This document shows, in pieces, positions 1-64,000 of a stretch of 64,000 nucleotides of DNA (positions are counted from its first letter, which is position 1; each line of letters opens with the position of its first letter). The stretch covers positions 14,173 through 78,172 of the forward strand of contig LDXN01000003.1 in assembly GCA_001443445.1 (NCBI GenBank), given 5' to 3'. A program made the position numbers and the translations under genes. The stretch is from Candidatus Dadabacteria bacterium CSP1-2. GTDB taxonomy: Bacteria > Desulfobacterota_D > UBA1144 > Nemesobacterales > CSP1-2. Below the pieces are notes generated by a model. The model had not been told where the DNA came from, did not search any database, and saw only the letters and a program-made list of their open reading frames with translations.

Positions 1-861
1 CTTGGTGCAGATATCAAAATCGAAGAGGGTTACATTGAAGCTGTTTCATTTAAACTAAATGGAAATGTAATACCATTTGATATTTCAACTGTAACAGGTA
101 CAGAAAATATTATGCTTGCCTCTGTACTCGCAAAGGGTGAAACTATGCTTCTTAACGCCGCATGCGAGCCAGAGGTCACAGAACTTGCATTGGTTCTAAA
201 GAAAATGGGTGCGGAAATCGAGGGTGTTGGAACAGATATAATTACAATACGAGGCGTGTCCAAGCTTTCACCCGTTAATGGACACGAGGTTATGCCTGAT
301 AGAATCGAGGCTGGAACCTTTTTTATCGCCTCTGCCCTAACTCAAGGTGATATCCTAATAAAGAAATGCAGGTTTGAAAATTCAGGCGCCTTAATCGGTA
401 AGCTACTTGAAGTTGGAGCTGAAGTATATAAAGTAGACGGGGGTATAAAGGTTCGGGGAAGTGATAGAATTAAGAGTGTTGATATTACAACCCTTCCCTA
501 TCCTGGATTTCCAACGGATATGCAGGCGCAGATGATGACCCTTATGAGCGTTGCCGATGGCCTTAGCATTATCACTGAAACGATATTCCCTCAGAGATTC
601 ATGCATGCAGGCGAACTAAGAAGGATGGGTGCGGACATAAAACTTGTTGGAAACAGCGCCGTTGTAAGAGGAGTGCCTTACCTTAGCGGTGCACCAACTA
701 TGGCAGGGGATTTAAGGGCCAGTGCATCTTTGGTCTTAGCTGGGCTGCTAGCTCGCGGAAAAACACAAGTTTCAAGGGTTTATCACCTAGACCGTGGATA
801 CGATAGGCTTGATGAAAAACTCGAAGCCCTTGGTGCACGTATCTGGAGAGAAAAGGAATGA
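1..861 (+). CDS. murA: UDP-N-acetylglucosamine 1-carboxyvinyltransferase (5'-truncated by window)
   Basis: Frame open from base 1; motifs NAACEPE, PDRIEAGT, PYPGFPTDMQAQ, DLRASA, HLDRGY. Confidence 0.97.
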   Translation, partial: LGADIKIEEGYIEAVSFKLNGNVIPFDISTVTGTENIMLASVLAKGETMLLNAACEPEVTELALVLKKMGAEIEGVGTDIITIRGVSKLSPVNGHEVMPDRIEAGTFFIASALTQGDILIKKCRFENSGALIGKLLEVGAEVYKVDGGIKVRGSDRIKSVDITTLPYPGFPTDMQAQMMTLMSVADGLSIITETIFPQRFMHAGELRRMGADIKLVGNSAVVRGVPYLSGAPTMAGDLRASASLVLAGLLARGKTQVSRVYHLDRGYDRLDEKLEALGARIWREKE

Positions 862-1481
862 TCACACTAGCCATCTCAAGAGGGAGAATTCTAAAAGAAG
901 CAACGGTGCTTTTGAGAAAGGCTGGGTTTTCTCTAAATAGAATCTCAAATGGCTCTAGAAAGCTTATTTTTGAGTACCCAAAGGATGGACTTAGGATACT
1001 AATCATCCGTCCTACAGATGTGCCCCCTTATGTAGAATACGGGGCAGCAGATTGTGGTATTGTAGGAAAGGATACGCTTATAGAAGAAAAATACGATTTG
1101 TATGAACCCCTAGATTTAAGTATAGGAAAATGCAAACTCGTCGTTGCAGGCCCAAAAGGGTTTAATTTGTCATCTGCAAGAATCCTTAGGGTTGCAACAA
1201 AATATCCTAGAATCGCGCATGAGCACTTTGCAAAAAAGGGGGTAAGTGCCGAGATCGTAAAGCTCTACGGTTCAATTGAGCTTGCTCCCATAGTTGGGCT
1301 TTCAGATGTGATAGTGGACCTTAGTGCTACTGGAGAAACCCTGAGAAAGAATAAACTCGTAGAGATCGAAACAATAGCTAATATTACAGCAAGACTAGTT
1401 GTAAATAGAGTTAGTATGAAGGTAAAATCAAACGAGATAAAAGGTTTTATAGGAAGGCTTAAAGAGGTTCGCGAGATTTAG
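858..1481 (+). CDS. hisG: ATP phosphoribosyltransferase, short form (HisZ-dependent)
   Basis: RPTDVP.YVE.GAAD.GIVGKD, RVATKYP, LYGSIELAP, TGETLRKN; 207 aa, no C-terminal regulatory domain; ATGA overlap with murA. Confidence 0.96.
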   Translation: MITLAISRGRILKEATVLLRKAGFSLNRISNGSRKLIFEYPKDGLRILIIRPTDVPPYVEYGAADCGIVGKDTLIEEKYDLYEPLDLSIGKCKLVVAGPKGFNLSSARILRVATKYPRIAHEHFAKKGVSAEIVKLYGSIELAPIVGLSDVIVDLSATGETLRKNKLVEIETIANITARLVVNRVSMKVKSNEIKGFIGRLKEVREI

Positions 1482-1531
1482 AGGATAATTAAAGTAAGAG
1501 ATTTTAACGCTTAATGCAATCAACCTTGAGT

Positions 1532-2725
1532 TCATTCTTCTCTTTCCTTCTTTTTTACAAGTGTTACTGATTTCTTCTCCTCTTTTTCACCAAACTTTTC
1601 TATGCTCTTTAGAACACCGTCACTCCAGCTCCCTTCTTCAACCTTTTTGGCGAGCTTTCTAACATCAAGTAATGAAACCTCATTCCACTTGCCTGATTCT
1701 CTTATGACCTTCTCAAGTTGAGTCCTTCTCTCATCATTTGAGTCAGGAAAACTAAGCTTTATTTCCCTCTTAATCTTCGCCATCTTAGCGCTTCCAAAAA
1801 TCCTGTCCACCCCTTCCCTATCCGAATATTCAAACAAAGCCTCCTTTGTTTCTTCTATTTGTGTCTCAATCTCTCTCCTTTCGCTCTGAAGCCTTTCCAG
1901 TCTATCTACAAGTTGAATACCTTTTTCTTGTAAAACCTCCTTTTCGGGGAGGCTTTCAATAACGAACAGGTGTTTCCATAGAGGACATATTGATTGATAC
2001 GAACACCAGTTACATAGCGAGGATTCCCTAGGGGGAAACTCAGTAGCTGACTCTATTTCATTGATGAGTGTAATTTTATCAAATCTTAATTTTTCTAAAT
2101 CTCTCTCAGTTCTCGACGAGGAAATTTCCTTATCGAATACTAAATAGTGCCAGATGTATTTAATGGAATGTACATCCCTCCACATATCTCTTACGCCTAT
2201 CTGATATAGCGCAAGTTGCTTATCCTCATCCTTGTCTTTTTGTGTAGGAAGGTTTCCACTTGTTTTATAATCGTGAATCTCATAAGTACCGTCAGGGGCA
2301 ATAGCAAGGCGGTCTATAAAACCGCGAATCTTATGCCTTCCTTCGTTATCTAAGGCAAATGAAACCCTCTTTTCTACATGGATCGTCCTTGATTGATTGA
2401 ATGGATAATAACTCTTATAGTAATCCTCTATACATTTTTCACCAAGCGTCCTATAGTCGTCTTTAGTAAGATCCCTTTTGACAAATTTTATATTATCATC
2501 CCATTCCCTTGCCCATCTCTTGTGGTAGTATTCAAGAATCTTTTCAAGTGGGATTAACTTAGCGGAGATTACATTCTTGTAGAGCCTTTCAAGCACCTTA
2601 TGAACGCATGAGCCCATAAACTGCTCTATTGTTTTTGTCTCTGGAATCTTATCAATGTATTTTAGCCTAAACCTGTAAGGACACTGCTTATAGGTAGCTA
2701 GTCTTGTATATGAATATAACCCCAA
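1532..2725 (-). CDS. PD-(D/E)XK nuclease, RecB/AddB/Cas4-like, with probable Fe-S staple and C-terminal coiled coil
   Basis: YSYTRL..Y.QCP, GFIDRL, IHDYKTS, QLALYQ, CNWCSYQSIC. Confidence 0.88.
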   Translation of the reverse strand: MGLYSYTRLATYKQCPYRFRLKYIDKIPETKTIEQFMGSCVHKVLERLYKNVISAKLIPLEKILEYYHKRWAREWDDNIKFVKRDLTKDDYRTLGEKCIEDYYKSYYPFNQSRTIHVEKRVSFALDNEGRHKIRGFIDRLAIAPDGTYEIHDYKTSGNLPTQKDKDEDKQLALYQIGVRDMWRDVHSIKYIWHYLVFDKEISSSRTERDLEKLRFDKITLINEIESATEFPPRESSLCNWCSYQSICPLWKHLFVIESLPEKEVLQEKGIQLVDRLERLQSERREIETQIEETKEALFEYSDREGVDRIFGSAKMAKIKREIKLSFPDSNDERRTQLEKVIRESGKWNEVSLLDVRKLAKKVEEGSWSDGVLKSIEKFGEKEEKKSVTLVKKKEREE

Positions 2726-2907
2726 AACTCCATGCCTCGCTAAATCAGATTTAGATCGAGTAAGAATATAAAATAGAATTTAAATTTATGGAAGGGTAGT
2801 TCAGTAATGTTTGTTGTTTCCAAATTGTTTGGGATATACTGCCAACATGATGTACTTTAAGCCAATGTGAAATTAAACGAGATCTGAGCTTATAAGATGA
2901 GGTTAGG

Positions 2908-4590
2908 ATGGATACCGTAGAATTAGATCGAGCGGTTCAGATTTTACAAGATAATAAAGAGCGTTGGGTGAAGCTATCAGTAAGTCAGAAATGTGAACTG
3001 ATAGAGCAACTGATAAATGGCGTGCTGGCTGTAGCAGATCGTCAGATCATTAGGGCACTTGAAGCTAAAGGCATTCAACCTCATCACCCTGAAAGCGCTG
3101 AAGAATGGCTTGCAGGTCCATTTATAATCTTGCGCAACCTTCGATTGCTCCGCCAAACCCTAGAACAGATTGCGCATCATGGAGTCCCCAAGATTAACCC
3201 TGATAGAATCCACATTCGGTCCAATAGCCAAGTTGTGGTTGATGTTTTCCCGGATTCCCTCTTTGATAAGATTCTCTATCCGGGATTTCGTGCTGAGGTC
3301 TGGATGCGGCCTGAAGTACACCCTCATGAGCTTCGTCAAGCAATGGCTTCCTTCTACCGCCAATCTCAACCCCAAGGGAAGGTAACTCTTATCCTAGGTG
3401 CAGGCAACGTCTCTAGCATCGGCCCTCTCGATGTAGTCTACAAACTATTTGTGGAAGGACATGTCTGCCTCTTGAAGCTTAATCCTGTAAACGACTATCT
3501 CGGCCCATTCATCGAGGAAGCATTCGCTCATCTTATTCAAGAAGGTTATCTAAGATTAGCCTATGGTGGTGCTAATGTCGGCTCTTATCTTTGTGAGCAT
3601 CCTGGGATTGATGAGATCCATATAACTGGCAGCGCTCAAACCCATGATGCCATCGTTTTTGGTTCGGGGGATGAAGGCGCTGATCGTAAACGCAATAACA
3701 TGCCCCGCTTGAAGAAACGTATCACAAGCGAGCTTGGAAATGTTAGCCCTGTCATAATTGTTCCGGGGAAATGGAGTGAGAAAGATTTAAAGTTCCAAGC
3801 CGAAAATATAGCAACTCAATTAGCCAATAATGCTGGCTTCAATTGCAATGCTGCTAAGGTTTTAGTTACTGAAGCTAGCTGGTCTAAACGTGAAGCTTTT
3901 CTTGATACATTGCGAGAAACTCTCCGTCAAATTCATCCTCGGCGTGCCTACTACACAGGTTCCTTCAACCGTTACTCACGATTTGTCGAAGCCCATCCCG
4001 AAGCTGAAGTCTTTGGACCACAAAGCGAGGATATAATTCCCTGGACACTTATCCCCAACGTTGATCCTGAACGACAGTCTGATATCTGCTTTACGCAAGA
4101 GGCCTTTTGCGGAATTATTGCTGAAACCCCTTTACCTGCATCGGACGCCGCTGACTTCCTTCATAAGGCAGTTGAATTCTGCAATAACACACTCTGGGGA
4201 ACCCTTAATGCCTGCATCATTGTTCACCCACAAACCGAAGCTCAATTAGGAAGCTTACTAGATCAAGCTATCTCAGATCTTCGCTACGGTAGCGTAGGTA
4301 TCAACCACTGGCCCGCCCTCAGTTACGCCCTTGGCTCTACTACCTGGGGTGCATACCCGGGTCATACATTGAATGACATCCAAAGCGGCATTGGCGTTGT
4401 CCACAATACGTTTATGTTCGATAAACCTCAAAAAAGCGTTATATATGGGCCATTTCGAATCTGGCCTAAGCCCCCTTGGTTTGTTACCCACAAAACAGCG
4501 AATAAGCTTGCGCCAATTATTACCCAATTCGAGGCCTGCCCCAAATGGTCACTACTGCCCTTTATTATATGGTACGCACTCCAAGGATAA
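2908..4590 (+). CDS. Aldehyde dehydrogenase family protein
   Basis: LGAGN, LKLNP, HITGS, SELGNVSP, catalytic GFNCNA, EAFC. Confidence 0.88.
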   Translation: MDTVELDRAVQILQDNKERWVKLSVSQKCELIEQLINGVLAVADRQIIRALEAKGIQPHHPESAEEWLAGPFIILRNLRLLRQTLEQIAHHGVPKINPDRIHIRSNSQVVVDVFPDSLFDKILYPGFRAEVWMRPEVHPHELRQAMASFYRQSQPQGKVTLILGAGNVSSIGPLDVVYKLFVEGHVCLLKLNPVNDYLGPFIEEAFAHLIQEGYLRLAYGGANVGSYLCEHPGIDEIHITGSAQTHDAIVFGSGDEGADRKRNNMPRLKKRITSELGNVSPVIIVPGKWSEKDLKFQAENIATQLANNAGFNCNAAKVLVTEASWSKREAFLDTLRETLRQIHPRRAYYTGSFNRYSRFVEAHPEAEVFGPQSEDIIPWTLIPNVDPERQSDICFTQEAFCGIIAETPLPASDAADFLHKAVEFCNNTLWGTLNACIIVHPQTEAQLGSLLDQAISDLRYGSVGINHWPALSYALGSTTWGAYPGHTLNDIQSGIGVVHNTFMFDKPQKSVIYGPFRIWPKPPWFVTHKTANKLAPIITQFEACPKWSLLPFIIWYALQG

Positions 4591-4599
4591 ATAACCCCT

Positions 4600-5355
4600 A
4601 TGGAACTCTCAATACCTATTGTAATTACTATATGTGTGCTCTTTTTCGTAGTTGCATCGCTCTATTCATCTGTGGGGCACGGGGGCGCATCGGGTTATTT
4701 AGCTGTCTTATCTTTTTTCTCCTTCGCTCCGATGCAAATGTCTAGTGCAGCCCTCATCTTAAACCTTCTTGTTGCAGGAATTGGGTTTTTCTCCTTCTAT
4801 AGAGCAGGACATTTCAATGACCGAATTACTTGGCCTTTCCTCATAACATCAGTGCCTGCAGCGTTCATAGGTGGTATGATACTAGTTACAGAACGAATTT
4901 ACTCATTACTTCTAGCCCTGGTTCTTATTTTTGCTGCATTTCGCCTAATCTCGGAAATCCGATCTAAACCAGAAGATTCTGTTTCTAAATTTCCAAGTCT
5001 CCTTGTTGCACTTCCTGTCGGCGCAGGAATTGGATTGATCTCAGGAATCGTTGGTGTAGGCGGTGGTATTTTTTTAAGCCCGCTCATTTTGTTTATGAAG
5101 TGGGCATACCCCAAACAAACATCAGCCACATCTGCCTGCTTTATTCTGGTCAACTCTCTAGCTGGCCTTTTAGGCCGTTTTACAGGTGGCAGTTTGGAAA
5201 TAGGTATGTTGGCTCCGTTTGTGTTCACAGCCTTTTTAGGTGGGTTGGTAGGTTCGTATATGGGTGCAAATCTACTTTCAGGCTCTATACTTAGACGGAT
5301 TCTGGGAGTTATTCTTCTGATTGCGTCTTATAAATTACTGAAGCTTTCGTTATAA
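4600..5355 (+). CDS. TauE/SafE (TSUP) sulfite exporter family permease
   Basis: SSVGHGGASGY and GIVGVGGGIFLSP repeats; multiple TM helices. Confidence 0.9.
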   Translation: MELSIPIVITICVLFFVVASLYSSVGHGGASGYLAVLSFFSFAPMQMSSAALILNLLVAGIGFFSFYRAGHFNDRITWPFLITSVPAAFIGGMILVTERIYSLLLALVLIFAAFRLISEIRSKPEDSVSKFPSLLVALPVGAGIGLISGIVGVGGGIFLSPLILFMKWAYPKQTSATSACFILVNSLAGLLGRFTGGSLEIGMLAPFVFTAFLGGLVGSYMGANLLSGSILRRILGVILLIASYKLLKLSL

Positions 5356-5647
5356 GTTTAGTGAGGAAAACATAACCAAACTTTTCACATGGTTGCAAAT
5401 TAAAAGAGAAAGGTGGTTAAATTCTGGGAAAGCAAATGAAATCTGGCTTTACAGATTTGCTAAACCAATTATTCCTAATTTCTTAAACTCCCTACCATAA
5501 AAATGTTATCCTATTTTTAGAAGTTCATAGTGATTAATTAACCTAATCTTCACACTCTACAGATGCGATGATGTTCACACTTGTATTTATTAAACATGGT
5601 ATTATTTCTAAAACGAAAAGTTAGATACTCAAGAGGAGGTACGTAAT

Positions 5648-7030
5648 TTGGCTCAAAAACCTTGGGGAGGAAGATTTAAAAAGGGAACGCACAAGTTGGT
5701 TGAAAAATTTACAGCTTCTATTGACTTTGATAAGAGGCTATACAAAGAAGATATCGAGGGAAGCATCGCACATGTAAAGATGCTTGGCAAGCAAGGAATT
5801 ATATCAAAACAGGAATCACAAAAGATAGTAAAAGCGCTAGAGGGAATTAGGGGAGAGATCGAAAAGGGAAAGTTCCCCTTTAAAGAAGAGCTTGAGGATA
5901 TTCACCTTAATATCGAAAAACGCCTTATAGATAAAATCGGCGACATAGGTGGCAAGCTCCATACAGCAAGAAGCAGAAACGACCAAATTGCACTCGATGA
6001 ACGTTTGTATTTAAGGCGTGAAATTAGTGAGATTCTTTCTATGATAAAAGAGCTTGCAGAAGATCTTCTAAATTTAGGTGAGAAGAACATAGAGGTGATT
6101 ATGCCCGCATATACACATCTTCAAAGAGCCCAACCATTACTTCTCTCACACTATCTACTAGCCCACTTTGAAATGTTAAAACGCGATAGAGAGCGTTATG
6201 TTGATTGCCTAAAAAGGGTAAACATTATGCCACTAGGTGCTGGTGCAGTCGCTGGCACTTCTTTTCCGATAGACAGAGAGTATGTAGCAGAGCTTTTAAA
6301 CTTTCCTCAAGTCTCAAGAAATAGTGTTGATAGCATAAGCGATAGGGACTTCGTCTTAGAATTCATTTCAATTTCAGCAATTCTTGCCATGCATTTAAGC
6401 AGGCTTTCGGAGGAATTTATCTTATGGTCTAGCAAAGAGTTCGATTTCATTGACTTGGGAGATGAATTTACAACAGGCTCGAGCATTATGCCTCAAAAGA
6501 GAAACCCAGATGTTCCTGAGCTTATACGTGGAAAAACGGGAAGGGTATATGGAAATCTGATGGCTCTCCTTACCATTATGAAAGGGCTACCACTCTCATA
6601 TAATAGAGACCTTCAGGAAGATAAAGAACCCATGTTTGACACAGTCGATACCGTAAAATCATCTCTTCAGGTGCTATCAGAAATGATGAAACACATAAAA
6701 TTCAAACCCGAGAATATGAGAAAAGCGCTTTCCAAGGGCTTCGCCACTGCAACTGACCTAGCTGATTATTTAGCACGAAAGGGAATGCCATTCAGACAGG
6801 CACACGAAGTTACGGGAAAAGTTGTTAGATACGCAGAGGGAAAGGGAAGAGAACTAACACAGTTAAGTATTTCGGAACTAAAAATTTTCTCAAACTTATT
6901 TGAGGAAGATGTATTTGATCATATAACCCTAGAAGGCTCAATCTCGAGCAAAAAATCCTACGGTGGAACAGCAAAAGAGAATGTTTTAAGAATGATCCAA
7001 GAATGCAAAAGGGAAATAGCAAAGTGGTAA
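5648..7030 (+). CDS. argH: Argininosuccinate lyase
   Basis: [36 protein letters not shown]; SD GAGGAGG before TTG start. Confidence 0.98.
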
Positions 7031-7136
7031 CCTACGTCGAATCCCGATTTCGGATAGCAGAGTGCAAAAGATGAATAAAGATGTGTTTAAGCGGAAAAAA
7101 ACTATAAGCTACCAATCCGAATTCCGAAATCAGTGG

Positions 7137-8750
7137 TCATCCGTAGAGTTCCTCTACGTATTTTTTTGCTTTTCCAGATTCAGGCAAGGATGCAATCTCT
7201 TTGTAAAATTTGTCGTCGTATTCCCTTGTCTTTACCACTACAGGCATAGGCACTGCATGACCGATGATTAGAGCCTGCTGTTTCGTATCAAGGCTTGCAA
7301 GAATGGCTCTAAGCCCCGATGTGTTACTAACTCCTGTAAGCACTGACTGTATATCCTTCTCATCGTTAAGAAGTGCAGTTATCCTAGTACCGATTTGTGA
7401 AATCACCTCATCATCTATTCCAGATGGTCTCTGATCAACAATCATCATTGTAACAGAGTATTTTCTAAGCTCTCTTGCAATCGTTCCAAAAATTGTCTGA
7501 CGCGCCGCCTGGGGATTTAAAAACTTATGCGCCTCTTCAATAGTAATCATAAGCTGGCGGGGTCTGTCAGCGGGATTTCTTGTTGCAAAATAGCCCTCAG
7601 TTTTCTCAATATAATAGTCGTGAATCCTTCGAGATATGATATTTGCTACAAGAAGATAGGAAAGAGCGTTGTTTCTTTTTCCGAATTCAAGCACTATATT
7701 TATACCTCGTCCAAGATATTCTATTATTTTTTTGATAGTTCCCTCACCACGGCTGTTATCATCTACTATAAACGGAAGATTTTTAAGCCTTACGAGCTTT
7801 CTATAAAGCGCTGAGAGAGACGATTGATGTGCCCCTAACTCTTTCGCTTTGTCTGTCAAATCTTCCTGCTTCCACGAAAGAAGTTCACTTAGCCATCCCT
7901 CCTCATATTTCCTATAAAGAGCATAAGCAGATTCAATTGCGGTCGTATGCAGTTGAAGTTCATCTTGAAGAAGAGCAATGTCTTCTATTTCTATCTGGTC
8001 AAGGGATATGTAGACTTCGACATCGGGTTTCGCCCCACGACGCTTTGTGGACTGCGGATCAAGGGAAAATATGGAAACCTTTTCGGGAAATAGTTCTTTG
8101 AGTCCCTTCACAAAAAAGCCTGCTTCTTCTTTTTGTGAGTCCCAGCCATATTCGTTGTGCATGTCAAAAATAAGGTTTACAGCCTTTCCATACTTAATAA
8201 TTCCTGCAAGCATAAGCCTTGTAAGAAAGGTTTTACCAGTACCGCTTTTCCCAAAGATTCCATTGCTTCTCTCAACAAATCTATCAAGGTTCATGCATAC
8301 CGGGATATCCATATCAAGCGGAGAGCCGATATTATAAAACCTTCCGCCCTTATCTTCGGTTCCAAATACCAAGCTAACGTCCCCCTCCGCGGCTTCTGAG
8401 ACAAGTGCGAAATGGGGTGGAATTGTCTTTACCGGTTTTGGTTCGTTGTCGTCATGCTTTATCATCAGCATCGGTCTTAGTTCTACAGTTGAATAAGTAC
8501 TCGTCCCAGAAAGAACCTGTCTCAATGTCTCATCTTCTCTCGATGGTGGATTTATAAGCACATTGGTTGACGAAGCATCTAGCTTAACATCAGTAATAAG
8601 AGAGAAGAACTTATGATAAAGCCCAAAAACAACTACGAATTTACCAGCCTTAACTTCCTCAATGCTTCTATCAGGGCTTAGTTTCATCTGAAGCCCCTCA
8701 GTTAAGGATCCGCCAGTTATAAGACCAAGTTCTCTGTTTTCTTCAGTCAT
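7137..8750 (-). CDS. HerA/FtsK-like ATPase (DUF87) with N-terminal HAS-barrel; start re-called at 8750 (ORF open to 8837)
   Basis: Walker A GKSGTGKT, IFDMHNEYG, Walker B IEEAH, ARELRKY, DQRPS. Confidence 0.85.
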   Translation of the reverse strand: MTEENRELGLITGGSLTEGLQMKLSPDRSIEEVKAGKFVVVFGLYHKFFSLITDVKLDASSTNVLINPPSREDETLRQVLSGTSTYSTVELRPMLMIKHDDNEPKPVKTIPPHFALVSEAAEGDVSLVFGTEDKGGRFYNIGSPLDMDIPVCMNLDRFVERSNGIFGKSGTGKTFLTRLMLAGIIKYGKAVNLIFDMHNEYGWDSQKEEAGFFVKGLKELFPEKVSIFSLDPQSTKRRGAKPDVEVYISLDQIEIEDIALLQDELQLHTTAIESAYALYRKYEEGWLSELLSWKQEDLTDKAKELGAHQSSLSALYRKLVRLKNLPFIVDDNSRGEGTIKKIIEYLGRGINIVLEFGKRNNALSYLLVANIISRRIHDYYIEKTEGYFATRNPADRPRQLMITIEEAHKFLNPQAARQTIFGTIARELRKYSVTMMIVDQRPSGIDDEVISQIGTRITALLNDEKDIQSVLTGVSNTSGLRAILASLDTKQQALIIGHAVPMPVVVKTREYDDKFYKEIASLPESGKAKKYVEELYG

Positions 8751-8970
8751 TTTTTCTATATTGAGAATAGCAAAGTAAGACCTAACTTGCAAGGAGTAAC
8801 TAATACTTAAATCTGAGTCAAAAGCATCTTTATCCACATCTAAAGTAATGGGAATTAAAAATTTTATGAGTCTTTAACCCTATTCTTCATTTAAGATGAA
8901 GAACCAACTAGCATTGGCGTTTTATTGATTTCAATCGCTAATGTGCTAAATTACCATGCAGAAAATTAGT

Positions 8971-9045
8971 GGCCCCTTCGTCTAGAGGTCAGGACGTTGC
9001 CCTCTCAAGGCAGAAACACGGGTTCGAGTCCCGTAGGGGCCGCCA
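8971..9045 (+). tRNA. tRNA-Glu (anticodon CTC)
   Basis: Acceptor stem GGCCCCT/AGGGGCC, anticodon arm TTGCC-CTCTCAA-GGCAG, T-loop GGTTCGAGTCC, encoded CCA. Confidence 0.96.
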
Positions 9046-9114
9046 TATAAATCTCCTTTAATTAAAGCGCCCTATGTATCGTTGAATGATACTTAAAACA
9101 AATCGACTACTGAT

Positions 9115-9134
9115 GAGGTGTCCAAGGAGGTGTC
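9115..9134. repeat. GAGGTGTC direct repeat (12-bp period), possible integrase arm-type site
   Basis: GAGGTGTCcaagGAGGTGTC 70 bp downstream of the tRNA 3' end. Confidence 0.4.
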
Positions 9135-9268
9135 TATCATTTAAGTTTCACCTCCAAAATTCCAACCATATAATTTTTATGTAGTTTTTAACGTCAAGGT
9201 TCTGCAACATCAAAAATCTTGGATATTTTGAAACTGTTCTAAAGATATCTATGTTTCCTGAATGCCTT

Positions 9269-9440
9269 TGTCACCACCTCAGACATATATTCGCTTCTCG
9301 AATTTTCATAAATGGTACGGTGTTGATTTGGTAACTGTTCAAGAACTACTTGGACGCAGATCTATAATTATGACAAAACCCTATTCAAACCCGACACCGG
9401 AGCCTAAGAGAAAGGCTGTGGAATCACTTGTTTTAAACAA
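9269..9440 (+). pseudogene. Tyrosine integrase C-terminal remnant 1
   Basis: HHLRHIFASR in one frame, then frameshift to GVDLVTVQELLGRRSIIMTKPYSNPTPEPKRKAVE (catalytic H replaced by R). Confidence 0.85.
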
Positions 9441-9570
9441 CAAAGTGGGGAATAAGACAAAGATTATTAATATTAAAAAAAGGAATGCCTATGCACCTTT
9501 TCTCAATCCTAGCAGGATCGTAAATACTAAGATTCTAAGTATGCAAGAGTTGCCGTTGTGGTATGTAATG

Positions 9571-9972
9571 TTAGGGGTTCACGCGTAAGTTTGCTTTGTC
9601 TTCTAATTTAAGGGCAAGTAATTTATTAATAGATTTTTGATTCGACCAGCCAGTGATGGTTCCGTGTCTATATGGAGGTTCTTTAGGATAAAAAAATAAC
9701 TTGTCTCTATTAACGCTAATATTTATAACATCATTTGAGTTAATATCCGCCCTTCCTTTTATTGTATTTTGCTGATACGGAGTAACATCACAATCTGCTA
9801 TATTCCATATTTCGCTTTCAGATAATCCTAACACTCTGAAAACAGATGTTTGATTGTCTTTAGGATTAGGCATGAATGCCGCCCACTTAACGGTTTGGTT
9901 TGATTTTCTTATATAATTGCTATTATATAGATATCTAGTAAGGACTTCAGGGTTAGATTGTATTAATGGCAT
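9571..9972 (-). CDS. Hypothetical protein, third gene of TIGR04255 operon; possible ART/RES-like toxin
   Basis: 133 aa intact ORF; pattern LTRYL...AAFMP...TSVFR...H.TI.GW. Confidence 0.7.
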   Translation of the reverse strand: MPLIQSNPEVLTRYLYNSNYIRKSNQTVKWAAFMPNPKDNQTSVFRVLGLSESEIWNIADCDVTPYQQNTIKGRADINSNDVINISVNRDKLFFYPKEPPYRHGTITGWSNQKSINKLLALKLEDKANLRVNP

Positions 9973-9982
9973 TTAAGTTCTA

Positions 9983-10495
9983 CTATTTAGAATACAATCT
10001 TTTGAGATAATTAATTATAGGGTCTGGTATGAAGTCTCCTAATAATTCAGTCCCATGGGTATTGTTAGCTCCAAAAATTCCAGCATAAGTTAGAGTTTGG
10101 TTATCATCGATGCTAAAGACAAATGTTCGGCCATAATCATCACTCCACTCAAATGCTATGTCACCATCAGGCTCAGGTGTGATTTCTGGCATAGGGAAAT
10201 TCAAGAAAGTAGCATTTAACATATTAATAATATTTTTTGCATCTAAAAAGGTGTTTACAGATATGGGATTAGCACCGTATCCATCCCAGTTGTACCGTGA
10301 GCAACTAATAAAAATTTCTTCTAACTCATCTATTATTTGTTGTAACTGTGAATAACGACCAATTGACTCTGTTTTTTTCAATTGATTTAAAATGTCTTCA
10401 TATTTATTTTCTAGAACTATTGATTCTGAAGCAAAACCTTTTCCTGATTGTTTGGGAAACCCAATTAAATAGCTACTCATAGTAGCCGTGCTCAT
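9983..10495 (-). CDS. Hypothetical protein (NWDGYGA motif), second gene of operon
   Basis: 170 aa; NWDGYGANPIS and PEPDGDIAFEW; ATGA overlap with upstream gene. Confidence 0.75.
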   Translation of the reverse strand: MSTATMSSYLIGFPKQSGKGFASESIVLENKYEDILNQLKKTESIGRYSQLQQIIDELEEIFISCSRYNWDGYGANPISVNTFLDAKNIINMLNATFLNFPMPEITPEPDGDIAFEWSDDYGRTFVFSIDDNQTLTYAGIFGANNTHGTELLGDFIPDPIINYLKRLYSK

Positions 10496-11238
10496 TGGTA
10501 AGTCTCCAATAATTTTTTAGTTATGCTTTTAAAAAATATCTGATTTTTGAAGTTTCTTAGTTTCTCTAAGATTGCCAAAATGTCTTCTTCTAAAAAGCCA
10601 TCTGGTGTGAATTTAATGACATCTATATCTAATATTATAGGAAGATTATCTTTAAAATCAACCTTAGGTTCCAAAGCTTGAGTGATAATAGCTGTTATTC
10701 TAGGATCAGGAGCAGGGATAACTACTCTGTAAAAGAAACTGATAATTCCTTGTGGTAATCCTTCCGGAACTTCTGGAGGACAAGTTAAATAGTCTCGAAA
10801 GTCAATTATCGGCATTGGTATATTTAGATTGTTTATGTATCGTACTGCAATTCTGCTAATAAAAACTGGTTGTACTAATTCTTTATAATAATTCCATAGC
10901 TGTAATGCTTCGTCTCTAACCTCATCCCAATTTTTATAAGGTTTAAGTCTATTGAAAGTAAAACCATCGTCTCTTAATTGAACAATTTTGGTGCCATTAG
11001 ATGATTCGTATCTATAACCATTGATCTTGTCATGAGTTGTCACACTTTGCTCGCGGTCTTTAACATCTATCTTTGTTTCGTGAAATTTCATGGTTTTCTC
11101 TATAGAGTACTCTCTTGTTATTTTACTCCCTATAGATTTAAATTGATCTAAATTAAACCCTTTTGGTAACTTACATCTTATATCAACAAGGGCTTCCGTA
11201 ATTGGAGCATTTGGAAGCGTAGGATATTTTTCTGACAT
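10492..11238 (-). CDS. TIGR04255 family protein
   Basis: LPNAPITEALVDIR, FTFNRLKPY..W, RIAVRYIN, ILDIDV, KNQIFFKSIT. Confidence 0.85.
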   Translation of the reverse strand: MSEKYPTLPNAPITEALVDIRCKLPKGFNLDQFKSIGSKITREYSIEKTMKFHETKIDVKDREQSVTTHDKINGYRYESSNGTKIVQLRDDGFTFNRLKPYKNWDEVRDEALQLWNYYKELVQPVFISRIAVRYINNLNIPMPIIDFRDYLTCPPEVPEGLPQGIISFFYRVVIPAPDPRITAIITQALEPKVDFKDNLPIILDIDVIKFTPDGFLEEDILAILEKLRNFKNQIFFKSITKKLLETYQ

Positions 11239-11459
11239 TGAATTAACTTTGATGAAGATTAATATTTAAACAAACATAAGTGACGTTCACCGGCGATTGG
11301 GAGTGATATACACAACTGATTATAAATAAATATACAATTTATGTCTATGTCTTGTGAAAAGTTTTCAAATATCCAAAAGTAGATCTATTACTCAATGCTC
11401 ATGGGTTAGATTTCCCAGTACTCATAGTTTGTATTTATAAAAAATCAACCAAGGTATGT

Positions 11460-11660
11460 TTATCTCATCAAAGCTTGAGCCTCTTCGAGGTTTATTCTGA
11501 TAATTTTTTCTAACTTGGCAATAGCAGCTTTTTTAGCTTTCTCCATTGTATCACTATAACGTTTAAGCATTGTGTTATTCTTAGGTTAAGTAAGTGCCAT
11601 GACGGTTGGAAAATCTTCTTTCTCTCCAATGAAAACATTCCGAATAAAGCCATATCGGAA
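11460..11660 (-). pseudogene. Tyrosine integrase C-terminal remnant 2 (not in ORF track)
   Basis: Own translation: FRYGFIRNVFIGEKEDFPTVMALT*PKNNTMLKRYSDTMEKAKKAAIAKL; stop where GH expected. Confidence 0.65.
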
Positions 11661-11854
11661 TATACAGAAAACGCCTCAAATGAATTCCAGCAATTTCCTT
11701 ACAATCGCATAAATTATAGTTACCGTCAAATAACTAACGCATTTAGAGAGTTATAACGGTAGACCTAAGCTCTCATAATACAACTGCCGCTTAATCTATT
11801 AGCGCACCCCAAGTGAATACTCATTCAACAAATTCTGCTTCTCACAAGGCTGAT

Positions 11855-12025
11855 TCAGTTTGAAACTGCTATTTCAGTCTTGGGGACTTGAAGGTTCGGG
11901 TAAATATTGATTAGCGTGATAGCCTTCTTCTTGTGTTCAGGTGTAGGATGGGAATACCGCTTTGTCATAACTATGGACTTATGCCCTAATAGTTCTTGAA
12001 TAGTTGAAAGGTCAACGCCATTCAT
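11855..12025 (-). pseudogene. Tyrosine integrase C-terminal remnant 3 (not in ORF track)
   Basis: Own translation: MNGVDLSTIQELLGHKSIVMTKRYSHPTPEHKKKAI; intact LLGH...Y box but only 56 aa. Confidence 0.85.
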
Positions 12026-12158
12026 TTGTACGAAATAAGATATTTTTCTTGGACGTAGGGTTTATACGCGAACCTTCCTATAACATCTCTTTGTTTTTAT
12101 TTTCAAAATTTAAGGTTTTTTCGATACCTTCTAGCAAAAAGTAGATAAGGCTTTACTT

Positions 12159-12368
12159 TTATTCTTCGTCTAAGACCTTTTCTCTCTCTTTGACCTGCTT
12201 CTCGCTTTGTTCCACTAAACCCTTTGCTTTTGTTTTGAGACCTATTGCTTCCTTCATATATGTGGTTGACACTTCTTTTGATTCCTTCAGCATTCCCATT
12301 ATTTTAGTTATACCTAATATTATTAACAAAATAACTATTAAACCTAATATCACCCGTTTTATATTCAT
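12159..12368 (-). CDS. Small single-pass membrane protein
   Basis: N-terminal hydrophobic helix and charged tail. Confidence 0.6.
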   Translation of the reverse strand: MNIKRVILGLIVILLIILGITKIMGMLKESKEVSTTYMKEAIGLKTKAKGLVEQSEKQVKEREKVLDEE

Positions 12369-12547
12369 AATATTATTATAAAACCCTTAGAAGATAATTT
12401 CTACAGATTATATTCTGCACTGAAGATATATAACCGAAGAAACATGGATTGTTCAATTAAAAAAATATTACAAAGGTATTAAACCGAGTAAAATTTATAG
12501 AGCCTTTATATCAAATATGACTTTGAACTACACGTTCATTTACTAAT

Positions 12548-12832
12548 ATGAGACACAGAAAGCACAAAATAAAGCGTCAGCATAGCATGATAAAGGGGTT
12601 AAGAGAATTCCTAGAAGAAAATATCTCTACTCTTGACTTCGTAGATGGGATTATCCCTGGTGAGATAAAAGTGGGAAGTGCTACTGGAGAGAACCTGATC
12701 GTGAAATACAAATACAGCACTGTCAGTGGTGCAAAGCTAATCGCAAAAAGTGGTTCTTCAATTCAAGAGGTATTTGTTGTAACAAGGTTTCCAGAAAAGC
12801 TTAAGGAAGTGATTGAAGTAATTGCAGAGTAG
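12548..12832 (+). CDS. DUF2103-like protein
   Basis: HSMIKGL, IIPGEI, G.KLIAKSGSSIQEVFVVT. Confidence 0.7.
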   Translation: MRHRKHKIKRQHSMIKGLREFLEENISTLDFVDGIIPGEIKVGSATGENLIVKYKYSTVSGAKLIAKSGSSIQEVFVVTRFPEKLKEVIEVIAE

Positions 12833-12856
12833 AGACGCATCGCAATGCGTCTCTAC
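12829..12856. repeat. GTAG-type REP palindrome / bidirectional terminator
   Basis: GTAGAGACGCAT-CGCA-ATGCGTCTCTAC, perfect 12-bp arms. Confidence 0.85.
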
Positions 12857-15800
12857 CTTAACTTTAAGACACCGCTTCCCAAGAGCCGAGTAACAGCTTC
12901 AATAAATTCATCATGAACATCAACTCGGCAATCCCCAAGATCAACCACAACATCACTATGACTTGTTTCCAAATGAAGATGTATTAGGGATTTTCCAGGA
13001 TAGGTTTCGACTATTTTTTTTAACTTTAAAAGATTTTCTTTAACGGCGTATTCTTTTGTTAAATTTATATGAACTGTAGAACCGTTTCTCATTTCTTTAA
13101 GAGAGAATATATCACTGGCCCTTAGCCTGACTCTTTCTTCAGAAGGCTCAACCGTTCCTTTAACTACGACAGGTTCTACCTTTTCCTCTAATATAGGAAG
13201 GGACTTCCTTAGGAGATCATTAAAAATTACGACCTCGACAGAGCCCTTCATGTCTTCAAGAACGAGGGTCCCAAAAATATTTGAGCCATTTTTAGTGTGC
13301 TTCACGTTTAGCGAACGAACCACACCAGCTATTAATACCTCACGCCTTTCCTTAATTTCAGAAAGTAGTTCAGTATCAGTGTTTGTATACCTTTTGATCT
13401 CCATTAGATATTTCGCAACAGGATGACTTGTAACATAAAACCCAAGTACATCCAACTCTGCCTTAAGTCTTTCCTTTTCATCCCATTCTTCCACGACTGG
13501 AAGAGTTGGTAGTGAAATAGAATCGCTCAAAGTAAAAAGGGCGCTTTGTCTTTCAGGGGAGCTTTTCTGTATTGCTGATGCATATGAAAGTAAGGTATCC
13601 AGTGATTCCATTAGCTGTGTTCTATTAGCTCCAAGAGAATCAAAAGCGCCGCTTTTAATAAGGCTTTCAAATGTCCTTTTGTTTATCTTTTTTGAATCTA
13701 CCCTTTCACAGAAATCAAATATGGTTTTAACCCTTCCCCCTTCTTCCCTTGCTTGAATAATCGCTTCAACCGTGCCCTCGCCAATATTTTTTATAGCTGA
13801 AAGACCAAACCTGATCTTACCACGGGCTCTGGGGTAGCGATCCAGAGGTAGGGTAGTTGGGGAACCGCTTATTGCAGTAAATCCCGCCATACTTTCATTC
13901 ACATCTGGAGGAAGCACCTCGATTCCCATTTCTTTGCATTCTGCAATGCTAGCGATAACTTTATCGGCATTACCGGCCTCAACAGAAAGCAATGCAGCCA
14001 TAAATTCAGCGGGATAGTGTGCCTTAAGGTAGGCAGTTTGATAGGTTATAAGCGCATATGCAGCGCTATGGCTTTTATTAAACGAATACTCAGCAAATTT
14101 TTCCATAGCATCAAAAATATCTTCAGCTTTCTTTTTACTTATCCCTTTTTTCTTTGCTCCTTCGAGAAACCTTTCTCGTTGAGCCTTCATCTCTTCGGGT
14201 TTCTTCTTTCCCATTGCACGCCTAAGAAGATCAGCTTCTCCGAGGCTATAGTCTGCAAGCACGCTTGAAGTTTTCATAATCTGTTCTTGGTAAACAAAAA
14301 GACCGTAGGTGTCTTTTAGTAGCTCCTTAAGCTCAGGTAGTGGATATTCAATCCTTCTCTGGCCATGCTTCCGTTTTATAAACTCTTCCACCATCCCGCT
14401 ATCGAGCGGACCAGGGCGATAAAGAGCAAGTACTGCTATAATATCCTCAAAGCTAGAAGGTTGTAGCCTCATTAGAAGATCTTTCATACCAGAGGATTCA
14501 ATCTGAAATACACCCCTTGTACGACCACTCGATAGGAGTTTGTATACATCTTGGTCGTTGAGCGGGATCCTTTTTATATCGAAATGCAAAACTTCGTCTT
14601 TTATTGGGTCTACTTGATCTACCTGCTCTGAACTTTCTCGAACCCCTGAAGATTTATTATCGCTAATAAACTTTATTGCTTTATCTATAACCGTGAGCGT
14701 CTTTAGACCAAGAAAATCGAATTTAACAAAACCTAAATCCTCTATAGAGTTCATATCAAATTGAGTTAAGATCTCATCCTTTGAACCTTTGTATAGCGGT
14801 ATATAATCTGCAAGTGGCTCGTTTGAAATCACGATTCCTGCAGCGTGGGTGGAGGAGTGCCTAACCATATTCTCTAGTGGCCTAGCTATCTCTATCAGCT
14901 CTCTAAGGTTTGGGGATTTCTCTATGAGTTCTTTTAGCTGCGGGATTTGGGTTAAGGATTCGTCAATACTGAAAACTTTTCCCCTGAATGTTGGAATAAG
15001 TTTTGTGACTCGATCAACATCTGAATACGGAATGCCTAGTACCCTTCCTACATCTTTTACTACCGCCTTTGCAGACATAGTTCCGAATGTGCCGATCTGG
15101 GCGACCTTATCCGCTCCGTATCTTTCTGTGACATATTTTATTACCTCATCCCTTCTGTCTGCACAGAAGTCAACATCTATATCAGGCATACTAACGCGCT
15201 CAGGGTTTAGAAACCTTTCAAAAAGAAGATTGTACTGAATTGGGTCAAGCTCGGTGATTCCCAGTGAGTATGCGACAAGGCTTCCCGCTGCGCTACCCCT
15301 TCCCGGCCCTACTGGTATTCCTCTATCTTTAGCAAAGTTTATAAAATCTGAAACTACTAAAAAATATCCAGAAAACCCCATGCTCTTAATAGTTTCGATT
15401 TCGGTCTCAAGCCTTTCTTTATATAGATCTGCTCTTTCACCTACTATCTCATTTTCTTTTAATCTTTTTTCAAGCCCCTCACTGGCAAGAATTGCCATGT
15501 ATTCATCAAGCGCTTTCCCATCCTCAAGCTCGAACTCGGGTAGCTTGTAACTTGTGGTGAGCCCTTCGCCTTGTCGAAGGGTCGAACCACCATTAGTCTT
15601 AAATTCAAAATTGCACCTTTCTGCAACCTCAAGCGTACGCTCGATTTCCTCTGGAAAATCCTTAAGGCAGTCAAGCATCTCTCTTCGTGATTTTAGGAAA
15701 TACTCATCCCCCTTGAACTTAAACCTCTTTTCATCTATTACTGTTGTTCCAGTTTGAATGCAGAGGAGGATATCGTGCGGCTTTGAATCTTCTCTCGTTA

Positions 15801-16422
15801 AATAATGACAGTCGTTTGTTGCCACAACCTTAATCCCAAGCCTATTTCCAATCTCTTTGATCTTTTGATTTACAGCCTCTTGCTCAGGAAGCTTATTTGC
15901 CTGAATCTCGAGATAGTATCTGTCACCAAATATCTCCTTATATTTGGCTGCTGTTCGGAGGGCTCCTTGTAGGTCGTTGCTAAGAAGATATTTACAAAAC
16001 TCACCGTTTAGACAACCGCTTAACACCATAAGGCCCTCATGGTGAATATCTAAAAGCTCATAGTCTATCCTGGGTCTCCTATAGAACCCCTCAAAGTAGG
16101 CTTTAGTAAGCAGCCTGGAGAGGTTTTTATACCCTTCTTGACTCATAGAAAGAAGGATCAAGTGGTGGTTTTTGTCCTCAGGCGATTTATCATGTCGTGA
16201 TGAGGGAGCTACATAAACCTCACATCCAATAATTGGTTTTATGCCTGCTTTTTTAGCCTCCTTATAGAACTCCACAGCACCAAATATGTTTCCATGATCG
16301 GTGAGGGCAACGGCCGTCATACCGTATTCCTTCGCCTTTTGGAAAAGCTCATCAAACTTGATTGCGCCGTCAAGGAGTGAATATTGAGAATGGAGATGAA
16401 GGTGAACAAAATCTTTATTCAT
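12853..16422 (-). CDS. dnaE: DNA polymerase III alpha subunit
   Basis: FVHLHLHSQYSLLDG (PHP), GRGSAAGS, MPDIDVDF, KFDFLGL, FNKSH. Confidence 0.98.
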   Translation of the reverse strand: MNKDFVHLHLHSQYSLLDGAIKFDELFQKAKEYGMTAVALTDHGNIFGAVEFYKEAKKAGIKPIIGCEVYVAPSSRHDKSPEDKNHHLILLSMSQEGYKNLSRLLTKAYFEGFYRRPRIDYELLDIHHEGLMVLSGCLNGEFCKYLLSNDLQGALRTAAKYKEIFGDRYYLEIQANKLPEQEAVNQKIKEIGNRLGIKVVATNDCHYLTREDSKPHDILLCIQTGTTVIDEKRFKFKGDEYFLKSRREMLDCLKDFPEEIERTLEVAERCNFEFKTNGGSTLRQGEGLTTSYKLPEFELEDGKALDEYMAILASEGLEKRLKENEIVGERADLYKERLETEIETIKSMGFSGYFLVVSDFINFAKDRGIPVGPGRGSAAGSLVAYSLGITELDPIQYNLLFERFLNPERVSMPDIDVDFCADRRDEVIKYVTERYGADKVAQIGTFGTMSAKAVVKDVGRVLGIPYSDVDRVTKLIPTFRGKVFSIDESLTQIPQLKELIEKSPNLRELIEIARPLENMVRHSSTHAAGIVISNEPLADYIPLYKGSKDEILTQFDMNSIEDLGFVKFDFLGLKTLTVIDKAIKFISDNKSSGVRESSEQVDQVDPIKDEVLHFDIKRIPLNDQDVYKLLSSGRTRGVFQIESSGMKDLLMRLQPSSFEDIIAVLALYRPGPLDSGMVEEFIKRKHGQRRIEYPLPELKELLKDTYGLFVYQEQIMKTSSVLADYSLGEADLLRRAMGKKKPEEMKAQRERFLEGAKKKGISKKKAEDIFDAMEKFAEYSFNKSHSAAYALITYQTAYLKAHYPAEFMAALLSVEAGNADKVIASIAECKEMGIEVLPPDVNESMAGFTAISGSPTTLPLDRYPRARGKIRFGLSAIKNIGEGTVEAIIQAREEGGRVKTIFDFCERVDSKKINKRTFESLIKSGAFDSLGANRTQLMESLDTLLSYASAIQKSSPERQSALFTLSDSISLPTLPVVEEWDEKERLKAELDVLGFYVTSHPVAKYLMEIKRYTNTDTELLSEIKERREVLIAGVVRSLNVKHTKNGSNIFGTLVLEDMKGSVEVVIFNDLLRKSLPILEEKVEPVVVKGTVEPSEERVRLRASDIFSLKEMRNGSTVHINLTKEYAVKENLLKLKKIVETYPGKSLIHLHLETSHSDVVVDLGDCRVDVHDEFIEAVTRLLGSGVLKLR

Positions 16423-16596
16423 TTTATTTCCCTTTCTCGCGCACTTTTTATTTCCATCTCTTGCACATTGCGCAAGAGATAAAACAACTCAAAACACTAC
16501 TGCCGAGTTATTATATAGCAGAAAACTTCTACTCTTCAAGGCTTTTGCACAAGATATGTAAAATTAATAAAATTTAAATACAATATTTGGTAGTTT

Positions 16597-16802
16597 TTGG
16601 TTGATTTAGAATTCAAGCTTCGGATGCTAAACCGGATTAAGACTCTAGGAGATTTACTTGTTCCACCTGGAAATAGTTTAGAAGCCTTACATGTAGATCG
16701 AGAAGGTCATAATAGCATCCGTATTAACGATCAACGAAGGATTTGCTTTGAATGCCACAAAGGCGATGCGGATAACGCGTTGAGATAGTTGATTATCATT
16801 AG
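16597..16802 (+). pseudogene. higB: HigB (RelE-like killer) toxin, N-truncated and frameshifted
   Basis: [23 protein letters not shown]; terminal VEIVDYH* present only after a 2-nt shift near 16777. Confidence 0.85.
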
Positions 16803-16814
16803 GAGGTTTAAATT

Positions 16815-17120
16815 ATGAGTTCTAAAAAAATTGCTCCTATACATCCCGGTGAAATTCTGCTTGAAGAGTTCTTAAGGCCTATGAGAATTAGCCAAAATCG
16901 GATTGCGCTCGACATTAGAGTTCCTGCGCGACGAATTAATGAGATAGTTCGTGGCAAGCGTAGAATAACGGCAGATACAGCTTTAAGATTAGCTAAATAT
17001 TTTGATATGTCTCCCCAATTCTGGCTTGGCTTGCAAATGGGTTACGACCTTGATATAGCAGAGGATGAGTTGGGGAAACTCCTCGAAAAAGAGGTTCAAG
17101 TTTATCAATCTACACTGTGA
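16815..17120 (+). CDS. higA: HigA (VapI) HTH antitoxin
   Basis: PIHPGEILLEEFL, RINEIVRGKR.ITADTALRL, FWLGLQ; SD AGGAGG. Confidence 0.95.
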   Translation: MSSKKIAPIHPGEILLEEFLRPMRISQNRIALDIRVPARRINEIVRGKRRITADTALRLAKYFDMSPQFWLGLQMGYDLDIAEDELGKLLEKEVQVYQSTL

Positions 17121-17324
17121 GGAGCAAAGCAAAAGGAACTTTGCGAACTGAAAAAAATCGATGGCGAGTGGCTAATCTACTATATAGCCTTGAAAGAGGA
17201 AGAGATTAAAGAAAATCCTAAAGCTTTTGGAAATGACTTATTATCCTCTGCAATTCTTTGGATTATGAACAATGAGTATACTGAGGGCCGGAGGTCAAAT
17301 AGCTTGTTTGGTGATGGTAGGCAC

Positions 17325-17362
17325 TTGACGATTTAGAAAAATCTGGCTATACTATAGCCAGA
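17325..17362 (+). promoter_or_regulatory. Sigma70 promoter with overlapping operator for relE/phd TA locus
   Basis: TTGACG-17bp-TATACT; perfect inverted repeat TCTGGCTAT-act-ATAGCCAGA over the -10. Confidence 0.8.
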
Positions 17363-17656
17363 ATAAGATACAACATCATATTTGCTCCAGAAGCTGCTGA
17401 GGATTTTAAGCGCTTATCAGCTAGAGATCGCGCCACCGTAGTTGATGCCATTGAACAACATCTCAGGTATGAGCCGGAGAAGATCAGCAAAAGTCGAATA
17501 AAACGGTTGCATGGCCTCAGTCATCCTCAGTATCGGCTGCGGGTTGGCGAAATTAGAGTGTTTTATGATGTTCGAGAACAAGCAGTGGAGGTATTAGCGA
17601 TTGTCCCGAAATCAAATGCCGCTGCTTGGCTTGAAGAAGTAGGAGAAAAGGAATGA
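17363..17656 (+). CDS. RelE/ParE toxin lacking canonical start codon (ATA); not in ORF track
   Basis: Own translation: IRYNIIFAPEAAEDFKRL...SKSRIKRL...YRLRVGEIRVFYDV...; ATGA overlap with antitoxin. Confidence 0.8.
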   Translation: MRYNIIFAPEAAEDFKRLSARDRATVVDAIEQHLRYEPEKISKSRIKRLHGLSHPQYRLRVGEIRVFYDVREQAVEVLAIVPKSNAAAWLEEVGEKE

Positions 17657-17898
17657 AGAAAGCATCATTATCTGAAGTCAAGGATCAGCTTTCGGAATAT
17701 TTGCGTTTGGCTGAAAAAGAAGAGATTATCATCACGCGACACGGAAAGCCAGCGGGGGTGTTGATAGGTTTTGCCTCAGAAGATGATTGGTTTGATTATC
17801 GGCTAGAGCATGATCCAAGATTTTTAGCCCGAATTGAAGCGGCAAGGAAAAGTTTACGGGAAGGAAAAGGGATATCCCTTGAAGACCTTCCTGAGTGA
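17653..17898 (+). CDS. Phd/YefM antitoxin
   Basis: LSEVKDQLSEYL..AEKEEIIITRHGKPAGVL. Confidence 0.92.
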   Translation: MKKASLSEVKDQLSEYLRLAEKEEIIITRHGKPAGVLIGFASEDDWFDYRLEHDPRFLARIEAARKSLREGKGISLEDLPE

Positions 17899-18271
17899 TA
17901 GGCTTACGCTTACAAGGTAGAATCCTTTTTTACCGACTCTTAATACGGCCTTCCTCGTCCACATCAACCACGTGGCTTCGTCAGACCGAGCGCCTCGTAG
18001 TCGTGCCTAGCTCCATCAAAGCGAATGGAACGGGTCAAAAGGTATATGTGAGGTAAAAATCACGGGCATCGCCACTATCACTCTGTCCTTGCTTCTTCTA
18101 TTAGGATAGATTTAAAACAAAAACTGTGTGGTATTTAATCTATATTGCCCGTAAATTGCTTTACGGAGCACTGACAATTTATAACAAATTTAACCACTTC
18201 CCTACAATTAGTTCATTTCTTGCCCTTCTTAAAACATAGTGCTATATGAGGTAAAATATTATCGGTGAGAT

Positions 18272-20701
18272 ATGAGGTTCTTATTTAAAGAAGAGTATGC
18301 CGCCCAGCTTGCTCCTATAATAATAATCCCCCTTATCGCCATTGCGATGGCAATAGGTACTATATCGTTTGCGAATGCCCTCGGGTGGCTTGGAAAGCCC
18401 TTTCCAGGGTTTTTTTACTATAAAAATCTCGTTGTGTCATTCTATCAGAGAAGCGCCTGGATGGGAGGGAATAAGGGACCAAGAGCATATGACCTAATCA
18501 CAGAGGTCGAAGGTAAACCCGTCAAAACAGCCGATGAATTTAGAGAGGTATTCAATTCAAATAAAAATAAAGGATCCATTACCTACACAGTTAATCGGGA
18601 TGGAAAAGCCTCAAACTTCGCTGTAGATATAAAGGACCTTTCCATAGAGGATTTTTTCTTTGCCTTTCTACTCCCTTTTCTGCTAGGAATGTTTTTTCTC
18701 GTAGCCGGCGGGCTTGTGTACTTTGCAAAATCAAATAAGGCCACACTTGTAAACTTCTTTATGTGCCTTCTTATCGCCCTTTCCTATATGACAATGTTCG
18801 ATTCCAACACGACTTACAAATTCTCTCAGTTCTGGCTCATATACCCGCTATTTGGCGCAATCTCAGCACATCTTTTTCTTTTATTTCCTGAAGAGCGGGA
18901 TCTGGTAAAGAGAAACCGCTGGATAAGATACCTTCCTTATATCCCTGCACTTCTCTTGATACTTTTTAGATACCTTAGCGAGAATAATCCTTCACTTTCC
19001 ATCCTTTTTTCAAAGCTTTCTCTCTTATACATGGGTGGCATATTTGTACTAGATCTCAGTCTATTAATCGTGACGTACGCAAATACAAAAGAAGGCGTAA
19101 TAAAACAAAGGGCAAAAATAGTTGCTTTCGGTCTTGTGGTTGCATCTCTTATACCTGTTACTTGGAGCGCCCTTAATGCCCTATGGCGCCCGGTAGTAGG
19201 GTTCGATTATGCAATGGGATTAGCTATAGTTTTTCCTGCCCTTGTAGGATATGCAGCCACAAAAAGAAGATTCTTTGATATAGATCTGGTTATAAAAAAG
19301 AGCATAAGCTATGGCGCCCTAAGTGGGGCGCTTGTAATCCTTTATTTGATTATAGTCACGATTGTTAGCTTGCTTACCCAAACCCTATTTTCACTACACC
19401 GCTCCCCTATAGAACCGGTGATTTCAACACTAGTTATAGTCGTTGCATTTGATCCTATAAGAAGACATATCCAACACCTGATTGACAGGTTTTTCTATAG
19501 AGACCAATACAATCTTCAGCAAGGCTTTTTGGAACTTGGCCGTGAAATCGGCGGAGAGGGTTTTGACATAGATGAAATTGGAGAGCTTGTTGTGAGAAGA
19601 TTTTGCGAGCTCCTTAGACTCAACAGAGCTTATATATTCCTGAAAGAGGGGGCAGAAAGGTTTACGCTTAAGTATGGGGAACCAAATCCCAAAGATTTTA
19701 TCCCTATAAAGTTTCACAGAGGTACCAAAGGAAAACTCTCAAAAGGTCGTACGGTTGAGGTTGACGAGGTTATTTCCAACTTAGAGCTAGATACAAGTGA
19801 GTCGGAGAAGCTAAAAAACATTGGAGTTAGATACCTTATTCCAATGTTCACAAAAAGCGGTGTTTTAGGGATTATTGCCCTCAGTGAAAAGCTATCAAAG
19901 CTTCCTCTTTCAAGGGATGAAATAAAACTACTTGAGGGAGTAGCACATCAGACAGCAATAAGCATTGAAAACCTAAGGCTATACGAAGAAAAATCCCGTG
20001 ATGAAAGGCTTGCAACACGCGGGCAGGTTGCAAGCATGATAATCCATGAGATAAAAAATCCTCTTGGAATTATTCGAGTCTCCTCTGGTACACTCAAAAA
20101 GAAATTTGAAAAGGTGGACGATCAAGAGGGAAAAGAGCTTGCAACATTTATAGAAGAAGAAGTACTAAGGATGGATACCACGGCTAGGAAGTTTCTTTCA
20201 TATGTAAGGCCTCAAGAACCAAGTCTTGAATGGGTGAATATTAACGAGGTGATCAGAAAGGCTTTAAAGACCCTATCCACTGAGCTCGAATCCTTGAAAG
20301 TCGAGACAAGGCTTAAATCTAACCTTGATGAGATTGAAGCTGATGCAGACCAGCTTTATCAAACATTTATAAATCTTATATTAAACGCACGGGACGCCTC
20401 CCCATTTGGTGGAAGATTGATTATAAGGACAAATGAAAGAGACGGCGTGTGTGAGGTAGCTATAGCAGATACTGGCAAGGGTATTGAAAAGGGTGTAGTA
20501 GAGAGTATATTTAAACCATTCTATTCAGGGAAAAGGGGCGGTATCGGTCTTGGGCTTACTATAGCACACCAGATAGTTGAGAATCACGGGGGAAAAATCA
20601 GGGTTAAAAGTACCGAGGGACGCGGAACCGTTTTTCTCATAATCCTTCCCAAACGAAGAAAGGAGGCAAAGGATAAATGGAAGAAGTTATTTCTTTCCTA
20701 A
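18272..20701 (+). CDS. Membrane sensor histidine kinase (PDZ-like, multi-TM, GAF, HisKA-HATPase)
   Basis: H-box HEIKNPL, N-box NLILNA, DTGKGI, GIGLGL; D.ITEVEGKPV PDZ-like segment. Confidence 0.9.
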   Translation: MRFLFKEEYAAQLAPIIIIPLIAIAMAIGTISFANALGWLGKPFPGFFYYKNLVVSFYQRSAWMGGNKGPRAYDLITEVEGKPVKTADEFREVFNSNKNKGSITYTVNRDGKASNFAVDIKDLSIEDFFFAFLLPFLLGMFFLVAGGLVYFAKSNKATLVNFFMCLLIALSYMTMFDSNTTYKFSQFWLIYPLFGAISAHLFLLFPEERDLVKRNRWIRYLPYIPALLLILFRYLSENNPSLSILFSKLSLLYMGGIFVLDLSLLIVTYANTKEGVIKQRAKIVAFGLVVASLIPVTWSALNALWRPVVGFDYAMGLAIVFPALVGYAATKRRFFDIDLVIKKSISYGALSGALVILYLIIVTIVSLLTQTLFSLHRSPIEPVISTLVIVVAFDPIRRHIQHLIDRFFYRDQYNLQQGFLELGREIGGEGFDIDEIGELVVRRFCELLRLNRAYIFLKEGAERFTLKYGEPNPKDFIPIKFHRGTKGKLSKGRTVEVDEVISNLELDTSESEKLKNIGVRYLIPMFTKSGVLGIIALSEKLSKLPLSRDEIKLLEGVAHQTAISIENLRLYEEKSRDERLATRGQVASMIIHEIKNPLGIIRVSSGTLKKKFEKVDDQEGKELATFIEEEVLRMDTTARKFLSYVRPQEPSLEWVNINEVIRKALKTLSTELESLKVETRLKSNLDEIEADADQLYQTFINLILNARDASPFGGRLIIRTNERDGVCEVAIADTGKGIEKGVVESIFKPFYSGKRGGIGLGLTIAHQIVENHGGKIRVKSTEGRGTVFLIILPKRRKEAKDKWKKLFLS

Positions 20702-22062
20702 CAAATATTTACGTAACAAATCCTGAACTTGTCTTAATAGGCGGCGGCAGCGGCGTAATATTATTTTCCGCACTCCTTTTCTTCCTAAGGGGAAAGAAAA
20801 CCAAACATAGACTAGAAGGAGTAGAAACAGCTCATATTTCCCATGTCGAAAACGCTTCTGTCGAATCCTTACATAACATTGAAGAAGAGATAATTGACGA
20901 AGAAGTATTAGAACCCGAAGAGGGTATGAGCGAGGAATTAACAGAAGAGGAAGCTCAAGAGGATGTCGAGATAGACGTACCTGAAGTTGAGCCCGACGTG
21001 CTTGAGGAAGGCATTAGAGCAAGAGAAGACTTTCGTGAGCCCTTCGACCCTGCTCAGGACAGGCTTCAGTCGAACGATGAAACCGCGGTCCATGAAAAGA
21101 AAATTGAAGAGGATCCAGAACAGACAGAGGAGGGGCTTTTCTCAAGGCTTCGTGCTGGGCTTTCCAAAACCCAGGCCGGGCTTCTAGGAAAACTCGACGA
21201 AGTGCTAAGGCATAGAAAGGAGATTAATGATAATCTCTGGGACGATTTTGAGGAGACATTAGTTACAGCAGATTTAGGTGTGGGAACCACGATGAATTTA
21301 AGAAACGAGATTGAGAATAAGCTCACAAAGAAGTCACTCCGCGACCCCATGCTTATAAAGGGCGCTCTTAGAGAGGAAATCCTACGCGTACTAAAAAATG
21401 CAGAAGCTACTATTCCGGCGCTTAATGCAAAACCGTTTGTAATAATGGTTGCAGGTGTAAACGGTGTAGGAAAAACAACAACAATAGGAAAATTGGCATA
21501 CAAATTCAGGAAAGAGGGAAAAGGCGTTATGGTTGCCGCTGCCGACACATTCAGAGCAGCAGCCGTAGAGCAGCTTGAAATCTGGGCAAATCGCGTGGGG
21601 AGTGATTTCTTGAAAGGACAGAGCGGTGCGGACCCTTCAGCGGTAGCATTTGACGCAGTCAGAGCAGCTAAGGCTCGCGGAACAGATGTCCTCATAATTG
21701 ACACAGCAGGAAGGCTTCATACAAAAGCTAATCTTATGGAGGAGCTTAAAAAGGTAAGAAGGGTTATAGGACGTGAGCTTGAAGGTGCTCCACATGAGAC
21801 TCTTCTTATACTTGATGCTACAACTGGTCAAAATGCCATTCAGCAGGCGAAGAAGTTTAAAGAGGCGGTAGAGGTCACAGGGATAGTACTTACAAAACTC
21901 GATGGAACCGCTAAGGGCGGGGTTATTGTAGCGATTGCAGACGAGTTAAAGATCCCAGTAAAATTCATTGGAATAGGCGAAAGATTAGGAGATCTAAGGG
22001 AATTTAAAGCAGAGGAATTTGTCGAGGCACTATTCCTTACAGGCAAAGAAACCCTACATTAA
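20677..22062 (+). CDS. ftsY: SRP receptor FtsY with N-terminal TM anchor and acidic region
   Basis: GVNGVGKTTT, DTFRAAA, DTAGR, TKLDGTAKGG. Confidence 0.97.
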   Translation: MEEVISFLTNIYVTNPELVLIGGGSGVILFSALLFFLRGKKTKHRLEGVETAHISHVENASVESLHNIEEEIIDEEVLEPEEGMSEELTEEEAQEDVEIDVPEVEPDVLEEGIRAREDFREPFDPAQDRLQSNDETAVHEKKIEEDPEQTEEGLFSRLRAGLSKTQAGLLGKLDEVLRHRKEINDNLWDDFEETLVTADLGVGTTMNLRNEIENKLTKKSLRDPMLIKGALREEILRVLKNAEATIPALNAKPFVIMVAGVNGVGKTTTIGKLAYKFRKEGKGVMVAAADTFRAAAVEQLEIWANRVGSDFLKGQSGADPSAVAFDAVRAAKARGTDVLIIDTAGRLHTKANLMEELKKVRRVIGRELEGAPHETLLILDATTGQNAIQQAKKFKEAVEVTGIVLTKLDGTAKGGVIVAIADELKIPVKFIGIGERLGDLREFKAEEFVEALFLTGKETLH

Positions 22063-22064
22063 CT

Positions 22065-22308
22065 AATTTCGAAATGCAGATTGTAGACGGCGGATTAAAA
22101 AATTTATTTAGCAACAAATGAAACTACAAATCCCAAATTACAAGCACCAAATCATAAACAATCACCAAGCTCTAAATTCCAAGTTCCAAGCGTTTGAATT
22201 TGGATTTTTGGATTTGTTTGGAATTTGTGATTTGGTTATTGGAGCTTAAGTTTTTGTGGCTAATTAAACATCTTTTATTCCGCAACCCGAATTCCCAAAT
22301 CCGCAATC
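22065..22308. repeat. Nested inverted arrays of degenerate 7-bp repeats
   Basis: Outer arms ATTTCGA/ATTGCGG-like ... AATCCGC-like; inner arms AAATCCC/AAGCACC ... TTTGGAT/TTGGTTA. Confidence 0.75.
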
Positions 22309-22317
22309 TCAAACTGG

Positions 22318-23442
22318 ATGCCAAAGAATCCTGACTCAAAATTTATGTCAATTGCCCTCAGGCTCGCAAGGCGTACCGAGGGTAAGACAAGCCCTAACCC
22401 GCTTGTAGGAGCTGTTGTTGTAAGAAGAGGCAAGATCCTTGGAATGGGATACCATAAAAAGGCAGGGCTTCCTCATGCAGAGATTGAGGCATTTTTGGAT
22501 GCAGAAAGAAATGGACATAATCTTAAAGGATCTACCCTCTATGTCACCCTTGAGCCTTGCTCTCACACCGGTAAAAGAACGCCTCCATGCGTCAACGCAA
22601 TCATTGAGAGAGGAATATCAAAAGTGGTTTTAGGGACAATTGATTTAAACCCTAGGGTAAACGGAAAGGGTTTAAAAATTTTAAGAGCAAAAGGAATAAA
22701 GGTAAAGGCAGGAGTCCTTGAAGAAAAATGCAGAGAGATTAACGAGCCCTTTTTTAAATATGTAGCTACCGGGAAACCATTTATAATTTTAAAGCTTGCT
22801 GCAACCCTTGACGGAAAGATAGCTACCTTCACAGGTGATTCAAAATGGATTGGAAGTGAACTTCAAAGGAAATATGCACACAGGTTAAGGAATAAGGTTG
22901 ACGCAATCCTTGTTGGAATTGGAACAGTGCTTCGAGATAATCCAGAGCTTACCGTAAGGCTTGGGAAAAAATCCAACCGACAACCTACGCCAATAGTTCT
23001 TGACAGCAGGCTTAAAATTCCAGTTGAATCTAACCTTATTGCTCTTCAAAGAAATCCTATTATAGCTACAACTCAGCTTGCTGACCCCATAAAGCTAAAG
23101 GACTTAGAAAAAACAGGGGCAAAGGTGTTGGTTATAGAACAGGATGAAAACGGACAGGTTGACATTTTGAAACTTGTTAAAAAACTTGGCGAAATGGAGA
23201 TTACTAGCGTTCTAGTAGAAGGGGGCGGCGATGTCGGAGCATCTTTTTTAAAGAAGGGAATTGTAGACAAGGTCGTCTTTTTCTACGCACCCAAGATAAT
23301 CGGGCGTGAAGGAGTAAGCATGGTTGGAAAGCTTGGAGTCTCTAAGGTCAAGGATGCACTCTCCATAAGAACGGTCAAGGTAAAAAAGATCGGGGAAGAG
23401 TTTGTGGTCGAAGGGTACACTCTCGTGAATCGTAACTCGTGA
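22318..23442 (+). CDS. ribD: Bifunctional riboflavin deaminase/reductase
   Basis: PNPLVGA, HAE, TLEPCSH..TPPC, LDGKIA, VEGG. Confidence 0.97.
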   Translation: MPKNPDSKFMSIALRLARRTEGKTSPNPLVGAVVVRRGKILGMGYHKKAGLPHAEIEAFLDAERNGHNLKGSTLYVTLEPCSHTGKRTPPCVNAIIERGISKVVLGTIDLNPRVNGKGLKILRAKGIKVKAGVLEEKCREINEPFFKYVATGKPFIILKLAATLDGKIATFTGDSKWIGSELQRKYAHRLRNKVDAILVGIGTVLRDNPELTVRLGKKSNRQPTPIVLDSRLKIPVESNLIALQRNPIIATTQLADPIKLKDLEKTGAKVLVIEQDENGQVDILKLVKKLGEMEITSVLVEGGGDVGASFLKKGIVDKVVFFYAPKIIGREGVSMVGKLGVSKVKDALSIRTVKVKKIGEEFVVEGYTLVNRNS

Positions 23443-23480
23443 TTCGTGAATCGCAAACCCCGAGTCACAAGCCACGAAAT
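23423..23480. repeat. 7-bp-period inverted repeat (TCGTGAA/TCACGAA type), overlaps ribD stop
   Basis: tcgtgaatcgtaactcgtgattcgtgaatcgc ... gtcacaagccacga. Confidence 0.7.
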
Positions 23481-23505
23481 TGAAATGGTATAATCTAAGG
23501 TTAAA

Positions 23506-24186
23506 ATGGAAAAAAAGTCCAGAATGAAAATCGGGCTTTTTGGCGGGACGTTTAACCCAATACACATTGGTCATCTAAGGGCAGCGGAAGAGTTAAGAGA
23601 GATTCTTCAACTCGAGAAGATTTATTTTATTCCCGCTTCAGTGCCTCCGCTTAAGGATCTAAAAAACATAGCTTCCCCTTCCCACCGCCTAAGAATGGTA
23701 GAAATAGCAATTGAGGAAAATCCCTTTTTCCAGTCAAGTGATGTTGAATTAAAGCGTGAAGGACCTTCCTATACCATTGATACCCTTAGATTTTTTTCCT
23801 CTAAATTCCCAGAGTTTGAGCTTTGCTTTATACTTGGTTCTGAGTTATTTTCCGAGATAGATAGCTGGAAGGAGTACAATAAGCTCTTTGAACTCACGCA
23901 TTTTGCTGTTATTACAAGACCCGGTTTTTCTAAGAACCTTCTTCCTTCATTACCACTTGCACTCAAGGATGATTTTATATATCATAGTGACGAACATAAC
24001 TTGATAGTTTATCTACACAAGACTTCAAAAACATTGGCTCTAGTACAAATCGAAGGTATTCAAGTATCCTCCACCCAGATAAGGGATTTAATATATAAGA
24101 ATAAATCCATTAAATACCTAGTGCCCAAGGAGGTAGAAAGGTATATCTTTGATCATAATCTCTATAAAAAGGAGGCACCTCAATAA
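23506..24186 (+). CDS. nadD: Nicotinate-nucleotide adenylyltransferase
   Basis: GGTFNPIHIGH, SYTIDTL, VSSTQIR. Confidence 0.96.
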   Translation: MEKKSRMKIGLFGGTFNPIHIGHLRAAEELREILQLEKIYFIPASVPPLKDLKNIASPSHRLRMVEIAIEENPFFQSSDVELKREGPSYTIDTLRFFSSKFPEFELCFILGSELFSEIDSWKEYNKLFELTHFAVITRPGFSKNLLPSLPLALKDDFIYHSDEHNLIVYLHKTSKTLALVQIEGIQVSSTQIRDLIYKNKSIKYLVPKEVERYIFDHNLYKKEAPQ

Positions 24187-24566
24187 AGTCTAAGGAAAAG
24201 GCTATCGCCCTCGCGAATGCGGCCTGGGAAAAAAAGGCCCAGGACACAGTAGTTATTGAGATGAAGGCACTCAGCGATTTTACAGATTACTTTCTAATTT
24301 GCGGTGCCGACTCAGATAGAGGTGTTAGAACAATCGCTGATAACATAGAAAAGAAACTGAAAGAACTCGGAGAAAGAGTAATCGGTGTTGAAGGATATGC
24401 AGAAGGTAAATGGGTACTTATAGACGCGGTTGACGTTGTGGTACATGTGCTTTACGAACCCATAAGAAGGTTTTACGACATCGAAGGTTTATGGATTGAC
24501 GCCCCTCGTATTAAGCTTCCATTTGAGGACGGATTTCCGAAGAAGGCTAAAAAGTCTGAGGAATAG
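24183..24566 (+). CDS. rsfS: Ribosome silencing factor; probable ATA start at 24183 (ORF track start 24261)
   Basis: WVLIDA.DVVVHV...R.FYDIEGLW; in-frame upstream AWEKKAQDTVV; SD AAGGAGG 7 nt before ATA. Confidence 0.9.
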   Translation: MKSKEKAIALANAAWEKKAQDTVVIEMKALSDFTDYFLICGADSDRGVRTIADNIEKKLKELGERVIGVEGYAEGKWVLIDAVDVVVHVLYEPIRRFYDIEGLWIDAPRIKLPFEDGFPKKAKKSEE

Positions 24567-24595
24567 TATGTTTAAAACTCCCTGGAGGAATATAT

Positions 24596-25135
24596 ATGGA
24601 TCAAGGCATTAAAATCGGAGATAAAGCCCCTGATTTTAACCTTCCGAGTGTTGATGGAAAAAACTATTCACTTTCTGACTTTAAGGATAAAAGTGTATTG
24701 ATTGTAGCGTTTACCTGTAACCATTGTCCTTACGTACAAGCTTATGAAGAAAGATTCATCGCACTTCAGAATGAGTTTAAAGAAAAAGGAGTAACCCTTA
24801 TTGGTATAAATTCGAATGACGATAAGAATTACCCAGAGGATAGCTTTGAAAATATGGTTAAAAGAGCGGAGGATAAGGGTTATAACTTCCCATACCTAAG
24901 GGATAAGTCACAAAAGGTAGCACATGCATATGGGGCAACTCATACACCTCATCTTTTCGTATTCGATGAGGAGAGAAAGTTACGTTACACGGGAAAAATC
25001 GATGATAACTGGCGTGAACCCGATAAGGTTAAGGAACGTTTTCTTAGGGATGCCATACTAGCCCTTCATGAAAAAAAGAAGATTAAAAACCCAGAAACCT
25101 ATGCAATCGGTTGTACAATAAAATGGGCGAGGTAA
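24596..25135 (+). CDS. Thioredoxin-like AhpC/TSA family protein
   Basis: APDFNLP, CNHCPYV, YPEDSFENM, AIGCTIKW. Confidence 0.92.
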   Translation: MDQGIKIGDKAPDFNLPSVDGKNYSLSDFKDKSVLIVAFTCNHCPYVQAYEERFIALQNEFKEKGVTLIGINSNDDKNYPEDSFENMVKRAEDKGYNFPYLRDKSQKVAHAYGATHTPHLFVFDEERKLRYTGKIDDNWREPDKVKERFLRDAILALHEKKKIKNPETYAIGCTIKWAR

Positions 25136-25139
25136 ATTT

Positions 25140-26163
25140 GGGCAACCGTAGCTCGACCGTGCTCGCCACAGGCAAGGGTTGCCACTCCAATTGGGAAAAG
25201 ATTTGCTTCCTAACGATCATAAAGACTGCTGGGCTTACGCAAAATCCGGCAAACAAAACTTAGGATTGCACTTACTGTTTAATCTTCAAAAAGCACTGGT
25301 TAATCGCATTTTATTCACCTTGCACTAGTTTGAACCAAATGTGATAACAAGGTAAAACAATTGCTCACACCACGCCTTCGAAGAAAATTTGCTAGAAGTT
25401 AACTCTGATAGGATTCAAATAAGGAGGTAATGGTTTTTACCGCGTTTAAAATCAGGTGTCAAGACCTAATTTTAAAAATCCTACTTTAGTCCTACAACCA
25501 AAGTCCTATAACTTGACCTAGGCCCCCCTCTCCCTGCAACTAAGGCGCTCGTGCTGTCATACCAGAATTTGGTAAAGGTGTATCTATACCATACCCCTTT
25601 ACCCTAGGTTCGCAACACTCGGCTATCATGTTGTTATCATTTGAAAATGATCTCTCTATAGCTGCGACTTTCCAGTCGCAGATTTTTATAATGGAAATTT
25701 ATCACGCCTGCCCTGAGCCTGGTCCGCGATTTAATCGGGGAAGGGGAGACCCTCCTACCCAAGGGGCTCGTAACCTGTCATACCCGAGCGCAGTTACCGG
25801 GTATCCATACTTTTTTTGGATTCCCAATAAAGCTTGTACCCACATGCCTTTAATGGGTAACGTTTGGGAATGACATTGCAAAATGGATTCCCGCTAAAAA
25901 TTGTATCCGCATGCTTTAAGAGGGTAACACGCGAGAATAACTACTACTGTCATGCCGAAATCGGTAATCGGACATCCATGCCATATTCCCTACTCCGAGG
26001 TTAGAAGACCTCGGATGTCAAGATGTAAATATTTGAATATAATTATCCTATAGCTGCGACTTCACAGTCGCCGATTTGTATACAGAATTTATCGCGGCAG
26101 GGCCTGTCCTGAGTGGTTCGATTAAACTCACCACAGGCTCTGTCGAAGGGATGCCGCTCCTAC
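25140..26163. repeat. Mosaic of REP-like palindromes, several nested; includes ~105-115 bp direct repeat (25656-25758, 26048-26163)
   Basis: CTATAGCTGCGACTT..CAGTCGC...CTCCTAC twice; TGTCAT.CC...ATCCA / TGGATTCCC...GGGAATGACA units; CTGAG...GTCGAAGGG units. Confidence 0.8.
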
Positions 26164-26215
26164 GACACTCTTATATGGCAGCAGAAAAAAAACATGGTAA
26201 ATTAGTAATTCACCT

Positions 26216-27619
26216 ATGCCCCAATTTTACTTTCCTAGCGAAGACACAGTTGCAGCGATTGCTACGCCGCCCGGAGAAGGCGGGATAGCGGTAATAAGAA
26301 TAAGCGGAAGGGATGCTATAAGTATCCTTGAAAAGGTTTTTAAACGAGAGGGAGAGAGAAACCTCAAGGATATGAAATCGCATAGGTTTTATAAAGGTCA
26401 TATAGTTGGCACTAATTCGACTGTCGTTATTGATTCAGTCCTTTGTGTCTTAATGAAATCACCACACTCTTACACAGGAGAAGACGTGGCTGAGATCCAT
26501 TGTCATGGTGGGTATCTAGTCCCTAAAAATATACTCAATTTGCTTTTCAATCATGGGGTAAGACCGGCAAGACCAGGAGAGTTTACTCTAAGGGCATTTA
26601 TGAACGGAAGGATGGATCTCGCTCAGGCTGAAGCAGTAGCCGATGTGGTTAAGGCCCAAACCAATGAGAGCTTAAAGCAGGCTGAGCTCCAGCTTGAGGG
26701 TATTCTATCGAGCAGGATACATGAATTCAAAGAAATCGTGCTTGATGCCCTAGCAGAGATCGAAGCCCAGGTAGATTTCCCTGAAGAGGACATTGATCCT
26801 ATAATAAGGGAAGAAATTATTCAACGTATTTCAGAGCTTATCGATCGAATGAATGGGCTCTTATCAACCTTTGAAGAGGGCAGAATCCTAAAACATGGTG
26901 TCTGCACAGCTATAATTGGAAAACCCAATGTTGGTAAATCAAGCCTTCTTAACCAGCTCCTTATGAAAGAACGGGCTATTGTAAGCTCTACACCAGGTAC
27001 AACTAGGGATTTTATTGAAGAGGCTGTAGATATTCGAGGGATACCTATAAGACTCGTGGATACTGCAGGGCTTAGGGTAAGTGCTGATGAAGTTGAGAAA
27101 GTGGGTGTAGTTCTAGCCAATAAAAAGGCTGATGAAGCAGAGTTAATAATCGCCCTAGTTGATGGAAGCGCTCCCTTAGATAACGACGACCACGAGGTTT
27201 TAAATAGAATTAAGAATAGAAAGGCCGTCCTTGCCATAAACAAATCTGACCTTTCTCAAAAGATCTCAGAAATCACCCTTTTTAATTTTATACTTAAAGA
27301 TAAAACCGTTAAAACATCAGCCAAACTAGGTTCAGGTATAGAAGAGTTGAAAGATTTAATAAGAGACGTTCTTTTTGAAAACAAAAAATCGGTTGAAAGC
27401 ACTGAGGTAATAATATCAGAACTTAGGCATAAGGTGGCAATTCAGACAGCAAGGGATAATCTTGTAGAGTTTTTAAAAGCCTTTAAAATAGGAGAATCGC
27501 CTGAATTTCTCGCAGTGAGTCTGAGGTCTTCATTGACGTCCTTAGGAGAGATCACAGGAGAAACAACAACAGAAGATATCCTTGGACGGATATTCAGTAA
27601 ATTTTGTATAGGGAAATAA
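26216..27619 (+). CDS. mnmE: tRNA modification GTPase
   Basis: DT.AAIATPPG.GGIAVIRISG, GKPNVGKSS, GTTRD, DTAG, FSKFCIGK. Confidence 0.98.
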   Translation: MPQFYFPSEDTVAAIATPPGEGGIAVIRISGRDAISILEKVFKREGERNLKDMKSHRFYKGHIVGTNSTVVIDSVLCVLMKSPHSYTGEDVAEIHCHGGYLVPKNILNLLFNHGVRPARPGEFTLRAFMNGRMDLAQAEAVADVVKAQTNESLKQAELQLEGILSSRIHEFKEIVLDALAEIEAQVDFPEEDIDPIIREEIIQRISELIDRMNGLLSTFEEGRILKHGVCTAIIGKPNVGKSSLLNQLLMKERAIVSSTPGTTRDFIEEAVDIRGIPIRLVDTAGLRVSADEVEKVGVVLANKKADEAELIIALVDGSAPLDNDDHEVLNRIKNRKAVLAINKSDLSQKISEITLFNFILKDKTVKTSAKLGSGIEELKDLIRDVLFENKKSVESTEVIISELRHKVAIQTARDNLVEFLKAFKIGESPEFLAVSLRSSLTSLGEITGETTTEDILGRIFSKFCIGK

Positions 27620-27630
27620 ACCCTTAGGAA

Positions 27631-27646
27631 TGTTTCACGTGAAACA
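27631..27646. promoter_or_regulatory. parS centromere-like site
   Basis: Exact consensus palindrome TGTTTCACGTGAAACA. Confidence 0.93.
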
Positions 27647-27655
27647 ATCACAACC

Positions 27656-27770
27656 TGTGGATAAAAATTTCACAAATGTGAACGCTTTTATATACATAAA
27701 ACTCAATAATTACAGATAGTTGTGAAATTTATAATCCTAGTGCAAAAAATTATCCACAATCCATCCACAG
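27656..27770. promoter_or_regulatory. DnaA-box cluster
   Basis: TGTGGATAA (27656), TTATCCACA (27750), near-match CCATCCACA (27761). Confidence 0.75.
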
Positions 27771-28101
27771 CCAATTTACTAAGTAATTACATGCTTTTTT
27801 TCAAATACCTAGTTAATGTACTCATGGAGAAAGCCTTAAATAAGGGTTTGGTGAGGCTCGATCGTTTTCTGATTCTATTATCCCAAGAAAAACCGACTCT
27901 TTTTGAAAATAGCATAGTTCTTCTCTCTGATTTCACCCTCTGTACGGGCTCTTTCTACAAGCTTTGCCTCCAAAGGGACCAAAAATGACCAGTATCGGAG
28001 GAGAATTTTTTAATCTTGGTAAAAACGGTGTCTTGGTTTATAGATGCTAAACCTACAAAAAGCAAAAATATGATGTAATATACAATCGAAGTTTACTGTT
28101 A

Positions 28102-28911
28102 CTAAACCCATCCGAGTTTTTCCAAAAGAGTGGTTTTTACACTCTTAAATTGTTGCGTAATAGGTAGTTCGAATTGGTCTACCAGTGCAATCGCAATAGC
28201 GCCAATTAAAGAATTTGTAAAAAAGCCGCCCTCGGAAGATTTCAGGCTATCTAAGCCAAATCGACCTTCTTTAACCTCAATCCCCATTTCTTTAGCAAGC
28301 TCAATGACGACACCCCTAATAACCCCTGGAAGAATCCCGCATTCAAGTGATGGAGTACAAAGAGTTTCTCTTTCGAACCAGAATAAATTACTAGCACTAG
28401 CCTCACATAACTCCTCTTTATCATTGAGAAATATAGCTTCGTCAAACCCCAGTTTCCTAGCCTCTCTCCTAGCAAGTACATTTTCCAAGTAGTTTAAAGA
28501 TTTGAGTTGAAGTATAGGTGATGTTGAACTACGTCTAAAAGATGAAACATGAGCTCTAACAGGTTCCAAAGTATGTTTATATTCCCTCACAATTACTAGA
28601 AGTGAATGCCCTTCTGGATTATCGTAGAAAATAGTAGTCCCATGGGAAAGAAGGCAGATTTTAACATAAGCATCAGGTATTTGGGAGTCTAATATGGCAT
28701 TCTCAACGCCCTCTTTGACAGCTTTACCTCCAGGAAATGGAATCCCTAAAACCCCTGCCCCCTTTTTCATCCGCTCAAGATGTTTACTCAAAAAAACTGG
28801 AGGACGAGCTTTCCACCTAAAGGTCTCGAACAAGCCTTCACCATAGAACAAAGACCTTAAAGGAAATGCTTCTTTAAATGGCTCCCCGTCTATAAATATG
28901 TACTCTTTCAT
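28102..28911 (-). CDS. pabC: Aminotransferase class IV / aminodeoxychorismate lyase; start re-called at 28911
   Basis: YGEGLFET, KSLNYL, EAIFLN..CEASASNLF, GILPGV.R; downstream of pabB. Confidence 0.8.
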   Translation of the reverse strand: MKEYIFIDGEPFKEAFPLRSLFYGEGLFETFRWKARPPVFLSKHLERMKKGAGVLGIPFPGGKAVKEGVENAILDSQIPDAYVKICLLSHGTTIFYDNPEGHSLLVIVREYKHTLEPVRAHVSSFRRSSTSPILQLKSLNYLENVLARREARKLGFDEAIFLNDKEELCEASASNLFWFERETLCTPSLECGILPGVIRGVVIELAKEMGIEVKEGRFGLDSLKSSEGGFFTNSLIGAIAIALVDQFELPITQQFKSVKTTLLEKLGWV

Positions 28912-28940
28912 TCCATCCCCGCTTATCGTGTTTCGTGATT

Positions 28941-29010
28941 TCGTTCTGAGCAGTTCTACAAGCCTGTCCTGAGCAAGGTCCAAGGGCTCACTACAGGCTT
29001 AGTCGAACGA
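28941..29010. repeat. Triply nested TTCGAC/GCTCA palindromic element
   Basis: tcgttctgagc[agttctacaag(cctgtcctgagcaaggtccaaggg)ctcactacagg]cttagtcgaacga. Confidence 0.7.
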
Positions 29011-29033
29011 TTAGATGCACGATTAACAAACCA

Positions 29034-30341
29034 CTACTCGACTATTCCTAGAGCCTTTTGAATGGCTATAGCTTTTACAAGCGTCTCATCAAACTCCTTT
29101 TCAGGGTCTGAGTCCCAAACAATCCCGCCTCCTACCCAGAATGTTCCTATACCATCCTTGGCAAACAAAATCCTAATTGCCACACTCAACGTAAAATCCC
29201 CGTTTGGGTAGAAAATACCTATAGCGCCACAGTATGGACCTCTTACATGTGGCTCAAGCTCATCAATAAGCTCCACGGCCCGGCGTTTAGGCGCACCAGT
29301 TACAGAACCAGGAGGGAAGGTGCTTTTAATAATATCTCCTATTCTAATCTCATCCTTCAGGTACCCCTCAACCTCTGATACCATTTGATGAAGCGTCGCA
29401 TAGGATTCTATGTTAAAGAGATTGTTAACCTTTACCGTACCGTATTTGCAGACCCTTCCAAGGTCGTTTCGCATAAGATCAACTATCATTAGATTCTCTG
29501 CCCTTTCCTTCTGGCTGCTTATTAGCTCTGCTTTCAATATGGCGTCCTCTTCAACTGAAAATCCCTTTTTTCTAGTCCCTTTTATTGGTTTTGTTACAAT
29601 TTTTCTCCCTGTTTTTCTCAAAAAAAGCTCCATCGAGCCGCTTATAAGTTGAAACTGTCCAAAATCTATATAGCATCCATATGGTACTGGCTGCACATCA
29701 AAGAGATTGAGAAAATAAAAAATAGGTGGAGAGAGAATTGGTGTAGTGAACCGCTGTGAGAGATTTACCTGATAAATATCACCACTAGCAATGTACTCTT
29801 TCGCAAACCTGATCATATTTAGGTATTCCATCTTGGTCATATTTGAGTACATCTCGATTCTCATTAGTGGATTATAAGCCTTTAAAGTTTGGTAATGGGT
29901 TGGAAGAATATTCTTCAAGTCTTCCAAGCTTCCAGAAATCACATCCCTTTCTTTAAAAAATTGTAAATATATATCAGGATATGTTTCCCCTTCCTTTTTC
30001 CAAATAGGGATAAATCCCTCCTCTGTAAATCTAGAATATTCATAACTGACGTATCCAACAGCTATATATCCCTCACTTAAATAACCCTCTAAGACCGATA
30101 ATGGGTCACGATTAAAGTTCAACTTTCTATCCTGCAAACTAACTGATACGCCTTGTCCAAGCGACGAGAGAGAAAAAACAGGATCTCTAAAGAAAACAAA
30201 AGAGCTCTCTTCCTGTGGTGAGCCTGGTCGAACCATATCGGGCAGCCAGCCTCCGCCGGAATCTAAAAAAAGCGCAGAACATGGTGAATTTGATTCTAAG
30301 CTCATGGGTAATTTAGTGATGCGGAAATAAACTTGATCCAT
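29034..30341 (-). CDS. pabB: Aminodeoxychorismate synthase component I
   Basis: GDIYQVNLS, KPIKGT, AENLMIVDLMRNDLG, FPPGSVTGAPK. Confidence 0.9.
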   Translation of the reverse strand: MDQVYFRITKLPMSLESNSPCSALFLDSGGGWLPDMVRPGSPQEESSFVFFRDPVFSLSSLGQGVSVSLQDRKLNFNRDPLSVLEGYLSEGYIAVGYVSYEYSRFTEEGFIPIWKKEGETYPDIYLQFFKERDVISGSLEDLKNILPTHYQTLKAYNPLMRIEMYSNMTKMEYLNMIRFAKEYIASGDIYQVNLSQRFTTPILSPPIFYFLNLFDVQPVPYGCYIDFGQFQLISGSMELFLRKTGRKIVTKPIKGTRKKGFSVEEDAILKAELISSQKERAENLMIVDLMRNDLGRVCKYGTVKVNNLFNIESYATLHQMVSEVEGYLKDEIRIGDIIKSTFPPGSVTGAPKRRAVELIDELEPHVRGPYCGAIGIFYPNGDFTLSVAIRILFAKDGIGTFWVGGGIVWDSDPEKEFDETLVKAIAIQKALGIVE

Positions 30342-30461
30342 TTATTAGCTTAAAACTACAATAAACAATAAGCAAATATAGCCGAAGGAAATAGTTCAAA
30401 GTAATAAACCTTCCACCATCTCAATTCGTATATTGCAAAACAGGCTTAGTCATCGTTACTC

Positions 30462-30490
30462 TTGAAATAAGTATTATAATGTAATACAAT
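30462..30490 (+). promoter_or_regulatory. Sigma70 promoter and operator of brnT/antitoxin locus
   Basis: TTGAAA-17bp-TACAAT; inverted repeat GTATTA-N5-TAATAC in spacer. Confidence 0.7.
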
Positions 30491-30499
30491 TAAATATAA

Positions 30500-30784
30500 G
30501 TGAAGATTGTAGAACTTGTCTGGGAAGAGTGGCATCTCGAGCATATCGCTATAAAGCATAAGGTAAGACCTAGGGAAGTTGAAGAGGCCTGTTTTGAAGG
30601 CGAAAGCGCCAGAGTTCTCAGGGGAAGAGGCAAGGGGGAAGAAAAACTTTATTATATTCTTGGTAAAACACTTGGAGGTAGATACTTATTTATCGTAGTT
30701 AAGCCTCGAGGAAAAGGCAAAGCCAAAGTTATAACAGCAAGAGATATGAATGACTTAGAAAAGAGAAGATACAGTATTCTTTGA
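30500..30784 (+). CDS. BrnT-family toxin
   Basis: W....HI..KH.V...EVEE, LGKT.GGRYLFIV, VITARDM..EKRRY. Confidence 0.88.
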   Translation: MKIVELVWEEWHLEHIAIKHKVRPREVEEACFEGESARVLRGRGKGEEKLYYILGKTLGGRYLFIVVKPRGKGKAKVITARDMNDLEKRRYSIL

Positions 30785-30851
30785 ACCGCAGCTTTATCTG
30801 GTTCGCAGTGTGAACCAGATGGAAATAAACAGTGGTTCAAAGGGAAATAAA
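30772..30851. repeat. Self-nested GAACC-GCAG-GGTTC hairpin element
   Basis: ctttgaaccgcag[ctttatctggttc gcagtgt gaaccagat ggaaataaa]cagtggttcaaag ggaaataaa. Confidence 0.75.
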
Positions 30852-30868
30852 AGGAGGTGAAATGAAAG

Positions 30869-31135
30869 ATGGGAAAGATTCCAAAGTTTAAATCCGACCA
30901 GGAGGCTGCACAGTTTTGGGATACCCACAGCCTCATAGAATTTGAAGATGATTTAGAACTTGTAAAAGAAAAGGTATTCGTTAAGCCTGAAAAACAGGTA
31001 ATGACAATTCGCGTGGACAAAAAATTGGCTAACGCTTTGAAGATAATTGCGAGAGAAAAGGGAATTAACTACTCCACACTAGCCAGAATGTGGCTGATTG
31101 AAAGGCTTAAGAAAGAAATTGAGGAAATTAAATAA
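30869..31135 (+). CDS. CopG/BrnA-type antitoxin
   Basis: KIPKFKS..EAAQFWDTH, TIRVD...LK.IA..KGINYSTLARMW. Confidence 0.9.
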   Translation: MGKIPKFKSDQEAAQFWDTHSLIEFEDDLELVKEKVFVKPEKQVMTIRVDKKLANALKIIAREKGINYSTLARMWLIERLKKEIEEIK

Positions 31136-31270
31136 GGTTTCTTCTACCTTATTTCAACTTAAGAAACACTACAAACTAAGTTCCACGCTCGCGGGCGGGT
31201 GCACCAACGAGCGGGCTTCACACGCTCCACGTTTAAAGTGCTACCTATGTATAGCAGTCCTAACTATTAA

Positions 31271-32005
31271 TCAGGCGACCGTTGATTTTGATAGTTGTTG
31301 TATCTGCTGAATTGAATTCCCAATCAACTCTTTCAGTCGCCCATAGTTAGGTAACAAAGAAGGGACAACCATCTGAGATTCAAGAAGATCTTTGCACAGT
31401 CTCAAAGACACAATAGTTGCTTCTACTAAATTGTAGATTGGCGCAATGTAAGACTTTGGAACAAAATGTTCATACTCGTTTCGGATCTCTCCGTGGAGCC
31501 ATTCTAACCTCTGCATATCAATATCAGACACTTGCACTGTTTTGCTATTTATAGTTTGTTTCATGAAACAATCAGCCTGAATCATTGCAAGTGCATCGTA
31601 AAAGGAAATTAGATAATCATCTCCTTTGGGCAAATCGGGTTGCAGCTCGTAGTTGATTACTGGAGGTTCACATTGAGCTGGTTCTGAAAATCTCCAAGCG
31701 ACATTGCAACCAGTAACAGGTTGCTTATGGATTTCCTTACAAGGTTCGTCGCCAATCTGATACTCGTGTTCACGTAGCTTGGATGGACGACTAGTAATTG
31801 CAAGGTTTGCCGAACCTTTCAAGGCTTCAATCATTGCTCTATAGAGAATGAGATGCACCTCTCTTGCCACTCGAAAAAAACTCGGTTCATCTCGACTGAG
31901 TTCAAAACGGATATGCAATAAGCCATTCTCAATGAGATTCAGATTATCGATTGTTTCCCACCTCAACTCATGCTCACTTTCTCTCATAATTAAAATCTCC
32001 ATCAA
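31271..32005 (-). CDS. Hypothetical protein, possible HEPN domain
   Basis: Helical protein with Rx4H motif RNEYEH(FVP) near C-terminus. Confidence 0.6.
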   Translation of the reverse strand: MMEILIMRESEHELRWETIDNLNLIENGLLHIRFELSRDEPSFFRVAREVHLILYRAMIEALKGSANLAITSRPSKLREHEYQIGDEPCKEIHKQPVTGCNVAWRFSEPAQCEPPVINYELQPDLPKGDDYLISFYDALAMIQADCFMKQTINSKTVQVSDIDMQRLEWLHGEIRNEYEHFVPKSYIAPIYNLVEATIVSLRLCKDLLESQMVVPSLLPNYGRLKELIGNSIQQIQQLSKSTVA

Positions 32006-32099
32006 TTGTTATTAGCCATTTAATCACTTGCCTTTAGATAGACCCATCCCATTCAGCTAACGTCAATGATAGCAGAAATGGTCTAAAACGTGGTTAATA

Positions 32100-33812
32100 T
32101 CAGGTCTCCGTATATTCCGGACCGCCGCCGCCTTCGGGAGGGGTTAAGCGGCCTCCCTTGGCAGAAATTGCGCCGCAGTGGATGCAGTTGGTTGGATTTA
32201 CCTCGAGATGTTTATGACCATCCTTTTCAACCCATTCATAGACTTGCGCGGGGCACATATTAACCCATGTAGTACCGATAACCTCAGGCACATCGGTTCG
32301 TAATCGTAGATGACTCGGTTGATTGTCACGGGTACGGTTGCCGCTTGCATAAACGCTTGTGAGCTTATCAAATATGTATTTATTATCAGGCTTAGGATAT
32401 GACTTGCTACGATCCCCTAAGAACATCTCAGGCTCGCTGTCAAGCTCAGTGGTGAATCTCCCACCAGGAAAGAGACCTTTAGTCGCGGTCATCAATCCAG
32501 CTAGTATTGAGCCTGGTATGAATCCATATTTGAACACCTGTCGCATGTTTCTGACCTCATAGAGGTCCTTCCATATAAAACTCTTCCTAATAGCTTTGTC
32601 ATAGCTTGAAAGTGCACCCGGTTGAGATAGATCCTTATTGGCCTTTAGAAGCTCAAATATCGTCTCCGCCGCCAGCATTCCAGACCACATGGCGTAATGA
32701 ATGCCCTTGAGTGCTGGCACGTTCACAAAACCAGCACAATCACCGGTCATAAGCGCCCCAGGAACACTTAAACTATCAGGAATCGAATAGAAGCCGCCCT
32801 CCGGTATAGTCTTTGCTCCCCAGCCCTGGTCTAATCGTTTTCCACCATCGAGGATAGCTCGAAATAGAGGATGGTTTTTTATTTCCTGAAGGAGATCATG
32901 AACTGAGAGAGTGGCGTCTGTATAATCGAGCCCGACAACAATACCTAGCGATACCATGTTCTCACCCATAGGATAGGCGAAAGTGCCTCCGAACTCCCTA
33001 TACTTACTTCCCATACGGAGTGGCCATCCCATAGTGTGTATGACCCTATCAAGTGGTTTCGGAACCTCCCAGATTTCCTTAACGCCGAGTGCATACACCT
33101 GTGGATTTGGTCTAGTTATCTTAAAATGCTCGATTAATGCATGCGTGAGATGACCCTGTGTTCCCTCTCCGAGGACCGTCACCTTTGCAGTAACGTCAGA
33201 GCCGGGCTGGAAGCTTCCCAAGGGGTTACCTTCTCTATCAAGTCCCTTATCGCCCGTTCTAACCCCCTTCACTACACCATCCTCAACCAAAAGTTTCATA
33301 CCGGCGGTTTCGTTTAAAATCAGCACCCCCATCCCTTCAGCCTTCTCTGCAAGCCAGGTCCCTACCTTGCTTATAGAGGCAACGTAATTGCCATGGTTTT
33401 GCATCGTTGGAGGTGGTACCGGAAATGGAAAAGCGCTACCTGAGGTTAGGAAATAGACCGTTTCTTTCTCCACCGGATTGAAAAATGGGAATTCAAACTT
33501 GGGAAGTTTAGGAAATAGCTTTCTAAAGGCAATTGGATTTATTACAGCCCCGGAGGCGAGATGCGCCCCTGGATACTTACCCTTTTCCATAATCGCTATC
33601 GGAATTTCTCCCAAGGATCCCATCAACTCGGGTTCATTTTCTAGGAGTTGTGCAAGTCTAATTGCTCCTGCAAGGCTAGCCGGTCCTGCACCAACAAATA
33701 GAATACCTACCTGTATGCGGTCATCAGGCTTATCTGTAATACCTGTAACAAATTCATCGGGTGCTACCGGTGGTTTAAAATCTGCTGGAATGTTTGCCAT
33801 TTTTACCACCAC
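32100..33812 (-). CDS. Electron transfer flavoprotein-quinone oxidoreductase
   Basis: VGAGPASL, SGAVINP, KGIHYAM, C-terminal CPA.VYE...NCIHC ferredoxin-like region. Confidence 0.92.
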   Translation of the reverse strand: MVVKMANIPADFKPPVAPDEFVTGITDKPDDRIQVGILFVGAGPASLAGAIRLAQLLENEPELMGSLGEIPIAIMEKGKYPGAHLASGAVINPIAFRKLFPKLPKFEFPFFNPVEKETVYFLTSGSAFPFPVPPPTMQNHGNYVASISKVGTWLAEKAEGMGVLILNETAGMKLLVEDGVVKGVRTGDKGLDREGNPLGSFQPGSDVTAKVTVLGEGTQGHLTHALIEHFKITRPNPQVYALGVKEIWEVPKPLDRVIHTMGWPLRMGSKYREFGGTFAYPMGENMVSLGIVVGLDYTDATLSVHDLLQEIKNHPLFRAILDGGKRLDQGWGAKTIPEGGFYSIPDSLSVPGALMTGDCAGFVNVPALKGIHYAMWSGMLAAETIFELLKANKDLSQPGALSSYDKAIRKSFIWKDLYEVRNMRQVFKYGFIPGSILAGLMTATKGLFPGGRFTTELDSEPEMFLGDRSKSYPKPDNKYIFDKLTSVYASGNRTRDNQPSHLRLRTDVPEVIGTTWVNMCPAQVYEWVEKDGHKHLEVNPTNCIHCGAISAKGGRLTPPEGGGGPEYTET

Positions 33813-33971
33813 CTCTTTAGAGAATTAAGAATAACTTAACTTCATAATAAATTAAAAAATTTTAGAGTCAAGAAATTCCCAGCGTTTTTACTAGACGTTT
33901 AATGGAAAGATGATTTTTTAATGCTTAAGTCTTTCTCTGTTTTACTTTTAAATCCGGTTGGTAAGATGATC

Positions 33972-34832
33972 TTATTTGTCAGCAATATGCTTAACACTCA
34001 CGGACTTACTAAGTTCCTCTTTTAGCCCTTTAATATCTTCCCTTTCAATCATAAGTCGTATCTTCTCTAAGGCCCCTTTAAATGCCTCTATGGCTTCTAT
34101 CACATTCTTTTTATTTGCAAGAAAAATATCACTCCACATATCTGGAGAGCTTGCACCAATTCGTGTATAGTCCCTGAGCCCACCGCCTGCAAACTCAAGA
34201 ATATTATCAGGCTCTTTTTCTGAGGCTACAGCATTCAGGAGAGCGTAAGCAACCGCATGGGGTAAATGGCTTACATAAGCAAACACACGATCATGTGTTT
34301 GTGGATCCATCGTGAAAACCTCTGCTCCCACAATTTCCCATAGGCTCTTAGCCTTGGCTAAAGCCTCCGCTTGTGTTTTTTGAGTCGGGGTTAGTATGCA
34401 TCTCTTTCCTTGAAAAAGCCTATAATCTGCGGCCCAAACACTTGAACGCTCTGTTCCTGCTATCGGATGTCCGCCTACAAAATAGAAGAGATGAGAAGGA
34501 AGAGAAACTTCAACCTCTTCGACTATTTTTCCTTTTATGCTTCCCACATCGGTGATTAAGCTTCCCTTAGAAGCTATATCAAAAACTGATTTTGCAATCC
34601 TTGGTATTAGTCCAACGTGTGTTGCGATAACGATGATTTCTGATTGTTTAACTCCCTTTTCAATCTCATTTGAGCCCCTATCAATAATTCCTTCTTGAAT
34701 AGCGTAATCTATGGCCTTCTCATCTAGATCAACTCCAAAAATCTCGGCTACCTCCCCTGACTTTTTTAACGCCCAGGCAAGAGAGCCACCTATCAACCCG
34801 ATACCTATGATTGTTACCTTTTGAAAGGTCAT
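33972..34832 (-). CDS. tyrA: Prephenate/arogenate dehydrogenase
   Basis: GIGLIGGS, DVGSIK, GGHPIAGTE, SHLPH, RDYTRI. Confidence 0.95.
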   Translation of the reverse strand: MTFQKVTIIGIGLIGGSLAWALKKSGEVAEIFGVDLDEKAIDYAIQEGIIDRGSNEIEKGVKQSEIIVIATHVGLIPRIAKSVFDIASKGSLITDVGSIKGKIVEEVEVSLPSHLFYFVGGHPIAGTERSSVWAADYRLFQGKRCILTPTQKTQAEALAKAKSLWEIVGAEVFTMDPQTHDRVFAYVSHLPHAVAYALLNAVASEKEPDNILEFAGGGLRDYTRIGASSPDMWSDIFLANKKNVIEAIEAFKGALEKIRLMIEREDIKGLKEELSKSVSVKHIADK

Positions 34833-34840
34833 TTTAGTTT

Positions 34841-35929
34841 TTACAATCCTAACACCTTTTTTATTGCCCTGATAAACCTTTCGTTTTCCTCTGGAAGCCC
34901 AATGGTAACCCTTATATGCGTTTTAAGACCATAGTTTAGAACTGGCCTTACTATCACACCTTCCCATAGAAGTGCGTTATAAACAGGAATCGGATCAGAG
35001 CCTAAATCCATAAGAATAAAGTTCGTATAAGAAGGGGCGAAGGGAAGATTAAATTTCTTGAGTTCTTTTGTTAGATACTTAAGCCCTATTCTATTTATTT
35101 CCCTAGACTTTGTTACATGCTCCTTATCATCAAGAGCAGCGAAGGCGGCTACCTGAGCAAGTGAATTAACATTAAATGGCTCCCTTACACGATTCATATA
35201 TGATACTATTTCCTCTGAAGACACCCCGTATCCAAGCCTGAGACCCGCAAGGCCGTAAATCTTTGAGAACGTTCTAACTGTAACGATAGACTTCCCTAGA
35301 TTTAGATAATTAAGGGAGTTTGGATAATCAGGGTCATCAACGTAGTCAAAATAGGCTTCATCTACTACAACTATAATGTTTCCTGGAACCCTGTCTAAGA
35401 ACCACTCAAGCTCGTCTCTTGTCACCATAGTCCCAGTAGGGTTATTTGGATTCGCTATGAAGACCGCTTTGGTCTTAGATGTTATTCGACTATACATATC
35501 CCTCAGATTATTTGTAAGCTCAGGCATGGGTGACATATTCGCTTTTGCTCCAACTGCCTGAGTAACGATCGGAAAAACAATGAAAGCAAACTCGCCTATA
35601 ACCGCTTCATCACCGGTCTTCATAAACGTTCTCGCTACGATCTCTATTACCTCGTTTGAGCCATTTCCAAAAATCAGATTCTCAGGTTTTACATTGAGCC
35701 TTTCGGCAAGCTTGTGTTTTAGATAGAACGTATCTCCGTCGGGATAACGATTAACTTTATTTAGTACTTCTTCTACCGCACTTATGGCTAGTCGAGAGGG
35801 TCCTAGCGGATTTTCATTTGATGCAATCTTTATTGCGTCCCGAATTCCAAGCTCCCGCTCAAGCTCTTCGACAGGCTTTCCTGGGACGTATGGAATCAAG
35901 TCTTTTACATATTCATTGGGTTTTATCAA
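34841..35929 (-). CDS. hisC: Histidinol-phosphate aminotransferase
   Basis: ASNENPLG, NPNNPTG, DEAY, RTFSKIYGLAGLRLG. Confidence 0.96.
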   Translation of the reverse strand: MIKPNEYVKDLIPYVPGKPVEELERELGIRDAIKIASNENPLGPSRLAISAVEEVLNKVNRYPDGDTFYLKHKLAERLNVKPENLIFGNGSNEVIEIVARTFMKTGDEAVIGEFAFIVFPIVTQAVGAKANMSPMPELTNNLRDMYSRITSKTKAVFIANPNNPTGTMVTRDELEWFLDRVPGNIIVVVDEAYFDYVDDPDYPNSLNYLNLGKSIVTVRTFSKIYGLAGLRLGYGVSSEEIVSYMNRVREPFNVNSLAQVAAFAALDDKEHVTKSREINRIGLKYLTKELKKFNLPFAPSYTNFILMDLGSDPIPVYNALLWEGVIVRPVLNYGLKTHIRVTIGLPEENERFIRAIKKVLGL

Positions 35930-36142
35930 GGTGCATCCTCCGGAATTATGAGGTCTTGAAATATAAGATTTTGTCTTTTGCTCTTCACTAACTGGACATC
36001 TAAAATTGAATGAAAGGTGATATTCACTTTTTGAGATTTAGAAGATTAGATGAAGTTTCACTATAATATGAAGATAAATCCAACTACGAAACACAAAAAA
36101 TCACGACCCAAGCCCTGACCCTGAAACCATAACACGTCTTAA

Positions 36143-37225
36143 TCAATTACTCTTTCCCATCGGATAAGAACCAAGGACCCTTAGGAAAACGCAGATTTGT
36201 CTCACCTTGGTTAAAAGACCACCTATCTTTTCGGCTTGGGCATGTCCTTCAAAATCTACAAAAAACACATACTCCCACGGTCTTTCCTTTGATGGCCGGG
36301 ATTCAATCTTTGTTAGATTTATATTTTCCTCAGCAAATGGAGATAGAGACTTATGAAGTGCCCCTGGTTGATCCTTTAGAGAGAAAACTATAGATGTTTT
36401 ATCAGCACCAGTTGGACGACTATATTCCCTTCCTATCACCCAGAACCTGGTCGTGTTACCAGGGCTGTCTTCTATTTGTCTTTCAACGATCTTCAACCTA
36501 TAAATCGATGCAGCGAACTCACTTGCTACTGCGGCGATTTTCTTGTCACGAGAGGCCAATTTAACAGCATTTGCAGTGCTTGAAGTTTCACGATACTCCA
36601 CGCGCTTTAGATGCTCGCTCAACCATTTTCTACATTGACCAAGCGCCTGAGGATGAGAGGCAACTATTTTAATATCCTTAATATCTCCTTTCTTTGAAAT
36701 GAGAAAATGGCTTATCTTTTCAAAGAGTTCTGAAGAAATAAATAGATCCGACCTCAAGAACCTGTCGAGAACGTTACCCACAGAACCCTCCATAGAATTT
36801 TCAACAGGAACTATACCGAATGAAACCCTTTCCTTTTCAACTTCCTCGAACACCTCATCAATTCCTTTACAAGGCTTGAACCTAGCAGAACTACCAAACT
36901 CCCGAAACGCTGCCTGATGAGAGAAGGTACCATCCGGACCTAGATACGCTACCTTAATCGGACGTTGCAGTGAACGACACCCTGAGATTACTTCTCTAAA
37001 AACGGAAAGGACAGAATCCGTTGTAAGCGGACCAAGATTTGCTCTTTTAATATTTCTTTCAATCTCTCTTTCCCTTGCTGGATCATAAACATTAAATGAG
37101 TTTTCCTTCTTAAGTTTACTAATTTGAATTGCGATTTTCCCACGCTCGTTTAGAAACTCGAGGATTTTTTTATCAATCTCATCAATCCTTTTTCTCAGAT
37201 TCTCAAGATCCACAGAAGAGCCCAT
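36143..37225 (-). CDS. pheA: Chorismate mutase/prephenate dehydratase
   Basis: LR..ID.ID, YLGP.GTFS, PVENS.EG, NTTRF, TKIESRP. Confidence 0.96.
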   Translation of the reverse strand: MGSSVDLENLRKRIDEIDKKILEFLNERGKIAIQISKLKKENSFNVYDPAREREIERNIKRANLGPLTTDSVLSVFREVISGCRSLQRPIKVAYLGPDGTFSHQAAFREFGSSARFKPCKGIDEVFEEVEKERVSFGIVPVENSMEGSVGNVLDRFLRSDLFISSELFEKISHFLISKKGDIKDIKIVASHPQALGQCRKWLSEHLKRVEYRETSSTANAVKLASRDKKIAAVASEFAASIYRLKIVERQIEDSPGNTTRFWVIGREYSRPTGADKTSIVFSLKDQPGALHKSLSPFAEENINLTKIESRPSKERPWEYVFFVDFEGHAQAEKIGGLLTKVRQICVFLRVLGSYPMGKSN

Positions 37226-37265
37226 GATACATATAGGAGTGGTTTCCTAAAAACCTCCCTCTTTG

Positions 37266-37286
37266 ATCCCCGACCGGATCGGGGAT
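37266..37286. repeat. Short REP-like palindrome
   Basis: ATCCCCGA-CCGGA-TCGGGGAT. Confidence 0.6.
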
Positions 37287-37346
37287 ACCCCAGATCCCAA
37301 TGAAATTTGAAGAGAATGATAGCTATATGAGAATGGAATGTCAATT

Positions 37347-37410
37347 GATTGCGGATTTGGGATTTCAGATTGCGGAATATCTTTTAAATCCGCAATCTAC
37401 AATCTGCACT
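37347..37410. repeat. 7-bp-period inverted repeat (GATTGCG/AATCCGC type)
   Basis: gattgcggatttgggatttcagattgcgga-atatctttta-aatccgcaatctacaatctgca. Confidence 0.8.
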
Positions 37411-37413
37411 TCC

Positions 37414-37935
37414 CTACGTTCCCCTTTTCTTCTCCTCTTCGCCTCCCACAGCTGGCGCCTTTTTTAGAACAGAATTTCTTACAAATATCGGAGCGCCCAT
37501 TCGTGAGGCAAGGGCAAGCGCATCGCTTGGACGTGCATCAATTTTTGAAATCGACCCATTAACAGAGATCTCTACCTGAGCATAAAAGACCTTGTCACGA
37601 AGGTCAACTATCACAACCCTTTCAACCTTCCCCTTCATTGTCCTTAAAATTGCAGCTACTAGGTCGTATGTAAAAGGACGAGGTGTTACCTCCTCTGAAA
37701 GTCCCAAGTCAATCGCTCTTGCCTCGCATAGGCCTATCCATATTGGAAGAACCCTTTCATTTTTTTTATCTGCTAAAATTACCACTGGACTCTGTGCCTG
37801 CTGATCAAACCCCACTCCCTTAATAACCATCTCCTCCTCTTCTGATTTATTTTTAACCTCTTCAGAAGCAGTTGGGATAGAAATATGAATAAATAAAAAT
37901 AAATATAATACTGTTAGTAAAGAAAAGCTTTTCAT
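37414..37935 (-). CDS. Bifunctional nuclease (DUF151) with N-terminal hydrophobic leader; start re-called at 37935
   Basis: LPIWIG..EA.AI, RP.TYDL, DARPSDA.ALA; SD GAGGAGG. Confidence 0.9.
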   Translation of the reverse strand: MKSFSLLTVLYLFLFIHISIPTASEEVKNKSEEEEMVIKGVGFDQQAQSPVVILADKKNERVLPIWIGLCEARAIDLGLSEEVTPRPFTYDLVAAILRTMKGKVERVVIVDLRDKVFYAQVEISVNGSISKIDARPSDALALASRMGAPIFVRNSVLKKAPAVGGEEEKKRGT

Positions 37936-38149
37936 CTCTTGTTCCTCCTCAAGCTTAGGATAGCATAATGAAATGAAAAGGTTCAAGCATGATTTTAATT
38001 TTTTTTTTGATAAGTAAGCAAAAGCCTAAATTCAATATAACCCTAGTAATATATATCCTAAGAAAAAAAACACTTATCTTATCTATTTTTTTAGGTAATA
38101 TTATATGTAACATTCTAGCCCATAATTCTAAAATAGGAGGCAAAATAAA

Positions 38150-38479
38150 ATGAAAAGAATAATGATAACAATAGCTGTAGTTCTTATAACCGCCGCCTTT
38201 ATTGTTGGCATGAGTACCAATTTATATGCTCAAAGTTCTCCTGAAACCATAATTGGCGATGTCACATATGTTGACTTGACGATGCTTAAGATTAACGAAG
38301 ATGTAACACAAACAGTATGCACCTTCTCAGCCTCACAGAATCAACTTAAAAACATACAGCCAGGATACAGAGTTGAGGTTAAAGCGATCAGCGGTAAAGT
38401 CTTGTCTATAACTGTATTAGGTATCCCTATGCAATCCAAATCTGAGCCATATCAAAAATGGAAGGTTCTAGTACCATAA
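38150..38479 (+). CDS. Secreted hypothetical protein
   Basis: SD AGGAGG; Sec signal peptide ending LYA. Confidence 0.75.
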   Translation: MKRIMITIAVVLITAAFIVGMSTNLYAQSSPETIIGDVTYVDLTMLKINEDVTQTVCTFSASQNQLKNIQPGYRVEVKAISGKVLSITVLGIPMQSKSEPYQKWKVLVP

Positions 38480-38525
38480 CCCGTTTTATTGATATAGTCC
38501 GAATATCAATTAGGAGAATTGCATA

Positions 38526-38732
38526 ATGTCTGATTTTATAAAAGATCTTTTGGGTGAGCTTATTGATGATTATGTAACCCAGATAGAGGGAGACATAAGG
38601 ATCGGGCTTCTAGATAATGAAGTAGTCATAGACCCTCTAATTAGTGCTACTGTGATAGAAAAAAAGAGCGGCAAAAAGGAGTTTCGGGTAAAAGATGTTG
38701 ACGCTCATGAATTAAAGATAAAGGAGCAATAG
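38526..38732 (+). CDS. Small hypothetical protein
   Basis: SD AGGAG; 68 aa. Confidence 0.55.
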   Translation: MSDFIKDLLGELIDDYVTQIEGDIRIGLLDNEVVIDPLISATVIEKKSGKKEFRVKDVDAHELKIKEQ

Positions 38733-38753
38733 TTTAAAAAGTTATGTTTTGTA

Positions 38754-39653
38754 TTACCTATTGTTTACAACCTGTTTTACTATTTCAGGACGGCTAATAG
38801 TTCCAATAATTTTACCTCCAAGGCTTCCATCCCTCTGGGTCGCCAAAAAAGCGCTTAAAAGCCCGGTTATAGTTCTACCTACATCCCTATCAGCCTTAAG
38901 ACTAACACTAAGGTCAATAGTCCCATGCTTTGTTATCTGCCAAAGAAGGGGCATTGTTCCAGAAAGGGTTAAGTCTATTTTACTTCCTTTGAATTTTAAC
39001 TCATCAACCTTTGTTACCCCCTTTTCAATATGGCTCTTAAAACTAGATTGCATCTTTCCAAAATCAGGAAGTGGAAAACCGCCAGCAATCTTTACACCTT
39101 TAACCATCAAATCGTTTATAGTTAGGTTTATATCCCCTTTTGGCTGAGAGCTAAATTCTAATGAAAAGTCTCCGTTTAATACCCCTTGAACCAATGAATT
39201 TTCACCGCCTAAGACCTCAGGGATTGCACTTATCTTTCCTATATCTATACCGTTCTCAATTTTTCCCTCAGCCTTAGTTATTTTATTATTTTTTAAATCG
39301 TAAAATAATGTTCCTTCGGCTCCCCCACCATAGAGATTTGCTTCAAAGGGAACCTTAAGCTTGTTAATAATAAGATAAAGGAGTGAAGGACTCCCACTCC
39401 ACTCATCAACAACAAGAAAAAGCTCTTTGTCCTTATAGAGGTTCACTCCATAGGCCGTAATACGAGTAATAGGAGAGATACTCACATTCTTTATTTCCAC
39501 CGTGAGTGGGGTTCTTTTTCCTATCTCATAAATCATCCGCTGCTTAACGGCCTCTTCAGGAAATGATGAGTAAAAAAACACTACAAAAACAGATATGAAA
39601 AATAGTGAATAACAAATAGGAATGAAATGTTTTGATTTTAATATTCTTTTCAC
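38754..39653 (-). CDS. gspN: Type II secretion protein N (deltaproteobacterial type)
   Basis: N-terminal TM then FP; beta-rich body; C-terminal GTISRP; follows gspLM. Confidence 0.75.
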   Translation of the reverse strand: MKRILKSKHFIPICYSLFFISVFVVFFYSSFPEEAVKQRMIYEIGKRTPLTVEIKNVSISPITRITAYGVNLYKDKELFLVVDEWSGSPSLLYLIINKLKVPFEANLYGGGAEGTLFYDLKNNKITKAEGKIENGIDIGKISAIPEVLGGENSLVQGVLNGDFSLEFSSQPKGDINLTINDLMVKGVKIAGGFPLPDFGKMQSSFKSHIEKGVTKVDELKFKGSKIDLTLSGTMPLLWQITKHGTIDLSVSLKADRDVGRTITGLLSAFLATQRDGSLGGKIIGTISRPEIVKQVVNNR

Positions 39654-40247
39654 TCAGAGTACCTTGTTTAACTTAAAAGTCGACACACGAAATGATACAT
39701 CCATCAAATCAGGGTTATCAAACCTTGTCTGAGGACGGAGCTTAGAAACCTTAAGAAAAGCAGTCGTTGTTTGGATCTTGTATAGAACATCTACCATTCT
39801 ATCAAGTGGAATCTTTTTAAGATCGACATCAACGCTCGTCTCATCATATAAATCCCCAGATGTGGATGTCCTAGACTTAATAGAGAAATTACCCCTGTCA
39901 ACACGTGACTCTACTAGGATTTTTTCAACCACAGAAATCAAGGATTCATCTCCAGTTTTAATACTTTTCGAAAGCTCCTCAATTCTACCTTTTGATTGTA
40001 TATACTCATTACGTAAGGAATCGAGCTTCTTGAGCTCTATCTGAAGAGCCTGGGCTTTCTTCTCAAGTCTTCCGGTACCAGATGAAAAGAATTGAAATAT
40101 TAGATAAAGAATAAGTACTGCAGCCCCTAAACCTGCATAGCCAACAGCCTTTCTATCCCTTTCAGAAGCTGCAATTCTCTGAATCCTTTCACGTACTTTG
40201 TTTACAAGTGTTTTTAGGTCCTCGAGTACAGCGTTTGTATCCATCAT
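39654..40247 (-). CDS. gspM: Type II secretion protein M-like
   Basis: ERDR + TM + coiled coil + ferredoxin-like C-terminal; operon context. Confidence 0.75.
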   Translation of the reverse strand: MMDTNAVLEDLKTLVNKVRERIQRIAASERDRKAVGYAGLGAAVLILYLIFQFFSSGTGRLEKKAQALQIELKKLDSLRNEYIQSKGRIEELSKSIKTGDESLISVVEKILVESRVDRGNFSIKSRTSTSGDLYDETSVDVDLKKIPLDRMVDVLYKIQTTTAFLKVSKLRPQTRFDNPDLMDVSFRVSTFKLNKVL

Positions 40248-41740
40248 TTAACGAGCAAAGTTAATTGAAACTTTATAGCGTTGTTTACAGCTGTATCAGT
40301 TGAGTCGCGAAGTACCTGTTTAAATAAACCAGAATCAGAAAGGGCTTTTTCAATCCTTGCGACCCCATCATACGAATCGCATTTTCCCCTCATCTTTACG
40401 GTGTTATTGTCAACAAAATTAATCTCATCTACACTCAACTGAGTACCAGTTGGTATGCTTCGAGATATCTCCCTTAAAACGTCAAGAGGTGTAGGACCTC
40501 CCCGAATTTCCTCAATTAATTTTAACTTTTCTTTTAGCTTCCCAACCTCACTCTCCATGAATGCCACGGGCTTTGGAATAACTTTAACGTTTGGAAACAT
40601 TTCCATTACTGCCATTCGGGTTTGAGCTTCTAATTTTCCTACATCCTCGCGCTTTTGAAAGTAACGTGCCCCAACATAGTAGAATAAAAAGACTATGAGG
40701 AGAGAAAAAAGTAGAGCCGGAATTAAAAATGCCCTTTTAAGCTCCTCATCCTTCCCTGTATATTTAAAATCTCCCTTCCTTAAATTCATGCTTCCTCTTG
40801 TCAAAGTGCTTCCATAAAGAGCAAGCGCGTAAGAATCAGCAAAAAGAAGAGAGTCCTCTTGACCCAGATCTGAAATATAAAGTCTTCTTACATCCTTTTT
40901 AAGCTCACCGCTAATAAAATCATTAATACCGGGCATATGTGCCGTACCACCCGAAAGTAGTATAGTTTTAATCTCCTTCTTTAACTCTAGCTCGAAGAAC
41001 TGAATGGTTCTCTTTATCTCTTCTAGAACGGGCGAAAATGCCTCCTTTATAACCTGATTGTCTGAATTACTAAATCCTTCTAGCTTACGTGATTCCGCAT
41101 CTTCATAGGATGTCCCACAGATCCTAGAAATGTTTTCTGTAATGAATTTTCCCGCCTTTGACGAAGAACGTATGCGCCTTACACCATCTTCATCAAATAG
41201 AGTAAAACACATCTTGGAAGCCCCGATATCTACTAAAACTAGAGGTCTATCCTCGTATATAAAACTATTTAGGGCACTATAGGCAAGCGGACCATAGGTT
41301 ACCACCTTAGGGTCAACCCCGCATGCTTGATAAACATCAAGCTGGTTTATCATGTCTTCCCTTTGAAACATGCACACAATCGCCTCACTTCCTTCTCCAC
41401 GTTTTATTATATGATAGCCGTGAATTTTGTCGCTTAGATTAAATGGAGAGATATTTTCTAGTTCGAATTCATAAACTTGATCTATCTTACTAGGGTCTGA
41501 AAAGGGAAAGTTGAGAACCCTAATAGAAACAGGGTTGTTTGGAAGCGATGATGCCATATCTCTCTTAGGAAGTAGATTATCTATGAATAACTCGTTAATA
41601 TTCCCAGATAACTGCTCCCTCGTACTCGGTGTTTTTAACTGAATCTTCTGTATTAATTTTGTATCTCTTAATCCCCTTGAGATGAGACAAATCTTAATAG
41701 TGTCGAACCCGAGATCCAACCCTACGAATCTTCCAAACAT
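40244..41740 (-). CDS. gspL: Type II secretion protein L / PilM-PilN-like fusion
   Basis: Actin-like motifs GLDLG, LVDIGA, LSGG; TM; PilN-like C-terminus. Confidence 0.8.
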   Translation of the reverse strand: MFGRFVGLDLGFDTIKICLISRGLRDTKLIQKIQLKTPSTREQLSGNINELFIDNLLPKRDMASSLPNNPVSIRVLNFPFSDPSKIDQVYEFELENISPFNLSDKIHGYHIIKRGEGSEAIVCMFQREDMINQLDVYQACGVDPKVVTYGPLAYSALNSFIYEDRPLVLVDIGASKMCFTLFDEDGVRRIRSSSKAGKFITENISRICGTSYEDAESRKLEGFSNSDNQVIKEAFSPVLEEIKRTIQFFELELKKEIKTILLSGGTAHMPGINDFISGELKKDVRRLYISDLGQEDSLLFADSYALALYGSTLTRGSMNLRKGDFKYTGKDEELKRAFLIPALLFSLLIVFLFYYVGARYFQKREDVGKLEAQTRMAVMEMFPNVKVIPKPVAFMESEVGKLKEKLKLIEEIRGGPTPLDVLREISRSIPTGTQLSVDEINFVDNNTVKMRGKCDSYDGVARIEKALSDSGLFKQVLRDSTDTAVNNAIKFQLTLLVK

Positions 41741-41863
41741 TTATTTACCTCTATTTACCTCTATATAATCCACATCATGTAATAGGCATTATAACTTAAG
41801 TAAAATACTTAAATTGGTGATATAAATTTAAAGTAAGTGACTTTTAAAGTCAAATGCTATTTT

Positions 41864-41928
41864 GCGAATCCTGATTCGGGTTTCGTGACGGAGTTCACAA
41901 TTCACGATTCACAAATCACGAACCACGG
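41864..41928. repeat. 7-bp-period inverted repeat (TCACGAA type)
   Basis: gcgaatcctgattcgggtttcgtga ... tcacaattcacgattcacaaatcacgaaccacg. Confidence 0.7.
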
Positions 41929-41933
41929 CTATT

Positions 41934-42725
41934 CTATACAGCCCTCATTAGGGTTACAACTTGAACACGAGATGCATCTGCTTCAAGAAGCACCCTTGTG
42001 CACTCATTAATAGTTGAACCTGAGGTAAATACATCGTCCACAAGAAGAATTGATTTCCCTTTAATATTCTCGATCTCCCTCAAAATGAAAGCGCCCTTTA
42101 CATTCCTTCTCTTTTCAATATCGCTTTTAATCTCGAACTGTGGCTTAGTATCCCTTATCCTCCTAAGCACATAGGGGTCAAAAGAAACCCTTAAATACTT
42201 AGCTACCTTCTCTGCTAGAACCAGAGATTGGTTATATTCCCTTTTCCTCAGTTTGTCTATGTAAAGAGGAACCGGGATTACAAGGTCTTGCATACCAAGA
42301 TCGTTAGGGAAATTATCTATTATAATATTTGATAATACCCCTCCGAGGTTTAACTTCCTCTGGTATTTAAATTTATGAAGAATCTCTTTTAATATTCCAT
42401 CATAGAAGGCAATAGAACGTGCACGCTCAAAATAGTATTCATCTTGAACGCATCTTCCACAAAGATGCTCCGGGATTGGAAATAAATGCACCCTCGAGGC
42501 ATCCACTATTGTATGCTCAGTTTCCTGGAAGACAGCATGCCCCAGATCAGCTAGACCTTGCGTATCTATGTCCCTTGCTATGTAACCAAAAGGCACACCA
42601 CAGTTTAAGCATATGGACCTATCCCTTATAAAGCTTATGTTTTTGAGACACCTATCACAGATTTTCTCATCAAATTCTATTGACTCACAAAAGGGACAGA
42701 GTTTAGGAAATACCAGGTCTAACAT
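41934..42725 (-). CDS. comF: ComF family amidophosphoribosyltransferase-like protein
   Basis: Four CxxC pairs, PVPL, R.YNQS, LVDDV.TSGST. Confidence 0.92.
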   Translation of the reverse strand: MLDLVFPKLCPFCESIEFDEKICDRCLKNISFIRDRSICLNCGVPFGYIARDIDTQGLADLGHAVFQETEHTIVDASRVHLFPIPEHLCGRCVQDEYYFERARSIAFYDGILKEILHKFKYQRKLNLGGVLSNIIIDNFPNDLGMQDLVIPVPLYIDKLRKREYNQSLVLAEKVAKYLRVSFDPYVLRRIRDTKPQFEIKSDIEKRRNVKGAFILREIENIKGKSILLVDDVFTSGSTINECTRVLLEADASRVQVVTLMRAV

Positions 42726-42809
42726 CTAATCCTATATAAGTCAGCAAAGATTGTTGATTATAGTGTTTCTTTTTACCTCTGGGTTCTGAAATATGTGTTA
42801 TCTACAGCC

Positions 42810-43910
42810 CTACACCCTCATTGGCATAATAACCGATATATATTCCTCATCGCCAATTGGTCTTATTATCACTGGGCTAAGTTCATCACTGATACCGAGC
42901 TGAACCAATTCACTAATAATAACCTCTAGAACATCTATGAGATAACGTGCATTGAATCCAAGCTCTATCGAATCTCCCTTATATTTGATCGGCACCACTT
43001 CCCTTGCCTCCCCTAGCTCGGGAGACACCGACACAAGTGTCATATTACCGTCATCTAAACTTATCTTAACCCCCTTTGTCCTTTCTGAAGAAATTATTGA
43101 AACCCGCCTCAGTGCGCTTAAAAAATCATCTCGTCTAACCTCTACGCTCCATTGCGTCGCCTCAGGAATCACCTGTTTATAATTAGGAAACTCTGCATCA
43201 ATTAACCTCACGTTTAATGTAATTCCATTTCCCTCTGCGATAAAATCGTTTTTCCCTATGCCAATGTTAATATTCTCAACTAGCTTTACCAATTTTCTTA
43301 ACTCTGTAACACCTTTTCTTGGAACAACGACACTTCTTTTAATCTTAACCTCCCCCTCGATTCGCTTATCGACCAGTGAAAGCCTATGTCCATCTGTGGC
43401 AACTAGTCTAAGCTCCTGTTTCCCCGTTTTCTCAAAATAAATCCCCGAAAGGTTTCTTCGCATATCATCAGGAGAAACTGCAAAAATGGTCTTTGCTATC
43501 ATATCATCAATTACTGCACTCTCGATGGGGAATAGATCATCCTGATGATTTTCTGGAAGTATTGGAAAATCCTCGGATGGCAATCCAGCAATCTTAAAGA
43601 TTGTGTTTTTTGACCTAAGCTCTGCCCAGTGATTACCTATCTCCTCTATCTCAATCTCTCCAAGAGGAACCTCTTTTAAAATCTCATATAACTTTCTTGC
43701 AGGTAGTGCTATACCACCCTCTTTTTTAATATCTGCATCAAATAAAGTGATCATAGCTGTCTCAAGGTCTGTGGCAGAAAGCTTTATTTTGTCAGACGTG
43801 GCTATTATTAAAACATGACTCAGTATAGGCATAGTAGCACGTCTTTCTGAAATTCCCTGTATGAGACCGAGTTTGTCGGAAAGTGTTAGAGTATTAATCT
43901 TAAATTTCAT
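42810..43910 (-). CDS. dnaN: DNA polymerase III beta clamp
   Basis: PILSHV, ATDLE, VATDGHRL, GFNARYL, VIMPMR. Confidence 0.98.
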   Translation of the reverse strand: MKFKINTLTLSDKLGLIQGISERRATMPILSHVLIIATSDKIKLSATDLETAMITLFDADIKKEGGIALPARKLYEILKEVPLGEIEIEEIGNHWAELRSKNTIFKIAGLPSEDFPILPENHQDDLFPIESAVIDDMIAKTIFAVSPDDMRRNLSGIYFEKTGKQELRLVATDGHRLSLVDKRIEGEVKIKRSVVVPRKGVTELRKLVKLVENINIGIGKNDFIAEGNGITLNVRLIDAEFPNYKQVIPEATQWSVEVRRDDFLSALRRVSIISSERTKGVKISLDDGNMTLVSVSPELGEAREVVPIKYKGDSIELGFNARYLIDVLEVIISELVQLGISDELSPVIIRPIGDEEYISVIMPMRV

Positions 43911-44122
43911 TTTTCCTACTCCTAATTATAATATTTATTTATATATATAGTAATAGTAGTAGTAGCTGTGAAATTGTGGAAAAGTTTAAGAAAGCCTTAA
44001 ATAGCGTTACCTTAATGGGTTGATAACTCTGTTGATAAACACATAAGCATATCCATACTTATCCACAAGCTTATTTGCCCACAATTTCTTTAACAGCTTT
44101 TCCCACAGGGTTATGAACAGTT
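43911..44122. other. Chromosomal replication origin oriC (unwinding region)
   Basis: AT-only tract 43923-43949; DnaA-trios TAG TAA TAG TAG TAG TAG 43948-43965; DnaA boxes including perfect TTATCCACA 44059-44067, TGTGGAAAA, TGTTGATAA, TTCCCACA. Confidence 0.9.
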
Positions 44123-45607
44123 CTATCTGCTCCTTATCAATGCTTCAATTTTTCTAACCACAGCATTAACAGCGTCTTTAAGTGAAGAATCCTCACCAAT
44201 CATAGCTTCGATTTTTCTTACAGCGTGTATTACAGTTGAGTGGTCTTTGCCACCGAATTTTTCTCCGATTTCTGGGAAAGAGGCTCCTGTGTATTTCCTT
44301 ATTAGGTACATTGCTATCTGTCTTGGTAGAGCAATATTCTTCGTTTTCCTTTCTGACTTTAAATCTTGTATTTTAACACCAAAAAAGTTGGCAACCTCTT
44401 TCTGAATAGACTCTATATTAAGGATAGATCTGGTTTGTTCCTTGATAATGTTTTTTAGAACCTCTTTGGCTAGATCTATGTTGATTTCTGTATTTAGTAG
44501 CTTCGCATAGGCACTGATATTTATGAGCGTTCCCTCTAGTTCTCTAATGTTTGATGTAATGTTAGTAGCCAGAAATATACCTACTTCGTTAGGTAGTACA
44601 ATCCCTTCAGTTTCGGCTTTTTTCTTAAGGATCGCTACCTTCGTCTCAGTTTCAGGTGGTTGTATATCAGCGATAAGCCCCCATTCAAACCTTGATCTAT
44701 AACGCTCTTCGAGGTAAGACATATCCTTTGGAGTCTTGTCACTAGTAAGCACTATCTGTTTTTTTGAATCGTATAAAGTATTGAATGTATGAAAAAACTC
44801 CTCCTGTGTGCTTTCTTTGCCGACGATAAATTGTATGTCATCGATAAGGAGCACATCGCATCCAAATCTATATCTGTTCCTGAACTCTTCCATCTTGTTA
44901 GATTTGATGCTATTAATCACCTGATTAGTAAAGTTTTCAGCTGAAATACTGCATACCCTAGCCAGTTGATGTGAATTTTTAAGTATATAATTGCCAATCG
45001 CATTGATTAAATGAGTCTTTCCGAGTCCGACACCACCGTGAATAAAAAGCGGGTTATAAGCTTCACCAGGTTTGCTTGCTACTGCAGTTGAAGCGGCATG
45101 AGCGAACTGGTTGCTAGCTCCAACGATAAATCGCTCGAAGGTGTAGTTTGGGTTAAGAAAACCTGTAAATAGACCCTCTTTATTTATTTCCCTTGATTTC
45201 TCTTCTTCAATATCTTCCTCGATTGAGGTAGGGCTGGCAGCAACAATCTTAATATCCAACTTCCTACCATGAACCTCTTCGATTGTTTTACTTATAAGAT
45301 CTAAATAGTGGTTATATATCCAGTCCCTTTCGAAGTTGTTTTTAGCCTTAAGGGTTAATAATTCATCTGTTTGTGATAAGGGTTTTAGGGAGTCAAACCA
45401 AAAGAACACCTGTGGATTTGCTCTCTTTTTTATTCTTTCGATTACTTCTTGCCATATGTCCTGCTGAGGAAACTCAGCCTTTTGGGTAGCTAGAGAGTAA
45501 TGGCTTACAGGGGTTACAAGAAGCCCTATTCCTCTCGATGGTTCTTCATCATTTTCATGTTTAAAAAGGGACTTAAGGTTTCGACCTAGCGTTAATTTCT
45601 TTGCCAA
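44123..45607 (-). CDS. dnaA: Chromosomal replication initiator; probable TTG start at 45607 (ORF open to 45637)
   Basis: LNPNYTF, YNPLFIHGGVGLGKTHL, LLIDDIQF, NIRELEG, GGKDHSTV. Confidence 0.98.
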   Translation of the reverse strand: MAKKLTLGRNLKSLFKHENDEEPSRGIGLLVTPVSHYSLATQKAEFPQQDIWQEVIERIKKRANPQVFFWFDSLKPLSQTDELLTLKAKNNFERDWIYNHYLDLISKTIEEVHGRKLDIKIVAASPTSIEEDIEEEKSREINKEGLFTGFLNPNYTFERFIVGASNQFAHAASTAVASKPGEAYNPLFIHGGVGLGKTHLINAIGNYILKNSHQLARVCSISAENFTNQVINSIKSNKMEEFRNRYRFGCDVLLIDDIQFIVGKESTQEEFFHTFNTLYDSKKQIVLTSDKTPKDMSYLEERYRSRFEWGLIADIQPPETETKVAILKKKAETEGIVLPNEVGIFLATNITSNIRELEGTLINISAYAKLLNTEINIDLAKEVLKNIIKEQTRSILNIESIQKEVANFFGVKIQDLKSERKTKNIALPRQIAMYLIRKYTGASFPEIGEKFGGKDHSTVIHAVRKIEAMIGEDSSLKDAVNAVVRKIEALIRSR

Positions 45608-45629
45608 AGCTCCTCCAAGAGCTAACAAC

Positions 45630-45662
45630 GTTTCCACAAGTTATCAACAGACTGTGGATAGA
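45630..45662. promoter_or_regulatory. DnaA boxes upstream of dnaA (autoregulation or bipartite origin)
   Basis: GTTTCCACA, TTATCAACA, TGTGGATAG. Confidence 0.7.
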
Positions 45663-46042
45663 TTGCTATGCAAAAATGGGATAACCTCAAACGTTTTTAA
45701 CAAGGATTAGTCACACATTTGAGGCAGTGATCAAATCCTAACAGAAAGAAAAAGCAGTTGTCAAGCATTTTTAAAAAGTTTAATGTTCACGATTAATTAG
45801 AGTTAGAATTGGGTTTCTAACGCTCAAAATAAAAATAGAAAGAGAGTTACATAGGGCGCTTCGTCCTTTATTTTCAGTATTCTACAGTGCTTTTTTGTTA
45901 TGATCAGTAAGTTTTTCAATTTGAATCTCAGGGGGCGTTAATTTAAAATGCTTAATGATTCGCTCTAAAGGCAGTAATGTAGTATTTAAATTTGGTCAAT
46001 CCACGAACATCGACTAAACAGCAAGGAGCGTAGTTTGCGATA

Positions 46043-48616
46043 ATGAAAGAAGCGTATAATCCACAAGAGATTGAGAGAAAATGGCAGTATGTTTGGAGTG
46101 AGAAAAGGGTCTATGAAGTAACTGAGGACCATAACGAGGAGAAATATTATGTCCTTGAGATGTTCCCATACCCCTCTGGCAGAATCCATATGGGGCATGT
46201 AAGAAACTATACAATTGGAGATGTTATAGCGCGGTATAAAAGGACATTGGGGTTTAATGTCCTCCATCCTATAGGATGGGATGCCTTTGGGCTTCCCGCA
46301 GAAAACGCTGCTATTGAGCGTGGGGTTCATCCTGCAAAGTGGACTTATGAAAATATTGCTCAAATGAAAGCGCAACTAAAGAGGCTTGGTTTTAGTTACG
46401 ACTGGAATAGGGAGATTACTACCTCTGACCCTAATTATTATAAATGGGAGCAGATGGCTTTTACACGGATGTTTGATTGCGGACTAGCTTACAAAAGGTC
46501 TTCAGTTGTCAATTGGTGCCCTTCATGTGAAACGGTTTTGGCAAACGAACAGGTAGTAGTATCTGGTGCTGTATTACCCGAACCGCAGTCTGGTTCGGGA
46601 GGTAATAAACAGTTTGCATCAGATGGAAATAAAGAGGCTGCAAGGTGTTGGAGGTGTCAATCCGAGGTTGAGTTGAGAGAGTTAGAGGGCTGGTTTTTTA
46701 AAATTACGGATTATGCAGAGCAACTCCTTGATGGATGCGAAAGGCTTAAAGATGGCTGGCCAGAAAGGGTTCTTACGATGCAAAAGAACTGGATAGGAAA
46801 AAGCACTGGCGCTGAAATTGATTTTCCCCTTGAGGAAACTATAGAGGGCGTGAGAAGTTTAAGGATTTTTACAACCCGCCCTGATACGGTTTTTGGAGTT
46901 ACCTTTATGTGCATTACACCGGAAAATCCAATTTCGGAGAGGATCGTAAAAGGAAAGCCACAAGAAAAAGAAGCAGTTCAGTTCATCCAAAGGATTAAAA
47001 GGCAAAGCAACATTGAAAGAGTAGGCGAAGGTGTAAAAAAGGAAGGTGTTTTTACAGGTGCCTACTGCGTAAACCCCTTTAGCGAGGAGCGTATACCGAT
47101 TTACATAGCAAATTTTGTGCTTATTTCGTATGGCACTGGGGTGATTATGTGTGTTCCAGCACATGACCAAAGGGACTTTGAGTTTGCAAAGGAATACGGC
47201 TTGCCCATAAAGGTCGTGATTCAGCCTGAAGGTGATGATGTAAATCCAGATGATATGAAATGTGCTTATGAAGATGTGGGTATCATGGTAAATTCAGGTG
47301 AATATTCTGGAACTCCCTCTGAGATCGGCAAACAAAAGATCATCGAGTATGTGGAGACTAAAGGGTTTGGTCGAAGGCAAATAAACTATAGGCTTAGAGA
47401 CTGGGGTATATCGCGTCAAAGATACTGGGGGGCACCTATTCCTATAATTTATTGCGATAGGTGCGGAACCTTAGCGGTTCCTGACAATTACCTACCAGTA
47501 GAGCTTCCGATGGATATTGAATTTACAGGAAAGGGAGGCTCTCCGCTTGCAAAGATAGAGAAATTTGTAAATACAAAGTGCCATAAGTGCGGTGGTGATG
47601 CAAGAAGAGAAACCGACACGATGGATACATTTGTAGAGTCATCTTGGTATTTCCTTAGATACACCTCTCCGGATTTTGAAAATGGTATGTTAGATGGTGC
47701 AAGGGGTAAATATTGGCTTCCTGTAGACCAGTATATAGGTGGTATAGAGCACGCAATTTTGCATCTGCTTTATGCCAGATTTTATACAAAGGTATTGAGA
47801 GACCTTGGGATGTGCAATCTTGACGAACCCTTCTTAAATCTCCTAACTCAGGGGATGGTAATTAAAGACGGTGCTAAGATGTCAAAGTCTCTCGGAAACA
47901 TTGTTGACCCTGACGATATAATAGCAAAATATGGAGCAGATACTGTTCGTATATTTATGCTTTTTGCCTCGCCAGTTGAGAGGGATCTCGACTGGAGCGA
48001 TGAGGGTATAGAGGGTTCATACAGATTTCTAAACCGGGTGTGGCGTTTTGCCTACGATTTCGGAATTCGGAATTCGGAATTCGGAATTAGAGAATCTTTT
48101 AATCCGCAATCCGCAATCCGCAATCCGCAATCAAAAGGTCTTCTTATTAAGGTACATAAGATGATTAAAAAGGTAACGGAAGACTTAGAAAGATTTCAAT
48201 TCAATACAGGGGTCGCAGCTATCATGGAGCTTCTAAACGCTGTATCTAGGTTTCAATCCAATGGCAATGATGAAAAAGCTGTACTCAGGGAGGCGATTGA
48301 AACTATTGTTCGTCTTCTTTATCCCTTCGCCCCGCATATAGCTGAAGAGCTATGGGAAGCCCTTGGCTATAAAGAAACCCTCGTTGATAAGCCTTGGATT
48401 GAGTGGGATAGAGAGATTGTAGGGAGCGCTGCGGTCATCGTAGTCCTCCAGGTGAATGGAAAGGTACGAAGTCAAGTTTTCATGGACCCCGATACAACAG
48501 AAGAGGAGATGAAACAGGCCGCTTTTTCAGATGAAAGAGTAAAAAGCTATATTTCTGGAAAAGAAATCAAAAAGGTTATTGTCGTTCCAAAAAGGCTTGT
48601 AAACATTGTTGTATAG
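46043..48616 (+). CDS. leuS: Leucine--tRNA ligase
   Basis: [35 protein letters not shown]. Confidence 0.98.
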
Positions 48617-48677
48617 CCATAAGAGTATTAATACAAAGTAAAACAGATTTTTACAAATAGGACTTAAGGTAGAATTG

Positions 48678-48749
48678 CCGTTTATGGTTCGACAACCTCA
48701 CCTCGAACGGCTTGGTTTAAATACCGTCCGCCCTGAGCATGTCGAAGGG
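48678..48749. repeat. Pair of TTCGAC/GCTCA palindromic elements between convergent leuS and thiE
   Basis: tggttcgacaacctcacctcgaacgg ... ccgtccgccctgagcatgtcgaaggg. Confidence 0.75.
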
Positions 48750-48793
48750 AGTTTTTGTTTGCCTGGATCCTATCAACAAAAATTAATAGTGTA

Positions 48794-49417
48794 CTAGCAA
48801 AAAAAATCAGCGAGATTACGTGCAGCTTCTTCAGGGTTAGGTGAGCTAAAAACTGCTGTAATTACTGCAATCCCGTCTACACCTGTTTCTAAAACAGATT
48901 TTGCATTCCCCTTTGTTATTCCTCCGATAGCGAATATTGGAATCGTTTTTATCCTTCTCTTCGCTTCTTTTAGGATCTCAAAGGGGGTGGTTTTTCTATC
49001 TGGTTTTGTTGGTGTAAAAAATGGGGTTCCAAAAGCCAAATAATCTGCCCCTTCCTTCTCAGCCTGTAAGCCCCTTTCAATATCGCCATAACAAGAAACA
49101 CCTATTATCGCTTCACCACCGAGAATTTTTCTTGCCTCTGAAATCTCTGTGTCATCTTTTCCAAGGTGAACCCCGTCTGCTCCTATTTCCATAGCAAGCT
49201 TTGGCGAATCATTGATGATTAGAGGAATTCCATATCTTCTTGTTATTTTAAGAAGTTCTTTTCCCAGTCTTATGATTTCTTCTTCGGGAGTATCCTTTTC
49301 TCTAAGCTGGATGATTTTAGCTCCGCCTCGAATGGCTTTTTCTACGGTCTCTATAAACCTATCTCTTGGAATGAGTTTTTGATCAGTTATAACATAGAGT
49401 CCTTTGAGTATGTACAT
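48794..49417 (-). CDS. thiE: Thiamine-phosphate synthase
   Basis: GLYVIT, QLREK, IIND, GVHLG.DD, TPTK, AIGGI. Confidence 0.95.
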   Translation of the reverse strand: MYILKGLYVITDQKLIPRDRFIETVEKAIRGGAKIIQLREKDTPEEEIIRLGKELLKITRRYGIPLIINDSPKLAMEIGADGVHLGKDDTEISEARKILGGEAIIGVSCYGDIERGLQAEKEGADYLAFGTPFFTPTKPDRKTTPFEILKEAKRRIKTIPIFAIGGITKGNAKSVLETGVDGIAVITAVFSSPNPEEAARNLADFFC

Positions 49418-49535
49418 TATTGATTTTAGAGTATCCCATTTGAGATTTTTCTACAAATTATTATTTAATGTGTTTTCTTGACAGCAGTTTATTCTACGTG
49501 ATATTATCGTCTACTCCCTAAATGTGAGGGTATAA

Positions 49536-50411
49536 ATGAAAATATTGAGAAGTGTATTATTGCTTTTTGCCCTGCTTGTATTAATATCGTCATCACAAGG
49601 GTGTGGTAATTCTGATTGTGTACTTACGGGTTTCGTTAATTGTGGTGGTGGTGGTGGTGCTGATAAGAGCATAATTAATGGAACAGTTGTACCTCCTGTT
49701 ATAGGTGGTCCTGGGGTTTCCGGAATCAAGGTTATAGCTGAACGGAATAACGAAAGGGTAGCCAGCGATACTACTAATTCTGAGGGTGAATTTAAACTCA
49801 AGGTTCGTGAGGGGGATATAACCCTACTATTCGAAATACTCGGTGAAGTTACTCTTGGTAGAGCTTTTACTATCACTGAGGATAGTGAGGTTTTTTTAGA
49901 AGTGAGTCTAGATCTAGGACTAAATCAAATAGAAGTCGAGGATTGGGATGTTGTACAAGATCCTATACGTTGTGATAGCAACCAAAGTTTTATAATAGAC
50001 GAGGATGATTTAGTAGATTTTACAGTGGATGGTAACGGGAAGGATTGTATAAGGGCTCAAGGAGATTGCTTTATTGATATTGTAGTTCAGAATATTACGC
50101 TTGACGTTTGCAACGAGGGCATTCTTGCAGAAGGCAGCGCCAACGTGAATCTTGAAGCGCTCGCAGTTCCAACATTAACTATTGACGCTGAAGGTAATGG
50201 CATTCATACAAAAGGTGATTCGTCTGTTACGCTTATTGGTGGGGATATTTTTGTAACGTCTGCTGATAGTAATGGTATTTTGGCTACAGATGACTCAAAT
50301 GTCGATGTTATTCCGACTGGTGATTGTACTATTGAGGGTGGTGATAAGGCTGTAAATGAACAAGATGCCGCTATGATAGATCCAGATGGTTGTACACTTG
50401 TACAACCATAG
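49536..50411 (+). CDS. Acidic putative lipoprotein, possible beta-helix C-terminus
   Basis: Lipobox-like SQGC, poly-Gly, repeated (D/N)GI.A motifs. Confidence 0.7.
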   Translation: MKILRSVLLLFALLVLISSSQGCGNSDCVLTGFVNCGGGGGADKSIINGTVVPPVIGGPGVSGIKVIAERNNERVASDTTNSEGEFKLKVREGDITLLFEILGEVTLGRAFTITEDSEVFLEVSLDLGLNQIEVEDWDVVQDPIRCDSNQSFIIDEDDLVDFTVDGNGKDCIRAQGDCFIDIVVQNITLDVCNEGILAEGSANVNLEALAVPTLTIDAEGNGIHTKGDSSVTLIGGDIFVTSADSNGILATDDSNVDVIPTGDCTIEGGDKAVNEQDAAMIDPDGCTLVQP

Positions 50412-50560
50412 TAGATATAGATGGCAACTAAATGCGTTTCACCTCTACAAATATATCTTTGTAACATAACTTTATCTGTCAGGGACTTTAATGCTATATT
50501 TTCATGGCTAAATGCTTTTTTCACAACCAAATGATAAAGGCTTGAAATCGTGATAAAGTT

Positions 50561-51538
50561 TTGATAAAATCGAATGGTCAGGGTGAATCTTTTATAAACT
50601 CAATAAGGAGGTATGGTAGGATGCAGGCACATAAAAGAGGTATTCTTTATTTCAAAACCGCAGTTGTATTCTTAGTAGTTTTAACGGTCTTTTGTATCTC
50701 TGCAAATGGTGTTAGGGCAGCAGGACCAATGATCCCCAACTCATTCTTTCTTGAGAATCCCTATTCTTATACAGGTTTTAGGGCAAATGTAGAGGTGGTG
50801 GATTTAGATGACCCACCTGGTGGGGTTTTAATAATGAATCAATACAGGGTGGACATAAACTTATATCAAAACCTCTTCGGCTTATATGCAAAGTTTCCCT
50901 TTGCTGGTGTAATTGATTTTGGTCCAGACTCTGAATTTAACTTAACAGAGAAACAAGATGATTATGATTTTGGAAATATTGGAATCGGTGGCAAATTTGC
51001 GTTACTAAATCTTGATTACTTAATTCTAACAGCCGGTTTTGAGGTTATATTGCCCACAGCAAGCGATGACCTGGGCGCGCAGGCGGCACAGGCTTATTTT
51101 AGAGATTTTGTCAATTTTATAGATGAGGCTATAACCCTAGACCCCTATTTGGTGTTAGGGGTTGGTTCTGGGATGTTTGCCCTGCAAGGTAATCTAGATT
51201 TTGATATAATTACAAATGCCGACAAGATTGATACAATCGGGATAATCAACACAGGTGGAGACGACATTGAGCTTATAATAGAGTATGGAGGCACTGCTAG
51301 CATAACACCCCCTCTTAATCTCCCATTTTCAACTACAATTCTCGTAGAGGTGCTTGCAGAGTCTACAACAACGTTTGATGACAACTTTACGGCGGTTTAC
51401 GTAACCCCCGGTCTCAGGTTTGGTGGGCAGATAGTAAGCGTTGGAGCGGGAGTTCAAATTCCAGTTGCTGATAACGAAGTAACTGATTTTGCAAATGTAG
51501 ATTTTCTTTTTGACCTCATAATAAGGTTTGGGAGCTGA
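50561..51538 (+). CDS. Putative outer-membrane beta-barrel protein
   Basis: Signal-like N-terminus, alternating amphipathic strands, C-terminal DLIIRF. Confidence 0.6.
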   Translation: MIKSNGQGESFINSIRRYGRMQAHKRGILYFKTAVVFLVVLTVFCISANGVRAAGPMIPNSFFLENPYSYTGFRANVEVVDLDDPPGGVLIMNQYRVDINLYQNLFGLYAKFPFAGVIDFGPDSEFNLTEKQDDYDFGNIGIGGKFALLNLDYLILTAGFEVILPTASDDLGAQAAQAYFRDFVNFIDEAITLDPYLVLGVGSGMFALQGNLDFDIITNADKIDTIGIINTGGDDIELIIEYGGTASITPPLNLPFSTTILVEVLAESTTTFDDNFTAVYVTPGLRFGGQIVSVGAGVQIPVADNEVTDFANVDFLFDLIIRFGS

Positions 51539-51666
51539 CCTCCTTAGGCATTAGTTAGGGCTTATAATATTTACATACTAGGATGTAAGCTTAATTATTT
51601 TAAGCCAAGAATACTTTTATTTTCTAGTCACCTTTATTACTCCCCTAGGGTATCCTATTTATACCG

Positions 51667-52584
51667 ATGACTGCTGAGGCAATAGTAGTTGCAAGGGGTA
51701 TATCAAAAAGCTTTGGCTCAATCCGTGCCGTAGATGAGATTTCATTTCAGGTGACGTTAAGAGAGTGCTACGGTTTTCTCGGTCCCAATGGAGCAGGGAA
51801 GACCACTGCTATTCGTATGGTTTCTTGTCACATTCCTCTTACTTCCGGAATTCTGAATGTTTTCGGACTAGATGTAAGCCAGCATAGTAGGGAAATCAAG
51901 GCTATGGTTGGAGTAGCCCCTCAGGACAATAACCTAGACCCGGATTTAAACGTTATTGAGAATCTTGTTGTTTATTCTCGATACTTTGATATCCCAAGGA
52001 GGGAAGCGGAGAGAAGATCAAGGGAACTACTTGAATTTATGAGTATAGATGAAAGAAGAAAGGAGCAAGTAACAAGGCTCTCAGGCGGCATGCAGAGACG
52101 TCTTATAGTAGCAAGGGCGCTTATCAACGATCCTAAGCTATTGATTCTTGATGAACCTACTACAGGACTCGATCCCCAGGCAAGGCATCTTATCTGGCAG
52201 AGGCTTCGTGAGTTAAAAAGAAAGGGGGTTACTATGATCCTCACTACTCATTATATGGAGGAGGCCGAACAACTCTGCGATAGGGTTGCGGTAATGGATT
52301 CTGGAAAGATACTCGTAGAGGGTCCGCCGAGGGAACTAATAGAAAGATATGCCGGGCGAGATGTGTTTGAGGTAAGACGGGCAGAGGATAATAGGGTTCT
52401 CCTCAGGCTTCAGGGCCTTGAGTTCGGCTTTGAGAGAGCCGGAGATACGATTTACATCTTTTCAAGGGATGGCGATGAGATAGGAAGAAGGCTTCTCTCA
52501 ATAAGAGAGCTCGAGGTTCTTCATCGCCGCGCAAATTTAGAGGATGTATTTTTGAGGTTGACAGGGAGAGAATTAAGGGATTAG
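51667..52584 (+). CDS. ABC transporter ATP-binding protein (NodI/DrrA-like)
   Basis: GPNGAGKTT, LSGGM, LDEPTTGLD, TTHYMEEAE, RRANLEDVFL.LTGR. Confidence 0.93.
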   Translation: MTAEAIVVARGISKSFGSIRAVDEISFQVTLRECYGFLGPNGAGKTTAIRMVSCHIPLTSGILNVFGLDVSQHSREIKAMVGVAPQDNNLDPDLNVIENLVVYSRYFDIPRREAERRSRELLEFMSIDERRKEQVTRLSGGMQRRLIVARALINDPKLLILDEPTTGLDPQARHLIWQRLRELKRKGVTMILTTHYMEEAEQLCDRVAVMDSGKILVEGPPRELIERYAGRDVFEVRRAEDNRVLLRLQGLEFGFERAGDTIYIFSRDGDEIGRRLLSIRELEVLHRRANLEDVFLRLTGRELRD

Positions 52585-52679
52585 AAATGAGAAGACAGGA
52601 GTCAGAAGACGGAAGACAGAGTTCTGTATTCAGAAGAGTCAATTAGGCTTCTGACTCTTGGATTTTGACTTCTGAATTT
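52585..52679. repeat. 7-bp-period inverted repeat (AGTCAGA/TTCTGAC type)
   Basis: gaagacaggagtcagaagacggaagacaga ... ttctgactcttggattttgacttctgaat. Confidence 0.7.
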
Positions 52680-52712
52680 TTGTTCGTTGCTTAGTAGAAA
52701 GGATAGGAAAAA

Positions 52713-54062
52713 TCAAATTGCCTCTTTTATATTCTCAAATATCGCTTTTTTTACCATAGCTAAATCCGGTGGGAGTTCCACAGGCGTGTTAGCATGCTTA
52801 GGTATGATTCCTTCAAGCCTGCCTTCGTGGTATCCGATTTTAAATTCGACGAATTTTAGACCATGGGCCGTAGAGATTATAACGACTCTGTCATTCGGTT
52901 TAATTACGCTTCGTTCAACTAGTTTTAAGAAGGCAGCAGTCGCTACGCCGGTGTGGGGACAGTTGAAGGTTCCAGTTCTGTCTACAAGTGCGGCAGCGTT
53001 TGAGAGCTCATCTTCACTAGCCTGTTCTACTATTCCATCAAACATCTTTAGAATCTTAATGGCTTTATTCACACTCACAGGGTTTCCAATCTGGATAGCG
53101 CTCGCGAGGGTTTTTTCTGCCTTTACTGGATGGAATTCTTTAAATCCTTTGAGGTAGCTAAGATACAGTGGATTAGCGCGCTGTGCCTGAGCACAGACAA
53201 TTCGTGGAAGTTTGTTAATAAGACCAAGCTCATACATTATTATGAACCCCTTTCCTAGCGCGGAGACGTTTCCGAGATTTCCACCGGGAATGATTACCCA
53301 ATCAGGCACTTCCCAATCGAACTGCTGGCAGAGCTCGATACTTACAGTTTTCTGCCCTTCGATACGTAGAGAGTTCATGGAGTTTGCAAGATAAATATTG
53401 TGCTCAGTGCATATTCTTTGTACCATCTCCATACAGCCATCAAAATCCGTATCTAGTGATAGTACAAGAGCACCATTTGAAAGTGGTTGAACAAGTTGAG
53501 CAATAGATACCTTGTTTCTTGGAAGGAAAACAATAGCTTGAATTCCAGCTGCTGCACAATAAGCAGAAAGCGCAGCCGAGGTATCCCCAGTAGATGCGCA
53601 TGCTACGGCAGGGATATCCACTCCATCTGCTATCATCTGTTTTACAACTGAGACAAGAACAGTCATCCCCAAATCTTTAAAAGAACCAGTATGACTGTTT
53701 CCGCACATCTTTATCCAGAGATCCTCTACACCAACCTGCTTTCCAAATCTTTCGGCCCAGAAAACGTTTGAAGCCCCCTCATACATAGACACAATGTTCT
53801 CATCCTCGACGTATGGACAAACCCATTCTTTTTTACCCCAGACAGAGCTGCCATATGGCCAGTTTTGTCGTCTATAACGGTCGTCAAAAAGCCGTTTCCA
53901 TTCATCTTGGGATTTTTCCTTGAGTGGTTTTAGGTCGTGTACTACTTCAAGAAGATTACCGCATTTCTTGCATAGATAAACTATTTCATTAAGTGGATAT
54001 GTTTCATTACACCTATCATTTACACACTGGAACCAAACTCTATATTTATTATGATTTTTCAT
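52713..54062 (-). CDS. thrC: Threonine synthase (long, plant-like)
   Basis: [43 protein letters not shown]. Confidence 0.95.
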
Positions 54063-54121
54063 GTCCTGAGAACAAAATACACCTTTGTATTTTGGATGTC
54101 AATGTGTTGTGTGACACCTGT

Positions 54122-54589
54122 CTAAGGACTCAACGCTTTTCTTTCAAGTGCCCTTCTTTTTATTGTCTCTCCATTTTTCCAGAACTTTTTATCCTCTTCT
54201 GAAACAGGTTTCAGGATTGGGATTGGCTTTGGTCTTCCGTGTGTGTCTACTGCAACAAATACGAAATACCCTCTGCAACAGAAGTCCTTACTCTCACCAG
54301 GTTTTTCTTCTCTATATACGTCAACCTTTACGACCATCGAGGTTTTGGCTGTATAGATTACCTTGCTTCTAAGCTCGACAATGTCTCCTTGCTTAATTGG
54401 TATTTTGAAGTCGAGTGCCTCAATAGATGCAGTAACAACATTCTCGCCTGAGAAACGTATTGCTGATAAAGCTCCAGTCAGGTCCATCATCTCAACAAGT
54501 TTTCCACCAAAAATTGTTCCGTAATTATTCGTGTCGTTTGGGAAGACAAAATGGGTATTTATCACCTCGATTGATTCTTTCTCAATCAT
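54122..54589 (-). CDS. Acyl-CoA thioesterase (hotdog fold)
   Basis: VFPNDTN.YGTIFGG, FVFVAVD. Confidence 0.93.
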   Translation of the reverse strand: MIEKESIEVINTHFVFPNDTNNYGTIFGGKLVEMMDLTGALSAIRFSGENVVTASIEALDFKIPIKQGDIVELRSKVIYTAKTSMVVKVDVYREEKPGESKDFCCRGYFVFVAVDTHGRPKPIPILKPVSEEDKKFWKNGETIKRRALERKALSP

Positions 54590-54639
54590 CTTTAATCCTC
54601 CTAGAGGTCAACTGGTTCAATGCAAATCTGAATGATGAA

Positions 54640-55221
54640 CTATGGAATCCAAGGTGTGTAATCAATCTTATGAATTCTCTCAAGCGATAAAGCAACTGAT
54701 CGAGAAAGCTTTTCCCCATATTCGGAAATCCACTCAGGAGGAGCGGTGTAGTAAAAGTAATCAAGGGTCATCCATTCTCTACCGCTTAATATTCCACCGT
54801 CTACAACATTCACCAAGAAAGCAGTCATATCGCCTCCATCCATTGCATTTATAACCCTACAATCTGCATAAGAATGGGCATCCTTGAGAATCGGGCTTCC
54901 TGTTACTCCTGAGTCGTATGGAATGCCTTTAAGCTTTTCTCTTTCACGACCTGTGTAGAAGCCGAAGTTTTTTACAATCTCTAGCTGATCTTTTCTTAGA
55001 ATATGCACCGCGAAGGCTTTGCTGTTTATGATAAATTCATGTGTGTAATTCCCCTTCCAGATTCCTACAAGAAGTCTCGGAAAAGAGTAGACGATTGACG
55101 CTGTAACTACGGTTACCGCGATCTGAGCATTAACCCTACCCTGCCATGAGCTTGTGATCGCTACTACAGGGGAAAGTGACCAGAAAGCACCTGCAAGGGT
55201 AACTCCTTCTTCTTTGCTCAT
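54640..55221 (-). CDS. Flavin reductase-like protein
   Basis: VNAQIA, THEFI..SKAFAVHIL, TGSPIL, GGDMT.F. Confidence 0.85.
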   Translation of the reverse strand: MSKEEGVTLAGAFWSLSPVVAITSSWQGRVNAQIAVTVVTASIVYSFPRLLVGIWKGNYTHEFIINSKAFAVHILRKDQLEIVKNFGFYTGREREKLKGIPYDSGVTGSPILKDAHSYADCRVINAMDGGDMTAFLVNVVDGGILSGREWMTLDYFYYTAPPEWISEYGEKLSRSVALSLERIHKIDYTPWIP

Positions 55222-55362
55222 AAATAATCTCTTCCTAGTTGTAGAATATATTTTAACAAGCTTACAGCATTATCCTAAGACGGATCCATCCTTCTAGGGC
55301 TTATGTAGCCTGGTAGCATTTATATTCAGCGTTTAAAAACTAACAGGAATTAATGCTTTCTA

Positions 55363-56115
55363 TTACCAATTAAAACCGATTAAAACATATTGGTTCATAA
55401 GTGGTGTAAGATTTATATTATTACTTCCTTTGATAAATATCTTAGTAGGGTTTATTAAATAGCTTAAAGCCCTTAAAAAGCCACTGTCCCTATCTTCAAG
55501 CCAGTTTGAAGTTTCCTCAAGAATAATTCCAAAGGGTACCCCAGCCCCAGGTGTGACAATGAGGTCTTGAAGTGAGGGTGGGCGCATTATGCCTTCAATT
55601 GTATATTCAAATAGAGTACTTTGAAGAAAAGCACCAAAAGCTGAAGTAGGACGGTTATATCCAAGTGCTCTGTAATAAAGATAAATGGAAGCTCCAAAGG
55701 TAGGATGTTGGACCCAGTTTGTCATAATTCCATCGCCGTCATTCCATGCAATAGGCCCACGGCGTCCATTATTTTGAAAATGGGATATATTCTTCCACCA
55801 CCTTCTCGGGTCTATTATCAGTTGGTCATCTTTTTGCTTTACGTAAATTGCTCGAAAAACCCAGATCCCTGCGTAAGCATTTTGAGTGTCGCGTAGAAAA
55901 TCCTCAAAATCGGCAAGTGATTTAGGCCTGGTTTCTTTTTTAAGAAATATATCAGGCTTTTTTTCATTTCCCATTATATCAATAAATGTAGATTCGTCAT
56001 ATGGCTTGGCTAGTATTGGTATGTCATCGCTAAATGGTGGGTCGGCATACACACCACTATAAGAAGCCAAAAACGAGGTAAATGTTATAAGTAATAAACC
56101 TAAATGATTAATCAA
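55363..56115 (-). CDS. DUF3943-like exported/membrane protein
   Basis: DGD..TNW.QHP..GA..Y...R..GY, FEY.IE, PS.QDL.VTP..G. Confidence 0.75.
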   Translation of the reverse strand: MINHLGLLLITFTSFLASYSGVYADPPFSDDIPILAKPYDESTFIDIMGNEKKPDIFLKKETRPKSLADFEDFLRDTQNAYAGIWVFRAIYVKQKDDQLIIDPRRWWKNISHFQNNGRRGPIAWNDGDGIMTNWVQHPTFGASIYLYYRALGYNRPTSAFGAFLQSTLFEYTIEGIMRPPSLQDLIVTPGAGVPFGIILEETSNWLEDRDSGFLRALSYLINPTKIFIKGSNNINLTPLMNQYVLIGFNW

Positions 56116-56380
56116 ATATCTTCTCCACGAAAATCTAAATCAAATAATAACACCATGATTATGATTTGGGTAGTAGTTTTAATTATGCATGTGTACATTT
56201 TTTAAAACAAATCATCCTACTAGCTGACACTCCTGGCAATTCTAAGTTACATTTAGTTCTCAGAGCTTTATCGCTTAAAAATTAAGTTTCTTGACAATTA
56301 TTCATTCCTTGTGAGAGAATCATAAAATATTTCCTGACGGGGAAATTTATGATATGCCATTTTTGTAAGGAGGAAGGATA

Positions 56381-56842
56381 ATGCTAAAAGAGTTCAAAGA
56401 GTTTGCCATGCGGGGTAGTATGGCTGATATGGCCTGTGGAATTATAATTGGTGCAGCCTTTGGAACTATTGTGAAGTCGCTTGTATCGGATATTATTATG
56501 CCACCTATTGGTCTAGCCCTAGGCCACGTTGATTTCTCAAACCTCTTTATAGTTTTAAAAGAGGGAGCAACGACAGGACCGTATCCTTCAATTGCCGATG
56601 CACAAAAAGCAGGCGCTGTAACAATTAACTATGGTTTATTTGTCAATACGATCATTAGCTTTCTTATAGTTGCTTTTGCTGTGTTTCTTCTTGTGCGTAG
56701 TATGAGCAAGCTAGAGCGCCAGGAAGAAGCTCCACCTCCTGCTCCTGCAACTAAGGAGTGCTCATACTGTTTCTCAACAATTTCTATTAAGGCTACACGC
56801 TGCCCACACTGCACTTCTGAGTTGAAGGGAGTGTGGGGTTGA
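56381..56842 (+). CDS. mscL: Large-conductance mechanosensitive channel with C-terminal CxxC-CxxC
   Basis: MLKEFKEFA.RG, IIGAAFG.IV.SLV.DIIMP, INYG.F.N..I.F.I.A. Confidence 0.93.
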   Translation: MLKEFKEFAMRGSMADMACGIIIGAAFGTIVKSLVSDIIMPPIGLALGHVDFSNLFIVLKEGATTGPYPSIADAQKAGAVTINYGLFVNTIISFLIVAFAVFLLVRSMSKLERQEEAPPPAPATKECSYCFSTISIKATRCPHCTSELKGVWG

Positions 56843-56974
56843 TATTACTCATGAAATAAGAGAACGATGCTCGATTAAGGGAGATACTTAGATTTAGATT
56901 CGAACCATATGATAGGAAAAAGTAAGTATGGAAGCTTATTGATCTTGGTAGTGTGTTGTTGTCAAATGGAATTC

Positions 56975-57134
56975 AGTGGAAGCTATTTACCTATATAATG
57001 ACGATTTAGGGTTATCTCCATATAATCTTGATGCTTATATCGGGCTTGTTCGACCCTTATTCAAAAATGTGGAGCAACTCAAAGCTCTCCAACTTATAGA
57101 AAACGCTATAAAAATTGACCCTTCAAGCGAGTAA
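56975..57134 (+). pseudogene. TPR-protein remnant (not in ORF track)
   Basis: Own translation: EAIYLYNDDLGLSPYNLDAYIGLVRPLFKNVEQLKALQLIENAIKIDPSSE*; flanks carry stops. Confidence 0.55.
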
Positions 57135-57341
57135 GATAGGTCTTTATCTAGAAAAGTAAAGGAGTGTTACAGACTCAGAATATTAGATAAGCGTGTCTAA
57201 TCCTTATACCTGATGTATTAAGCTTTGCCATTGATTTTTTAATACTATCCAAATCAAAAGCTCTTGACTTAGAATTTAAAATGAGGTATGAATCATAGCA
57301 CTAAGGAATAGAAAATAGTTCCAGTTTAGGAGGTTGTATTA

Positions 57342-58082
57342 ATGAAAATGCGAAGTGTGCTGATAGCGCTGTTATCCCTACTAGTTGTTTCTGTTTACTT
57401 AGGCGGATGTGCACAACCGGATGAAGAGCTTGCCAATGCTGAAGCTGCTTTACAGGCTGCTAGAGACGCAGGAGCTCCTGAGCTAGCACCTGCCGAGTAT
57501 CAAGCTGCAGAGGATCTTATTGCAAGGGCAAAACAACTAATGGCAGCGGGAAGAAGGCAAGAGGCTCGTGAACTCCTAGAAGAGGCAAGGTATAAGGCGA
57601 TTGATGCAAAAGGGAAAGCGATGATTGCAAAATCCGAGGGGGGAATGTCTGAGGAAGAAAGGATGGCAAGAGAAGAAGAACTCAGAAAGCTTAAAGAAGG
57701 CGGTCTTTCAAGGGGAATTAATATTGGACTTCAAGATATATTCTTTGACTATGATAGAGCTGATATTAGACCAGATGCAAGGCCAGTCCTAAGGGAAAAT
57801 TCTGAAATCATACAGAACAATCCTGGTGTACTTGTAGTAGTTGAGGGATACTGTGATATACGTGGCACGGAGGAATATAACTTAGCTTTGGGTCAGAGGA
57901 GAGCTGACTCTACTAAGGCTTATCTCGTGGGACTTGGCGTTTCACCTTCAAAAACCGAGGCTGTAAGCAAGGGAGAAACTGAGCAGTGGGCTGTGGGGGC
58001 AACAGAGGCGGCGTATCAGGAGAACAGAAGAGCTCATTTTGTCCCAACATCACTACCACCACAAGCTTCTTTAGATAATTAA
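57342..58082 (+). CDS. Pal/OmpA-family lipoprotein with DUF4398-like helical domain
   Basis: Lipobox LGGC; IFFDYD, EGYCD.RGT.EYNLALGQRRA, NRRA. Confidence 0.9.
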   Translation: MKMRSVLIALLSLLVVSVYLGGCAQPDEELANAEAALQAARDAGAPELAPAEYQAAEDLIARAKQLMAAGRRQEARELLEEARYKAIDAKGKAMIAKSEGGMSEEERMAREEELRKLKEGGLSRGINIGLQDIFFDYDRADIRPDARPVLRENSEIIQNNPGVLVVVEGYCDIRGTEEYNLALGQRRADSTKAYLVGLGVSPSKTEAVSKGETEQWAVGATEAAYQENRRAHFVPTSLPPQASLDN

Positions 58083-58083
58083 A

Positions 58084-58817
58084 TTGAGACTAAGGTCTGT
58101 TTTCTCTTTAGTTTTTTTTGTAATGTTGCTTGGATGCGTTGCCACTAATGAGGATGTAAGGGGGTTATATGCGAGGCAAGCTAGGCTTGAAGCGAGAACG
58201 GAACAGTTGTCACAGGACGTTGAAGCACTCAAGACACAGGCCCAAGATTCTAATGGCAAGGAGATTAATGCTCAAATCACTCAGCTTGAGAAACAGTTAA
58301 AGAGCATGGGACAATCGTATTCGGAACTAAGGGAAAATGTTGATGTGCTTATGAAGAGAGAGACAACCTCTGTTTACCCTCCTCCATCCCGTTCTGTAAC
58401 ACCTCAGGGAAGCGGTACACTACAACCATAATAGAATCAGAGACCTCTGTGTATAGTGAAGGATATAGCAATCTAAGCCAAGGAAAATACAAGGATGCAA
58501 GAGAGCAATTTGAATTATTTATCAGCAAGTATCCAAACTCCTCTAAGGCTCCTGATGCCCAGTATTGGATTGCTGAAACCTATTATAGAGAGGGGAATTT
58601 TGAGGAAGCAATATTAGAATTTCAAGGGTTTATAGAGGCTTATCCACGGGATAGCAAGGTTCCCCTAGCTTACTTAAAACAGGGGCTTTCTCTTATTAAC
58701 ATTGGAAGAAAAGAGGAGGCTAGAATTTTCCTTCAGACTCTTATTGATAAATATCCACAATCTGAAGAGGCGAAGGTAGCACAGGAGAAGTTAAAGGGGC
58801 TTGCAGGGAAACGTTAA
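58084..58817 (+). pseudogene. cpoB: CpoB/YbgF (Tol-Pal TPR protein) split into two frames
   Basis: ORF 58084-58431: lipobox + coiled coil; ORF 58449-58817: YP.S..APDAQYW.AE..Y TPRs; second frame is open upstream into the first ORF. Confidence 0.75.
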
Positions 58818-58864
58818 TATGAGTATAATATTGCCAACAATTATCTTAAAGGAGGTGCAGTAGG

Positions 58865-59659
58865 ATGAGAAAGAAAGACGTATTTGCTATTTTGTTCCCA
58901 GTTGTTATCGTTGTATTGCTTCATCTTGTAAGCTGTGCAACACCCCCTCCAACAAAGGAGCTTGCAGATGCTGAGGCAGCAGTTGCAGCGGCTACAAATC
59001 AATGCAGCATGTGTAAAGGGGACTGGTGTCAAAACGTGGGAAAGCCGGACGTAGAGTATTGCGGATACCCATGTGGAGATGCTGAGCTAGCAGCCGCCCA
59101 AGCTGCGTTGGCTAAAGGGAAGGTTCTTGCTGGTGAGTTCTGTCATGAGCTAGAAGCCCGTAGGATGCTCGTTGATGCAAAGGCAAAGGCGGATGAGGCT
59201 AGGTTTAAGTGCCTTGCTAAAAAAGAGGCTCCTCCACCACCACCTATGGTTGAGGAAGAATTTGGGCTAAAGGATATATTCTTTGATTTTGATAAATATG
59301 ACATTAGGCCTGATGCGGAGCCTGTGCTTCAAGAGAATGCAGATGTCTTGAAGAATAACCCAAATGTCACTATGGTTATTGAGGGATATGCTGATATAAG
59401 GGGTACACCAGCATATAACCTTAGGCTTGCGCAAAGAAGAGCTGATGCAGCAAAGGCTTATCTGGTCAGGCAGGGAGTTGGCCCATCGAGAATTACAACT
59501 GCAAGCGGTGGTGAAACCACACAGTTTGCCGCTGGGACATCAGAAGATTCTTTTCAGCTAAACAGAAGAGCTCATTTTATTCCCACACAACCATCAGCAT
59601 CGGCGCCTGGAGCAAGGATTTACTTTAAATTTAACGACGAAAGTAAGCCTGCTCTATAA
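58865..59659 (+). CDS. Second Pal/OmpA-family lipoprotein with Cys-rich insert
   Basis: Lipobox LVSC; IFFDFD, EGYAD.RG...YN..LAQRRA, NRRA. Confidence 0.88.
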   Translation: MRKKDVFAILFPVVIVVLLHLVSCATPPPTKELADAEAAVAAATNQCSMCKGDWCQNVGKPDVEYCGYPCGDAELAAAQAALAKGKVLAGEFCHELEARRMLVDAKAKADEARFKCLAKKEAPPPPPMVEEEFGLKDIFFDFDKYDIRPDAEPVLQENADVLKNNPNVTMVIEGYADIRGTPAYNLRLAQRRADAAKAYLVRQGVGPSRITTASGGETTQFAAGTSEDSFQLNRRAHFIPTQPSASAPGARIYFKFNDESKPAL

Positions 59660-59681
59660 AGTAGAGAATAGTTTACAAAAA

Positions 59682-59721
59682 TTAAAGAGGAAAGATGCCA
59701 TTAGGCTTCTTTCCTCTTTAA
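59682..59721. terminator. Hairpin after pal cluster
   Basis: TTAAAGAGGAAAGA ... TCTTTCCTCTTTAA. Confidence 0.65.
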
Positions 59722-59822
59722 AATTGAATAGATTTAATTAGTATCAATCTAGGTATGACCTTGTCAGGTATCCTTATATTCTAATTTACCTATACTAAAA
59801 TCTTATAACCAACCTAGAATAT

Positions 59823-61124
59823 ATGGAGTTAAAACTTAATAATTCGAAAAGATTATATAAGATCGCAGAACGTCTTATGCCCGGTGGAGTAAATAGTCCT
59901 GTTCGCTCCTTCAAGGCTGTTGACGGTACGCCGGTTTTTATATCAAGTGCGAAAGGACCCTGGATATATGATGAAGATGGAAACAAATACATAGATTATA
60001 TAGCATCGTGGGGTCCGCTTATTCTAGGGCACACTCACAATGATGTTGTAAGGGCAGTAAAAAAGGCTGCAGAAAATGGTACAAGCTACGGCGCTCCTTG
60101 TGTAGACGAGATAAATCTTGCAAGCCTTATTGTTAAGTCGTTTCCTTCAATTGATATGTTACGAATGACTAGTTCTGGCACTGAGGCAACTATGAGCGCT
60201 GTTCGTCTCTCACGGGCATATACAAAGCGTGATTTTATTATTAAATTTGAGGGATGCTATCACGGACATGCCGATTATCTACTAGTCAAAGCAGGCTCTG
60301 GAGCAACTACATTTGGAACCCCTAGCAGCCCTGGTGTTCCTAAGGGATTCACAAATAACACCCTTCTAGCTAGGTACAATGATATTCGTTCTGTAGAAAG
60401 GCTTTTTTCTAAATATGAAAATCAAATTGCCTGTGTTTTAATCGAACCCGTTGCCGCAAACATGGGCGTCGTTCCACCGAAGAACGGGTTCCTTGAGGGA
60501 TTAAGAAAGCTGGCGCAAGATTCTGGAACACTTCTCATATTCGATGAGGTTATAACCGGTTTTAGGTTGGGCTTAGGTGGTGCACAGAAAACATATAATA
60601 TAAAGCCAGACCTTACGTGCTTAGGTAAGATAATAGGTGGTGGCTTTCCCGTTGGGGCATATGGTGGGAGAAAGGAAATAATGAGTATGATCGCTCCTAT
60701 TGGGCCAGTGTATCATGCTGGCACACTCTCAGGAAATCCTGTTGCTATGGCGGCAGGGGTTGCAACGATAAATAAACTCAGGGAAAAGGGAACATACAAA
60801 AGACTGAATGAATTAACTCAGAGTCTTATAGAAGGTTTGCACAAGATCCTGAAGAAACTTGGTATAAAAGCCCAAATTAACTCTGTAGGCTCCATGTTTA
60901 CTATATTTTTCACAGATCGCGAAGTGTTTGATTATGAATCCGCTCTTACCTCAGACACAAAAATGTATTCCAGGTTCTTTAAAAACTTATTAAGTGCAGG
61001 TATTATGTTTCCGCCTTCTCAGTTTGAAGCAGTTTTTGTTTCACTTGCGCACACTGAGAGGGAAATTGATATTACTCTTAGAGCCGTTTATAAGGCGCTT
61101 AAAGAAACAGCGAGTCGCGGTTAG
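59823..61124 (+). CDS. hemL: Glutamate-1-semialdehyde 2,1-aminomutase
   Basis: PGGVNSPVR, SGTEATMSA, GCYHGH, FDEVITGFR, GKIIGGG.PVG. Confidence 0.97.
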   Translation: MELKLNNSKRLYKIAERLMPGGVNSPVRSFKAVDGTPVFISSAKGPWIYDEDGNKYIDYIASWGPLILGHTHNDVVRAVKKAAENGTSYGAPCVDEINLASLIVKSFPSIDMLRMTSSGTEATMSAVRLSRAYTKRDFIIKFEGCYHGHADYLLVKAGSGATTFGTPSSPGVPKGFTNNTLLARYNDIRSVERLFSKYENQIACVLIEPVAANMGVVPPKNGFLEGLRKLAQDSGTLLIFDEVITGFRLGLGGAQKTYNIKPDLTCLGKIIGGGFPVGAYGGRKEIMSMIAPIGPVYHAGTLSGNPVAMAAGVATINKLREKGTYKRLNELTQSLIEGLHKILKKLGIKAQINSVGSMFTIFFTDREVFDYESALTSDTKMYSRFFKNLLSAGIMFPPSQFEAVFVSLAHTEREIDITLRAVYKALKETASRG

Positions 61125-61216
61125 TGAATCGTGTACCGAATCGTTCGACTGAGGCTTCGGCCTAGGCTAGGCGCCCATAACGAGGTCACGAACCACCAGT
61201 CATTAGCCACGATTCA
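61110..61216. repeat. 7-bp-period inverted repeat with nested TCGTTCGAC element; overlaps hemL stop
   Basis: agtcgcggttagtgaatcgtg ... [tcgttcgactgag...aacga] ... gtcacgaaccaccagtcattagccacgattca. Confidence 0.65.
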
Positions 61217-61233
61217 TATGGAGGAGAGCTCAG

Positions 61234-61479
61234 GTTAAGGAAGAAAAAAATCTTGGGTGGCTAAGATACTTTGCTATTGGTACTGAATTAGCATTCTCGG
61301 TTGTTGCAGGGCTTATCGCGGGTCATTATGTTGATAAATGGATTGGGACAAAAACACCTTGGTTTACGTTCATAGGTCTTATAGCGGGAGTAGTAACCGG
61401 GTTCAGCTTACTTATAAGGATGACAAAAAGAAAACATGACAACAGAAATAATGAAGATAACAAGACCAATAACGTTTAG
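61234..61479 (+). CDS. AtpZ/ATPase gene-1 family protein with no canonical start; not in ORF track
   Basis: Own translation: VKEEKNLGWLRYFAIGTELAFSVVAGLIAGHYVDKWIGTKTPWFTFIGLIAGVVTGF...; SD GGAGG at 61220. Confidence 0.8.
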   Translation, partial: VKEEKNLGWLRYFAIGTELAFSVVAGLIAGHYVDKWIGTKTPWFTFIGLIAGVVTGFSLLIRMTKRKHDNRNNEDNKTNNV

Positions 61480-61822
61480 TAGAGTTGAAAAGCATGGATT
61501 AATCGTTACTGGAATACTTGTAGCAATAAATGCTCTTGTTGGCTCGCGTGAGCTTGCTCTCGGAGCTGGGGTAGGGGGTGGGTTGGTACTTGTGAATTTT
61601 TTAGCAATTCGCTTAGTAGTAGGCGCTCTTATTGGAGGCGCTCATTCTAAGGGTTTTAGTGTGTTTGTTCTTATGATTAAAATGGCTGTTCTTATTGGTT
61701 TGGTAATTTCTCTTTTTTTATTAACAAAGATAAACATCTATGGGTTTCTAATTGGAATGGTAGGTGTAGTAATAGTTATTATTGGAGAAGCTCTTAGAGG
61801 AAAGAAAGATGGAGCACTTTAG
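61436..61822 (+). CDS. atpI: ATP synthase protein I
   Basis: Four TM helices; G...G.....NF motif; position before atpB. Confidence 0.75.
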   Translation: MTTEIMKITRPITFSRVEKHGLIVTGILVAINALVGSRELALGAGVGGGLVLVNFLAIRLVVGALIGGAHSKGFSVFVLMIKMAVLIGLVISLFLLTKINIYGFLIGMVGVVIVIIGEALRGKKDGAL

Positions 61823-62498
61823 TTGGTTTACATTATTTGGGTTAGGCAAATATGATCCCATATTGGGAGCTATTTTAGTGGTTCTCTTTTTAATCTTTGC
61901 TGGTTATAAAATTAAGAAGAATCTCTCAAAAGAGAATTCTATACTTCCTGAGGAGAAATTTACACTAAGAACGATTTTTGAAATTCTTACAATTGATTTT
62001 CTGCTAGATCTCATTACAAGTATGATGGGTTCTCGTGAAAAGGCAAAGAGGTATTTTCCTCTACTAGGAACGAGCTTCATGTTCATTCTCATTTCAAATC
62101 TACTCGGTTTAATTCCCGGATTTCTTTCACCTACTGGGAATTTTAATACTACAGTAGCCTGCGCACTTGTAATATTTGTTATGTATAACTTCTATGGATT
62201 TAAGGAAAATGGGGTCGCTTACTTAAAACACTTTGCTGGACCCATAATCTACATCGCACCGCTAATGATTGTGATTGAAATTATAAGCCATCTTGTCCGT
62301 CCCTTATCTCTCTCTTTGAGGCTTTTCTGGAATATGACAGGAGACCATCTGGTTCTTGGAATTTTTACTAACCTTACTCACTTTGTAGTCCCTGCGCTTT
62401 TTATCGCCCTTGGTATTTTTATCTCATTTCTACAGGCGTTTATTTTTACTGTTCTTTCGGCAATATATATTTCACTTTCAACAGCACATGAACATTAA
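61809..62498 (+). CDS. atpB: F0 subunit a; start re-called at 61809
   Basis: NLLGLIPG, PT.N.N, IEIIS...RPLSLSLRLF.N, LQAFIF..L...Y. Confidence 0.96.
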   Translation: MEHFSWFTLFGLGKYDPILGAILVVLFLIFAGYKIKKNLSKENSILPEEKFTLRTIFEILTIDFLLDLITSMMGSREKAKRYFPLLGTSFMFILISNLLGLIPGFLSPTGNFNTTVACALVIFVMYNFYGFKENGVAYLKHFAGPIIYIAPLMIVIEIISHLVRPLSLSLRLFWNMTGDHLVLGIFTNLTHFVVPALFIALGIFISFLQAFIFTVLSAIYISLSTAHEH

Positions 62499-62558
62499 AA
62501 GGGATAATTAATTTTAATCAAAACTTTAATAACAAAGACTAAACAAGGGGGTGAAAAA

Positions 62559-62894
62559 ATGAAACGGTTTCTCTTTTCGGTTGGTATGATCGGATTTGCT
62601 ATTCTGGGAGCTTTCGTTCCTGAGGTGTTAGCACAAGAGGAGGCTCCGGTTAAAGAGCTAGGGGATTTAGTAAAATTTGGTCTCGCCATTGGAAGCGGTT
62701 TGGGAATTGGAATAGCGGCCGGTATTGCAGGTTTGGGTCAGGGACGCGCTACAGCGGCTGCACTAAGCGGAATTGCAAGAAATCCAGGGGCTGCGGTAAG
62801 GATTCAAACCCCGATGATCATCGGTCTTGCTCTTATAGAGTCTCTGGTAATCTATGCCCTCGCTATCACGTTTTTGCTTCAGGCAAAGATTTAA
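62559..62894 (+). CDS. atpE: F0 subunit c with signal-peptide-like N-terminal extension
   Basis: GxGxGxG helix, ARNP loop, LIESLVIY. Confidence 0.96.
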   Translation: MKRFLFSVGMIGFAILGAFVPEVLAQEEAPVKELGDLVKFGLAIGSGLGIGIAAGIAGLGQGRATAAALSGIARNPGAAVRIQTPMIIGLALIESLVIYALAITFLLQAKI

Positions 62895-62906
62895 TTAAAC
62901 AAACAA

Positions 62907-62972
62907 GTAGGGGCAATCCTTGTGAATGCCCCCGAAGAATTCATCGGGGGCGAACACGAGATTTCCCCCTAC
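62907..62972. repeat. GTAG-type REP doublet (REPIN-like)
   Basis: GTAGGGGCAATCCTTGTGAATGCCC ... GGGCGAACACGAGATTTCCCCCTAC. Confidence 0.8.
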
Positions 62973-63026
62973 TTTTCTAGGTTTTTATAGACTTTCCTCA
63001 AAAACTATAATATCATTTCCATTAAA

Positions 63027-63437
63027 GTGAGAAAGATCATTAAGTATCTAGTATTTTTACCAATCTTCGTGTTAGGCTGCTCAGCCACAGGCTCTATTGA
63101 GAAAAAGCAAAAACTACTTCAGGAAACAGCTTCAACCTACTATAACCTATTTATGTGGAAGTCATACGAAAAGGCCTCTCTTTTTATAGATGAGGATAAA
63201 AAGGGTAACTTTGAGAGATTTCTCTTTGATTCTAAAGATGATCTTAACATAACAAATTACGAAATAAGAGAAGTGACTTTTAACTCAGTTGAGAATAAGG
63301 GTTTAGTTAGGGTTCTTATAAGTTATTATAAATACCCATCGGTTTCTGAGAAAACCATACTACTTCAGGACCCCTGGATTTTAAGAGGAAAAGGGTGGTA
63401 TCTCTACTCGGATTTCAACGAGGAGATATATAAGTAG
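63027..63437 (+). CDS. Putative lipoprotein
   Basis: Lipobox VLGC; NTF2-like terminal W....GWY. Confidence 0.7.
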   Translation: MRKIIKYLVFLPIFVLGCSATGSIEKKQKLLQETASTYYNLFMWKSYEKASLFIDEDKKGNFERFLFDSKDDLNITNYEIREVTFNSVENKGLVRVLISYYKYPSVSEKTILLQDPWILRGKGWYLYSDFNEEIYK

Positions 63438-63652
63438 CGTAATACCTTTAAATTTTAATAAGGTTGTTTATTAGTATTAATGGTACTTGGCTCTGTGCTA
63501 CCGTGAAGTCTGGAGTCTTTCTGGGGTTGTGGCAACGAGCAAGGCTGGTTGTTAAAATTCGTCGGGATTCAATTTATCAAGAGCAGAAACCCTATTTTAA
63601 AAATGTGTTTGCAGCATCTTTATATGGGTGCAGTAATTAAAGAAACGCTCTC

Positions 63653-64000
63653 TTAAATCGGAAACCTTTCGAGCACGAACTTCTTTGCTTCTTCTTTATC
63701 TTTCACATTTCCCTCAAGCTGAGCCTCTTCTAGGGATTCAAGAATCTCTGAGAAAATGGGTCCGGGGGTATATCCCATTTCAATAAGGTCGTAGCCAGTT
63801 AAAATAGGCTTTGGTTTTATCTCTTCTTCTTTAAACTCTTCGAGCTTTTTCTTTACAAAATCGTAGGCCTCGGTGGAACCATGACTTGCAAGACAGTCTG
63901 CTAGATGAAGTGTAAGATGGTCTTCAAAATAGGGCATACCAAGAAAACGCTTTAGTGTACTTTCTTTCATATTGAAAACGTCTTTGAATCTTAAGTGTTC
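63653..64000 (-). CDS. CCA-adding enzyme/poly(A) polymerase family, C-terminal part (truncated by window)
   Basis: Frame open to window edge; HLRF, L.LH.ADC, LTG.DLI..GY.PGP.F..IL. Confidence 0.85.
   Translation of the reverse strand, partial: EHLRFKDVFNMKESTLKRFLGMPYFEDHLTLHLADCLASHGSTEAYDFVKKKLEEFKEEEIKPKPILTGYDLIEMGYTPGPIFSEILESLEEAQLEGNVKDKEEAKKFVLERFPI

What the first reader, a model, noticed from the sequence alone, without database searches (positions are those of the whole stretch)
45460..45637. DnaA with an N-terminal ParB-like (LGRGL-type) peptide: possible direct DnaA-ParA coupling
Seen: the dnaA frame extends about 50 codons upstream of domain I (DIWQEV). A GGAGG 4 nt before TTG 45607 gives MAKKLTLGRNLKSLF followed by a low-complexity linker; I saw no in-frame ATG closer to domain I. 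Known: chromosomal ParB proteins begin with a basic M.KK..LGRGL.AL(F/I) peptide that binds ParA/Soj and stimulates its ATPase, and Soj regulates DnaA in Bacillus. Inference: this initiator has acquired a ParB-mimic arm that could recruit or discharge ParA at oriC, linking initiation to segregation. The adjacent parS and DnaA boxes at 27.6 kb fit this idea. I know of no described DnaA like this.
Basis: partly seen in the sequence, partly recalled or inferred. Interest (0 to 1): 0.85.

Follow-up and report, generated by a model that had tools for sequence, protein, structure and literature searches.

The report
DnaA carrying ParB's ParA-docking tag
In two families of uncultured bacteria the replication initiator DnaA begins with a near copy of the short peptide that the segregation protein ParB uses to dock on and switch on ParA, and DnaA-binding sites sit directly beside the chromosome's centromere, which suggests a direct, so far undescribed link between starting replication and segregating the origin.

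Summary
dnaA (window 44123-45607, minus strand) starts at TTG 45607, 4 nt after GGAGG. No other in-frame start codon occurs before the middle of domain I. The 48-residue leader is predicted disordered.

It holds two short motifs. Motif 1 (MAKKLTLGRNLKSLF) nearly copies the lineage's own ParB N-terminus (MKKVTLGRGLDALIP): hhalign P 5e-6, and rank 2 of 920,953 genome positions. Motif 2 (RGIGLLVTP; GKGLEFFI in the sister family) resembles the same ParB motif more weakly.

The leader, its TTG start and its GGAGG are kept in 14 of 15 genomes of family f1 and 31-32 of 33 of f2. It was not found in 72 other genomes of the phylum. Motif 1 is under purifying selection like domain I.

A ParA dimer + DnaA(1-48) prediction gave only weak support (0.50; best control 0.01).

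A new point: the perfect parS at 27631 is abutted by DnaA boxes at fixed spacing in 13 of 13 f1 and 22 of 29 f2 parS sites, against 0 of 30 in f8, which lacks the leader.

Best reading (about 60%): a ParB-mimic tag lets DnaA bind or activate ParA/Soj. Binding is inferred, not shown. I found no paper describing this. Earlier notes of this scan reported ParB-like tags on other proteins, not on DnaA.

The parts
44123..45607 (-). dnaA coding sequence (494 aa from TTG 45607; stop included)
   Evidence: ORF list. Pfam DnaA_N 49-109, Bac_DnaA 151-313 and Bac_DnaA_C 398-466.
45605..45607 (-). TTG start codon
   Evidence: A TTG at the same place in 29 of 30 relatives' loci, GTG in one. An in-frame stop lies 0-1 codon upstream in G006, G012, G014, G022, G080 and G091.
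45612..45616 (-). Shine-Dalgarno GGAGG, 4 nt before the TTG
   Evidence: A GGAGG-type site (GGAG in G022) lies upstream of the start in the 17 relatives printed.
45563..45604 (-). Motif 1, residues 2-15 (AKKLTLGRNLKSLF): ParB-like ParA-binding motif
   Evidence: hhalign of the DnaA leader profile against the ParB N-terminus profile: P 5.1e-6, DnaA 2-22 aligned to ParB 1-21. Genome-wide rank 2. The four hydrophobic positions are kept in 29-30 of 30 sequences. pN/pS 0.27 against 0.80 in the variable linker.
45536..45562 (-). Charged, mostly acidic linker, residues 16-24 (KHENDEEPS)
   Evidence: Alignment A3.
45509..45535 (-). Motif 2, residues 25-33 (RGIGLLVTP): a second, weaker ParB-like motif (+G-hydrophobic-x-x-hydrophobic-hydrophobic)
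   Evidence: Alignment A3. hhalign puts it in the ParB register kGIe.fI = rGLDALI, but only at P 0.0023, probability 12.7%. pN/pS in f2 is 0.22.
45464..45508 (-). Variable linker, residues 34-48
   Evidence: Variable in length and sequence. pN/pS 0.80 in f1 and 0.60 in f2. pLDDT below 50.
45239..45463 (-). DnaA domain I (about residues 49-123)
   Evidence: Pfam DnaA_N. The AlphaFold2 fold begins at residue 50.
45735..45764 (-). Sigma-70-like promoter TTGACA-18-TAGGAT upstream of dnaA (consensus match only)
   Evidence: 10 of 12 matches, with TG before the -10.
45641..45661 (.). Two DnaA-box-like sites (one mismatch each) between the promoter and the SD
27631..27646 (.). Perfect parS TGTTTCACGTGAAACA, 11 nt after the stop of mnmE, in a convergent intergenic gap
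   Evidence: mnmE and the convergent aminotransferase gene identified by Pfam. It is the only parS in the genome at up to 1 mismatch.
27656..27768 (.). DnaA-box cluster abutting parS: a perfect box at 27656-27664 (-) and a perfect box at 27750-27758 (+) followed by a tandem box-like CCATCCACA
   Evidence: The same spacing (+25, +120, +131 from parS) is kept in 13 of 13 f1 parS sites and +24/+122 in 22 of 29 f2 sites.

Best explanation
This DnaA carries, on a disordered 48-residue N-terminal leader, a mimic of ParB's N-terminal ParA-binding motif, followed by a second, weaker copy. The most likely role (inferred) is that DnaA docks with this tag into the ParB-binding pocket at the interface of the chromosomal ParA/Soj-ATP dimer. 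DNA-bound DnaA would then recruit ParA and probably stimulate its ATPase, as ParB does. DnaA sits at oriC and at the conserved box cluster that abuts the single parS. The initiator and the centromere complex would thus address the same ParA pool, coupling initiation to origin segregation. What is shown: the leader must be translated, it is under selection, it is confined to two families, it resembles the lineage's own ParB peptide, the ParA pocket is conserved, and parS is associated with DnaA boxes. What is inferred: the binding, the ATPase effect and the physiological direction of the coupling.
For: (1) Translation. TTG preceded by GGAGG. No other in-frame start before residue 67. The same TTG (GTG in G022), with a GGAGG-type site upstream, is kept in 30 of 30 fetched loci, with in-frame stops directly upstream in six genomes.
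(2) Selection. pN/pS for motif 1 is 0.27 in f1 and 0.35 in f2; for motif 2 in f2 it is 0.22; for domain I 0.24 and 0.19; for the variable linker 0.80 and 0.60.
(3) Likeness to ParB. ParB of the same order starts M-KK(V/A/S)(T/V)LG(R/K)GLDALIP. f1 DnaA starts MAKK(V/L)TLGRNLKSLF. hhalign gives P 5.1e-6 with DnaA 2-22 aligned to ParB 1-21. The peptide ranks 2 of 920,953 positions in the genome. With the leader-only profile, the second-best weak hits in five f2 genomes lie in 287-304-aa frames, the size of ParB frames (their identity as ParB is inferred from frame size).
(4) Defining residues. In M. xanthus ParB, L11, L15, L18 and I19 are each needed for ParA binding and R13 for ATPase stimulation; K replaces R in about 50% of ParBs (PMC12462528, passages read). 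The four hydrophobic positions are kept in 29, 30, 30 and 30 of 30 DnaA leaders. The central K/R is kept in 14 of 14 f1 motif 1 and in 15 of 16 f2 motif 2. Every protein (30 of 30) has K/R at that position in at least one motif.
(5) The target is present and its pocket is conserved. Own ParA aligns to PDB 8ray_B at E 2e-99. The paper's pocket residues V116, L150, L152, L155, L187 and L192 correspond to I100, L134, L136, V139, L171 and L176. Y81, D110 and E117 correspond to Y61, D94 and E101.
(6) Complex prediction of the ParA dimer with ATP and Mg plus DnaA 1-48: 'weak support'. Scores 0.56, 0.48 and 0.50; best of 3 controls 0.01. The mark was reached by 58 of 80 solved complexes and 2 of 110 mismatched pairs, but at 0.60 or under by only 7 of those 80 and by both mismatches that passed. 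The runs agree in at least 70% of contacts and the partner's pLDDT is at least 52. My own alignments and the ligands differ from the calibration, and solved ParA structures exist, so the pass may reflect likeness.
(7) Independent cis evidence. DnaA boxes abut parS at fixed spacing in 13 of 13 f1 and 22 of 29 f2 parS sites, against 0 of 30 f8 sites with 2 or more boxes. The strict pattern parS-N8-12-TGTGRAYAA occurs in 13 of 15 f1 and 16 of 33 f2 genomes, but in only 1 of the 48 genomes that have the core parS and no leader.
(8) General principle. Partners of ParA/MinD ATPases use a positively charged, disordered N-terminus (PMC10241942, passages read). ParA/Soj directly regulates DnaA in B. 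subtilis (PMC6399470, passages read).
Against: No binding or activity data exist, and the complex prediction is only a weak pass. Motif 1 never has the second glycine of LGRGL: 0 of 30, with D/E/K/N/S/T instead. The position that is D/E/N/G in the ParBs of this order is K/R in 29 of 30 leaders (S in one). In f2, motif 1 has H or Y where ParB has R/K (15 of 16), although K/R stands one residue earlier. Motif 2 lacks the first hydrophobic anchor (2 of 30) and its likeness to ParB is not significant on its own (P 0.0023, probability 12.7%). Own ParA has His where M. xanthus ParA has E82. In B. subtilis, Soj contacts DnaA domain III, not the N-terminus (PMC5448010), so this route has no precedent. 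The genome has two further ParA-like ATPases that could be the target instead. The co-occurrence of leader and parS-box cluster rests on related genomes and so on one or two evolutionary events. One genome without the leader (G019, f6) has a box 8 nt from parS. The DnaA tree does not resolve whether f1 and f2 form one clade.
Confidence: 0.6

Rival explanations
1. The leader is a short linear motif with another job that happens to share ParB's amphipathic pattern. Candidates are a membrane-binding amphipathic helix, an N-terminal degron for a protease, or an intramolecular or DnaA-DnaA regulatory arm.
For: The leader is disordered. Motif 1 is basic and amphipathic. Its conserved differences from ParB (no second Gly in 0 of 30; K/R where this order's ParBs have D/E/N/G) show constraints of its own. 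The ParA complex prediction is only weak.
Against: This reading explains neither the KKVTLGR identity with the lineage's own ParB, nor the second ParB-like motif that carries the K/R-G exactly where motif 1 has lost it, nor the DnaA boxes fixed beside parS in the same families.
Confidence: 0.2
2. The tag addresses one of the other ParA-like ATPases of the genome (the two orphan modules on contig C20), not the chromosomal ParA/Soj.
For: G000 encodes further ParA-like proteins of 257 and 269 aa, each with its own downstream partner ORF. Partner peptides set specificity among co-resident ParA/MinD ATPases (PMC10241942).
Against: The DnaA peptide is closest to the chromosomal ParB peptide. Each orphan has its own adjacent partner ORF. 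I did not test whether these modules are conserved in the 45 other leader-bearing genomes.
Confidence: 0.08
3. The peptide is a sliding-clamp (DnaN) binding motif, as at the N-terminus of the DnaA paralogue Hda, giving DnaA a built-in link to the clamp (RIDA in cis).
For: Hda carries an N-terminal clamp-binding motif, QLSLF-type, QLSLPL in E. coli (PMC5397184). LKSLF shares S-L-F with QLSLF. With the DnaA query, no second AAA+ DnaA-like gene was found in G000; the only other hit was a weak domain-IV-like match.
Against: There is no Gln: the residue before the L is D/E/K/N/S/T in 30 of 30. The spacing fits neither QLxLF nor QLxLxL, because S stands where the second Leu should be. The conserved KK.TLGR part has no role in a clamp motif, whereas the whole 21-residue stretch aligns to ParB.
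Confidence: 0.05
4. The leader is not part of the mature protein: an annotation artefact or an untranslated 5' region.
For: Some public gene calls of close relatives are shorter, with 457, 444 and 428 aa members in the clusters.
Against: There is no in-frame start codon between TTG 45607 and residue 67 inside domain I. TTG and GGAGG are conserved and in-frame stops lie directly upstream in six genomes. The conservation is at the amino-acid level with synonymous change.
Confidence: 0.02

Closest known systems
N-terminal ParA-binding motif of chromosomal ParB/Spo0J (M. xanthus ParB 1-20: L11-G-R13-G-L15-x-x-L18-I19; PMC12462528)
   Same: It sits at the extreme N-terminus of a disordered arm and is basic. 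It has the same hydrophobic pattern (i, i+4, i+7, i+8) with a central Arg. In f1 it shares KKVTLGR with the lineage's own ParB, and the profiles are similar at P 5e-6.
   Different: It sits on DnaA, which has no ParB domain. The second Gly is never present, and the x position is K/R in 29 of 30 leaders where this order's ParBs have D/E/N/G. Two motifs lie in tandem on one chain, instead of one motif per subunit of a dimeric clamp. Binding has not been tested.
Soj(ParA)-DnaA regulation in Bacillus subtilis (Murray and Errington 2008; Scholefield et al. 2011, 2012, as summarised in PMC6399470 and PMC5448010)
   Same: A chromosomal ParA acts directly on DnaA, and a ParB N-terminal peptide sets ParA's ATP state. 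This links initiation with segregation.
   Different: There, Soj contacts DnaA domain III and the ATPase activator is a separate protein (Spo0J). Here the activator-type peptide is part of DnaA itself, and DnaA boxes abut parS.
N-terminal 'luggage-tag' peptides of ParA/MinD partner proteins (PMC10241942; PomX/PomY preprint 10.1101/2025.12.01.691545 seen in a search listing only)
   Same: A positively charged, disordered N-terminus assigns a cargo to its ParA-type ATPase.
   Different: The cargo protein is the replication initiator, and the tag copies that of an existing partner (ParB) of the same ATPase instead of being system-specific.
Hda N-terminal clamp-binding motif (QLSLPL; PMC5397184)
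   Same: A short N-terminal linear motif on a DnaA-family protein couples it to another chromosome machine.
   Different: The sequence pattern is different (no Gln, wrong spacing) and the predicted partner is different.
DnaA-box clusters outside oriC near gidA/parAB (P. aeruginosa oriCII, PMC13438810, abstract seen in a search listing; B. subtilis DnaA-box clusters, PMC2533591, abstract seen)
   Same: A cluster of DnaA boxes lies away from the replication origin, in the mnmE/gidA/par neighbourhood.
   Different: Here the boxes start 9-10 nt from a parS at fixed spacing and lie in a convergent gap with no promoter to regulate. They co-occur with the ParB-like tag on DnaA.

Membership tests
DnaA (bacterial replication initiator) | Domain I, the AAA+ domain III and the C-terminal helix-turn-helix domain IV | tested here: met
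   Pfam DnaA_N 4.5e-11, Bac_DnaA 9.1e-69 and Bac_DnaA_C 9.4e-33. dnaN lies directly downstream.
ParB-type ParA-binding motif | Located at the extreme N-terminus in an unstructured region | tested here: met
   Motif 1 starts at residue 2. Residues 1-48 have no secondary structure and pLDDT of about 47-54.
ParB-type ParA-binding motif | Four large hydrophobic residues at i, i+4, i+7 and i+8 (M. xanthus L11, L15, L18, I19), each needed for ParA binding (PMC12462528) | tested here: met
   Motif 1: 29, 30, 30 and 30 of 30 sequences. Motif 2: 2, 28, 29 and 29 of 30, so the first anchor is missing.
ParB-type ParA-binding motif | Central Arg or Lys at i+2 (R13), needed for ATPase stimulation | tested here: inconclusive
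   Motif 1: 14 of 14 in f1 but 1 of 16 in f2 (H or Y, with K/R one residue earlier). Motif 2: 10 of 14 in f1 and 15 of 16 in f2. At least one motif has it in 30 of 30.
ParB-type ParA-binding motif | Glycines flanking the basic residue (L-G-R/K-G-L) | tested here: not met
   Motif 1: first Gly in 15 of 30, second Gly in 0 of 30. Motif 2 has the second Gly in 28 of 30. All 26 ParBs of the order aligned have both.
ParB-type ParA-binding motif | Binds the hydrophobic pocket at the ParA dimer interface and stimulates the ATPase | not testable with these tools
   There is only a prediction: weak support, 0.50 against a best control of 0.01. The pocket residues are conserved in own ParA.
ParB/Spo0J protein family | ParB N-terminal CTPase domain and parS-binding helix-turn-helix | tested here: not met
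   There is no ParB_N or other ParB domain in this DnaA. The genome's real ParB is on contig C42.
Sliding-clamp-binding motif (QL[SD]LF / QLxLxL) | Gln at position 1, and Leu/Phe at positions 2, 4 and 5 (or 2, 4 and 6) | tested here: not met
   No Gln at the position before the Leu (D/E/K/N/S/T in 30 of 30). Ser stands where the second Leu should be.

The most novel reading that the evidence does not exclude
DnaA is a second, built-in ParA-activating component of the centromere complex in these bacteria. It binds the fixed box cluster that abuts the single parS, as well as oriC 18 kb away. With its two tandem ParB-like motifs, one chain occupies both ParB sites of a ParA-ATP dimer. Initiator occupancy would then directly gate when and where ParA pulls the origin region, or conversely ParA would gate initiation. 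This would be a one-protein link between replication initiation and segregation.
Probability: 0.3. Interest if true: 0.9.

Novelty: new variant of a known kind. Interest (0 to 1): 0.8.

Why it matters
How bacteria couple the start of replication to origin segregation is known mechanistically in few species, and there it runs through separate proteins (Soj/Spo0J acting on DnaA domain III). Here evolution appears to have written the coupling into the initiator itself and into the centromere DNA: a ParB-type ParA tag on DnaA, and DnaA boxes fixed beside parS. Both are clear, falsifiable predictions that can be tested in vitro with three purified proteins and one 150-bp DNA fragment. If true, it shows that ParA 'luggage tags' can be copied between partners of one ATPase. 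It also gives a natural system for studying how two activators share one ParA.

Tried and rejected
(1) Wider occurrence. A word-based search with residues 1-48 found only 2 proteins among 5 candidates. A profile of the first 125 residues against 1.84 billion representatives gave 1259 hits. Of the best 150 listed, only 5 (all fragments: P0031, P0032, P0033, P0039, P0106) carry the leader among the 13 that I read. The other hits starting near profile position 1-10 are unrelated coiled-coil-like leaders.

(2) The search for related loci in genome contigs returned only distant DnaAs (56% identity or less) matched from residue 27 or later, and no close relatives.

(3) Origin of the tag. The 5' ends of dnaA and parB in 14 genomes are 24-37 of 78 nt identical, no more than the shared residues require. 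A recent DNA duplication is therefore not shown, and an old duplication versus convergence stays open.

(4) A DnaA domain III-IV tree left f1, f2, f4, f5 and f6 in an unresolved polytomy, with the outgroups nested. A single gain versus loss cannot be decided.

(5) Expression. No RNA holder is listed for this stretch, and read laying was not used.

(6) A first PSSM scan with a hard pseudocount found only ParB above 12 bits. A slow BLOSUM scan timed out and was redone in vectorised form.

(7) I considered whether the box cluster at 27.6 kb is the real oriC. I rejected this because the cumulative GC-skew minimum of the whole 82.9-kb contig lies at window position 45,331, in the 5' end of dnaA, and the 27.6-kb gap is convergent.

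(9) Supplementary files of the papers were not consulted. The ParB motif logo of PMC12462528 is a figure and was not seen.
Full report
WHAT IS THERE. dnaA lies on the minus strand (44123-45637 as an open frame), with dnaN directly downstream. Read on the minus strand, GGAGG (45616-45612) is followed after 4 nt by TTG (45607-45605) and then by MAKKLTLGRNLKSLFKHENDEEPSRGIGLLVTPVSHYSLATQKAEFPQQ/DIWQEV. Pfam places DnaA_N at residues 49-109, the AAA+ domain at 151-313 and domain IV at 398-466. AlphaFold2 on the first 125 residues gives no secondary structure and pLDDT of about 47-54 for residues 1-48, and a folded domain I from residue 50. There is no in-frame ATG, GTG or TTG between TTG 45607 and a GTG at residue 67, which lies inside the invariant NPQV of domain I. 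The leader must therefore be translated if domain I is to be whole. A sigma-70-like promoter (TTGACA-18-TAGGAT, 10 of 12 matches) lies about 128 nt upstream (a consensus match only).

IS IT CONSERVED? The genome is a 92%-complete, 89-contig assembly. NCBI names near-identical DnaAs as 'Thermodesulfobacteriota bacterium' MAGs. Earlier notes of this scan call the genome Candidatus Dadabacteria; I did not check that. Its GTDB phylum holds 120 species genomes, its order 101, in eight families.

- With a profile of the first 125 residues, matches that start at profile position 2-3 occur in 14 of 15 f1 genomes, G000 included. G009 gave no dnaA hit at all.
- In f2 the same holds for 30 of 33 genomes. 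In G081 the gene is split between two contig ends. G093 matched only from position 21, with a TGA inside the match. G072 and G094 gave no hit.
- In the 53 genomes of f3-f8, matches start at position 25 or later, or are missing altogether (f7, 0 of 6).
- The leader-only profile gives strong hits (E of 3e-11 or lower) in f1 13 of 14 plus G000 and in f2 31 of 33, and a weak hit in G015 (4.9e-4). In f3-f9 it gives only weak hits (E of 0.0026 or higher) that lie away from dnaA.
- In all 30 fetched loci the frame starts at TTG (GTG in G022), and a GGAGG-type site lies upstream of the start in the 17 printed. In G006, G012, G014, G022, G080 and G091 an in-frame stop lies within one codon upstream, which pins the start.
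- Codons of the invariant L, G and R vary synonymously.
- pN/pS for motif 1 is 0.27 (f1) and 0.35 (f2). For motif 2 it is 0.63 (f1) and 0.22 (f2). For domain I it is 0.24 and 0.19. For the variable linker it is 0.80 and 0.60. Synonymous sites are near saturation, so these are rough figures.
- Public gene callers disagree on the start: 494/495, 504/505, 457, 444 and 428 aa members sit in the same 90% clusters.

WHAT DOES IT RESEMBLE? The genome's ParA-ParB pair is on contig C42. ParB starts MKKSVLGKGLDALIP. In most of f1 and f2 it starts MKK(V/A)TLGRGLDALIP. f1 DnaA starts MAKK(V/L)TLGRNLKSLF, so KKVTLGR is identical between the two proteins of one genome (for example G011, G003, G013).

- Profile-profile comparison of 30 DnaA leaders with 26 ParB N-termini aligns DnaA 2-22 with ParB 1-21 (probability 86%, P 5.1e-6).
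- In a BLOSUM62 scan of 920,953 positions of G000, the DnaA peptide is second only to ParB against the family ParB peptide, and 11th against G000's own ParB peptide.
- A second conserved motif follows an acidic linker: RGIGLLVTP here, RGIETLITP or KGLETLITP in other f1 genomes, and GKGLEFFI or GRGLE.FI in f2. hhalign puts it in the ParB register (kGIe.fI = rGLDALI), but only at P 0.0023 and probability 12.7%.

The M. xanthus study (PMC12462528; passages read) shows that L11, L15, L18 and I19 of ParB are each critical for ParA recruitment. It also shows that R13 (Lys in about half of ParBs) is needed for ATPase stimulation, and that a ParA dimer has two ParB sites and prefers juxtaposed peptides.

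In the 30 leaders, the four hydrophobic positions of motif 1 are kept in 29, 30, 30 and 30 sequences. The central K/R is kept in 14 of 14 f1 but only 1 of 16 f2 sequences, where K/R stands one residue earlier. In motif 2 it is kept in 10 of 14 f1 and 15 of 16 f2 sequences, followed by Gly in 28 of 30. Every protein has the K/R in at least one motif.

Against full membership, the second Gly of LGRGL is never present in motif 1 (0 of 30), and the position that is D/E/N/G in this order's ParBs is K/R in 29 of 30 leaders. The tag is therefore a ParB-like motif with constraints of its own, not a plain copy.

THE PRESUMED TARGET. Own ParA (262 aa) aligns to PDB 8ray_B at E 2e-99. The offset of +19 reproduces the paper's D58, D60A and N64, which identifies the chain as the M. 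xanthus ParA of that study. The paper's pocket residues V116, L150, L152, L155, L187 and L192 correspond to I100, L134, L136, V139, L171 and L176. The R13 site residues Y81, E82, D110 and E117 correspond to Y61, H62, D94 and E101.

A complex prediction (ParA dimer, 2 ATP, 2 Mg, DnaA 1-48, with my own alignments) gave 'weak support'. The scores were 0.56, 0.48 and 0.50, and the best of three controls was 0.01. The mark was reached by 58 of 80 solved complexes and 2 of 110 mismatches, but at 0.60 or under by only 7 of those 80 and by both mismatches that passed. The runs agree in at least 70% of contacts, and the partner's pLDDT is at least 52. No interface was reported, and the pass may reflect likeness to solved ParA complexes.

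The genome has two further ParA-like modules on contig C20, each with its own partner ORF.

A SECOND LINE OF EVIDENCE IN CIS. The window's only parS (perfect, 27631-27646) lies 11 nt after mnmE, in a convergent gap before a class IV aminotransferase gene. It is followed by perfect DnaA boxes at +25 and +119 and a tandem box-like site at +129.

- This layout is kept in all 13 f1 genomes that have a parS, with boxes at +25, sometimes +36 and +47, and at about +120 and +131. Every box found in each 3-kb locus lies within 135 bp of parS.
- In f2, 22 of 29 parS sites have boxes at +24 and +122. The 7 sites without are the second, variant parS of four genomes and the sites of G022 and G015, whose DnaA tags are the most degenerate.
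- In f8, which lacks the leader, all 37 genomes have the same perfect parS. Yet 0 of 30 sites examined (30 loci of the 37 genomes) have two boxes or one perfect box within 150 bp.
- The strict pattern parS-N8-12-TGTGRAYAA occurs in f1 13 of 15, f2 16 of 33 and f6 1 of 2 genomes, and in 0 of 70 in f3, f4, f5, f7, f8 and f9. Of the genomes without the leader, 48 have the core parS, so the figure is 1 of 48.
- These genomes are relatives, so this is one or two evolutionary events, not 40 independent ones.
- The cumulative GC-skew minimum of the whole 82.9-kb contig lies at window position 45,331, in the 5' end of dnaA. oriC is therefore most likely at dnaA, and the parS-box site is a separate locus 18 kb away. 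The distance is 9-19 kb in the four relatives where both lie on one contig.

MECHANISM. Shown: a translated, selected, disordered N-terminal arm on DnaA that mimics the lineage's ParB tag; an intact ParA with a conserved ParB pocket; DnaA boxes fixed beside parS. Inferred (about 60%): the arm docks on ParA-ATP dimers, so that DnaA bound at oriC and beside parS recruits ParA and probably triggers its ATPase. This would tie initiation to origin segregation.

The tandem arrangement could let one chain occupy both sites of a ParA dimer, mimicking the juxtaposed peptides of a closed ParB clamp. That is speculative. Equally possible is competition with ParB for ParA.

The direction of control cannot be read from sequence: ParA acting on DnaA as in B. 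subtilis (PMC6399470), or DnaA acting on ParA.

RIVALS. Another linear-motif function, such as a membrane helix, a degron or self-regulation, gets about 20%. One of the orphan ParA-like ATPases as target gets about 8%. A clamp-binding motif as in Hda (QLSLPL, PMC5397184) gets about 5%, because there is no Gln and the spacing is wrong. Non-translation gets about 2% and is nearly excluded.

NOVELTY. Five literature searches found no paper describing a DnaA with a ParB-like or ParA-binding N-terminal peptide. The 2017 review of DnaA N-terminal domains does not contain the word 'extension' and places Soj on domain III. Earlier notes of this scan report ParB-like tags on FtsZ, on a permease and on other proteins in other genomes (unchecked), but none on DnaA. 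I file this as a new variant of known kinds: ParA partner tags, and ParA-DnaA crosstalk. The origin of the tag is open. dnaA and parB 5' ends share no more DNA identity than their shared residues require, and the DnaA tree does not resolve whether f1 and f2 are one clade.

VERDICT. Binding is unproven. Interest is high because the prediction is specific and testable with purified components.

Noticed in passing
L113-L140 (parB loci of 28 genomes of the order): parB itself starts with TTG in 19 of the 26 genomes where a start could be assigned (GTG in 6, ATG in 1). Both ParA-tag-bearing genes of this lineage therefore use a weak start codon.
   Followed up: partly
L172 989-2034 and L173 3-1995 (G000 contig C20): There are two further ParA-like ATPase genes (257 and 269 aa), each followed by a partner ORF. 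The 91-aa partner starts MISKKKSQLGLGDIF, another basic LG-containing N-terminal peptide, and has no Pfam match.
   Followed up: partly
L002 811-1818 (G000 contig C14): A second protein with a ParB_N domain (335 aa, E 4e-7) lies away from parA. Its role is unknown.
   Followed up: no
L224-L283 (parS loci of f2 and f8): f2 and f8 genomes usually have two parS sites 1.5-1.7 kb apart, whereas f1 genomes have a single parS. In f2 only the perfect site carries the DnaA boxes.
   Followed up: partly
G019:C21:28371-28401 (family f6): One genome without the DnaA leader has a perfect DnaA box 8 nt from a parS. This is the only such case among the 48 leaderless genomes that have the core parS.
   Followed up: no
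L019-L023 (dnaA of f4, f5, f6): These DnaAs also have a leader of roughly 25-45 residues before domain I, some starting MAKK or MTRK, but without the LGR.L..LF motif. They could be either a precursor or a decayed form of the tag.
   Followed up: partly
window 43911-44122: The dnaA-dnaN intergenic gap holds three DnaA boxes (43975, 44030, and a perfect one at 44059). Together with the boxes upstream of dnaA, this suggests a bipartite origin around dnaA.
   Followed up: no
window 27646-27664 and relatives: In most relatives the right arm of parS runs straight into an inverted pair of DnaA half-sites (GAAACATCCACAGGCTGTGGATAA). ParB and DnaA sites may therefore overlap physically.
   Followed up: partly
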